In this document: in pieces, positions 1-37,686 of the stretch
Layout: every line of letters starts with the position of its first letter
How positions within the stretch are numbered: the stretch's first letter is position 1
DNA from: a virus
Taxonomy: Duplodnaviria > Caudoviricetes
IMG/VR virus record: IMGVR_UViG_3300020042_002525
Span: 1 to 37,686 of that record
Length of the DNA stretch: 37,686 nt
Reading direction: 5' to 3' (one strand)
Notes under the pieces: model-generated
Seen by the model: the letters and a program-made list of their open reading frames with translations, nothing else
Database searches by the model: none
What the model was told of the DNA's origin: nothing
Position numbers and translations under genes: made by a program

Positions 1-105
1 GCAGAGTTAGAAAGTGGCAAAGTAAAAGTAATAGGTAACGATGTAGTAGACAACATTGAGTTTGATAGTGATTATACTTCAAACAATGTAATATTTGAGC
101 CATGA
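1..105 (+). CDS. Partial 3' end of the hypothetical virion gene seen whole at 36218-36619
   Basis: AELESGKVKVIGNDVVDNIEFDSDY...FEP*; its TGA overlaps the portal ATG. Confidence 0.85.
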   Translation, partial: AELESGKVKVIGNDVVDNIEFDSDYTSNNVIFEP

Positions 106-1172
106 AACTAAACGACATTAAAGACTTCTTTAAAAAGGGGCCTGTTAACTTAACCATGCAGGAAACTGCAAGCGTAAGTAAGTTTAACAGAATAGAACTA
201 CCAAAGATTACAGAGGTTAAGAGCAAAGACTGGGTAAGTTATGGAGTTAATAACATGTACCCTAATGAGTTAATGGCTTTAACTTCTACAAGTGCAATAC
301 ATAACGCTATTATAAAAACTAAGTCGATGCTACAAGCAGGATCAGATATATTAATAGAAGGTACTGCAACACTTGAAGGAAGTGAGGAATATATTAAGGC
401 TTTGCCACTTAACGAAAGTATAAAGTTAAGAAGGCAGATAAAACAATTCGATAAAGTTCGACATAACTTAGCAGCAGACTTTCAAACATTTGGAGCGTAT
501 GCTTACGAAGTAATTTACTCAGTAGACTTTAAAAACATTTTAGAGATTAACCACGTAAACGTATCGCTTATAAGAAGTGGTAAACTTAACGGAAATGGTA
601 ACGTAGAAGAGTATTACTATTCTCGTAACTGGCTTAATACAATGAATAGTAAACCGGAACGCATAGCAGCATTTGACTTGACAAACAAAACAGATGCAAG
701 GCAGTTGGTATATCGGTTTAACTATTCGCCTGAGCAGGAGTATTACGGAATACCTACCTACCAAAGTGCTTTAAGTTGGATTAAATTAGATAGTGAGATA
801 GGTTTGTTTCACTTATCGAATATAGAGAATGGCTTTTTTCCATCGTTACACATGGCTTACTTTAAGTTACCAAGTTCAAACGAAGAGAAACAAACTATTT
901 TAAACATGCAAAAACAGCAGTTTAAAGGAGCAGATAAAGCTGGTAAGGTAATTACAACGTTTAGCGATGGTAAAGACTTAGCTGCTGAGATTAACCCTAT
1001 ACAAGTTAGTGACTTAGATAAACAATTTATTCTAATAGGCGAAAGTTGTGTGCAACAAATCATATCAGCGCATCGAGTTACTTCGCCTATGTTATTAGGT
1101 ATAGCAACCAGCGGAAAGTTAGGATACTCAAATGAGTTGGAGAATGCGTTTAAGATATTTGAAAAGACAGTA
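1..1172 (+). repeat. Left copy of imperfect terminal direct repeat (matches 36515-37686)
   Basis: Colinear with 36515-37686 at a constant offset of 36,514 with no indels; about 58 mismatches by hand count (~95% identity). Confidence 0.97.
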
Positions 1173-1277
1173 GTTGCTCCTGAGCGTTCTATGTTGGAGA
1201 AAGACTTTAACGACATTATGCGTTACAATAACTTTAGTGAGCGAATAGATTTATCAACTTTTAATATTTTATTGTAA
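102..1277 (+). CDS. Phage portal protein
   Basis: 391 aa; YYGIPTY, NIENGFFPS, GADKAGK and HRVTSPMLLG motifs typical of Bacteroidota phage portals; lies in the head operon. Confidence 0.85.
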   Translation: MKLNDIKDFFKKGPVNLTMQETASVSKFNRIELPKITEVKSKDWVSYGVNNMYPNELMALTSTSAIHNAIIKTKSMLQAGSDILIEGTATLEGSEEYIKALPLNESIKLRRQIKQFDKVRHNLAADFQTFGAYAYEVIYSVDFKNILEINHVNVSLIRSGKLNGNGNVEEYYYSRNWLNTMNSKPERIAAFDLTNKTDARQLVYRFNYSPEQEYYGIPTYQSALSWIKLDSEIGLFHLSNIENGFFPSLHMAYFKLPSSNEEKQTILNMQKQQFKGADKAGKVITTFSDGKDLAAEINPIQVSDLDKQFILIGESCVQQIISAHRVTSPMLLGIATSGKLGYSNELENAFKIFEKTVVAPERSMLEKDFNDIMRYNNFSERIDLSTFNILL

Positions 1278-1828
1278 TGAGATTATTCGTAAGCGAAACA
1301 TACTTAAAAACAATTACTCCTACTGCTGGTAACATCGATGTAGCTGAGTTATTGCCACACGTACAAGAAACACAAGATAATAGAGTACAAGCGTTATTCG
1401 GTAGCAAGTTCTACAACGAACTAATCGATAACGACCATGTACTTACAGCAGACGAAGAGGCATTGTTATTAATAACAAGACCTTACCTTGCATGGTACAT
1501 TGTTTATGATGCTTTGCCTTTCATTCATTTTAAAATGAAGCCTAAAGGTTTGGTTAAAATGACTAATGATACATCGCAACCTACTGACTTAGCTGAGTTA
1601 AAGTACATAAGAGAGGAACTAAAGAACAAGGCAGAGCAATACGGACAAAGATTGCAAGACTACTTATGGGACAATAGAGCGTTATTCACTTCTTATAAGA
1701 ACTACGACTGCCCATTGGCACCTGACCAAAGTACTACATTTAGTTGCGACATAGCATTTGATACAGATACACCAACAGGCAACGGAATAACAGGATCACA
1801 AATAGCTAAATATTTATATGGAATTTAA
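1277..1828 (+). CDS. Putative head-tail adaptor/connector protein
   Basis: 183 aa, helical, coupled to the portal gene by a TAATG overlap; position-based call. Confidence 0.5.
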   Translation: MRLFVSETYLKTITPTAGNIDVAELLPHVQETQDNRVQALFGSKFYNELIDNDHVLTADEEALLLITRPYLAWYIVYDALPFIHFKMKPKGLVKMTNDTSQPTDLAELKYIREELKNKAEQYGQRLQDYLWDNRALFTSYKNYDCPLAPDQSTTFSCDIAFDTDTPTGNGITGSQIAKYLYGI

Positions 1829-2021
1829 TCTTCATAATGGCAACCCATTGCCCTCATTATTACTAAGTGCGGTTAGTGGCATAACTTACATGTTTAGTCA
1901 GTTAAACATTTATACTGTTGGTATTCCTAATATAATTTTGCAGTCCGTTTCATTACTTGCAGGAATGATTGCAATAGTTAGCGGAATAGTAGCCATAAGA
2001 AAAAACATGCGCAAATGGTAA
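1818..2021 (+). CDS. Small membrane protein, holin candidate
   Basis: 67 aa, two hydrophobic segments, basic C-terminus (IRKNMRKW), directly before the endolysin. Confidence 0.55.
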   Translation: MEFNLHNGNPLPSLLLSAVSGITYMFSQLNIYTVGIPNIILQSVSLLAGMIAIVSGIVAIRKNMRKW

Positions 2022-2419
2022 GTAAACATATTAGTTACAGCGAAGCGACTACAAGTCCTACAGGTTTACGATTAGGTATCGATAACACTCCTAATAGTGT
2101 TGAGTTAAAAGCTATGCTATTGGTAGCAGATAAATGCTTTGAGCCTTTAAGAGAATGGTATGGAAAGCCTATTAAGATTAACAGCTTCTATAGATGTAAG
2201 GCTTTGAATACTGCTGTCGGTGGTTCGGCTACAAGCGACCATATTAATGGCTGTAGTATAGACCTTACAGGAGGTAACAAAGAGGAAAACGAAAAGTTAT
2301 TTAATTGGGCAAAAGATAATTTAGAATTTGACCAGTTAATAAATGAGTATGACTTTACATGGGTGCATATTAGTTACAGAGCAAGTGGTAATCGTAAACA
2401 AATAAAAGTAATTAAATGA
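2015..2419 (+). CDS. Endolysin, peptidase M15A-type Zn peptidase
   Basis: INSFYRC..LN.AVGGSATSDH..G..ID and WVHIS Zn-ligand motifs. Confidence 0.88.
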   Translation: MVSKHISYSEATTSPTGLRLGIDNTPNSVELKAMLLVADKCFEPLREWYGKPIKINSFYRCKALNTAVGGSATSDHINGCSIDLTGGNKEENEKLFNWAKDNLEFDQLINEYDFTWVHISYRASGNRKQIKVIK

Positions 2420-2916
2420 TAACACTTGCAGGTATAGCTGCTAAATTTACAGCAGCCAAAGGCTCAGACCTTATTAAAAATGTTAGCGAAGCAGTTGACA
2501 AGTTTGTTGATACCAAAGCTGAGAAAGCAGAACGTGACATTAAGTTACAAGAGATGGTTAACAACTACAACTTAGAGTTAACTAAGTTAGCAAACGAAAG
2601 CGACAAACAATTTTTAGCTGACATTCAAAATAGCAGAGATGCAAACGTTAAGATACAAGAGAGCGACAAGTCTTCATGGTTAGCTAAGAACGTTGGTTAC
2701 ATATTAGACTTGTTCTTAGGTGTTATTTGGGGTGCAGTTACTGCTTTCATAGTAGCTAAAGCACTTAAGTTAGCTGGCGATAATATAGATATGACTGCTG
2801 TACTTTCTATTTATGGAACTATAACAGCTGTATTCATGATGACTATGAGTTTCCATAGAGGTACTTCAAAAGGTAGTGAAGATAAATCAAAAGAACTTAG
2901 GAACTATAGAAAATAA
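2416..2916 (+). CDS. Holin-like membrane protein (GTA 3TM holin-like)
   Basis: N-terminal coiled coil, C-terminal hydrophobic helices and a GTSKGS..K tail; follows the endolysin. Confidence 0.6.
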   Translation: MITLAGIAAKFTAAKGSDLIKNVSEAVDKFVDTKAEKAERDIKLQEMVNNYNLELTKLANESDKQFLADIQNSRDANVKIQESDKSSWLAKNVGYILDLFLGVIWGAVTAFIVAKALKLAGDNIDMTAVLSIYGTITAVFMMTMSFHRGTSKGSEDKSKELRNYRK

Positions 2917-2920
2917 TATT

Positions 2921-2928
2921 TATATTTG
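2921..2928 (+). promoter_or_regulatory. Bacteroidota sigma70 -7 element (TATATTTG)
   Basis: Exact TAnnTTTG match; no ORF follows, only ~65 nt and a terminator. Confidence 0.5.
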
Positions 2929-2932
2929 CGTG

Positions 2933-3000
2933 TCCTTTTGGATAGGTTTATTTTGGTTAATAAATGTTAGCTACTGATTTAAAAGTCAGTAGCTTTTTTA
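2933..3000 (+). ncRNA. Candidate antisense small RNA
   Basis: Lies between a -7 element and an intrinsic terminator; stem TTTATT/AATAAA (2947-2964) with loop TTGGTT complementary to AACCAA in early-gene leaders. Confidence 0.42.
2969..2999 (+). terminator. Intrinsic terminator ending the lysis operon/sRNA
   Basis: AGCTACTGA...TCAGTAGCT stem followed by a T-run; located between convergent genes. Confidence 0.85.
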
Positions 3001-3228
3001 TTTGTTAAACATTCTATAAGTTAACTCAGCAAACACACTTACAAGACTTGCGATAAACACATCGCCATACATTATAAAGCCTATCCAAAAGCCACTACAT
3101 AAAGCGCAATCTAATAACCTACGAAGCATACCAGTAATAAATAATTTATCCTTTACCCATTCAATAGGTTCGTTAACTACGAATAGATAACTAAAGCAGA
3201 CTACTCCTGCGAATTTAATAAGTTCCAT
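2998..3228 (-). CDS. Small membrane protein with CxxC (DUF1360-like)
   Basis: Hydrophobic 76 aa; LLDCALCSGFW motif. Confidence 0.6.
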   Translation of the reverse strand: MELIKFAGVVCFSYLFVVNEPIEWVKDKLFITGMLRRLLDCALCSGFWIGFIMYGDVFIASLVSVFAELTYRMFNK

Positions 3229-3680
3229 TGTTCTTTTAATTTGTTTCTAATCTTTTCTACATCCCTCCAAATCATACTATAAGTTAGCTTAACCTTTAAC
3301 TCACTAATAATTGTAGGTATCTTCTTACGTTCTACATAGTACAAGGTGTATAATGTTAGTTCGTATTTGTTTAATATCTTTAAGTCAACATCGCAACTAA
3401 CAAACTCGCACTCTTCCTGTATTACATCTAAGTCAATATCTGTTAGTTGCTCTTTGCTGTTATTCTCTTTGGCTATCTCGCTGTTATTCCAACTGCAAGA
3501 CTGGTAAATATATCTTACACAATAAGCCTCTAAGTTCTTAATATCTTTAGCCTCCAATAAGTGTAAGTATAGCAGACTGATAATCGCTTCAGGTTCGTAT
3601 CGTTTGCCTGACTTAAATATAGCAGTCCTTGCTATACTAACTAACTTAGAGTAGTTTTGAGATATGTAAGTATTAACCAA
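3201..3680 (-). CDS. ECF-sigma-factor-like protein (probable late sigma)
   Basis: Region-2-like N-terminus (YSKLVSIAR...EAIISLLYLHLL) and region-4-like HTH (LYYVERKKIPTIISEL...IWRDVEKIRNKLK); TTG start. Confidence 0.6.
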   Translation of the reverse strand: MVNTYISQNYSKLVSIARTAIFKSGKRYEPEAIISLLYLHLLEAKDIKNLEAYCVRYIYQSCSWNNSEIAKENNSKEQLTDIDLDVIQEECEFVSCDVDLKILNKYELTLYTLYYVERKKIPTIISELKVKLTYSMIWRDVEKIRNKLKEQWNLLNSQE

Positions 3681-4449
3681 TTAAGTCAATTATATTAGCT
3701 ACTTGCGTAGTGCTATAAATCCTTTCCTCACTACCTGCTAACAAAGCCTTACCATTAATCTTAAAATCGTTGTAATGGTCTTCTAACTTTTCGATTCTGT
3801 TTTTAAAGTTAGCGTTTGCAGAACTATTAAGTAACTTAGTTCTTATCTCATTACGCACATAGCTGAGGTGGTGCATGGTTAACTCTAACCTACTAAACTC
3901 ATGTACAACTTTACAAGGTACTTTGCGAGTTGGATCGGCTAACAAGTTCCATTTAGTAGACAGCGTATAGTTAGCGTGTGTAATCTTATGAATGAAAGGT
4001 ACATAGTATTCCTCTGCTGGTGTTATAATGCAGTTAGGGTACTTATAATAGGTCTTCATTTTACAAGCAGTAGCTTCTATATCATTACTACTAATTATCT
4101 TTTTAGCCTTATCAAACTCAGCTTTTAGATATAACTCATCGCAATCTATATTAAGATGATGCGTGTAGCCTGTATTCCTTGCGTAGTTTAAACCTAAGTT
4201 ACGCTTTGCTAATTCGTTTTGGTGCGGTGTTTTTTTGAAGTCGGTATCGTAATGAATGATAACATCGATAAGACCTTGTACTTGTAAGGCTTCTAATACT
4301 TTAGCGGTATTAACTTCGCTTTCGTTACCATGATTAGATACGTTCTGCCATACTACAATAATACAATCTACTGAGTTACGAATAGATTTAAGAGAGTGAG
4401 GCAAAAGTTCTAAGCCATCGAAAGCATTATAGGCTGCTGATAGTTTCAT
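3673..4449 (-). CDS. Glycosyltransferase, GT-A fold (GT2-like)
   Basis: LPHSLKSIR..VDCIIVV, KRNLGL, IDCDE (DxD) and MHHLSYVR motifs. Confidence 0.8.
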   Translation of the reverse strand: MKLSAAYNAFDGLELLPHSLKSIRNSVDCIIVVWQNVSNHGNESEVNTAKVLEALQVQGLIDVIIHYDTDFKKTPHQNELAKRNLGLNYARNTGYTHHLNIDCDELYLKAEFDKAKKIISSNDIEATACKMKTYYKYPNCIITPAEEYYVPFIHKITHANYTLSTKWNLLADPTRKVPCKVVHEFSRLELTMHHLSYVRNEIRTKLLNSSANANFKNRIEKLEDHYNDFKINGKALLAGSEERIYSTTQVANIIDLIG

Positions 4450-4574
4450 TTAGTTTGGTACCACATTTCTCCTGTAGCTGGGTTTATAACTGTAAACACT
4501 TTTGTAATACCTTTCAAACTATCGGTTACATTCTCTACAATTAGTTTATCTTTTTGTTCTTGTGTAATTATCAT
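4446..4574 (-). CDS. 42-aa hypothetical protein not in the ORF track
   Basis: MIITQEQKDKLIVENVTDSLKGITKVFTVINPATGEMWYQTK*; TAATG overlap upstream and ATGA overlap downstream. Confidence 0.7.
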   Translation of the reverse strand: MIITQEQKDKLIVENVTDSLKGITKVFTVINPATGEMWYQTK

Positions 4575-5176
4575 TACTTCTTAGGATAAATATAAATAAT
4601 ACCACGTTTAGCACCTGTAGCCTCTGAGTTATACTCAACTACATACTTATCTTTGCCATAGATAGTTTCAATACTTGAAGCAATCCACTCCCAGTTATAA
4701 ACAATATCTTTGTAAACATCGAAGCCTAACTCAGGGTGGTTTGGAACTACGAAGTCATGAATAGCGATAACAGGTTTTAAGTTATGCTTAGCGATAATAG
4801 CTAACTCATTTAATAATGGGTTGTGTGCTAACCAATGAGCATCTAAAAAGCAAAAGATATTACTTTTGTTAGGTGCCTTTGGGTTAATCTCAGCTAACAA
4901 AGTATCTAACACTACATCGCTACTACCTTTGTGTAAGGTTACATTTGGAGTACCTGAAAGGTTGTTAAATGCGTGAGCGTAGTTCTCATCGTTAATCTCA
5001 ATAGTATGTACTTGCTTAGCCATTGTAGCTAACTGCTTAGTAGTACCACCTTTGTAAGTACCAGTTTCGTAAATGGTATGTACTTTAAATTGTGTACATA
5101 AGTCTGTAAACTTTTGCTTTGCAAATGTGTCGCCTTCAAAGCCTAAGGCGTTCTGTTTTAAGTAGTCTGTATTCAT
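4574..5176 (-). CDS. Class I SAM-dependent methyltransferase (Methyltransf_24-like)
   Basis: YETGTYKGGT motif I, TIEI, HKGSSD, FLDAH and IAIHDF. Confidence 0.82.
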   Translation of the reverse strand: MNTDYLKQNALGFEGDTFAKQKFTDLCTQFKVHTIYETGTYKGGTTKQLATMAKQVHTIEINDENYAHAFNNLSGTPNVTLHKGSSDVVLDTLLAEINPKAPNKSNIFCFLDAHWLAHNPLLNELAIIAKHNLKPVIAIHDFVVPNHPELGFDVYKDIVYNWEWIASSIETIYGKDKYVVEYNSEATGAKRGIIYIYPKK

Positions 5177-5187
5177 ATATTTAGTTA

Positions 5188-5817
5188 TTAATTTTCAGCA
5201 AATAAGCACTCGTTGCAAGGAGGATAAATCTTAAATATTTCCTCCCTCCAATTTTCGCACAAAGGTATATTTTTTTTAGTAGGTAAACCTGACGAACTTG
5301 AACAAGGATAAATCATACCATCGACAAACTCAACCGTATCTGAGTGACCTCTAAAGCACATTTTAGTACCTCGTTTAGATAAGTCATCATGTATAACTTT
5401 AGCTGAGTAAATCTCTTTGTTAGGGTACAACTCTCTTATAAATTCTATCTCACTTGTGTTATCGGGACTGCCTACAAAAGTATCTTTAGTATAGTTAGTA
5501 ATATGTATTTGGTCGAAGTGTTGCCATACTTCAGGCTTCTTTCTAAACATAGTACCATTAGTCCATACAGTTAAACTTTCACACTCAAATAGTTCTTTGA
5601 ACTTAGGCACAAACTCTTCAAATTTAGGGTGTACCGATGGCTCGCCTCCTGTTAAATTTATTCTCTTAACACCTTTAAAGTATACAGCAGAGTTAACGTA
5701 GTAGTCCCAACTATAGAACGACTTCATAGACTTAGGTAATGCTGTAATACCAGCGCAACAATTAGGACACTTCATATTACAATGAGTAGTAAAAGAATAG
5801 TTAATGCAGTTAATCAT
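5188..5817 (-). CDS. Radical SAM enzyme with Cys-rich (twitch/SPASM-like) C-terminus
   Basis: CNMKCPNC (CxxxCxxC), LTGGEP, WTNG; C-terminal KMCF...DGMIYPC...PLC...CNEC. Confidence 0.9.
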   Translation of the reverse strand: MINCINYSFTTHCNMKCPNCCAGITALPKSMKSFYSWDYYVNSAVYFKGVKRINLTGGEPSVHPKFEEFVPKFKELFECESLTVWTNGTMFRKKPEVWQHFDQIHITNYTKDTFVGSPDNTSEIEFIRELYPNKEIYSAKVIHDDLSKRGTKMCFRGHSDTVEFVDGMIYPCSSSSGLPTKKNIPLCENWREEIFKIYPPCNECLFAEN

Positions 5818-6494
5818 AACCCTTTCATTTTAAATATTGTTTTATCTGTTATAGTATGTTCCTGACCAACGTAGGCTAAATGAATTGTATTACTTATTAA
5901 TTTAGCACCAGTAAAGTAAGCAGCTAAAGTTAGTCCGCTTTGGTCTTGTCGATGAAATAAAAAGCGTTTATCTTCGCTTTGGTTATCGTGCTCTCGTGAA
6001 CCTTTAAATACTCCCTCCAGTGCAAACTGAGCAAAAAGACTTCCTATATCTTCACCAAAACTATTAAGATTTAACCCAAAAATACAACTCCAAACTTCGT
6101 GAATAGTTTCTGCTGCGTTCCTTGATATACCAACTATATCTAAAGCCTTATCACTTATCGTTTGTGCGCCGTTATAACCACTATCAATTAAGTAGTAACC
6201 TTTATTTTCTATTATATCGAATATAGGTTGTGGGTGCTGATGTAACCAAACAGAACAATCTAACCAAAGTATTTGTTCGTACCCTAACTTCTTAGCTTCA
6301 AATATTGCAGCAGCTTTAATTGTATAGGGACAATCACTTTTATAATAATCGTTTATAGTTGTATCACTAAAAAAAAGAGTATCACCAGTATAACCTACAT
6401 CGATTAAAGATTGTTTTAATCTTTGTTGACCCTCAGCATACCAGCTTGCGCCTCCTATGTATGCGTTTACTATTACTTGTTTACTTGATGCCAT
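5814..6494 (-). CDS. Nucleotide-diphospho-sugar transferase-like protein (GT-A)
   Basis: IKAAAI...ILWLDCS and HRQDQS motifs resemble GT8/GT34/GT77/DUF1647-type GT-A proteins. Confidence 0.6.
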   Translation of the reverse strand: MASSKQVIVNAYIGGASWYAEGQQRLKQSLIDVGYTGDTLFFSDTTINDYYKSDCPYTIKAAAIFEAKKLGYEQILWLDCSVWLHQHPQPIFDIIENKGYYLIDSGYNGAQTISDKALDIVGISRNAAETIHEVWSCIFGLNLNSFGEDIGSLFAQFALEGVFKGSREHDNQSEDKRFLFHRQDQSGLTLAAYFTGAKLISNTIHLAYVGQEHTITDKTIFKMKGL

Positions 6495-7068
6495 ACTTTG
6501 CTTTATGTGGTTGTTTATTAGTGTAGTTGTAGTGGAATAAAGGCTCGCTAATATAATTACTTTTTGTCAATATAGGGTTAAGCCTATCGGAATAATCTTT
6601 ATCCTCCCCATAACGCATATCTTTAAATCCTGCCTGTAACGCTTTGCTTCTTAGTACTGGGTTAAAGTGTATAATAGGGCGGTAATAAGTAAACGCTTCG
6701 TAACTCTTAGCATCTCTCCAAACTTCGCCAAACTTATGGCACCACGTTTGAGGGTTATCGCCATTAGTGGTCATCGTTCCGTTAATACCGATGCAGTCTA
6801 TACCATCGCTAATAGCGTTAAGGATAAGCTGGCAATAGTTATGCGCTGGCAAGTCATCATCATCAAAGAATACTATCCATTCGCCTTGCGCTTTCTCTAA
6901 TAGTTGCTGTCTTTTTTTACCTATTGACATCTCTTTGTTATCGCAAATTACAACTACTTCTACTTCGTCTAATTGGTTGTAGCTTATTTCGTAGTTAAAC
7001 TTTTCTAACAACTTACTAAACTGCTCAGAGCGTTCTATTACAGTTGCTATTAGTATGGATAGTTTCAT
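6481..7068 (-). CDS. Glycosyltransferase family 2
   Basis: LSILIAT, IGKKRQ, FFDDDD, GEDKDY. Confidence 0.88.
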   Translation of the reverse strand: MKLSILIATVIERSEQFSKLLEKFNYEISYNQLDEVEVVVICDNKEMSIGKKRQQLLEKAQGEWIVFFDDDDLPAHNYCQLILNAISDGIDCIGINGTMTTNGDNPQTWCHKFGEVWRDAKSYEAFTYYRPIIHFNPVLRSKALQAGFKDMRYGEDKDYSDRLNPILTKSNYISEPLFHYNYTNKQPHKAKYGIK

Positions 7069-7751
7069 AGTTTAGCTTTTAACCATGCGATGTGACCTTT
7101 AGCATGTTGGTTTAACTTAAAGTTGTTTGGGTAGTTGGTACGAACCAAGTCTAAGTATAACTTTTCGCCTTGATCCCACGTTGCGTTATTCTTTGCATTA
7201 ATAGCATCGTTACCTGTTACATGGGTAAAGTGTGGAAACACAATGTCATTACGAACTATTAGCCTACCTTCTAAGTCTGCTACATGAGTAAGCCAAGTGT
7301 CGCAAAACATGTGCTTAAACTCAGGGTAATAAATGTAATTGAACTGCTTGTAGTATTCCCAATCCATTATAGGTAAGGTAACAATCCAATGTTGAGTAGT
7401 ATCGAAAGTCTTTAGGACAAAATTTGTCCTATTACCTATAACGTTTAATAACGTTTCATCCCAATGCAAGGGACAATCGAAGTCATCGCTTATCACTACA
7501 ACGATGTCAAAGGTTAAAGACTTAGCAGCGTTGTTAATAGCTTCTACTGCATTAGAGTTAACGCCTATTAACATGCTTTCGCCATCGAAGTGCTTACGAT
7601 AGTCAGGTAGTTGGTCTGCTTCAATGCTTAACCAGTAGCTAAGTAAGTGAGGCTTCTTTGCTTTGCTAAGCCATTTGTGCATGGTCTTACTTGCAAGTTC
7701 TGCTCTGCCTCGTGAGGGGTGTATTAGTGTTATGTTACGCATAAAATCCAT
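7065..7751 (-). CDS. Glycosyltransferase family 2-like
   Basis: LIHPSRGR, AINNAA, VISDDF, HMFCD. Confidence 0.78.
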   Translation of the reverse strand: MDFMRNITLIHPSRGRAELASKTMHKWLSKAKKPHLLSYWLSIEADQLPDYRKHFDGESMLIGVNSNAVEAINNAAKSLTFDIVVVISDDFDCPLHWDETLLNVIGNRTNFVLKTFDTTQHWIVTLPIMDWEYYKQFNYIYYPEFKHMFCDTWLTHVADLEGRLIVRNDIVFPHFTHVTGNDAINAKNNATWDQGEKLYLDLVRTNYPNNFKLNQHAKGHIAWLKAKL

Positions 7752-8337
7752 TCGTTAATTTATTAAAATATTCTTTAGTTATCTTTTTGTCCCAGTTAAA
7801 GTGCGCCTTGTGTCCTGCCCCAACTGTTACACCATCGCCATGCTTAATACCAATAGCACCAATAGCAGGTATAGCCTTAAATGTTTTAGCCTTGCTTATC
7901 TCTAAGTCAATAAATGGAGAGCAACTCAGTTGCATGTTAAGCACTTCTTTAGTAAGCAACATCGACATCATGCTACTTCTATTCGGGTGCTTCATAACTC
8001 TAATACCTAAGCTATTAATGTGTATGTATATCGTTTCGTCTTGACCAAATAAAGCAGGGTTACCTAATCTATTCCATTCGTTAACTAATGTTTCGCAATA
8101 GTCAGCAGGGTAGTAGTCGTCATCTTCAAAGACAATAGCGTAGTCGTAATCTCTTTCTCTAAACACCTCATCAAATAGCCAAAAGTATCGCTCTGCTATA
8201 TCGTTAACTTTTGTTTCAGGTGGATAGTTGCAAATAAGATGTCCTAACTGCAACGTTTGATACGCAACCATGCGCTTACAACGTTCTAACCATTGCGGTC
8301 TATCGCCTCGTGTTGGTGTTATAATGCAGCCTACCAT
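7735..8337 (-). CDS. Glycosyltransferase family 2-like
   Basis: IITPTRGDR..WL...YQT and VFEDDDYYP motifs. Confidence 0.78.
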   Translation of the reverse strand: MVGCIITPTRGDRPQWLERCKRMVAYQTLQLGHLICNYPPETKVNDIAERYFWLFDEVFRERDYDYAIVFEDDDYYPADYCETLVNEWNRLGNPALFGQDETIYIHINSLGIRVMKHPNRSSMMSMLLTKEVLNMQLSCSPFIDLEISKAKTFKAIPAIGAIGIKHGDGVTVGAGHKAHFNWDKKITKEYFNKLTNGFYA

Positions 8338-8864
8338 TGTACTTTGCTATTAGGATTCATTTGTACTAACTCAACTCCTGCTTTCTGCATACTTGCGTTA
8401 AGTCCTTTGAAGTCTTTGTTTATTCTTTCTACTGCGTGGCTTGCATGATGTGTAATCATATCTACACCATACAACTCTATACGCTTTGCACCCATATAAT
8501 ATGCTATAACGCAACCTACAAACGGACTTATAATTGATTTGTTTAATCGGTTGTAATCGTTAAGCTGGTAGTCGTTTCGTTCTCTAAAACCTACATGTAC
8601 TAACGGACTATTTACAGGTATGTTACGATGTGAGAATACACACGTTGTATTCGTTTGCGCAATAGTTTGCCACCTATTACCACCAAAGCTATGAGGCATA
8701 TCAAGGCATACCAAGTAAGTTGGACTATAATAAAAAGCAACATCATTAACTCCAATGGTAGTACCTTTATTTTCTTTAGGAGTAAACAAATGAATACTTT
8801 CGCCACAACCAAGCACGCTGATAGTTTCGCCTTCATGTATATTAATGTAGTCTTTAAATTCCAT
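8331..8864 (-). CDS. Maf/DUF115- or sialyltransferase-like (GT29/GT42-type) protein
   Basis: VLGCGES, IGVND, YLVCLD and AYYMGAKRIELYGVDM pattern. Confidence 0.65.
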   Translation of the reverse strand: MEFKDYINIHEGETISVLGCGESIHLFTPKENKGTTIGVNDVAFYYSPTYLVCLDMPHSFGGNRWQTIAQTNTTCVFSHRNIPVNSPLVHVGFRERNDYQLNDYNRLNKSIISPFVGCVIAYYMGAKRIELYGVDMITHHASHAVERINKDFKGLNASMQKAGVELVQMNPNSKVQW

Positions 8865-9063
8865 TATTCTTATGCTCTACATACTTAATAATAAACTCAC
8901 AATAGTCGCAACCGATATAGTCGCATATCTTAACTATCTCGCTAAAGTTAAGCTGTAACCCTCTATAAAAGTTTAACTTATAGCTTAACGACTGCTGAGT
9001 AATACCGAGTTCGTATGCTATTTGTTTCTGTGAATAACCGAACTCTTTAAAATATCTATTCAT
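8854..9063 (-). CDS. XRE/Cro-type HTH regulator (69 aa; start reassigned to ATG 9063)
   Basis: SQKQIAYELGITQQSLSYKLN...EIVKICDYIG; the ATG lies 4 nt after a TATATTTG element. Confidence 0.82.
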   Translation of the reverse strand: MNRYFKEFGYSQKQIAYELGITQQSLSYKLNFYRGLQLNFSEIVKICDYIGCDYCEFIIKYVEHKNNGI

Positions 9064-9067
9064 ACAG

Positions 9068-9075
9068 CAAATATA
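9068..9075 (-). promoter_or_regulatory. Leftward -7 element (TATATTTG) driving the HTH-glyco-sigma operon, leaderless
   Basis: Exact TAnnTTTG match; no clear -33 box. Confidence 0.6.
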
Positions 9076-9145
9076 GTTATAAATACAACACATTAAATAA
9101 TATTATAAAAAACAAATACTTTGATAATCAAACACTTACACTTTT

Positions 9146-9175
9146 AATATGTTAAAATATGTTAAAATTAACATA
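9146..9175. promoter_or_regulatory. Candidate operator array
   Basis: AATATGTTAA twice in tandem (9146-9165) plus palindrome TATGTTAA-AA-TTAACATA (9158-9175), between divergent promoters. Confidence 0.5.
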
Positions 9176-9177
9176 GC

Positions 9178-9211
9178 TTTGTTGTTAATTAAAATATTCG
9201 TTGTACATTTG
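9178..9211 (+). promoter_or_regulatory. Rightward early promoter
   Basis: TTTG/TTG at 9178-9184 and TACATTTG at 9204-9211. Confidence 0.7.
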
Positions 9212-9236
9212 TATAAATTAATTAACCAAAATTAAA

Positions 9237-9461
9237 ATGATTACTCAAAAAATAAAACAACACGAAACAGCAATCGAACTGTTACAAGCTATTGATCACT
9301 TCAATATAATGAAGCGACATACAAACGATTCAATAAAAGGTTCAGCTTCTTATTTTCCTGAACTTGTAAAAAAATACAACCATGACTTAATAATATACAC
9401 GATGTGTATTAGCAGATTAGAAAACAGATATAATAAATCAATTAATCAAATAACCAAATAA
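9237..9461 (+). CDS. Hypothetical early protein
   Basis: 74 aa; first gene after the promoter; A-rich leader. Confidence 0.65.
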   Translation: MITQKIKQHETAIELLQAIDHFNIMKRHTNDSIKGSASYFPELVKKYNHDLIIYTMCISRLENRYNKSINQITK

Positions 9462-9464
9462 CTT

Positions 9465-9707
9465 ATGAAACTAACTAACCTACTTACAGCAATCAAAGAA
9501 TTGTTAATGCCTACTAAGGCAATGCCACTTACAGATAAATGGCTAGAGCAAAACAAAAAAGAACTACGCAAAAAGATGTACGAAGTTGAGCCACCAGTTA
9601 AAGTGTGGAGTACATTCAATCCTATTGAGCGTAACTCTAACAGACCTACATGGTTAAGCAAATTAAACAACGGTCAAGTAACTAACCAATTTAAAACTAA
9701 GAAATAA
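9465..9707 (+). CDS. Hypothetical early protein
   Basis: 80 aa; tight operon packing. Confidence 0.65.
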   Translation: MKLTNLLTAIKELLMPTKAMPLTDKWLEQNKKELRKKMYEVEPPVKVWSTFNPIERNSNRPTWLSKLNNGQVTNQFKTKK

Positions 9708-9868
9708 TGAGCAACGAAAACGCAATGGACATAGCAGTTAAAGCTATCTTTGAAGTAATGAATAACAAGTATAACGATGAGATTAAGACTTTAGAGTTTG
9801 AGATGATACTTATGAAGTACGAAGCAGCAGTTATAACCAAAAAAATCGAAGCACATGAGTTACAATAG
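9707..9868 (+). CDS. 53-aa hypothetical protein not in the ORF track
   Basis: MSNENAMDIAVKAIFEVMNNKYNDEIKTLEFEMILMKYEAAVITKKIEAHELQ*; TAATG overlap; fills the gap. Confidence 0.65.
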   Translation: MSNENAMDIAVKAIFEVMNNKYNDEIKTLEFEMILMKYEAAVITKKIEAHELQ

Positions 9869-10319
9869 ATTCAAGTTCTCGCCACTTAAAGGCGATGTGA
9901 GGCTTCAATCGTTGGATGTTATTGGTTCTATTGTAGCAGATAAGTACAACATAAGTTTGGACTTACTTAAGTCTAAGACGAGAGTACAAAACATTAAAGA
10001 GGCAAGGCAGATAGCTGTTTACATCGCTTGTGGATTAACGAAGTTTACAATAGCTTCTATTGGAGAACATTACAATATACACCATGCAACTGTTATACAT
10101 AGTAGAAAGACTATTAAAAACTTATGCGATACTGAGCCAGCATTAAAGCTGTTAGTCGATGACTTAATTGTAGAATGTAAGCACAACCTTACACTGGATA
10201 GGGAGGAAACGCATGACAAATTTAAGCACACCATACACTTAGATAGTAGTAAGGCTTTGATACTTATAGGATTTAATACTAAAGAAATAGAAGTATTTAA
10301 AGTGCATAATAGTTTGTAA
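9855..10319 (+). CDS. DnaA domain IV (C-terminal HTH) protein
   Basis: ARQIAVY...IGEHYNIHHATVIHS matches the DnaA RQIAMYL...IG..F.RDHTTV.HA signature; no AAA+ domain. Confidence 0.8.
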   Translation: MSYNRFKFSPLKGDVRLQSLDVIGSIVADKYNISLDLLKSKTRVQNIKEARQIAVYIACGLTKFTIASIGEHYNIHHATVIHSRKTIKNLCDTEPALKLLVDDLIVECKHNLTLDREETHDKFKHTIHLDSSKALILIGFNTKEIEVFKVHNSL

Positions 10320-10343
10320 TTATTAAAATATATTTTAACTTTG
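10313..10343 (+). promoter_or_regulatory. Consensus Bacteroidota sigma70 promoter
   Basis: TTTG (10313-10316)-N19-TAACTTTG (10336-10343). Confidence 0.75.
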
Positions 10344-10364
10344 CATTAACCAAATAAATAAACT

Positions 10365-10877
10365 ATGGAACCAATTATTAACGAAAAGAATATCTACACT
10401 CAGTTACTTGAGTTTCAAAAGCTGGATATATCTATTAAAAAGAATGCGCTTAACCCTCACTTTAAAAAGAACTATGCAGACCTTAACGAGGTATTGGATA
10501 AAGTAAAAAAACCTTTGTTAGAGTTAGGTGTAATTATTATCTTTAAGCCACAACCTACATGCTTAGAAACTATTCTATTCCATGTTGAGAGTTTAACTTG
10601 GATTAATTCTATCATGACTTACATCGATATCGCAAACGCTCAAAAGTTACTTGCATGTAATACTTACTTTAGACGTGGTAGTTTAGTTAGCTTACTATCT
10701 TTAGAAGACGACGACGACGATGGTAACAAAGCAGTTGAGGTAGTTAAGCCAGCAATGACTGCCGAACAACTTGACAAAGCTAAGTTAGCTATAGTTACCA
10801 AAGCAGTTACAATAGAACAAGTGAAACTTAAATATAAATTAACCAAAGAACAGGAGAACTTTTTATGTCAGATTTAA
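10365..10877 (+). CDS. ERF-family ssDNA annealing protein
   Basis: KKNALNPHFKKNYADL and TYFRR.SL..LL.L.DDDDDGN. Confidence 0.85.
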   Translation: MEPIINEKNIYTQLLEFQKLDISIKKNALNPHFKKNYADLNEVLDKVKKPLLELGVIIIFKPQPTCLETILFHVESLTWINSIMTYIDIANAQKLLACNTYFRRGSLVSLLSLEDDDDDGNKAVEVVKPAMTAEQLDKAKLAIVTKAVTIEQVKLKYKLTKEQENFLCQI

Positions 10878-11326
10878 TTAAATTAGACTTTACACAAGTC
10901 AACAAATCAAACTACAAAGCAATGGCTAATCAGTTAGCTGAAGTTGTAGAGCAAGGTATTGTTGCGCCACTTGACGCATTCACTCGTTTAAAAGCTATTG
11001 AAGCTATGGTAACGGAAGCACGTAAACTTATAGAAGAGTTAGCTAAGGCGGACTTATCTAAGTACGATAAGCAGGAGAAAGTAGTCTTTAATGGCTACGA
11101 CTTATCGCAGCGTGAGTCAGGTACTCGATACGACTTTACTGCTTGTAACGATGAGGAATACAATCGCTCAGCTTCGATTATTAATATCTACACTAAGACT
11201 TTAAAGGAACGTGAAACATTCTTAAAGACTTTAAAGGCTCCAATGAATGTAGTTAACGAGGATGGCGAAGCGATAACTATCTATCCTCCTGTTAAGAGTA
11301 GTTCAACAAGTATAATATGTGGATAG
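10865..11326 (+). CDS. Hypothetical protein (recombination module)
   Basis: 153 aa, helical; overlaps the ERF gene. Confidence 0.65.
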   Translation: MSDLIKLDFTQVNKSNYKAMANQLAEVVEQGIVAPLDAFTRLKAIEAMVTEARKLIEELAKADLSKYDKQEKVVFNGYDLSQRESGTRYDFTACNDEEYNRSASIINIYTKTLKERETFLKTLKAPMNVVNEDGEAITIYPPVKSSSTSIICG

Positions 11327-11535
11327 TTTATTATTACTTCTACCTATCATTCCTAACGTATAGGAGTGATAGGATCACAGGTGAAGTTTACGCTAAACAA
11401 CCAACTGCAATACTTATAGTTGCGCCTTATGGTAGGTGTTGGATTAAAGTAGATAGCACTCAGTCGAAGTCTATCAATATGTGCCAGCGTATGAGCTGGG
11501 TGCGTAAAGGTGGTAAATGGGTAATAGGGTTTTAA
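11317..11535 (+). CDS. Hypothetical protein
   Basis: 72 aa with hydrophobic N-terminus; fills the gap in operon orientation. Confidence 0.45.
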   Translation: MWIVYYYFYLSFLTYRSDRITGEVYAKQPTAILIVAPYGRCWIKVDSTQSKSINMCQRMSWVRKGGKWVIGF

Positions 11536-11536
11536 T

Positions 11537-12178
11537 ATGAAGATACTAAATTTATACGCTTGCTTAGGTGGCAACAGATACAAATGGAATGAAGTCAATA
11601 ATGACATTGAAGTAACTGCTATTGAGTTAGATAGTGAAGCTGCAAGGTTATATCAAGAACGCTTCCCTAACGATATTGTAATAGTTGCAGATGCGCACCA
11701 ATATTTGTTAGACCACTACAAAGAGTTTGATTTTATATGGAGCAGTCCACCTTGTCCGAGCCATTCGAGAGCGAGATTTGCAAGGCGCAATACTACAAGT
11801 TCTGTTTACCCTGACTTAAAATTATACGAAGAAATTCTATTATTAGAAAATTATTTTGATGGTAAATATGTAGTTGAGAATGTAATACCTTTTTATGAGC
11901 CATTAATACCAGCTCAAAAAAGAGGTCGCCATTTATATTGGACTAACTTTACTTTGCCTAATGATTTAAAAGAAAGGAAGTCATCAATAATGGAGGGTAT
12001 TGATGAAGTTAATAAGTGGTGTGAGTTTCACGATTACGATTTTACTAAATACAAAGGCGAACAAAGATTAGATAAAATGGCACGTAATTTAGTAGACTAT
12101 GAAGCTGGTAAAACTATCTTTGAAACTGCTTTAGGTATTATAAGTAAATCAAACACTACTCAAATAGAATTATTTTAA
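11537..12178 (+). CDS. DNA cytosine-C5 methyltransferase (compact)
   Basis: LNLYACLGG (I), SPPC (IV), ENV (VI), QKRGR (VIII-like). Confidence 0.85.
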   Translation: MKILNLYACLGGNRYKWNEVNNDIEVTAIELDSEAARLYQERFPNDIVIVADAHQYLLDHYKEFDFIWSSPPCPSHSRARFARRNTTSSVYPDLKLYEEILLLENYFDGKYVVENVIPFYEPLIPAQKRGRHLYWTNFTLPNDLKERKSSIMEGIDEVNKWCEFHDYDFTKYKGEQRLDKMARNLVDYEAGKTIFETALGIISKSNTTQIELF

Positions 12179-12215
12179 CTAACACCTCACGATGTAGAGG
12201 CAATCGTATAATCAA

Positions 12216-12539
12216 ATGGAACAATTAGGATTAATTAAAGTAATCGGAGAAACGAAACAAGTTAGCGACAAGTTCAAACTAAGAGAGTTTGTAATCACTA
12301 CTGCTGACACGTACCCACAACACATTAGCTTCCAAGCTACACAAGACAAGTGCGCACTACTTGACACAATGAAGATAGGCGAACAAGTAACGGTACACTT
12401 TAACTTACGAGGGAGGGAGTGGCAAAGTCCTGCAGGAGAAACCAAGTACTTCAATACGTTGGAGGCTTGGAAGATTAACAAAGGTACTGCTGAGTATAGT
12501 GTGCCAACGTCTGATGGTGGAGATGACCTGCCTTTCTAA
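12216..12539 (+). CDS. Single-stranded DNA binding protein (DUF3127-like)
   Basis: FNLRGREW, YFNTLEAWKI and acidic DDLPF tail. Confidence 0.85.
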   Translation: MEQLGLIKVIGETKQVSDKFKLREFVITTADTYPQHISFQATQDKCALLDTMKIGEQVTVHFNLRGREWQSPAGETKYFNTLEAWKINKGTAEYSVPTSDGGDDLPF

Positions 12540-12549
12540 ATAGTTATTA

Positions 12550-12572
12550 ACACCCGATGTAGTGTCGGGTGT
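12550..12572 (+). other. GC-rich hairpin without a U-tract
   Basis: ACACCCGA/TCGGGTGT arms. Confidence 0.6.
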
Positions 12573-12602
12573 AATTTAAAATTAACCAAATAAATACAAA
12601 CT

Positions 12603-14783
12603 ATGAATTACAATGATTTTTTAGAAACTAAAAGAAAGACTTTTTTAGAGAGTGGTTTTGAAATTAATGAAGATGATTTAAATCCATTATTAAAAGACTT
12701 TCAAAAGTATGGTATTAAAACTTCTTTATTTAAAGGTAGGTTTGCTTTTTTCTTTGATTGTGGATTAGGTAAGACTTTCTCTCAATTAGAATGGGCAAAA
12801 CAAGTATCAATAAAAACACAAATGAAGGTTTTAATTTTAGCACCTTTAGCAATAGTTGAGCAAACAAAAAGAGAGGCTGTTAAGTTTGGTATTAGTTTAG
12901 ATTATTTTGATATAACTAATTACGATCAATTAAAAAATACTGATTGCTCTATTTATTCAGGAGTTGTTTTAGATGAGAGTTCTATTTTAAAAGGTAGAGA
13001 TGGTAAATTATCAAGTCTAATAATAGAAACGTTTAAACAAACTCCTTATAAACTTTGCTGCACAGCTACACCAAGTCCAAACGACCACATGGAATTAGGG
13101 CAGCATAGTGAGTTCTTAGGAGGTATGAGTTACTTAGAAATGTTAGCTATGTTCTTTGTTCATGATGGAGGCGAAACTTCTAAATGGCGATTAAGAAAGC
13201 ACGCTAAGGATGCATTTTGGAAGTATGTATCAAGTTGGTCTATGGCAATAGATAATCCAAGTAGCTTAGGTTTTAATAGTGAAGGTTATAATTTACCTGA
13301 AATAGAATATATTGAGCATATTGTTTCTGTTGAAAATAAAACAGATAATCTATTCGGCGATGTAGCTGTAAGTGCAACTGACTTGCATAAGGATTTAAAC
13401 AGAAGCTGGGATATGAGATTAGAAAAAGCTATTGAATTAGTTAATTCTAATAATGAACAATGGATTGTTTGGGGTTTAAAAAATAATGAAACTGATACGC
13501 TTTCAAAAAAAATAGATGATTGTGTAAATGTTCAAGGTTCTGATAGCCCTGAGTATAAAGCAAAACATTTAAATGGATTTGCAAAGAATGAATTTAAAAC
13601 TTTAATAACAAAGACTTCAATAGCTTCATTTGGTATGAACTACCAACAATGTAATCAAATGATATTTATGTCTTATGATTTTAAGTTTGAAGCGTTCTAT
13701 CAAGCAGTAAGAAGGTGTTATAGATTTGGACAAAAAAACAAAGTAACAGTTCATATTCTTATTCCTGAAAGCCAAACAAATGTTAGACAAACTATTTTAG
13801 AAAAAGAGAAACAACACTTTGAAAGAATAAAAGAAATGGCTAAATATTCTGCCGAAACAAATTATAAAACAGCTAAATCAAAAGTTAAAATTATGAATAA
13901 AGAAATTAAAACAAATGAATACCATTTGATAAATGGCGATTGCGTTCAGGAAACTAAAAAGCTAAAAGATAACTGTGCAGATATAGTTGTTTTTAGTCCT
14001 CCATTTGCAGAGTTGTATGTTTATTCTGATAAGGAAGAGGATATGGGTAATGTATCTAACTATAAACAATTTGAGAACCATTTTAAATATCTTATCCCTG
14101 AGTTAAAAAGAACTTTAAAAAGTGGTCGGATGTGTGCTATACATTGTATGGACTTGCCAATTCAAAAAGGCAAAGAAGGTTATATTGGTCTTAGGGACTT
14201 TAGCGGAATGTTAATTAACTGGTTTCAAAATGAAGGATTTATTTATCATTCTAAAGTTACTTTGTGGAAGAATCCTGTAACAGAAATGCAAAGAACTAAA
14301 GCATTAGGATTGTTACATAAAACTATAAAAAAAGATAGTATAATGTCGAGAGTTGGTATTCCTGACTATGTATTGTTTTTTAGAAATGAAGGAGATAATG
14401 AAACTCCAATAACGCACCAAGATAAAGATAGTTCTAAATTAGATTATTTACCTGTAGACTTATGGCAAAAATACGCTTCTCCTGTATGGTATGATATTGA
14501 TTATAGTAGAACTTTACAATATCGCTCAGGTAGAGATGGTAATGATGAGAAGCATATTTGTCCTTTACAATTAGATACTATTGAAAGAATATTACATTTA
14601 TATTCTAATGAAGGAGATACTGTATTAAGTCCATTTGGAGGTATTGGCAGTGAAGGTTGCTCAGCTATTAAAATGAATAGAAAGAGTATTAGTATTGAAT
14701 TAAAAGAAAGCTACTTTAAAATAAATGAATCAAATCATAAAGCATTTGTTGCAGAAAAAAATAGTATTTTAACTTTATTTTAA
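12603..14783 (+). CDS. SNF2-type helicase fused to an N4/N6 DNA methyltransferase (beta class)
   Basis: GLGKT, LDES, TATPSPN, QAVRRCYRFGQ; then INGDC, FSPPF, HICPLQ, SPFGGIGS. Confidence 0.88.
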   Translation: MNYNDFLETKRKTFLESGFEINEDDLNPLLKDFQKYGIKTSLFKGRFAFFFDCGLGKTFSQLEWAKQVSIKTQMKVLILAPLAIVEQTKREAVKFGISLDYFDITNYDQLKNTDCSIYSGVVLDESSILKGRDGKLSSLIIETFKQTPYKLCCTATPSPNDHMELGQHSEFLGGMSYLEMLAMFFVHDGGETSKWRLRKHAKDAFWKYVSSWSMAIDNPSSLGFNSEGYNLPEIEYIEHIVSVENKTDNLFGDVAVSATDLHKDLNRSWDMRLEKAIELVNSNNEQWIVWGLKNNETDTLSKKIDDCVNVQGSDSPEYKAKHLNGFAKNEFKTLITKTSIASFGMNYQQCNQMIFMSYDFKFEAFYQAVRRCYRFGQKNKVTVHILIPESQTNVRQTILEKEKQHFERIKEMAKYSAETNYKTAKSKVKIMNKEIKTNEYHLINGDCVQETKKLKDNCADIVVFSPPFAELYVYSDKEEDMGNVSNYKQFENHFKYLIPELKRTLKSGRMCAIHCMDLPIQKGKEGYIGLRDFSGMLINWFQNEGFIYHSKVTLWKNPVTEMQRTKALGLLHKTIKKDSIMSRVGIPDYVLFFRNEGDNETPITHQDKDSSKLDYLPVDLWQKYASPVWYDIDYSRTLQYRSGRDGNDEKHICPLQLDTIERILHLYSNEGDTVLSPFGGIGSEGCSAIKMNRKSISIELKESYFKINESNHKAFVAEKNSILTLF

Positions 14784-14796
14784 TTAACTTTACCTT

Positions 14797-14925
14797 ATCG
14801 GAGTAACGAACCGATTTTTAGAAATAGCAAAACATTAAAAGACTTTAGACCTCTAAAGGCTTAGTGTAAGGAGTTTTGCCCTTACTTGCTTCGTAAGCAA
14901 ACTAAGTCCTTAGGGGTTTTTTAAT
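14797..14925 (+). ncRNA. Structured cis-regulatory RNA (three-way junction, attenuator/C4-like)
   Basis: 19-bp basal stem 14847-14865/14901-14919 enclosing hairpins 14866-14885 and 14886-14900, then a T-run. Confidence 0.65.
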
Positions 14926-14935
14926 TAAACAAGCT

Positions 14936-15694
14936 ATGAATAAATTAGGTTACACATGGTATCCAAGAGATTGGGCAACATCAGAAAGCGTATTTGAATT
15001 ATCATTAAGTGAGCGAGGTTTGTATCGTGAATTTATAGACCTTGCTATGATGTCTGATAATAAAATAGATGTTAAGTTAGATGTGTGGGTTAGAAAGTTT
15101 TGTGTATCTAAAGAAGATATTAATTTAATTATTGATAAGTTAACTCAACTAAAGTTAATAAAAATTAAAGAAAATACTTTGATTATACCAAGTTGCGAAA
15201 GTCGTTTAGTATTAGTGCGTTCAGGTAGTAAGGGTGGTAAAATAAGTAAGCCTAACCCGAAGCCTAACCCGAAGCCTAACCCGAAGCCTTTTGAAAGCCT
15301 TGACGAAAAAAACGATAAGCCTATAGCGAAGCAAAGAGAAAGAGAAAGAGAAAGAGAAACTAAATCAATTAATAATGTTGAGAGTTATTTTTTAGATTTA
15401 GAAAGTTCAAATATTTTAATTGAAATAGCAAGGATTAATAACTTAGAGATTGCAATAGTAAAAAAGCAATTACTAAATTTTAGAACTTATGCCGAATTAG
15501 AATATACAGACTATAAAAGATTTGTTAATCATTTTAAGAACTGGTTAAACAAACAAAAAGAAAATTTATCATTAGAAGATATCTGCCCATACACACCTGA
15601 GCAAATGACTTACTTTAGAAAGCTATACCAAAGCGACTTAGGTTTACCTACTGCATTCGATAAACGTTTTACACACCTACTTAAAAACTATTAG
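14936..15694 (+). CDS. Replication initiator-like protein (DUF1376/YdaU-like N-terminus)
   Basis: YPRDW....LSLSERGLY N-terminus, low-complexity linker with DNA repeats, HFKNWL C-domain; precedes the helicase. Confidence 0.7.
   Translation: MNKLGYTWYPRDWATSESVFELSLSERGLYREFIDLAMMSDNKIDVKLDVWVRKFCVSKEDINLIIDKLTQLKLIKIKENTLIIPSCESRLVLVRSGSKGGKISKPNPKPNPKPNPKPFESLDEKNDKPIAKQRERERERETKSINNVESYFLDLESSNILIEIARINNLEIAIVKKQLLNFRTYAELEYTDYKRFVNHFKNWLNKQKENLSLEDICPYTPEQMTYFRKLYQSDLGLPTAFDKRFTHLLKNY
15248..15359 (+). repeat. Iteron-like repeats, probable replication origin
   Basis: (AAGCCTAACCCG)x3.5 at 15248-15289, AAGCCT at 15295 and 15317, then an (AGAGAA)x4 purine tract. Confidence 0.7.
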
Positions 15695-15697
15695 CCT

Positions 15698-16660
15698 ATG
15701 AAAGGTTTTAAGATAATAGAGTTTGCAGATGTTGAGCAGGACTTATACTCCTACCATAAGTACGGTGCTAAGAAAGGTGTTTATGTTGGCTTCGATGCTT
15801 TCGATGGGTTCTATAATATGAAAGAAAGCGGTTGCACAGATTGGACTGGCTTACCTCAGTCAGGTAAGACTGAACTATTATTAGAGTTATTGTTTAACGC
15901 TTCTGAGTTCTATGGCTGGAAGCACTTGCTTTATGTACCTGACATTGGAGATAGTATTGAGGTTATGTGTGCGCTTATTCATAAGTATACCGGTAAGACT
16001 TTTGATAAGCAATATAAGAACTACATCGATATTAAAGAAGCATTTAAGGCTTGCGACTGGTTACTACAACACTTCTTTATATTGGAAAGGATAGATCCAA
16101 AAGCTACTATAACTCCTATTCAATTTTGGGACTATGCTATTAACTTTAAAAAAACTCATGGTATTCATACTGCAACTATTGATAGTTGGAAAGACTTATA
16201 CCATCCTTACTCTGAGTATGGTGGTAACTATGCTATGTACTTATCTAACGTGCTACCTATTCGCAACATGTTAAGTGAGCAACACAACATACACTTTCAC
16301 ACTATTATACACCCTAAGACACCTCGCAGAGATAAGAATGGTAAACTACACCATCCACAAACAGATGATATGGAAGGAGGAGCGCAATGGAATAATAGCG
16401 GTAAATCAATTATAAGCGTACATCGTGAGAGTTACGATAATACCATAGCAGACATACAAATACTAAAGGCTAAGCCTAAGATAGTTGGTAAGCGTGGCAT
16501 GTTATCGCTTAACTTTGATATTGTTTTGAGTAGGTATTACGAAACTTATCCAAGCGGACATAAAATGTATTCACATAGAGAAACTAAAATAGACTTAAAT
16601 GAAAGACGAAACACAGACTTTTTACCAAGAACTGATGAAGGTAATGACACACCCTTCTGA
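15698..16660 (+). CDS. SF4/DnaB-like replicative helicase
   Basis: Walker A GLPQSGKT, TIDSW, IIHP, GGAQW, QILKAK. Confidence 0.78.
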   Translation: MKGFKIIEFADVEQDLYSYHKYGAKKGVYVGFDAFDGFYNMKESGCTDWTGLPQSGKTELLLELLFNASEFYGWKHLLYVPDIGDSIEVMCALIHKYTGKTFDKQYKNYIDIKEAFKACDWLLQHFFILERIDPKATITPIQFWDYAINFKKTHGIHTATIDSWKDLYHPYSEYGGNYAMYLSNVLPIRNMLSEQHNIHFHTIIHPKTPRRDKNGKLHHPQTDDMEGGAQWNNSGKSIISVHRESYDNTIADIQILKAKPKIVGKRGMLSLNFDIVLSRYYETYPSGHKMYSHRETKIDLNERRNTDFLPRTDEGNDTPF

Positions 16661-16958
16661 TGTTATTGTTAACCCAAACGAACACTACACTAACTTAACT
16701 AACTTAAGGCTGTTATACTTTAACATGGACACTAAACTTAAAGCAGCTTTAGAGAAAGGTTTAACAGAAGATAAAGAGATAGAAGCTAAGAAGTCAGTAC
16801 TAACTATAGCTGTTACCATTCGGTATGTAAACGAGATGTATCTTAAGTTAGAACAATTAGAGAAAGAAATTACTAACCAGCAGATAGTTAACTTAAACTT
16901 ACTAATATCTAATAAAGAGAAAGAAGCTAAGATAACCGACTTAATGAATAGAATATGA
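16599..16958 (+). CDS. Hypothetical coiled-coil protein
   Basis: 119 aa; heptad pattern; start uncertain. Confidence 0.55.
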   Translation: MKDETQTFYQELMKVMTHPSDVIVNPNEHYTNLTNLRLLYFNMDTKLKAALEKGLTEDKEIEAKKSVLTIAVTIRYVNEMYLKLEQLEKEITNQQIVNLNLLISNKEKEAKITDLMNRI

Positions 16959-17440
16959 CCATCAAACAATTAAACCAACTGGCACACGAAGCACTATGCG
17001 CTAAGTCTACTATGCCACCATACGCTGTACCCATGCCTAAGTATTCCGATAAGAGTGCTAACGACTTGACGAAGTGTGTATGTGCGTTCCTTACGATTAC
17101 AGGACATCAAGCTGAACGTATATCGAATACAGGTAGGTTCGTTAAACAGAAAGGTGCTAAAGACGAAGTGTTTAATCGTAACTTTGAGCATGGTAAATAT
17201 ATTAAAGGCTCAGGTACTAACGGAACTGCTGACATTAGTTCTACGATTAACGTAAATATTAACGGACATAACGTAGGACTATCTGTTAAATGGGAGGTTA
17301 AAATGAAAGATAAGCAAAGCGAAGCGCAAAAGAAGTATGAGCAAGATGTTAAACAAGCTGGAGGTTATTACTATATCATTCATTCGTTTGATGAGTTCTT
17401 TAGTTATTACGATAACTTACTAACAACATTTAAACAATAG
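16955..17440 (+). CDS. VRR-NUC/PD-(D/E)XK nuclease
   Basis: GTADIS...WEVK...QSEAQK...AGGYYYII. Confidence 0.8.
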   Translation: MTIKQLNQLAHEALCAKSTMPPYAVPMPKYSDKSANDLTKCVCAFLTITGHQAERISNTGRFVKQKGAKDEVFNRNFEHGKYIKGSGTNGTADISSTINVNINGHNVGLSVKWEVKMKDKQSEAQKKYEQDVKQAGGYYYIIHSFDEFFSYYDNLLTTFKQ

Positions 17441-17463
17441 TAGTATAGTTTAATTAACTTATT

Positions 17464-17471
17464 TACTTTTG
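17464..17471 (+). promoter_or_regulatory. -7 element (TACTTTTG) upstream of the terminase operon
   Basis: TAnnTTTG match in an intergenic gap, 6 nt before ATG 17478. Confidence 0.45.
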
Positions 17472-17477
17472 TGTTTT

Positions 17478-17660
17478 ATGGTTAATACTATTTTAGATAA
17501 GTATAATAGCACTATGCAACTCTCTCACAATGAGTGGTTAACTCTATTGACTGAATATAATAGTACTGCTAAGAATAGACTACCGAATGGTTCTATTTCT
17601 TGTGGTAGCTGTAAGACTAAGATGGTTAAATATTTAAACGCTAAGAGAGCAAATGGCTAA
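17478..17660 (+). CDS. Small CxxC protein
   Basis: SCGSC motif; ATG 17478 preferred over the upstream TTG. Confidence 0.6.
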   Translation: MVNTILDKYNSTMQLSHNEWLTLLTEYNSTAKNRLPNGSISCGSCKTKMVKYLNAKRANG

Positions 17661-18093
17661 TACTCAAACTGATATATTAAATCCTGACTTTGAATGTGCT
17701 TTACCTTTTAAAAAAGATAGAGATGGCAATTATGTTATTACACCTAAACACATTGGTGGTAAAAATTGTTTAAGAGATTTAGCAGCATCTAAAGTAAAAG
17801 ATGCTTATATTTATTTTATAAATATAGATGGAACTGATAAATATAAAATAGGAGTTTCTACAAATCCTAAAAGAAGATTAAGAGATATATCTTCAGGTAT
17901 ACCATTTGAATTAAATATATTGTCTATTCACTTTATAAAAGATGTTTATAAGTACGAACAATCATTTATAGATAAATATAAAGCTAATCTAATAAAAGCA
18001 GAATGGTTTCACTTCAATATAGAAACTGCAAAAGAAATAATGATTACTTTACACAATAAAGAAGTAACAGATGCATCCAACGAGAATATTTAA
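17653..18093 (+). CDS. GIY-YIG superfamily protein (T5orf172/Mug113-like)
   Basis: YIYFI...YKIGVSTNPKRRL...EWF. Confidence 0.8.
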   Translation: MANTQTDILNPDFECALPFKKDRDGNYVITPKHIGGKNCLRDLAASKVKDAYIYFINIDGTDKYKIGVSTNPKRRLRDISSGIPFELNILSIHFIKDVYKYEQSFIDKYKANLIKAEWFHFNIETAKEIMITLHNKEVTDASNENI

Positions 18094-18526
18094 AGACTCA
18101 GATGAGTTAGAGAAAGTTTGGGAGTCTTTTAAAAAAGATGTAAAAGAACAATCAAACGAATGGGTTAAAGTTCAATATGTAGGTAAAGATGGTATAAGAG
18201 TTGAAGAGCCTACTAAAGTTCCTTTAACTTTTGAAGGATTTAAAAGATATTGCAGAAAAGAATATGGAGAAGTTGAACAATATTTTACTAATCAAGGAGA
18301 GTATTATTCTGAGTTCGTTGGTATCTGTCGTGCGATTAAAAACGAAATAAGAGAAAACCAAATTATTGGTGGTCTTTTAGGATTTCACAATCCTTCTATT
18401 ACTCAACGTTTAAATGGTCTTAAAGAACAAGTAGAAAGCGAAGTAAAGAACTCAATATCTATTCTCAACATTGATCCATTAGATGATTCAACAGACCACC
18501 TCCTTACGAAAGATAGCAAGTCTTAA
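18071..18526 (+). CDS. terS: Terminase small subunit (P22 gp3-like)
   Basis: PLTFEGF and GGLLGFHNPSITQRLNGL; directly upstream of terL. Confidence 0.75.
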   Translation: MHPTRIFKDSDELEKVWESFKKDVKEQSNEWVKVQYVGKDGIRVEEPTKVPLTFEGFKRYCRKEYGEVEQYFTNQGEYYSEFVGICRAIKNEIRENQIIGGLLGFHNPSITQRLNGLKEQVESEVKNSISILNIDPLDDSTDHLLTKDSKS

Positions 18527-19676
18527 GAAAAGGATTAAAGTTATTCGTGGTGGTCAAGGTGCTGGTAAAACAATATCAGTTCTAATATTACTAATCAATC
18601 ATGCAGCATCTAAGCCTGACAAAGAGATACTAATTATATCTGCTGAGTTAACTAAGATGCGTTTAACAGTTATTAAAGACTTCGTTAAACTAATGAAGCT
18701 AATCGGAATATACGAAGAGCGTAACTTCTTAGCCGGCACGTTGTATCGTTTCGCTAATGGTTCGTTTATAAAGTTTATTGGATTAGATAAGGCAGATGTA
18801 GGTAAAGGTTTACGTTCCGATGTAGCCTACTTTAATGAGGTTAACAAGTGCGACTTTGAAAGCTACCGACAAGTAGCCAGTAGAGCAAATATAGTTTATG
18901 CCGATTACAATCCCGACGCTGAGTTCTATATCGATACCGATGTTATACCACGAGAGGACTGCGACTTCTTACAGCTTACGTTTCAGGATAACGAACTGCT
19001 TAATGAGAATGAGCGCAGTGAGATATTGATGTATAAAGATAAAGGTTACTATACCGATGGTACAATCAAGTCGGGTTATTGGGCGAACCTTTGGCAAGTG
19101 TATGGCTTAGGTAACATAGGCAACCTGCAAGGGGTTGTATTCGATAACTGGCAACAATGCGATTCAATACCAAGTGAGGCTAAGTTTATAGCTTATGGCA
19201 TGGACTTTGGCTTTAGTTCCGATCCAACTACATTAGTTAAAGTATTCAAATACGATAACGAGTTATACATCGATGAGTACATTTACCAAACAGGGTTAAC
19301 TAACAGCGATATAATTAAACGCTTCGAATCGTTAAACATATCGAAGCATGATTACATCATTGCAGATAGTGCTGAGCCTAAAAGTATTGAGGACTTAAAG
19401 CGTGCTGGCTATTCGATTAACGGAGCGAACAAAGGTGCCGATAGTATTCGCAATTCAATAGATACCTTACAGCAGTTCGAGTTAAAGATAACTAAGAATT
19501 CTATTAACATTATTAAAGAACTAAGAGCGTATAAATGGGAGGAGGATAGGTTCGGTAAGACTACTAACAAGCCATGCGATAACAATAACCATACGATAGA
19601 TGCCATTCGTTATGTAGCTTTGAATAAAATTAACAAAGGGAATGGAAACTTTGACTATGGCTTTGCAATAAGTTAG
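18483..19676 (+). CDS. terL: Terminase large subunit (PBSX/SPP1-like)
   Basis: RGGQGAGKT, FNE, DYNP, GMDFGFSSDP, ADSAEPK, NHTIDAIRY. Confidence 0.95.
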   Translation: MIQQTTSLRKIASLKKRIKVIRGGQGAGKTISVLILLINHAASKPDKEILIISAELTKMRLTVIKDFVKLMKLIGIYEERNFLAGTLYRFANGSFIKFIGLDKADVGKGLRSDVAYFNEVNKCDFESYRQVASRANIVYADYNPDAEFYIDTDVIPREDCDFLQLTFQDNELLNENERSEILMYKDKGYYTDGTIKSGYWANLWQVYGLGNIGNLQGVVFDNWQQCDSIPSEAKFIAYGMDFGFSSDPTTLVKVFKYDNELYIDEYIYQTGLTNSDIIKRFESLNISKHDYIIADSAEPKSIEDLKRAGYSINGANKGADSIRNSIDTLQQFELKITKNSINIIKELRAYKWEEDRFGKTTNKPCDNNNHTIDAIRYVALNKINKGNGNFDYGFAIS

Positions 19677-19691
19677 AACTAATTACACTAT
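19662..19691 (+). promoter_or_regulatory. Putative late promoter of the tail operon
   Basis: TTTGCAA-N15-TACACTAT-N4-ATG; same layout as 33574-33603. Confidence 0.7.
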
Positions 19692-19695
19692 AAGC

Positions 19696-20418
19696 ATGAA
19701 GACTTACAATCAAGTAATATCATTCTTTAACTCAATAGCTAATGCGCACTACTTTATTAAGTCGTTTGGTAATGGCTGGGACACCGAAGCTGACTTACTT
19801 AAGAACAATACTTATCCTTACCTTCATGTAACACCACTTGCTAATACTATAGACGAAAATACAACATCGTTTAGAGTTGGTATAGTTGTTTGTGATTTGG
19901 TTAAGGAAGACGAGAGCAACTTAAACGAAGTACTAAGCGATACAAACCAAACGATTAAAGACATCGTTAAGATATTACGAAACGAAAATAACGAATACGG
20001 AATATTAGAGAGTCCAAGTTGCACACCATTTAGAGATAAGTATGCGGACTTAGTTGCAGGGTGGCAATGTGAGATGACAGTTGAGGTTAACTTCGATAAC
20101 AACTACTGCGATATACCGAGTGGGTCGTTTGGAGATACTGGCGCAGGTTGCCCTGTAGTTTTAATTTATGACGAAGATGGTAATGTAATAGATACAATCG
20201 AAGCTGGTGGTAGTTACGTTTGTAATACAGGCGGTGGCGGTGTTTGTTTAGATGCCAATGTAACTAACAGCAACTCAACTTATAGCAATACAGTTGCAAG
20301 TGGAGGTACTTTAATACTTGCAGATACTACTTATTCGATATACGTTAACGGAGTATTGAACGCAACTACAACACTACCAACATTAGACAATTCACAAAAC
20401 ATTAATATAACTGCATAA
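19696..20418 (+). CDS. Virion protein (tail completion/terminator-like N-domain with extension)
   Basis: First gene of the tail operon; YPYLHV...AGW pattern; position-based. Confidence 0.45.
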   Translation: MKTYNQVISFFNSIANAHYFIKSFGNGWDTEADLLKNNTYPYLHVTPLANTIDENTTSFRVGIVVCDLVKEDESNLNEVLSDTNQTIKDIVKILRNENNEYGILESPSCTPFRDKYADLVAGWQCEMTVEVNFDNNYCDIPSGSFGDTGAGCPVVLIYDEDGNVIDTIEAGGSYVCNTGGGGVCLDANVTNSNSTYSNTVASGGTLILADTTYSIYVNGVLNATTTLPTLDNSQNINITA

Positions 20419-21653
20419 TGCCAAATATAAATCTAACAGGTGTAGAAGCTACAGCGAATAAGAGTACCAACGTTAATACCGATCAAGCAAGTAATACTAA
20501 GTACCCAAGTGTTAAGTCTGTTTACGACTGGGCAGTAGGTAAGTTTGCTGCTCTAACTGGCGCTACATTTACAGGTGCAATTAGTGCTACTAACTTAAGC
20601 GGAACGAATACAGGCGACCAAGACTTAAGCGGTTATGCAACTACTTCAGGACTTAACTCTAATTACTTAGCAAAGCAAAGCGGTATATCTCCAAACAACA
20701 TTCAAAATAGTGGAATAACTAATAATGCCAATATAACTGCTTTAGTTAACGCTGCAAGTTTAGATTATCAATTACAAGACTTTATATCTACAAATGCAAA
20801 CACAAGGATAGGTACAGATGGCACAAGTCCGTTTATCATTTACGATTCTTTTAATGGTAGGTATGTATTAACAATAGTTCAGAATGGCGATATAAGTTTA
20901 AATCCAACAGCAGGAAAAACTATTGCAAATGGTAACTTAACTATGAATGCAGAAACAGCCTCAACAATGGCTGAGATAGATGCAAGTAAAAATATTAAGT
21001 CTATAACAGTTGCTAACTCTCGTACAAGATTAGGAATAACAAGCGGAACTATTATAGTAACAAGTGGCACATCATTTACAACACCATCAACAATTACAAC
21101 TGCAACTACATTCTGTATTGAGTTAGTTGGAGCAGGTGGTGGCGGTGGCGGTCGTTCTGCCGCTAACTTAAGCGGTTCGGGTGGCGGTGGCGGTGGTTAT
21201 GTGTTTGTTAAACTAACAGGCTTAACTGCATCAACTACTTACACTTGTGCTATAGGTACTGGAGGAACAGGAGGAGCAGACGCAACAAATGGAAATGATG
21301 GTGGAAACACTACTTTAACTATTGGAGCAACAACTTATACTGCAAGTGGAGGAATAAAAGGTCTAACTGCTGCAAGTTCAGCAGGGGGTGCAGGAGGTAC
21401 TGGAACGAATGGAGATATAAATATAACAGGTCAAGCAGGAGCAGCAACTGTATCTACAGCATCGGTAGCAACTTTAGCAGCCGAGGGTGGAGACTCTATT
21501 AGATGGGGGTTAGGAGGTAACGCACCATACACAAGCACATCGTATGCAGGCACTGGTTATGGTGGTGGTGGTTCGTCTGCTAAAGGTGCAGCAGCAAATG
21601 CAGTAGGCGGTGCAGGAAGTAATGGTATAATTTATTGCGAATACATAAACTAA
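20418..21653 (+). CDS. Glycine-rich tail fibre-like protein
   Basis: NLSGTNTGDQ motif; C-terminal VGAGGGGG...GGGGG glycine-rich domain. Confidence 0.65.
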   Translation: MPNINLTGVEATANKSTNVNTDQASNTKYPSVKSVYDWAVGKFAALTGATFTGAISATNLSGTNTGDQDLSGYATTSGLNSNYLAKQSGISPNNIQNSGITNNANITALVNAASLDYQLQDFISTNANTRIGTDGTSPFIIYDSFNGRYVLTIVQNGDISLNPTAGKTIANGNLTMNAETASTMAEIDASKNIKSITVANSRTRLGITSGTIIVTSGTSFTTPSTITTATTFCIELVGAGGGGGGRSAANLSGSGGGGGGYVFVKLTGLTASTTYTCAIGTGGTGGADATNGNDGGNTTLTIGATTYTASGGIKGLTAASSAGGAGGTGTNGDINITGQAGAATVSTASVATLAAEGGDSIRWGLGGNAPYTSTSYAGTGYGGGGSSAKGAAANAVGGAGSNGIIYCEYIN

Positions 21654-21657
21654 GAAT

Positions 21658-22002
21658 ATGAAATACATTTTAAAAAACTATTTGTTTGGTGCAGAAACTC
21701 CAGTTAAGGCTATAGGCTTTGAATTAGTAACACCTGAAACAACAGACGAAAACGGAGTAGTAACTCCTCCTGTTTACTCAGATGTTGTTAAGTATGATAC
21801 TAACATAGCACTACCAACTATTGCAGAAGGCGATGAAGCATACTACGTTAACGTTAACCTATGGATAAAAGAGGAAAACGATTTAATACCACCATTTGAA
21901 AAGCTGTTACCGATAGTATCGCTTAACTCGATGACTGGCTTTGAAGTAGATGCACAACGTGAGGCATTTGTTACTAACTACATGGATTCGATAAATGAGT
22001 AA
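21658..22002 (+). CDS. Hypothetical protein (possible fibre partner)
   Basis: 114 aa, acidic; follows the fibre-like gene. Confidence 0.55.
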   Translation: MKYILKNYLFGAETPVKAIGFELVTPETTDENGVVTPPVYSDVVKYDTNIALPTIAEGDEAYYVNVNLWIKEENDLIPPFEKLLPIVSLNSMTGFEVDAQREAFVTNYMDSINE

Positions 22003-22459
22003 GGAATTAGACAAACAGAAAGTAATAGACTTCTTTAGTCAAGAAGATGTAGGTATACCTTGCCCTGAAGGGTTAAGAGGTGTAACATTTAACTTAGAGC
22101 AAGAAGCTAAGCTAATTAGATTCGCAACTATACGTAGGTCAGTTGTTAAAGTGCCACTACCTGAAAAAAAAAAGGAAGGGACATACTATAAATACGATGC
22201 GAAGCCTGACGCTGTATTTGATGGTGCAGGTATTATAGACCAAAAGAGTAGGGACTTCTGTAGAATTATTGTAAGGCTTAATAAACTTTACACTAAAGAA
22301 AAGATTAGTCGTATCTCGTTTCAACTACGTTACAGCGTGTTTAGTTTAGCAGGTGGTATTAATTGCAGACACCAATGGGAGAAAGTAGTTGAGGATAGAA
22401 GTCCGAGAGAAACGCCACCTAAAGGAAAGGTTTATGTTAACCCAGTACCCGGTAAGTAA
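21995..22459 (+). CDS. Hypothetical protein with a MuF-like Cys/His C-terminal motif
   Basis: SRDFCR...GGINCRHQW. Confidence 0.5.
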   Translation: MSKELDKQKVIDFFSQEDVGIPCPEGLRGVTFNLEQEAKLIRFATIRRSVVKVPLPEKKKEGTYYKYDAKPDAVFDGAGIIDQKSRDFCRIIVRLNKLYTKEKISRISFQLRYSVFSLAGGINCRHQWEKVVEDRSPRETPPKGKVYVNPVPGK

Positions 22460-22932
22460 TGGCTACTAACATTGCTAAAGAGTTTCCAAACACTTACGCA
22501 CTATTCAATAAGTATGGTGCGCAAGTAGTTGCTGAGATGCGGACACGTTTGTTTAACAACGGAAGCATAGCAAGTGAAACACTTTACAATAGTTTAGACT
22601 TTGAAGTATTTGCAGAGAACAAAGAGTTAGACCTCGCCTTTATAATGGAAGACTATGGCGACTTCGTAGACAAAGGTCGTAATGGTAAGCTAAAGAAGTG
22701 GCGTAACGATGGGAGTTCAAGTCCTAAGTTTCCGCCACTTGCTCCACTAAAAGAATGGGTAAGGCTAAAGGGTATAGATGACGATGCTGTTTATCCTATC
22801 CAACGTAAGATAGGGTTGTTTGGTATTGCACCAACTAACTTTTATACGATAAGCACAACAAGGAGGCAAAAGCAATTTTTAGAGAATGTTAAAAAAACAA
22901 TTCAATTAGATTTGAAGCAATCAGTTAAGTAA
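22459..22932 (+). CDS. Putative neck/tail completion protein
   Basis: LYNSL, YGDFVDKGR, GIAPT pattern. Confidence 0.5.
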   Translation: MATNIAKEFPNTYALFNKYGAQVVAEMRTRLFNNGSIASETLYNSLDFEVFAENKELDLAFIMEDYGDFVDKGRNGKLKKWRNDGSSSPKFPPLAPLKEWVRLKGIDDDAVYPIQRKIGLFGIAPTNFYTISTTRRQKQFLENVKKTIQLDLKQSVK

Positions 22933-24155
22933 TGGCAATAACAATAGTAAGCGAACCGACAATACATCAACCTGTTTATAACTACCTTAACTACAAAGTT
23001 ACGAGTACTAACTCAGGTAATACAGGATTCAAATACATTTACGATACCTATATCGATGGGGTGTTGGTGTTTACTTCTTACAATGCTCCTGCTCCTGACG
23101 CTGCTGGTTATACAAACATAGGTAGGGTAGTTGAAAGCTACTTAACTAATGATGGTAGTAGCTTATTAACAGGTAGCAATGCACGAACATTATGTTTGAA
23201 TAGCTATGTTGAGAGCGTACAACTTAAAGTAGGCGAGCAATATTTAGTAGCTGGTGTAATAACTAACTACCCTACATTAGCAACAAGCACAACTATCTAT
23301 CCATTTAATGGAGCGTTAAACTATTTAGACAGAGCATCTTATTTAGATACTCAGTTTATAATGAATAATACAGTAGGCAGTTTAAGATTCTTAACTAACA
23401 TGCCTAACGAAGTAAATGTATATCGTGACCAATGGCAATGGCTTACTTTAATGCGTGCAAGTATTAATGTAAACGGAATGCAAGTATCGTTTTACAATTC
23501 TACAGGAGCAAGTTTAGGAACTGCAAACATATTATTAAATACAGATGCTACTTTAGTTAGTGGTCGTTTGATTAGAATTAATGCAGGGTTAGAGAACTTA
23601 GCCAATGTAAGTAACGCATACTTCGTTACACCATTCGATATAACAGCTATACAAGATGATGTAAGCTATTACACAATCTTTGTTTACAATACAACAAGTA
23701 GTAATAAGCTGAGTGAGTTGTTTACGTTTAACGTGCAGGATAGGAACTGCAAGTTTGATGGTAAAGAGTTATACTTTCAAAATAGATTTGGAGCGTTTGA
23801 GTCGTTTACTTTTAACTTAGTAAGTACACAAAGCGCAACTATTGAAAAGTCAACATACACTAACAACAATGTTTACTCACAAGTATTCTATCAAAGTACA
23901 GATAGACTTACAACATCAATAGGCAATATAACCAAAGATACATTTACAGCAACAAGCGACTGGATAACAGAAGCTGAGAGCCTATGGTTATTAGAACTAA
24001 TTGAAAGTCCTGTAGTGTATTTGAATTATAACGACACGTTGTTACCTATCAACATTACAACTAATAGTTACGATGTTTATACTAAGCAGAACAAAAAGAT
24101 GTTTAACATTAAGATAGACTATCAATATACATTTAACAACGATACACAACGCTAA
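22932..24155 (+). CDS. Tail structural protein (distal tail/baseplate-like)
   Basis: 407 aa, beta-rich; FQNRFGAFESF and LIESPVV. Confidence 0.55.
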   Translation: MAITIVSEPTIHQPVYNYLNYKVTSTNSGNTGFKYIYDTYIDGVLVFTSYNAPAPDAAGYTNIGRVVESYLTNDGSSLLTGSNARTLCLNSYVESVQLKVGEQYLVAGVITNYPTLATSTTIYPFNGALNYLDRASYLDTQFIMNNTVGSLRFLTNMPNEVNVYRDQWQWLTLMRASINVNGMQVSFYNSTGASLGTANILLNTDATLVSGRLIRINAGLENLANVSNAYFVTPFDITAIQDDVSYYTIFVYNTTSSNKLSELFTFNVQDRNCKFDGKELYFQNRFGAFESFTFNLVSTQSATIEKSTYTNNNVYSQVFYQSTDRLTTSIGNITKDTFTATSDWITEAESLWLLELIESPVVYLNYNDTLLPINITTNSYDVYTKQNKKMFNIKIDYQYTFNNDTQR

Positions 24156-27100
24156 TGGCTACACGTTTAGAACTTAAGAATGCAGTTAGCAACATAGTAG
24201 AGTATGCGCCTCAGATTAATATCTTTGATAATGATTATGTAGGTACTTCTTTATTTGGGACTGAGCAGTTTGGAGGAGGCTATCGCTTATCGTTTCAGAA
24301 TGATGACCTAAACACTACAGCTATAACTTATCCTGCAACACCAACTAACTTAACTAATGGCGTTCAATACTTAGTAAAGGTAGATGTAAAGCTAAACAAT
24401 AGTAGAGGTTTTGCGGTGCCTGTAGTAATAACTAACCCAAACACCTTAACTATTACTTTAGGCAATACAATAACAGCAGCTAATAGTTTAGTACTTACAA
24501 ATGTAAACGGAACTTTCGAGCAAGTAGTTACCTGCTCAGCAAACAACTTAGTGCTAACAGGTTACAATCCCGAAGTAGGAAACTTTAAAGTAAACAGCTT
24601 ATCGATTACAGAAGTAGAACCCGAAGACTTAAGCGAGTTAGACTTATACGATGACATTCCCTTTCCTTTAACGTTTAAAGTAGACGATATAACTAATCCT
24701 GAAACACGTACTAACTCATTTAGTAAAACATTAGTTATACCGGGAACTAAAAGAAACAATAAGATATTTAATCATATCTTCGATATAGAAGCCGATAGTA
24801 CTTTTGATCCTAACAGAAAGTTAGACATACGATTAACCAAAGACACCTATACTCAGTTCGACGGGGTGCTTAAGTTAAACAAGATATTACTAAACGATTC
24901 AAAGCAAGTAGACTACGAAGTAACATTGTTTGGTCAAGTATCAAATATGTTTATGGAGTTAGGCGATTCGATGTTGGAAGACTTAAACTTTAGCGAATAC
25001 AACCACGTACTAAACAGAACTAATCAGTTCAATAGTTGGGGTTCGTCATTTGTAGGAGCGCAAGGTGTTGTAATTAATGGCGTAGTAACTGATAACTTTA
25101 CAGAAACGTATAGAGGTAACCCATCGCCTAATGGTCAAGGCTATGTATATTGTTTAATATGCAATGGTAAAGGTAACTATACCTACAACATACTTGCAGA
25201 TAGAGCAGGAGTAGATGGTAGCCTTGCTCAGTATAGGGTAGCAGATATAGGCTTAGGTTTTTATGCTTACGATTACCTTACACGAATAGCAGCAAGTGCA
25301 GGATATACAATTACTTCTGACTTCTTTGAGAGTGCATTGTTTAAAAAGTTAGTAATACCACCAGCAGAGAAACAATTTTTACTTAGTGTTGCGCAAGTAG
25401 AAAGTAGGTTGTTTAACGTACTAAGTAATGACAAAGGTATTCAATTAAGATTTGGCTTAGCTAATGCAGGTATTCCACAAGTAGATACTATTCGGTACAA
25501 CAATATAGTAAGCGATACAAGTGGAGGTTACTTTGCAGGAGGAGATGGTGTATGGTATTGCCAAAAGTCAGGCTGTTATAACTTCGCTTCGACTATTGGT
25601 TTACGATGGGAGTACGACAACTTAAAACTTCCTGTAGGTACCTTTAGAATAGGAGCGCAAACAATAGAATTTACAGGAGGTACACCAAGCGTATTAAAGC
25701 CTGTTTACACAAACTTTTATTTAGGCGAAAGTTTTATAGAAGTTATTCGTATTCGTAATGGGGTGCTTACAACATTAGGGCAAGTAGATATTGAGATAGA
25801 GCAAGACCAAACAGCTATAACAGCAGCTACAGGTAACAGTCCTACTTATGAATTTAGTATAAGAGCAGAAAATATAGATTGTTTAGTAGATGACCAAATC
25901 TATTGCGCAGTAAGAGCGAAGCATAAACTTCAAACCGATGGCAGTCCTAACTATAACCCTGATAGACTTAATATCGATGTAGAGGGTAATCTTTATCCTG
26001 CTGCTGGTATGTTTATTTATAGACAAGTAAACGGAACAGATACAGAGAACTTCCCTACATGGATAGGCAACGGAACAAACTCTAATAAGTTTCCACTAAC
26101 ATCTAACTTAAGCGTAGACTTTGAAACTGGCGGAATAGCTACATTAGTTATGCGCTCAGGATATACCTTTGCAAACGAAGTAGTAAACAATGGTGTTACT
26201 GAAGGCGAACTATTAGATGTAAATGTTTATGTACCTAAGAACGTAAGACAGGCAGACTTCTTTAAATGGATATTAAAGATGTTCAACTGCTTTGTATTAA
26301 CAGACGCAACTAACCCAACAAACTTACTTATAGAACCAAGAGAGGACTTTATAACAAGTAACTACTTAAGCTGGGACACGAAGTTAGATACAAGCAAAGA
26401 AATAGAAGTACTACCATTAGGCGACTTAGATGCTAAGAAGTATATCTTTAAGTATCAAGAGGATGCTGACTACTTAAATACAATTACTTTAAAAAATACT
26501 AAGTTAGTTTATGGCACCAAAGAGATAGAGTTTGATAGTGACTGGCTTAGTGGAACTAAAGACTTAGGCGTAGGTTTTAGCCCTACCATTAATGCAAGGC
26601 AGTTCAGTAATAAGATTGCGCTACCTACAATAATGAGCGAAACAAACGAACCTATAGATGCAAACATTCGTATTATGTTTTACAACTATGCCGATGGGTA
26701 TGAGCCACAATGGTTACACATTTGGCAAACAGGAGGCGTTACAAATTACACGCCTACATACATGCCAGCGTTAAGTATGTTTGATGACCTTTACAATCCA
26801 AATGAGAGTTTAGAGTTTGGAATAAGTTTAACAGGTATGTACGATGTAAGTCCTACCTATCCAAATGTAAGACTAACTTATTCTAACAATACGTTGTTCA
26901 ATAAATATTATAGCAAGTATACAAGTGAGTTAACAGATAAAGATAGTAGACTTATAACAGCTTACTTTGACTTAACGCCTATTGATATCTATCAATTAGA
27001 CTTTAGTAAGTTGTACTTCTTTGGTGGTCACTGGTGTAGGTTGTATGCTGTAGAGGATTACGATCCATTTGTAAGCGAAACAACAAAAGTAACATTCTTA

Positions 27101-27196
27101 AAATTTAATGAGGGTATCGCCTTTGCACCAACTGAAACAATAGTAAGCGGTGGCGATGGCTGGTATGACGAACCAATAGGAGGAGGTAACGCATAA
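24155..27196 (+). CDS. Large tail tip/baseplate hub protein
   Basis: 1013 aa; LDLY..IP...SFSKT..IPGT..NN.IF, KMFN, IEPR; extra beta-rich N-terminal insert. Confidence 0.65.
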   Translation: MATRLELKNAVSNIVEYAPQINIFDNDYVGTSLFGTEQFGGGYRLSFQNDDLNTTAITYPATPTNLTNGVQYLVKVDVKLNNSRGFAVPVVITNPNTLTITLGNTITAANSLVLTNVNGTFEQVVTCSANNLVLTGYNPEVGNFKVNSLSITEVEPEDLSELDLYDDIPFPLTFKVDDITNPETRTNSFSKTLVIPGTKRNNKIFNHIFDIEADSTFDPNRKLDIRLTKDTYTQFDGVLKLNKILLNDSKQVDYEVTLFGQVSNMFMELGDSMLEDLNFSEYNHVLNRTNQFNSWGSSFVGAQGVVINGVVTDNFTETYRGNPSPNGQGYVYCLICNGKGNYTYNILADRAGVDGSLAQYRVADIGLGFYAYDYLTRIAASAGYTITSDFFESALFKKLVIPPAEKQFLLSVAQVESRLFNVLSNDKGIQLRFGLANAGIPQVDTIRYNNIVSDTSGGYFAGGDGVWYCQKSGCYNFASTIGLRWEYDNLKLPVGTFRIGAQTIEFTGGTPSVLKPVYTNFYLGESFIEVIRIRNGVLTTLGQVDIEIEQDQTAITAATGNSPTYEFSIRAENIDCLVDDQIYCAVRAKHKLQTDGSPNYNPDRLNIDVEGNLYPAAGMFIYRQVNGTDTENFPTWIGNGTNSNKFPLTSNLSVDFETGGIATLVMRSGYTFANEVVNNGVTEGELLDVNVYVPKNVRQADFFKWILKMFNCFVLTDATNPTNLLIEPREDFITSNYLSWDTKLDTSKEIEVLPLGDLDAKKYIFKYQEDADYLNTITLKNTKLVYGTKEIEFDSDWLSGTKDLGVGFSPTINARQFSNKIALPTIMSETNEPIDANIRIMFYNYADGYEPQWLHIWQTGGVTNYTPTYMPALSMFDDLYNPNESLEFGISLTGMYDVSPTYPNVRLTYSNNTLFNKYYSKYTSELTDKDSRLITAYFDLTPIDIYQLDFSKLYFFGGHWCRLYAVEDYDPFVSETTKVTFLKFNEGIAFAPTETIVSGGDGWYDEPIGGGNA

Positions 27197-27663
27197 TGAG
27201 ATTAGACAAACTATTATTAATAAGTAGAGAAACATCTAAACGTTTAGGAGGCTATCATGGTTCTGCTAAAGTAGATGGTAATAGTAACTACGTTGCACCA
27301 AGTGCGGAACGTGTAACCATTGTAGGCGATAACAATACGGTCTATAATAATGCTCGTAACATTACTTTGATTAACTGCTTTGGTGTAGTTATAAGCGCAG
27401 GAGTTTCGAATGTAATGGTAGTAGATACCAACGACATAGTAATACTTGAAAGCGATGTAACGTATATTAATGATGTGCGCATTAAAGATGGTATCATTAT
27501 ACAAGCCGATACAAGTTTAATTGTAGATGGTGGAAGCAATCGTTTGCAAAGTCCGTTCGGTTGTAACACTATAGAAGTAGTAGATGGTGGTTTGGATTGC
27601 GTAAGACAATATAATTCACAAAGTAATATAAGCGTATTAAATGGCAGCAGTAGAACAGTATAG
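27196..27663 (+). CDS. Tail-associated beta-helix-like protein
   Basis: V/I/N-rich periodic sequence with VDGG repeats. Confidence 0.5.
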   Translation: MRLDKLLLISRETSKRLGGYHGSAKVDGNSNYVAPSAERVTIVGDNNTVYNNARNITLINCFGVVISAGVSNVMVVDTNDIVILESDVTYINDVRIKDGIIIQADTSLIVDGGSNRLQSPFGCNTIEVVDGGLDCVRQYNSQSNISVLNGSSRTV

Positions 27664-28510
27664 TAAGATAAAAATAAAGCGTAGCACTACAGCAGGCGAA
27701 CTGCCTACTATGGGAGTAACGAATGACCATACCGATGGTACATGGTCATCAACCGATATCTATGTAGGCGAATACTTTTACAACGTAATAGATAACAGAC
27801 TATGGATAGGAGGCGTTACAGAACCTATTGAACTAATCTTAGGTCAGTTGTTTGAGTTAACGTATGCAGAAGCTGAGTTACAAAAGACAATAGTAGGGAG
27901 TCCAAGTGGCGATGGTTTAATAATCGGTGCGCTTTATAAGATAACAGATAGAGGCGATGCTGGTTTGATATTACAAGCAATCGACTTCGATAAGTTTAGT
28001 TTCTATTGCGATGAGTTAATCGCTTCGCCAGTAGGTCAACAAGCAGCTATTTATGACTTTGATAATGATTTGTTGAGTTATCCTTCTGACCTTGTAAACA
28101 TAACAGAGTTAGGAGATTTAACAGGAGTAAGAGAAACATCGCCTACATCTACATTTGATGTTAAAGCTGTTTTAGGTGTTGATATATTTGGCTTCTATAG
28201 AAATGGAGGCGAGGCTTTGTTAATAGGTAGAGGTGATGCTTCTTATAGGTTAGACTTCTATGGTTCTACAGGAATAGAACATACAATGCGGTCAGGTAAG
28301 TTTGGTTTTGGTGTAGCTAATAACACACCTAATGCTATTGTAGAAATAGCAAGTACTACAAGCGGTTTAGTTATACCACGTATGACAGCTACGCAAGGTA
28401 GTGCAGTAACAGGAATTAACGGAATGATGATTTATGTAACTTCAACAAACGGAACTTTTACAAGTGTAGGTTTTTGGGGTTACGAAAACGGAGCATGGGT
28501 AAAATTATAA
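27641..28510 (+). CDS. Tail fibre/receptor-binding-like protein
   Basis: IKIKRS....P...GE..YN..D..LWIG N-terminal fibre motif; C-terminal GLVIPRMT...GMMIY. Confidence 0.6.
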   Translation: MAAVEQYSKIKIKRSTTAGELPTMGVTNDHTDGTWSSTDIYVGEYFYNVIDNRLWIGGVTEPIELILGQLFELTYAEAELQKTIVGSPSGDGLIIGALYKITDRGDAGLILQAIDFDKFSFYCDELIASPVGQQAAIYDFDNDLLSYPSDLVNITELGDLTGVRETSPTSTFDVKAVLGVDIFGFYRNGGEALLIGRGDASYRLDFYGSTGIEHTMRSGKFGFGVANNTPNAIVEIASTTSGLVIPRMTATQGSAVTGINGMMIYVTSTNGTFTSVGFWGYENGAWVKL

Positions 28511-28511
28511 T

Positions 28512-30422
28512 ATGCCACTACTAAACATAACCAATAGCTTTAATGCTTACGATGTAGTTACCATTGAGAATGGTATAGCTACTCTATTAGATATTAGTGT
28601 TACTCCTACAGGAGTTATAGGTGTTGTAATAAACGCTAACTATATTGCAGTTGACGAAGAGTTACTATTTGATACAACAGCGTGGACGAATGGCGATATG
28701 CTTTATTGTTCTGCAAGTAGTACACTTACAAACGTGCAACCTACAGCAACCTTTAACACTTCAATAGGTTATGTTGTTAAGAGTAACGTGTTAGGTAAGG
28801 TAGTAATAGTTGATGTATTAAGCGGTGCTTATAGTTCAACTGTTATCTCTAAGATACAAGGTATAAAAGATAATGGGGAGTTTACTTTTATACCATCAAC
28901 TAACGAGGGGCATTTAGAAGTAGCGATTCACGAACCATTACTACCTTTTGGTAGCGTTCATGTGGAAAACTTAACGCCTGTATTTCAAACAGATGCTGTG
29001 TACGGTGTTAATTCAGGGCAAATTCAAACACCTGTTACAAGTGGTTCGGGTGTTGCTACTGCTAATAACAATATGTTCGACGTATCAACAGGTACTACAA
29101 TATATTCACAAGGCGTATTATTAGGTAGGAAACGATTAAGATATAGACCGGGACAAGGTGTAATAGGTAGGTTTACTGCTTTATATACAGCACCAGTTGC
29201 TTATAGTTATGCTATAGCAGGGTTTGGTACAGCTTCAGATGGAGTTTATTTTGGGTATGGGGACACAAACGATTTAACTAATACTTCATTTGGTATATTG
29301 TATGTACGTGGCGGTGTAAGAGAAGTTAAAACTTTAACAGTTACTACAGGGGCAACGGTTGCAAGTAACGTAACTATAACTTTAAACGGAACAGCATTTA
29401 CCGTTCCTGTTACAGCTTCAAGTAATATACAAAGGACTGTTTATGAGATAAGCACTTACACAAGTTATACAGGGTGGGATGCTTATGCAAGTGGAGCAAC
29501 CGTTGTTTTTGTGCGTAAGTCAGCAGGAGTTACAGCAGGTACACAAACATTTGGAGCAGGTACTACAGGAGCAGCTGCAACAATATCACAAACAAAAGCT
29601 GGGGTAGCAAGTGTAGATACATTTATAAGTCAAGCAGATTGGAACTCAGACAAACTTGATGGTAGCGGAGGTAGCGGTGTTACTTGCGATTGGACTAAGG
29701 GTAATGTGTTTCAAATAGGAATACAATACTTAGGTTTTGGTGCTATTGTTTTTAAAGTAGAAACTTGTTTAGAGGGTAATAACCCTATATGGGTTACTGC
29801 TCACGTATTAAATATACCAAATACTTTAACATCTCCATCATTTACTAATCCAAGTTTTCCGTATACAATGGCTGCTTACTCAGCAGGAAGCACAACAAAC
29901 GTAGGAGTAAAAACAGCTTCATTTGCTGGATTTATAGAAGGAGCAAAAATGTTACAAGGCAATAGATTTAGTTACTTTAATCAGTTAACAACAGTAGGCG
30001 CAACAAATTTTCAAGCGTTGTTTACTATAATGAATACAAGGTATTACGGAGGTAAAGCTAACCAAGCAGTAATAAATTTACTGAGTGTAAGTGGCGCAAT
30101 TAAACATACATCTCCTGTTATTTACTATTTAATTAAAGGCGGTACTTTATTAGGTAACCCAAACTTTACAACGCTATCAACTAACAGCGCAAGTGTTTAC
30201 GATACAACAGCAACAACGGTAACTTACACAACAGGTGACCAAGTATTATGGACTGGACACTTAGGAGATACAGGAGAAATAGACCACCATTTCGGAAACG
30301 GAAGTTATAACGCAGAGGAATTAACTTTACAACCAGGCGAATGGATAACACTTGCAGCTAAATCAACTACAGGAACTCCTGCATACGTTACAGGTTCAAT
30401 TAATACAAGGGAAGACCAATAA
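28512..30422 (+). CDS. Tail-associated protein, Thr/Gly-rich, lectin-like beta domains
   Basis: 636 aa; RYRPGQG, DGVYFG, YLGFGAI; located in the tail operon. Confidence 0.55.
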   Translation: MPLLNITNSFNAYDVVTIENGIATLLDISVTPTGVIGVVINANYIAVDEELLFDTTAWTNGDMLYCSASSTLTNVQPTATFNTSIGYVVKSNVLGKVVIVDVLSGAYSSTVISKIQGIKDNGEFTFIPSTNEGHLEVAIHEPLLPFGSVHVENLTPVFQTDAVYGVNSGQIQTPVTSGSGVATANNNMFDVSTGTTIYSQGVLLGRKRLRYRPGQGVIGRFTALYTAPVAYSYAIAGFGTASDGVYFGYGDTNDLTNTSFGILYVRGGVREVKTLTVTTGATVASNVTITLNGTAFTVPVTASSNIQRTVYEISTYTSYTGWDAYASGATVVFVRKSAGVTAGTQTFGAGTTGAAATISQTKAGVASVDTFISQADWNSDKLDGSGGSGVTCDWTKGNVFQIGIQYLGFGAIVFKVETCLEGNNPIWVTAHVLNIPNTLTSPSFTNPSFPYTMAAYSAGSTTNVGVKTASFAGFIEGAKMLQGNRFSYFNQLTTVGATNFQALFTIMNTRYYGGKANQAVINLLSVSGAIKHTSPVIYYLIKGGTLLGNPNFTTLSTNSASVYDTTATTVTYTTGDQVLWTGHLGDTGEIDHHFGNGSYNAEELTLQPGEWITLAAKSTTGTPAYVTGSINTREDQ

Positions 30423-32530
30423 TGGCAACTACATTAGACATACAGATAAAAGCTGCTATTGATACAGCGAGTGCAGCTAAGAACGTAAAGGACTTACGCA
30501 AAGCTATTAAAGACCTTAACAGCGTTGGCCTTTCTTTAGGTAAAGACCAGCGTAAGGAGTTTGAAAAGATTGCTGAAGCTGTAGGAGAGGCGAGAGATAG
30601 AGTAGAGGACTTACGAGATGATATGAATGCCTTTCAAGGTTCAACAGTTGAAAGGTTAAACGCTTCTGTAAACGTATTAGGCGAAGGCTTTCAAAACTTA
30701 GATATAGATAAGATAGGTGCGCAGTTTAAGAACTTAGGTAGTGTAATAGCTGCCAATCCTTTATTAGTTTTATCTCAACTTATAATTAAGTTAGTAGAGA
30801 ACTTTGACGAACTTGCAGCAAGTGGCGGTGTTATTGGCGATGTGTTTAAAGGTATAGGTGCTATTATAGGTACTATAACTAATGGGTTTAATACTTTGCT
30901 TAGTGCTTTAGGGTTAACCAGTTCTGCTATGAATGTTATAGCGGAAGAGAATAAAAAAATATTCCAAGAGAGTATTGACTTTGTAAATAAATTAGCAGAC
31001 GAAACTGCTAAGGCTTCAGTTGAGATACTTAAACTACAAGGTAAAGTTAGTGACGAAGCTGCTGCGCAAGTAGGTTTATACGAAAAGTTTCAAGAGGACT
31101 TACAAGGTATTACCGATAAGTATACTAAGATACGTGACGAACAAGTTAAGGCGAGTGGCGTATTAGAAGCTACTAACATCGATGATAAAATTGAGAAACA
31201 AAAAAGACTTAATATTATACTTACCCAGTTAGGTAAGTCAAGTGCAAAAGAGAAAGCAGCATTAGAACGTAGATTAGACGAAGAGATAGAAGCTGAAAGG
31301 TTAAAGGGTGTTAAGGCTACTGAGAAAAAAATAGCTAAAGCAAAAAAAGAGGAAATCAAATCTTACTACAAAGAGATACAAGATATTGAGAACGGATTCC
31401 TTATTAATGAAACTGAGCGCAACTCACAACTTGCAAAACTACAAGCTGAAAGATTAATAGCTGAGGTTAACGCAAGTAATGCAAAGCAAAGCGAAAAGAC
31501 TCGTTACATTTTAGATATTCAAACTAAGTTACAAATTGACTTAATTGCTTTAGAGAATAAAAGACAGGCAGAGGAAAAGAAACTTTCTGAGGAACGTATT
31601 GCATTAGCACAAAAAGAAGCAGACGAAATATTAAAAATAGAACAAGACCAATTAATAACAGAACAAAGAATAGTTGAGGAAGCAACTGCTAAAGCTGTAG
31701 CATTCCAACAATTAAAAGATGCTAACACAAAAGCAAACGAAGAGAAAATAAAACAACAATCAGTTGAACTTGCTTTTAAATCGGCACAAGCTATTCAACA
31801 AATAGAGAACGAAAGGACTGCAAGAGAAACAGAAGCTAATAAAAAGCAATTAGACTTTATTGAAGTTAGAGCAGATAGAGAGTTAGCTTCATTAAACAAA
31901 CGTAAAGATGCTGAGTTAATAACTCAAAGTCAGTTAGATGTTGCAGAGGCGCAACTTGCTCAAAAGAAACAAGCGCAAAAAGAAGCTATTGATAAGAAGC
32001 AAAGAGCGTTAGAGGTTAAAGCATTCAAACGTAATAAGGCTTTCCAATTAGCATTTATCGCTGGCGAACTTGCTAAACAGATAGTAGCGATACAAGCAAA
32101 CGCTGCTGCTAACCCTACCAACGCTTTAACATTTGGAGCAGCAGGTTTAACACAAGCAGCAGTACTAACAGCTTTGGCTATTGCTTCGAGTGCTATACAA
32201 GCAGGTACTATACTTGCACAAAAACCACCAGCCTTTGCTCGTGGTGGTATAGTTACAGGTGCAGGTAGTGGCACAAGTGATAGTATAACAGCAAGGCTTA
32301 GTAATGGCGAGTCTGTTATTAACGCCAATAGTACACAAGCGTTTGCACCTTTACTATCTGCTATTAACCAAATCGGGGGCGGTCAATCTTTCCTACCTGA
32401 GAGTACAAGCGGTACTGCTGGTAGTGTTACTGGTAACTCACAACCTATTATTAAGACGTATGTTGTAGAGAGCGATATAACTAACAGCCAAAAGAACGCA
32501 AGTAGAACTAAACGCTTATCTTCAATATGA
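30422..32530 (+). CDS. Tape measure protein
   Basis: 702 aa A/K/E/Q-rich helical protein ending FARGGIV.G.GSGTSDSI.ARLSNGESVINA. Confidence 0.8.
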   Translation: MATTLDIQIKAAIDTASAAKNVKDLRKAIKDLNSVGLSLGKDQRKEFEKIAEAVGEARDRVEDLRDDMNAFQGSTVERLNASVNVLGEGFQNLDIDKIGAQFKNLGSVIAANPLLVLSQLIIKLVENFDELAASGGVIGDVFKGIGAIIGTITNGFNTLLSALGLTSSAMNVIAEENKKIFQESIDFVNKLADETAKASVEILKLQGKVSDEAAAQVGLYEKFQEDLQGITDKYTKIRDEQVKASGVLEATNIDDKIEKQKRLNIILTQLGKSSAKEKAALERRLDEEIEAERLKGVKATEKKIAKAKKEEIKSYYKEIQDIENGFLINETERNSQLAKLQAERLIAEVNASNAKQSEKTRYILDIQTKLQIDLIALENKRQAEEKKLSEERIALAQKEADEILKIEQDQLITEQRIVEEATAKAVAFQQLKDANTKANEEKIKQQSVELAFKSAQAIQQIENERTARETEANKKQLDFIEVRADRELASLNKRKDAELITQSQLDVAEAQLAQKKQAQKEAIDKKQRALEVKAFKRNKAFQLAFIAGELAKQIVAIQANAAANPTNALTFGAAGLTQAAVLTALAIASSAIQAGTILAQKPPAFARGGIVTGAGSGTSDSITARLSNGESVINANSTQAFAPLLSAINQIGGGQSFLPESTSGTAGSVTGNSQPIIKTYVVESDITNSQKNASRTKRLSSI

Positions 32531-33234
32531 TAGTTACCATTCCTGAGAGTTGGGAGGATATAACAGTCGCGCAATATACTGAGTTAAGTTCTGTAGGTAT
32601 TGACTACAATACTATTAAGTCTTTAGTATTAGCTTTAACAGATGAGCGTATGGCTATTATCGGTTTGGCTTCTATTGATGTAGATGAGTTCGATAAGATT
32701 ATAAAGGTCTTATCTATTATATTAGATATAGCAGAAGACGAACTATTACAAGTAGACCAAGCGGACTTGCTAACTATATTAAAGTCATTGCAAGGCTTAA
32801 CAGAACTACCATACATAGCAAGTGGTTACGACTTCAAAACTATAACAGTAGGGCGTTGGATAAATATAGAAGAGGCAATCAAAGGCGATGCGAGTAATAA
32901 CATAGGCTTACTATTACATAAGCTGTTAGATATAGACTTAAACGATATTCTAAGCGCACCAATAACCAAGTACTATAACTATGTAATTGACTTTGGTACG
33001 TTTAGAAAGAACACCTATACTACTTACGAGAGTATGTTTATAGCTGACGAAGACGACAATACAGCAGACTTAACAGCAGAGGAACTAAAGAATATAGAAC
33101 GTGCTAAGCAATGGAATTGGTATGGCTTCCTTTACTCGTTAGCTGGTGGCGACTTCTTAAAGATGCACGAAGTAAGCGATAAGAACTTTATCGGTGCGCT
33201 TAATTATCTGAGTTATAAGAAGCAGTTGAGATAA
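32527..33234 (+). CDS. Putative tail assembly chaperone
   Basis: IPESWEDIT..QY N-terminus and WNWYGFLYSLA C-terminus; adjacent to the tape measure gene. Confidence 0.45.
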   Translation: MIVTIPESWEDITVAQYTELSSVGIDYNTIKSLVLALTDERMAIIGLASIDVDEFDKIIKVLSIILDIAEDELLQVDQADLLTILKSLQGLTELPYIASGYDFKTITVGRWINIEEAIKGDASNNIGLLLHKLLDIDLNDILSAPITKYYNYVIDFGTFRKNTYTTYESMFIADEDDNTADLTAEELKNIERAKQWNWYGFLYSLAGGDFLKMHEVSDKNFIGALNYLSYKKQLR

Positions 33235-33544
33235 ACTCCTGCATAAATTCCATAGGCGGTAACTCGCCTGTAAACGTTTCGTAAACTATTTTATTATCTA
33301 TTTTAAAAGCTAAGTACTTACAAGCTACTTGCTTTAGTAACTCTTTATACTTATTCATATCATTAGGCATAGGCATAAAACCACCCTGCAAAGATAAAGT
33401 AATTACTTTGTTACCTTTGGTTAACTCAAAGTCAGGAGTAGTTCTCGAACACCCGAACCAATTATTAATAGGGTTAAAGTAATTAGGGAATGCAGTAAAG
33501 CCATTCGATAAAGCTAACTGAGTAAAGTTGTTTTCTTTTTCCAT
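33200..33544 (-). CDS. Moron-like hypothetical protein (114 aa; start reassigned to ATG 33544)
   Basis: Only minus-strand gene in the structural region; has its own consensus promoter 4 nt upstream. Confidence 0.7.
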   Translation of the reverse strand: MEKENNFTQLALSNGFTAFPNYFNPINNWFGCSRTTPDFELTKGNKVITLSLQGGFMPMPNDMNKYKELLKQVACKYLAFKIDNKIVYETFTGELPPMEFMQEFISTASYNSDN

Positions 33545-33548
33545 AAAG

Positions 33549-33581
33549 CAAATGTATAAAATATATTTTAACATTTGCAAA
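33549..33581 (-). promoter_or_regulatory. Consensus Bacteroidota sigma70 promoter, leaderless
   Basis: TTTG (33581-33578)-N21-TACATTTG (33556-33549)-N4-ATG. Confidence 0.75.
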
Positions 33582-33603
33582 CTTTCTTTAACAAATACAC
33601 TAT
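33574..33603 (+). promoter_or_regulatory. Putative late promoter of the head-portal-lysis operon
   Basis: TTTGCAA-N15-TACACTAT-N4-ATG (33608). Confidence 0.7.
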
Positions 33604-33607
33604 GTGT

Positions 33608-34687
33608 ATGGGAAAGAAAGAACTACCAGTTTATACATTTGTTTTAGGAGAAGACGAAAGTTTCTCTTATGATAAAATATCTTTGGTAGATAAACCAGCC
33701 ATTCAATCCGATTGGTTCGCATTCTCAGAGCAATCAAAGCCTTACTTATTCGTTGTTAACGAAGATAAACAAATCTTAGCAGGCGCATTCATGATTCCTG
33801 ACATGCCTATCTATCGCTTTGACGAACAAACAAAAGAGGAATACTTTGTTATGTTCACTAAAGAAATTATAGAGAAACTACATTACAACTTTAATAAGAA
33901 CAATCGTAACGCTGCTATTAACATAATGCACACAGACGAAATGGCTGAGGCATACGTTACTGAGAACTGGTTAATAGAAGATAAAGAAAACGATAAGTCT
34001 AAGATATACGGATTTGATTTACCTGTAGGTACTTCTTTTGGTTTGGTTAAAATTGAATCAAAAAAGTTTTGGGAGGATAATATCAAGTCTGGCAAGCTAA
34101 GAGGTTTCAGTATTGAGGCTTTCTTACAAAGAGAAAACACACCAATAAATAAAATAGAAATGAATAAACAGACACAACTGTTTGTCGAAACTACTTTAGC
34201 AGATGGGCGCAAACTTAAAGTATCTGAAGAGGGTGCTGTAGTTGGTTCAGATGTTATGGAAGTAGCAGAAGACGGAACAGAAACGCCTCTAACAGATGGC
34301 GAATATGAGTTAGAAGATGGCTCTATTATTATCGTTGCTGAGGGCAAGATAACAGAGATTAAAGATGCAATGCCTATGGCAGAACCTGAAGGCGCACCTG
34401 CAACTCCTGTTATTGATGTTGAGGCAATGGTTAATGAGAAAGTAGCAACTTTAAAAGCAGAGTTTGAAGCTGCGTTAACTGAGATACTTGCTAAGCTAAC
34501 TGAGTTAGAAAGTGGCAAAGTTGAAACAGACAAAGGTACTGAGGAAATGAAAGCAGAGTTTGCTAAGCTATCTGAGATACCAGCAGTTAAAAGTTTATTT
34601 ACTAAAGTAGATAAGCCAGTTAACAAACGACCTGACCAATACAACGAATTAGAAAGACTATCAAGAATTTTACCAACTAACAAATAA
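33608..34687 (+). CDS. Prohead protease (XkdF/S78-like) fused to a scaffold domain
   Basis: ISLVDKPAI, MIPD.PIYR, NIMH, GKLRGFSIE; acidic coiled-coil C-terminal half; directly upstream of the capsid gene. Confidence 0.82.
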   Translation: MGKKELPVYTFVLGEDESFSYDKISLVDKPAIQSDWFAFSEQSKPYLFVVNEDKQILAGAFMIPDMPIYRFDEQTKEEYFVMFTKEIIEKLHYNFNKNNRNAAINIMHTDEMAEAYVTENWLIEDKENDKSKIYGFDLPVGTSFGLVKIESKKFWEDNIKSGKLRGFSIEAFLQRENTPINKIEMNKQTQLFVETTLADGRKLKVSEEGAVVGSDVMEVAEDGTETPLTDGEYELEDGSIIIVAEGKITEIKDAMPMAEPEGAPATPVIDVEAMVNEKVATLKAEFEAALTEILAKLTELESGKVETDKGTEEMKAEFAKLSEIPAVKSLFTKVDKPVNKRPDQYNELERLSRILPTNK

Positions 34688-34699
34688 ATTTAAAAAACA

Positions 34700-35626
34700 A
34701 TGGCAACTACAGTAAACATTACAGATGCAGCATACGAAGGCGAAGTAGCTGGTAAGATGTATGCAGAAACTATCTTAACAGGCGAGTCTGTAAGTAAGTT
34801 TAAAAAATACATGAACATCAAAAGTTCTGATAAAATCGGAATTATTAACACAAACGCTAACCCATTACAAGCATCTGATTGCGTATGGAATCCAAACGGT
34901 TCTATCGTAGTAGGAGAGAAAGCAGTATCTGTATGTGATTTCAAAATCAATATGGAACCTTGTATTAAAGATTTCTACGCTTCATGGTTAGAGACTAACA
35001 TGGCTCGTGGTAATGCAGGAGACGAAACTATTCCAATGGAATCGTATATCGTTAACCAAATCTTACAACGTACTAAGTTACAATTAGAGTACATTACTTG
35101 GAGAGGCGATACTAACTCAACTAACTACGACTTGTGCGATGGTTTATTGAAAAAGTTAGAGGCTGACGCTACAGTAGTAGACCAAGCTATCAACGCTGTA
35201 ACTGCTTCAACAGTTATCGCTGAGTTAACTAAAGTTTACAACGCTATTCCTGAGCAAGTTCAATTACAATTAAATGGTGCAAACCAATTAGCTGTTAAGT
35301 TCTTTGTACCAGCAAACGTTATTACTGCTTACAAATTAGCACAAGCAACTGTAGCTACTGGTAACGGTTCTTACTTTGTAGGAGATAGACCTTTAGATTT
35401 CTTAGGTTACGAATTAGTATATGCTCCAGGTTTACCTGCGAATCATATCGTAGCTGCTAACCCTGAGAACTTATGGTTATTAACTGACTTAGAGTCTGAC
35501 TTTACAGATATCAGAGCGATTTCTCAATTAGCTATTGCAGGTATTCCAACTGTAAGAGTAGTTGCAGGAATGAAGTTTGGTGTTGATTTCGGAGTAGGTG
35601 CTGAGATAGTATTAGCACAAGTTTAA
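34700..35626 (+). CDS. Major capsid protein
   Basis: 308 aa; position after protease/scaffold; strongly biased codons; followed by a terminator. Confidence 0.82.
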   Translation: MATTVNITDAAYEGEVAGKMYAETILTGESVSKFKKYMNIKSSDKIGIINTNANPLQASDCVWNPNGSIVVGEKAVSVCDFKINMEPCIKDFYASWLETNMARGNAGDETIPMESYIVNQILQRTKLQLEYITWRGDTNSTNYDLCDGLLKKLEADATVVDQAINAVTASTVIAELTKVYNAIPEQVQLQLNGANQLAVKFFVPANVITAYKLAQATVATGNGSYFVGDRPLDFLGYELVYAPGLPANHIVAANPENLWLLTDLESDFTDIRAISQLAIAGIPTVRVVAGMKFGVDFGVGAEIVLAQV

Positions 35627-35649
35627 TAAATTAAAATAATCTAAAGAAA

Positions 35650-35681
35650 GGCTACTGCTTTATAGTAGTAGCCTTTTTTTT
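35650..35681 (+). terminator. Intrinsic terminator after the capsid gene
   Basis: GGCTACTGCT/AGTAGTAGCC stem followed by T8. Confidence 0.9.
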
Positions 35682-35699
35682 AAACTAAAAATTATAAAA

Positions 35700-36218
35700 A
35701 TGGCAGCATGTGATTTATTAACAGGTGGTATTGCAAGAGGTTGCGATAACAACACTGGAGGGATTAGTAAACTTTACCTTGCAAACTTTGACGATGTAGT
35801 ATCGGAAACAATCTCAGCAGGGGAAGTAACAGCAATAACAATGGCTACAGGCGATGTGTTTTTTGAATTTGCATTCAATAAAAATACATCTTCTTTAACT
35901 CAAGATATTACTGTAGATAATGTAAACGGAACTACCGTTCACACTCAAACAATTAACTTAGTTATTCCACGTAGAGATAACGCTAAACGTAATCAAATAG
36001 CTTTGCTTACACGTTCATTAACTAAAGCAATAGTTTTAGACCAAAACGGAATCTATTGGTATTGCGGATATGCTAACGGAATGGATATTACTACGATAGC
36101 TGACACTACAGGAGTAGCTAAAGCTGACTTAAATGGTTACACAATTACTTTAGTAGGCGAAGAGCCTGCAATGGCTTACACTATGACAAGTGGTATTATC
36201 GCTGCAATAGTAGAGTAA
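35700..36218 (+). CDS. Major tail tube protein (putative)
   Basis: C..NTGGI..LY, NGT.V.TQ and TG.A.ADLNGYTITL.G.E pattern. Confidence 0.65.
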   Translation: MAACDLLTGGIARGCDNNTGGISKLYLANFDDVVSETISAGEVTAITMATGDVFFEFAFNKNTSSLTQDITVDNVNGTTVHTQTINLVIPRRDNAKRNQIALLTRSLTKAIVLDQNGIYWYCGYANGMDITTIADTTGVAKADLNGYTITLVGEEPAMAYTMTSGIIAAIVE

Positions 36219-36619
36219 TGATTACAATAAACAAAGGACAAACAAACGAAGTGTCGGTTACGTTAAATGAAAAAATAACGATAACTAACCCTTCGTTTGT
36301 CTTTGTATTTACAAACGATACTACAGGAACTACAAAAACGTTTACAGCTACCGATACCAGCTTAACACCTGTTAGATTTAATCGCTTTAGCATAATAGAG
36401 AATGTAACAGAAGATGTATACAACGGTACAATAAGCCTAACTAATCAAGGTTTTTGGAGTTATAGCATTTATGAAACACCTTACGCAAGTCCGATAGATT
36501 TAACAGACTTAGGAGCAGAGTTAGAAAGTGGCAAAGTAAAAGTAATAGGTAACGATGTAGTAGATAACATTGAGTTCGATAGTGATTATACTTCGGACAA
36601 TGTAATATTTGAGCCATGA
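36218..36619 (+). CDS. Hypothetical virion protein (head closure-like)
   Basis: 133 aa, beta-rich; coupled to the portal gene by ATGA. Confidence 0.55.
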   Translation: MITINKGQTNEVSVTLNEKITITNPSFVFVFTNDTTGTTKTFTATDTSLTPVRFNRFSIIENVTEDVYNGTISLTNQGFWSYSIYETPYASPIDLTDLGAELESGKVKVIGNDVVDNIEFDSDYTSDNVIFEP

Positions 36620-37686
36620 AACTAAACGACATTAAAGACTTCTTTAAAAAGGAGCCTGTTAACTTATCGATGGCAGAAACTGCAAGCGTTAGTAAGTTTA
36701 ATAGAATAGAACTACCAAAGATTACAGAGGTTAAGAGCAAAGACTGGGTAAGTTATGGAGTTAATAACATGTACCCGAATGAGTTGATGGCTTTAACATC
36801 TACAAGTGCAATCCATAACGCTATTATTAAAACTAAGTCGATGCTACAAGCAGGCTCAGATATATTAATAGAAGGAACTGCAACACTTGAAGGTAGTGAG
36901 GAATATATTAAGTCTTTACCACTTAACGAAAGTATAAAGTTAAGAAGGCAGATAAAACAATTCGATAAAGTTCGCCATAACTTAGCAGCAGACTTCCAAA
37001 CATTTGGAGCGTATGCTTACGAAGTAATTTATTCAGTAGACTTTAAAAACATTTTAGAGATTAACCACGTAAACGTATCGCTTATAAGAAGCGGTAAGCT
37101 AAACGAAGATGGCAATGTAGAAGAGTATTACTATTCTCGTAACTGGCTTAATACAATGAATAACAAACCACAACGCATAGCAGCATTTGACTTGACAAAC
37201 AAAACAGATGCAAGGCAGTTGGTTTACAGATTTAACTATTCTCCTGAGCAGGAGTATTACGGAATACCTACTTACCAAAGTGCGTTAAGTTGGATTAAAT
37301 TAGATAGTGAGATAGGTTTGTTTCACTTATCTAATATTGAGAATGGCTTCTTTCCATCGTTACACATGGCTTACTTTAAGTTACCAAGTAGCAACGAAGA
37401 GAAACAAACTATCTTAAACATGCAAAAACAGCAGTTTAAAGGAGCAGATAAAGCTGGTAAGGTAATTACAACATTTAGCGATGGTAAAGACTTAGCTGCT
37501 GAGATTAACCCTATACAAGTTAGCGACTTAGATAAACAATTTATTCTAATAGGAGAAAGTTGTGTACAACAAATCATTAGTGCGCATCGAGTTACTTCGC
37601 CTATGTTATTAGGTATAGCAACCAGCGGAAAGTTAGGATACTCAAATGAGTTGGAGAATGCGTTTAAGATATTTGAAAAGACAGTA
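36515..37686 (+). repeat. Right copy of imperfect terminal direct repeat
   Basis: Matches 1-1172 at ~95% identity. Confidence 0.97.
36616..37686 (+). CDS. Portal protein, second allele, truncated by the window end
   Basis: Open frame colinear with 102-1172; mostly synonymous differences. Confidence 0.9.
   Translation, partial: MKLNDIKDFFKKEPVNLSMAETASVSKFNRIELPKITEVKSKDWVSYGVNNMYPNELMALTSTSAIHNAIIKTKSMLQAGSDILIEGTATLEGSEEYIKSLPLNESIKLRRQIKQFDKVRHNLAADFQTFGAYAYEVIYSVDFKNILEINHVNVSLIRSGKLNEDGNVEEYYYSRNWLNTMNNKPQRIAAFDLTNKTDARQLVYRFNYSPEQEYYGIPTYQSALSWIKLDSEIGLFHLSNIENGFFPSLHMAYFKLPSSNEEKQTILNMQKQQFKGADKAGKVITTFSDGKDLAAEINPIQVSDLDKQFILIGESCVQQIISAHRVTSPMLLGIATSGKLGYSNELENAFKIFEKTV

Follow-up and report, generated by a model that had tools for sequence, protein, structure and literature searches.

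In phage T4, the proteins RegA and RegB shut off early mRNAs through a leader feature common to many genes. The P4 CI RNA is a phage RNA that acts in trans on the phage's own mRNA with its pairing bases placed in loops, and kissing-loop RNAs of the CopA type are cis-encoded and fully complementary to their target, with a YUNR motif in an exposed, conserved loop. To our knowledge, ribosomes of Bacteroidota do not use Shine-Dalgarno pairing, and little is known about the timing of gene expression in their phages.

The closest described systems are two small RNAs, FopS of Bacteroides (RF04319) and GibS of B. thetaiotaomicron (RF04182). Both bind mRNAs close to the start codon and thereby repress them (PMC11697453, PMC7366714), the GibS host does not use Shine-Dalgarno sequences, and TAnnTTTG is the Bacteroidota -7 consensus (PMC7366714); the authors of the FopS report noted a copy in one phage (PMC11697453). 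In a literature search that covered subscription journals thinly, we found no description of a phage RNA directed against the phage's own early leaders in Bacteroidota. Here we describe a locus in a viral DNA of 37,686 nucleotides (hereafter, the window), which probably encodes a FopS-like, host-derived anti-leader RNA that has been adapted to turn down early genes of the phage itself.

Genome and gene layout

Positions 36515-37686 of the window are a 95% copy of positions 1-1172, so that the genome is about 36.5 kb long; this inexact terminal repeat may represent two strains in the assembly. Matches to PHROGs and Pfam identified portal, endolysin, terminase, tail, ERF annealase, SSB, helicase and HTH repressor-like genes, and no integrase was found with either database among the 50 ORFs scanned. 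The TAnnTTTG promoters, the A-rich leaders and the relatives of the portal, one of which is in a Flavobacterium bin and another in Nonlabens phage P12024S, suggest that the host is likely a member of Bacteroidota. Genes of the window were labeled early or late from gene order together with PHROGs and Pfam matches.

The leftward block (2998-8864, - strand, about 6 kb) encodes two glycosyltransferases, a radical SAM protein and several unknown genes, and its role is possibly DNA or surface modification. It is headed by the HTH repressor-like gene (9063-8854, - strand), the start of which is probably ATG 9063. A second TATATTTG promoter (9075-9068, - strand) lies 4 nt ahead of this ATG; the repressor-like mRNA would therefore be leaderless and beyond the reach of an anti-leader RNA.

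A promoter-to-terminator unit between two operons

In the element at 2921-2999, a Bacteroidota -7 promoter is followed by a short non-coding body and then by a terminator. The element is a real feature, placed between the end of the late/lysis operon and the end of the leftward operon:

2416..2916, + strand: upstream gene, likely lysis/holin, after the endolysin (phrog_1544, function unknown)
2897-2900, + strand: imperfect -33 element (TTAG), 20 nt upstream of the -7 element
2921..2928, + strand: -7 promoter element TATATTTG, a sequence match to the consensus TAnnTTTG
2932..2943, + strand: short 5' hairpin predicted by folding
2933..2999, + strand: predicted small RNA of about 67 nt
2950..2961, + strand: 12-nt seed, complementary to ATTAACCAAAAT, its core TTGGTT in the loop of an A/U hairpin (2947-2964)
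2969..2999, + strand: intrinsic terminator, 11-pair stem (hairpin 2969-2994) with a T run to 2999
2998..3228, - strand: final gene of the convergent leftward operon

The coordinates of promoter, hairpin, terminator and leader motif in a preliminary description of this DNA were all confirmed on recheck. Using a detector that looks for TAnnTTTG followed, after 20-87 nt, by a hairpin and a T run, we found no other promoter-to-terminator unit in the genome. Because the Rfam 5' end of FopS loci lies 4 nt after the promoter, the start of the window RNA is placed near 2933. The terminator, which faces the leftward operon, is common to the RNA and the late/lysis operon, and the terminator list has no entry between the 2416-2916 gene and the unit. 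No gene starts opposite the unit, the predicted targets being 6-14 kb away, and Rfam contains no meaningful match for it. Among sequencing runs, no RNA run was listed as containing this DNA, and the only DNA run checked had no coverage at 2776-3169. Leftward read-through past the terminator, which has a poor T run on the - strand, would yield a perfect antisense of 2917-2968 that could titrate the small RNA; the same convergent layout is seen in G007.

When folded from the likely starts at 2930-2935, the RNA is predicted to form a small 5' hairpin, the A/U hairpin (TTTATT 2947-2952, loop TTGGTT 2953-2958, AATAAA 2959-2964) and the terminator; the A/U hairpin has a probability of 0.86-0.94 with its loop open. 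The objection that this hairpin is too weak (-2.7 kcal/mol on its own) was dropped after folding from these starts. A fold begun at 2921 is predicted to lack it. From the seed, pairing with a leader is predicted to be able to continue 5' as far as about 2943, approaching the start codon.

An ordinary terminator between convergent operons, joined by accident to a promoter match and a U/G-rich spacer, might produce the same picture in an AT-rich genome. We consider this improbable. Among 20000 shuffles of the 52-nt spacer, 2014 contained the promoter match alone and 666 the seed alone, in agreement with such a coincidence, but both occurred in order in only 31. The RNA body is also 71% T+G, a level reached by only 0.8% of 858 sense leaders.

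The leader motif and its complementarity to the RNA

The preliminary description reported the motif complementary to the seed upstream of six early start codons and a weaker copy at 9683. All seven copies were found, and duplex prediction added a possible eighth target:

9221..9232, + strand: target of the first early gene (ATG 9237), 3' of promoter TACATTTG (9204-9211)
9451..9458, + strand: target before ATG 9465, by complementarity and predicted duplex
9683..9689, + strand: weaker target before ATG 9707, on the same grounds
9834..9842, + strand: target of a gene like the DnaA C-terminal HTH (ATG 9855), on the same grounds
10345..10354, + strand: target of the ERF annealase (ATG 10365), 3' of promoter TAACTTTG (10336-10343)
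10838..10847, + strand: target before ATG 10865, by complementarity and predicted duplex
12581..12590, + strand: target of the helicase-methyltransferase gene (ATG 12603), on the same grounds
16582..16597, + strand: possible eighth target (putative start 16599), 16 contiguous predicted pairs, three of them G-U

Within positions -35 to -1, TAACCAA is present in seven of the 16 early genes, where it is the top 7-mer, and in none of the 35 others (0/12 in the leftward operon, 0/23 among structural/lysis genes; Fisher p = 1e-4). Both the enrichment, which had been set as a test, and the absence of the motif from structural-gene leaders were thus upheld. Copies inside ORFs, against which the preliminary description had cautioned, do exist (24834, 32365). 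Seven of the 15 sense-strand copies fall in leaders, although leaders account for only 4% of the sequence (binomial p = 9e-7); these seven begin 14-25 nt ahead of the ATG. The 9-mer complement of ATTAACCAA has one copy on the other strand, inside the 2921-2999 element.

Predicted binding energies, with opening costs included, average -7.8 kcal/mol for early leaders and -4.8 kcal/mol for the others (p = 0.0015), and the top seven leaders are all early. The early-minus-other gap was equaled by none of 120 body shuffles, the early mean alone by six of 120, and as many early leaders as with the real RNA were matched in 124 of 5000 shuffles. The leader of 16599 lacks TAACCAA, yet its predicted binding energy is the best of all 51 leaders; in the ERF annealase leader the predicted duplex extends to the start codon. 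Overall, predicted duplexes span roughly -25 to -1 of the early leaders and take in positions -12/-13 and -6/-3, where adenines promote initiation in F. johnsoniae (PMC6847099). As the RNA is complementary to a motif before seven early genes, one RNA would likely lower their translation together.

TAACCAA could also be a protein site, used either by a phage HTH repressor on DNA or by a host RNA-binding or initiation factor. In that case the complementary stretch would be the remnant of an inverted copy, or a further site of this type, and have no role in pairing. An HTH repressor-like gene does face the early operon, and RbpB binds A/U-rich leader sequences in Bacteroides (PMC11697453). We give this explanation only a small chance: all seven leader copies are non-palindromic, on the sense strand and tied to start codons, while only two adjoin a promoter, and the remnant of an inversion would not retain the promoter and terminator, along with matching seeds, in phages with portals 28-43% identical.

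Units and seeds in related phages

Relatives were compared through portal homologues at 28-43% identity, none with flanking DNA exceeding 45% portal identity. The closest homologues (portal 76% identical, 159-aa gene 63% identical) have their flanking DNA outside the comparison. Neither a single-portal scan nor an alignment scan with the 159-aa gene gave close relatives, a lysis-gene scan for them gave three loci, all without a unit at the gene end, and blastn of 2300-3300 against phages gave two matches, both due to chance; Flavobacterium phage FL-1, a blast match, has no unit after its lysin.

Among 160 loci of the portal relatives we found U/G-rich units with nine distinct bodies. Units are present in three of 12 near-complete records of the first relative set and in eight of 21 records of the second (4/17 among records fetched blind); in most relatives of both sets no unit was found. 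The cultured Nonlabens phage P12024S has an unannotated unit directly after its holin, at about 10186-10246 of its record, and L250 has one directly after its endolysin, so that in both the unit lies behind lysis genes, as in the window. A relaxed search gave few further candidates, and the promoter together with TTTTGGTT was found in none of 20 further records. In a pattern scan, 11 of at least 121 rows among the matches listed had a terminator, the window itself being one, and records with a terminator showed no excess of TAACCAAA over control.

These data bear on both sides of a chance origin: most relatives lack the unit, and the minus-strand units of G016, G018, G021 and G024 could each be a reversed hairpin plus an A/C-rich leader, but units on the same strand with no gene starting opposite are found repeatedly, in P12024S, L250, L211 and the G108 clade. 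The seeds differ among relatives, and they match an early leader of their own phage over 12 nt in P12024S, 13 nt in G021, 16 nt in G018, 11 nt in L211 and 17 nt in G007.

We compared the seed of each RNA with the leaders of its own and of the other phages in a matrix. Left out beforehand were G015 and G008 (near copies of the G018 and G007 units), G040 and L165 (T+G above 0.6, yet dissimilar from the rest), L148, L215 and L230 (covered only in part), L554, L621, L622 and L664 (contigs without early genes), G121 and the second G110 unit (T+G under 0.6), as well as leaders overlapping a unit by at least 22 nt. The cognate excess for 12 phages had p = 2e-4. Since four of these (G002, G003, G005 and G007, from the pattern scan) share the window's seed by selection, the eight portal-found phages were tested separately, with 21 of 40320 permutations reaching the observed excess (p about 5e-4); for six phages, one per clade (clades judged by eye), it was 7 of 720. 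With early leaders only, p was 5e-5, and late leaders were negative; without the window, p was 1e-4. Of 206 early leaders 43 had a match of at least 9 nt, compared with 8 of 297 late ones; the early and late labels of this first set had been given by hand once match lengths for several phages were already known. On the window's own leaders, the window RNA takes only 6th place among the 12, because other phages share its seed, and the G016 RNA ranks last on its own leaders.

The second set of eight alone was not significant (p = 0.054 for all leaders, 0.11 for early ones; matches 20/226 vs 6/131, p = 0.10); six of its eight units have one seed in common, and the G110 unit leans to late leaders (4/18 late vs 2/33 early). 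Pooling 16 phages gave p = 2e-5 on early leaders, or 3e-5 without the window. Seed-leader matching across relatives, which the preliminary description had named as a check, is therefore clear in the first set and weak in the second. Its central proposal, a trans antisense RNA acting at early leaders, is favored by motif enrichment, duplex energies and the first relatives, the second set adding little.

The mode of contact is a different matter. In nine of 11 relatives folded, the matching stretch is predicted to be single-stranded (mean unpaired probability 0.63-0.97), as in FopS and GibS, and several relatives have a predicted 5' hairpin of differing sequence ahead of the seed. Thus, the U-turn loop noted earlier is predicted to be open in the window RNA but appears particular to that copy, and a CopA-like kissing loop is not a feature of the family.

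Other small units were seen in these phages. There are two per genome in L703 (G121) and in L680 and L681 (G110), and one G121 unit matches four of its own leaders by an identical 10 nt. A second conserved promoter-to-terminator unit, which is not U/G-rich, lies directly before the portal region in one phage clade (L181:6379, L168, L175, L183, L193 and L203). Finally, the unit at L128:13819-13853 lies antisense, in cis, to the leader of a gene for a small membrane protein that follows the endolysin, and hence might delay lysis too.

The motif and similar units in Flavobacterium

In the genus around the Flavobacterium bin, the search pattern was present in 24 of 61 genomes, and many of the 30 host loci returned are susC leaders with the window's motif (SusC identity confirmed). 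These leaders contain ATTAACCAAAAT, a 12-nt match equal to the best phage leader. Three loci (L448, L471 and L472) were read as promoter-seed-terminator units on Flavobacterium chromosomes, and two of them passed the detector. Several copies of such a unit, which has no Rfam match, lie on chromosomes of this genus (G083, G088), and it is likely a FopS counterpart. As judged by sequence, RNA type and address are both present in hosts and tied to envelope and transport genes, as with FopS. The preliminary description, which placed the targets among early genes, had overlooked both the susC leaders and the chromosomal units.

Because susC leaders have the same motif, host transporters are a real rival target. 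The RNA would then be genuine, with host mRNAs (susC/TonB-dependent transporters, outer-membrane proteins) as its main targets, likely blocking superinfection or redirecting uptake, as FopS does, and the early genes would merely copy host leader style. Besides the observations above, true FopS copies in about 69 of 119 viral loci (gut phages) are in line with this explanation, as are the seven sampled motif leaders of G053, which include two full SusC genes, one outer-membrane barrel and one solute symporter; a rule for signal peptides, applied to the host genes with the motif, gave no enrichment. On the other hand, the motif is found in only eight of 659 sampled host leaders and hence is not a general leader feature, compared to seven of 16 early leaders in the window. 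The cognate excess is found in early leaders only, late ones showing none or a deficit; host style alone is insufficient for this pattern, and matches of 16-17 nt to single own leaders also argue against it. Overall, we regard host mRNAs as unlikely main targets, and favor the phage's own early genes.

Proposed role of the RNA

From the unit, the motif enrichment, their complementarity and the similar self-matching units in relatives, we infer the following course of transcription, pairing in the cell, repression and timing. The 2921-2999 element likely makes a predicted 67-base RNA that would pair with the TAACCAA leaders of seven or eight early genes and likely block ribosome loading there. 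Host RNA polymerase would transcribe it from the start of infection through a housekeeping promoter, late read-through from the lysis operon into the shared terminator would add seed-bearing RNA, and the RNA level would rise with time. Pairing would mask the A-rich stretch around -12, which serves initiation in Flavobacterium, so that synthesis of early recombination and replication proteins would first be limited and later stopped. Probably the phage acquired this type of RNA from FopS/GibS-like RNAs of its host and adjusted it to its own leaders; susC leaders of the host may be secondary partners.

A broader generalization, which we put forward tentatively and with less than even confidence, is that an anti-leader RNA of host type has become, in Bacteroidota phages, a master switch that works by address: each phage has its own address before early genes, absent from late leaders, and an RNA with the matching seed. 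Such an RNA might set the moment of the switch from early to late genes or maintain a carrier state without an integrase, might protect against other phages that have this address, and could also silence host SusC receptors. Since the cultured phage P12024S has a named host strain, Persicivirga (Nonlabens) sp. IMCC12024, and an unannotated unit at the same position, the idea lends itself to bench experiments. Bacteroidota genetics might also gain a tool from a short programmable repressor of this kind.

Comparison with known RNAs and regulators

The FopS model gave no match in 2880-3030 at E-values up to 10 (gathering cut-off 56 bits), whereas gut-phage FopS copies used as positive controls scored 67-79 bits (three loci checked against Rfam). 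Gut-phage copies (L285, L290, L292 and related) are on the strand opposite to the neighboring gene block where inspected. FopS (PMC11697453) resembles the window RNA in its canonical TAnnTTTG promoter, its length of about 70 nt, a U/G-rich seed and then a Rho-independent terminator; GGTTAATAAA is identical in both, letter for letter, pairing is predicted at translation starts, and susC leaders are complementary to both. The window RNA differs in having GAT instead of the CAT anti-start triplet, in being single-copy and in its seed, which is predicted to lie in a loop (P 0.86-0.94), whereas the 5' seed of FopS is single-stranded. Its best-supported targets are the phage's own early genes, while nine true-FopS gut phage loci match their own leaders within 10 kb over only 7-10 nt.

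GibS shares trans action, an A/U-rich seed and targets in initiation regions, but it is, as described (PMC7366714), a 145-nt RNA with two seeds, a non-canonical promoter and chromosomal metabolic targets; its model (RF04182, 115 bits) had no match at the window element, a unit of only about 67 nt. Thus, the window RNA would work like FopS and GibS but is a member of neither family.

As proposed here for the window RNA, the c4 antisense RNA of P1/P7 acts in trans on its own phage's mRNA in the vicinity of the ribosome binding site, and the bases that pair lie in loops; it serves immunity through a single antirepressor operon (PMC12197685), whereas the window seed would address a motif of seven to eight genes. 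There was no Rfam match to P1 c4 or P4 CI at the window element. The predicted open loop UUGGUU has the YUNR motif of the CopA type, but loop presentation is not kept among relatives and the targets are in trans. If the proposed role is correct, the window RNA would be a multi-gene extension of c4-type control, and one RNA silencing the early block via a shared leader address would be the RNA counterpart of protein shut-off factors such as RegA and RegB of T4.

What the first reader, a model, noticed from the sequence alone, without database searches (positions are those of the whole stretch)
14785..14935. Three-way-junction RNA with loop-complementary upstream sites gating the replication genes
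Seen: a 19-bp basal stem (14847-14865/14901-14919, one mismatch) encloses two abutting hairpins, GTAAGG-AGTTTTGC-CCTTAC and TTGCTT-CGT-AAGCAA, with no unpaired junction bases. A T-run follows, 13 nt before the initiator ATG. Loop 1 GTTTTGC is complementary to upstream GCAAAAC (14827-14833). TTCGT of hairpin 2 is complementary to ACGAA in the loop of an upstream hairpin (14797-14815; only 5 bp). A competing hairpin CTTTAG/CTAAAG (14843-14858) would disrupt the basal stem. A promoter-like TAACTTTA lies at 14785. Established: the P1 C4 and P4 CI RNAs use this layout, a multi-stem RNA whose loops pair with sites in the same transcript. Inference: an RNA immunity or attenuation switch controlling replication initiation in a Bacteroidota phage.
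Basis: partly seen in the sequence, partly recalled or inferred. Interest (0 to 1): 0.78.

Follow-up and report, generated by a model that had tools for sequence, protein, structure and literature searches.

The report
Double-kissing three-way-junction phage attenuator RNA
In front of this phage's predicted DNA-replication genes lies a ~125-base non-coding leader whose two hairpin loops are complementary to two upstream words; related phages keep both matches with different letters, and the leader likely works as an uncatalogued RNA switch that would decide whether transcription passes a predicted stop signal.

Summary
Observation confirmed. The three-way junction (14847-14919) is real, and it belongs to a family: 33 of 74 hits of one motif scan are the same element. 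In 20 distinct copies, 99.4% of cells pair. Loop1:target1 (7 bp) takes five perfectly matched word pairs. The competing hairpin is kept in 20 of 20 but is absent from a divergent pair. Simpler one-loop leaders precede the same initiator family: own loop/target match of 6 nt or more in 45 of 54, against 125 of 2840 cross pairs. No Rfam match. Best reading: a ligand-free transcription attenuator in which double loop-target pairing plus the competing hairpin would hold the terminator open, as in guanidine-IV, with accumulated leader RNA possibly closing it in trans, as P4 CI does. Immunity is less likely: there is no downstream target, 23 of 25 related contigs lack a tyrosine integrase, and the code words are not hypervariable. 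No expression or functional data. Earlier scan notes describe the one-loop form; those shown to me do not describe this two-loop junction form.

The parts
14785..14792 (+). Predicted Bacteroidota sigmaA -7 promoter box (TAACTTTA, a variant of TAnnTTTG); predicted start of transcription near 14797
   Evidence: 19 of 20 aligned copies have canonical TAnnTTTG in this column, the window being the exception. Box position -12 to -5 is from PMC9723704 passages. The start site is inferred.
14797..14815 (+). 5' hairpin P1, 9-nt loop carrying target 2
   Evidence: 2 of 4 counted pairs show double-sided changes, 100% of cells paired
14806..14810 (+). Target 2 (ACGAA), complementary to loop 2
   Evidence: ACGAA/TTCGT in 14 of 20 copies, ACTAA/TTAGT in 6 of 20; GGCAC/TTGCC pairs at 4 of 5 positions in L397 and L409
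14827..14833 (+). Target 1 (GCAAAAC), complementary to loop 1
   Evidence: 4 of 7 pairs with double-sided changes, 99.3% of cells paired; fixed 38-39 nt before H1; perfect in 29 of 33 members and 23 of 23
14843..14858 (+). Competing (predicted antiterminator) hairpin CTTTAG-ACCT-CTAAAG, which takes the 5' strand of the outer basal helix
   Evidence: 6 bp in 15 of 20 copies and 5 bp in 5 of 20; the window has a compensatory A-U to U-A change against CATTAG/CTAATG; not seen in divergent L365
14847..14919 (+). Three-way junction: basal stem (predicted terminator helix) enclosing H1 and H2
   Evidence: 8 of 16 counted basal pairs with double-sided changes; 27 G-U against 3 A-C cells of 340 favour the + strand RNA
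14866..14885 (+). Hairpin H1; loop 1 word GTTTTGC at 14873-14879
14886..14900 (+). Hairpin H2; loop 2 word TTCGT at 14890-14894
   Evidence: C-G to A-U stem change in 6 of 20
14917..14922 (+). U-tract of the predicted intrinsic terminator
   Evidence: T-rich tail after the stem in all 20 aligned copies, interrupted by a C in 3; termination not tested
14936..15694 (+). Predicted replication initiator (DnaD / lambda-O-like) with an internal 12-bp x3 repeat at 15248-15289
   Evidence: PHROG 186 E=8.6e-4; some relatives match replication-initiation PHROGs; best fold match is a Rep initiator but weak, E=0.05; repeats
15698..16660 (+). Primase/helicase-like gene downstream in the same operon
   Evidence: PHROG 18375 E=3.6e-11

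Best explanation
The leader is a conserved folded sequence in which two hairpin loops are complementary to two upstream words, and it likely acts as a ligand-free transcription attenuator for the predicted replication genes. Inferred steps: (1) transcription starts near 14797; P1 folds, target 1 stays single-stranded, and the competing hairpin 14843-14858 forms before the 3' strand exists. (2) As H1 and H2 emerge, loop 1 pairs with target 1 and loop 2 with target 2. This nested double pseudoknot would lock the competing hairpin and strain the short linker, so the outer basal helix next to the U-tract cannot close in time and polymerase reads through. (3) If the targets are not captured, the 3' strand displaces the competing hairpin, the full stem forms and transcription stops near 14923. 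(4) The most likely regulatory input is the leader RNA itself: terminated or processed junction RNA would accumulate and occupy the targets of new transcripts in trans, as P4 CI does. That gives negative feedback that times or caps replication-gene expression. Steps 1-3 rest on covariation and folding models; step 4 rests on analogy only (about 0.35 on its own).
For: Covariation of both loop-target helices, P1, basal stem, H1 and H2: 99.4% of 840 cells paired, 17 of 42 pairs with double-sided changes, slid controls 22-50% paired. Competing hairpin in 20 of 20 with a compensatory change in the window. The folding series of growing window transcripts shows the competing hairpin at 14860-14875 and 14890-14910, replaced by the terminator helix at 14915. 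The terminator is favoured by 8.6-16.4 kcal/mol without pseudoknots (window 9.3), the same order as the two duplexes (-6.3 and -2.9), so a kinetic switch is plausible. Target-1 spacing is fixed at 38-39 nt, as expected for a cis geometric effect. One-loop relatives: own match of 6 nt or more in 45 of 54 against 125 of 2840 cross pairs. Precedents read as passages: kissing-loop antitermination in guanidine-IV (PMC7736828, PMC11611296) and CI-dependent termination of P4 replication genes (PMC4825925). In all 5 contigs seen with two leaders the codes differ.
Against: No expression, termination or probing data. Covariation shows that the pairs form, not when they form or whether they promote read-through; the direction of the switch is inferred. 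The 20 copies are related: the ACTAA/TTAGT change may be a single event in one clade, with L365/L397 as a second. The competing hairpin is absent from L365, and the model gives it low probability in the nascent prefix of 5 of 20 copies (0.03-0.27). Target-1/loop-1 columns are no more variable than the basal stem or linker (entropy 0.57/0.53 against 0.48/0.57 and 0.64), which weakens the trans 'specificity code' idea. Linker length does not rise with stem length in one-loop leaders (Spearman -0.28, p=0.07, n=44). The window's promoter box is non-canonical. The initiator assignment rests on weak hits.
Confidence: 0.5

Rival explanations
1. Stable terminated small RNA. The basal stem is a plain terminator, and the two loop-target pairings form only after release, giving a compact double-pseudoknot RNA with its own job (protein binding, protection from decay, replication primer). 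Replication genes would be reached by leaky read-through or from an upstream promoter.
For: The terminator conformer is the energy minimum. Promoter plus terminator define a ~125-nt unit. H1, H2 and the linker words are more conserved than pairing requires.
Against: The conserved competing hairpin serves no purpose in this model. The unit always sits a few bases before a start codon (5-17 nt by the measure), as a cis element would.
Confidence: 0.17
2. P4 CI / P1 C4-type immunity. A resident prophage or carrier state makes processed junction RNA that shuts off replication genes of incoming phages with the same code.
For: Two loops with two nested upstream targets match the a'/b' and a1/b1 layout (c4 drawing in PMC2864571 supplement 6). 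Many different codes: 37 distinct target words among 44 one-loop leaders.
Against: No downstream target (2 of 20 and 3 of 44 scattered hits). No tyrosine integrase in 23 of 25 contigs, no serine resolvase or ParA in 25 of 25. The two integrase-bearing proviruses showed no leader match (whole-record scan of one). Codes are not hypervariable.
Confidence: 0.13
3. Factor-gated switch. A phage or host protein, or a small ligand, stabilises or breaks the double kiss, as guanidine does in guanidine-IV.
For: Invariant unpaired words beside target 1 (ATAG) and in the P1 loop could be binding sites. The architecture resembles guanidine-IV.
Against: One-loop relatives share almost no sequence (3 invariant columns of 128), unlike a ligand pocket. 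The downstream genes are replication and DNA-modification genes, not metabolic ones.
Confidence: 0.12
4. The kiss promotes termination or controls translation or decay of the read-through mRNA rather than antitermination.
For: Covariation has no direction. The stem ends 13 nt before the ATG.
Against: No conformer sequesters the start region in the folding series. The competing hairpin acts on the terminator strand.
Confidence: 0.06
5. Single-stranded DNA structure of the replication origin rather than RNA.
For: It lies next to a predicted initiator gene.
Against: 27 G-U against 3 A-C cells on the + strand. Weaker DNA folding. Promoter and U-tract flank it. Copies precede non-initiator genes, and iteron-like repeats lie inside the initiator gene instead.
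Confidence: 0.02

Closest known systems
Guanidine-IV riboswitch (GGAM-1; PMC7736828 and PMC11611296, passages read)
   Same: A 5' hairpin loop pairs with the loop on a terminator stem; the kiss competes sterically with closing of the terminator's outer base pairs and gives read-through.
   Different: Here there are two loops on a three-way junction, a separate competing hairpin, variable pairing words and no conserved ligand pocket. Phage replication genes lie downstream. No Rfam match.
Phage P4 CI RNA with seqA/seqC (passage in PMC4825925; the primary paper PMC176756 was not held)
   Same: A multi-stem RNA in an untranslated leader, complementary to an upstream site of its own transcript, ahead of replication genes; control by premature termination.
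   Different: No downstream seqC-like site. The antisense RNA is itself the predicted terminator. No integrase in most carriers. Processing and trans action are untested.
P1/P7 C4 antisense RNA and c4-a1b1 target (Rfam RF01695; PMC2864571 table and supplement 6 read; PMC8546580 passage)
   Same: Two loops (a', b') against two upstream targets (a1, b1), with covarying words.
   Different: C4 is listed for Proteobacteria and their phages and represses antirepressor synthesis. A second target pair a2/b2 and RNase P processing (both recalled) have no counterpart shown here. No Rfam hit.
pT181 / pIP501 antisense attenuators of plasmid rep genes (recalled, not read)
   Same: RNA-RNA pairing decides whether a terminator forms ahead of a replication initiator.
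   Different: Those use an RNA from the opposite strand. No antisense promoter at a fixed place was found here.

Membership tests
C4 / c4-2 / isrK (Rfam) | Match to the Rfam covariance model | tested here: not met
   0 hits at gathering in the window; only two snoRNA chance hits at E<=10 in 14600-15100; one tRNA only in 20 related loci; 0 at E<=1 in 10 further loci
P4 CI / P1 C4 antisense systems | Loops complementary to upstream sites of the same transcript | tested here: met
P4 CI / P1 C4 antisense systems | Second, downstream target (seqC; a2/b2) | tested here: not met
   target-1 copy downstream in 2 of 20 junction leaders; 6-mer in 3 of 44 one-loop leaders
P4 CI / P1 C4 antisense systems | Processed stable RNA acting in trans | not testable with these tools
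   needs RNA data or bench work
P4 CI / P1 C4 antisense systems | Temperate element whose resident state gives immunity | tested here: not met
   no integrase or ParA among the 46 window ORFs scanned; integrase in 2 of 25, resolvase in 0 of 25, ParA in 0 of 25 related contigs; an unrecognised carrier state is not excluded
Guanidine-IV riboswitch | 5' loop pairs with terminator loop | tested here: met
Guanidine-IV riboswitch | Highly conserved ligand-binding nucleotides and sugE/mepA-type downstream genes; Rfam match | tested here: not met
   pairing words vary freely; downstream genes are phage replication or DNA-modification genes; no Rfam hit
pT181-type antisense attenuator | Counter-transcript from a promoter on the opposite strand | tested here: inconclusive
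   a reverse TAnnTTTG occurs downstream in 7 of 20 leaders at unfixed places and not in the window; non-canonical promoters not excluded
Intrinsic terminator | Stem followed by U-tract that stops transcription | tested here: inconclusive
   stem and T-rich tail conserved; the simple scanner missed it because of the branched loop; stopping not measured

The most novel reading that the evidence does not exclude
A protein-free, ligand-free feedback circuit for phage replication: one short leader is at once the terminator, a two-key lock that opens it in cis, and, once released, the trans-acting inhibitor that closes later transcripts. It would give apparently lytic Bacteroidota phages a timer or copy counter and a code-specific way to silence co-infecting relatives, with several non-interfering codes per genome.
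Probability: 0.3. Interest if true: 0.85.

Novelty: new variant of a known kind. Interest (0 to 1): 0.62.

Why it matters
It is an uncatalogued, widespread phage regulatory RNA with strong covariation support, including long-range pairs that standard covariance models cannot see. If the mechanism holds, it shows that kissing-loop antitermination (known from a ligand riboswitch) is used with no ligand and two keys. It also suggests that CI-like RNA feedback extends to phages that show no sign of lysogeny. The natural variants supply ready compensatory mutants for a direct test, and the interchangeable 7-nt and 5-nt codes could serve as small orthogonal transcription switches for Bacteroidota genetics.

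Tried and rejected
A 12-bp alternative pairing of 14794-14806 with H2, suggested by folding the window prefix, was rejected because the ACTAA-type variants break it. An exact search for the window's H1 found nothing. A mis-spaced H1 pattern returned 77 non-members. BLAST of the window leader and of L295's leader against cultured phage records gave only short chance hits, and the initiator had no tblastn match there. The RNA model over 151 Flavobacteriaceae-family genomes gave 2 weak hits that are ordinary terminators; the first look scores few candidates, so this means 'not found in those searched'. MAFFT could not align the one-loop leaders, so no model was built for them. Sequencing runs: no RNA holder listed; the single DNA run did not cover the leader. 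The fold search of the initiator model gave no match at E<=0.001. Accelerated evolution of the code words was tested and not seen. A linker-stem length correlation was tested and not seen. Literature: the searches listed no paper describing this element. Fremin 2023 (PMC10690425): six short motifs were absent from 6 supplementary files, but files 1, 2 and 4 were not searched. Weinberg 2017 (PMC5737381): supplement unreadable, although its motifs deposited in Rfam are covered by the Rfam scans. A prior listing among their unnamed candidates is therefore not excluded.

Full report
Setting. The window is a whole 37.7-kb virus record whose start recurs at 36515, with portal, terminase, tail and endolysin genes. 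A Bacteroidota host is inferred from TAnnTTTG promoter boxes and from a homologue named as Bacteroidia. The finding fills the 152-nt gap between an SNF2 helicase-methylase gene (12603-14783) and ORF 14936-15694. That ORF is a predicted replication initiator: PHROG 186 at E=8.6e-4, replication-initiation PHROG hits for some relatives, an internal 12-bp x3 repeat, a primase/helicase-like gene after it, and only a weak fold match to a Rep initiator (E=0.05).

Observation. The fold is more stable than 198 of 200 shuffles and than all 1505 sampled genome windows. Rfam has no match in the window or, apart from one tRNA, in 30 locus scans of relatives.

The junction family. Scans of viral contigs with H2 and H1 patterns found 23 of 41 and 33 of 74 hits to be the same element; the rest were chance or coding hits and were set aside. 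I aligned 20 distinct full-length copies, leaving out 2 truncated ones. With both pseudoknots written in, 99.4% of 840 cells pair and 17 of 42 pairs change on both sides, while slid controls reach 22-50%. The tool warns that its shuffle control ignores relatedness. Target 1 and loop 1 appear as GCAAAAC/GTTTTGC, GATTCAC/GTGAATC, GATTGAC/GTCAATC, GCTTAAC/GTTAAGC and GTTCAAC/GTTGAAC, plus one variant with a single mismatch (4 of 33 members), always 38-39 nt apart by the measure used. A further scan that left the three central letters of both words free gave 20 hits: the 9 that fold as the junction are all complementary, and the 11 others are not. The competing hairpin is present in 20 of 20 (15 with 6 bp, 5 with 5 bp), and the window's CTTTAG/CTAAAG is a compensatory form of CATTAG/CTAATG; it is not seen in divergent L365. 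G-U cells outnumber A-C cells 27 to 3 in the basal stem, which points to the + strand RNA. TAACTTTA aligns with canonical TAnnTTTG in the other 19 copies; with the box at -12 to -5 (PMC9723704 passage), +1 would be 14797, the first base of P1.

The wider family. Among loci of initiator homologues, a detector with no complementarity filter found 54 promoter-stem-U-tract leaders. Of these, 45 have a loop matching their own upstream region over 6 nt or more, against 125 of 2840 cross pairs. The window scored only 5 in that test because the folding program pairs part of loop 1. Most are one-loop leaders, with 37 distinct target words among 44. The junction model hits several of them weakly (E 6e-4 to 0.9), so the junction form is probably a two-key elaboration of the one-loop form. 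An earlier filtered run was biased toward complementarity and is used only for listing. Leaders precede several unrelated initiator-like families, SNF2-methylase and other genes, so they mark operon starts rather than one gene. Five contigs with two leaders all have different codes (L001, L021, L030, G003, G004), but those copies differ throughout, so this is not proof of selected insulation.

Mechanism. In a folding series of growing transcripts, the competing hairpin is present at most lengths up to 14910 and is displaced by the outer basal helix at 14915. That outer helix, next to the U-tract, is the part an intrinsic terminator needs. Without pseudoknots the terminator wins by 8.6-16.4 kcal/mol (window 9.3), and the two duplexes are worth about -6.3 and -2.9 as separate strands, so the outcome could be kinetic. 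I infer that the nested double pairing holds the terminator open, as proposed for guanidine-IV, where a kissing loop hinders the terminator's outer pairs (PMC7736828 and PMC11611296 passages). What modulates it is unknown. The most likely input is the released junction RNA binding targets in trans, as P4 CI does for P4 replication genes (PMC4825925 passage), but this is analogy.

Against immunity. There is no downstream target. I picked 25 long contigs, mostly for carrying leaders, without checking each one: 23 lack a tyrosine integrase, and none has a resolvase or ParA. The two with an integrase are proviruses whose initiator abuts the upstream gene and showed no leader match. Code columns are no more variable than the basal stem or linker.

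Novelty. No Rfam family matches, and none of the literature searches listed a description. Large candidate lists (Fremin 2023 supplements in part, Weinberg 2017 supplement, a 2026 preprint's supplements) could not be fully checked. Earlier notes of this scan report the one-loop kissing leader many times; they are unreviewed leads, and none of those shown describes a two-loop junction with a competing hairpin. Verdict: a real, uncatalogued RNA; a new variant of known attenuation logic; function untested.

Noticed in passing
L072:2370-2500, L079, L108, L143, L148, L151, L153, L165 (leaders of the same initiator family): A second, different leader type: promoter box, multi-stem fold, and an internal word complementary to words downstream near the start codon (L072 TTTAAGTAGTT with AACTACTTTAA). 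No Rfam hit in those scanned.
   Followed up: partly
L009:2212-2337, L045:2076-2201, L083:2200-2370: A third leader subtype, in which the complementary word sits in an internal bulge of the long stem instead of an apical loop (L009 TCGCAC/GTGCGA).
   Followed up: partly
window 15248-15289: AAGCCTAACCCG repeated three times inside the initiator gene (encoding KPNP repeats); a candidate lambdoid-type origin iteron array.
   Followed up: no
window 3201-9093 (- strand): A Cro/C1-type HTH gene heads a reverse-strand operon with two glycosyltransferases and a radical SAM protein, divergent from the early genes; possibly a DNA- or surface-modification module.
   Followed up: no
window 14770-14777 and 14785-14792: TAACTTTA occurs twice, 15 nt apart; the upstream copy lies in the end of the helicase-methylase gene and could be a second promoter box.
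   Followed up: no
L034 (G002) and L082 (G167): The only integrase-bearing records checked have the initiator directly coupled to the upstream gene and no detected leader.
   Followed up: partly
window 1-1172 and 36515-37686: Terminal redundancy of about 1.17 kb: the record is a complete or circularly permuted genome.
   Followed up: partly
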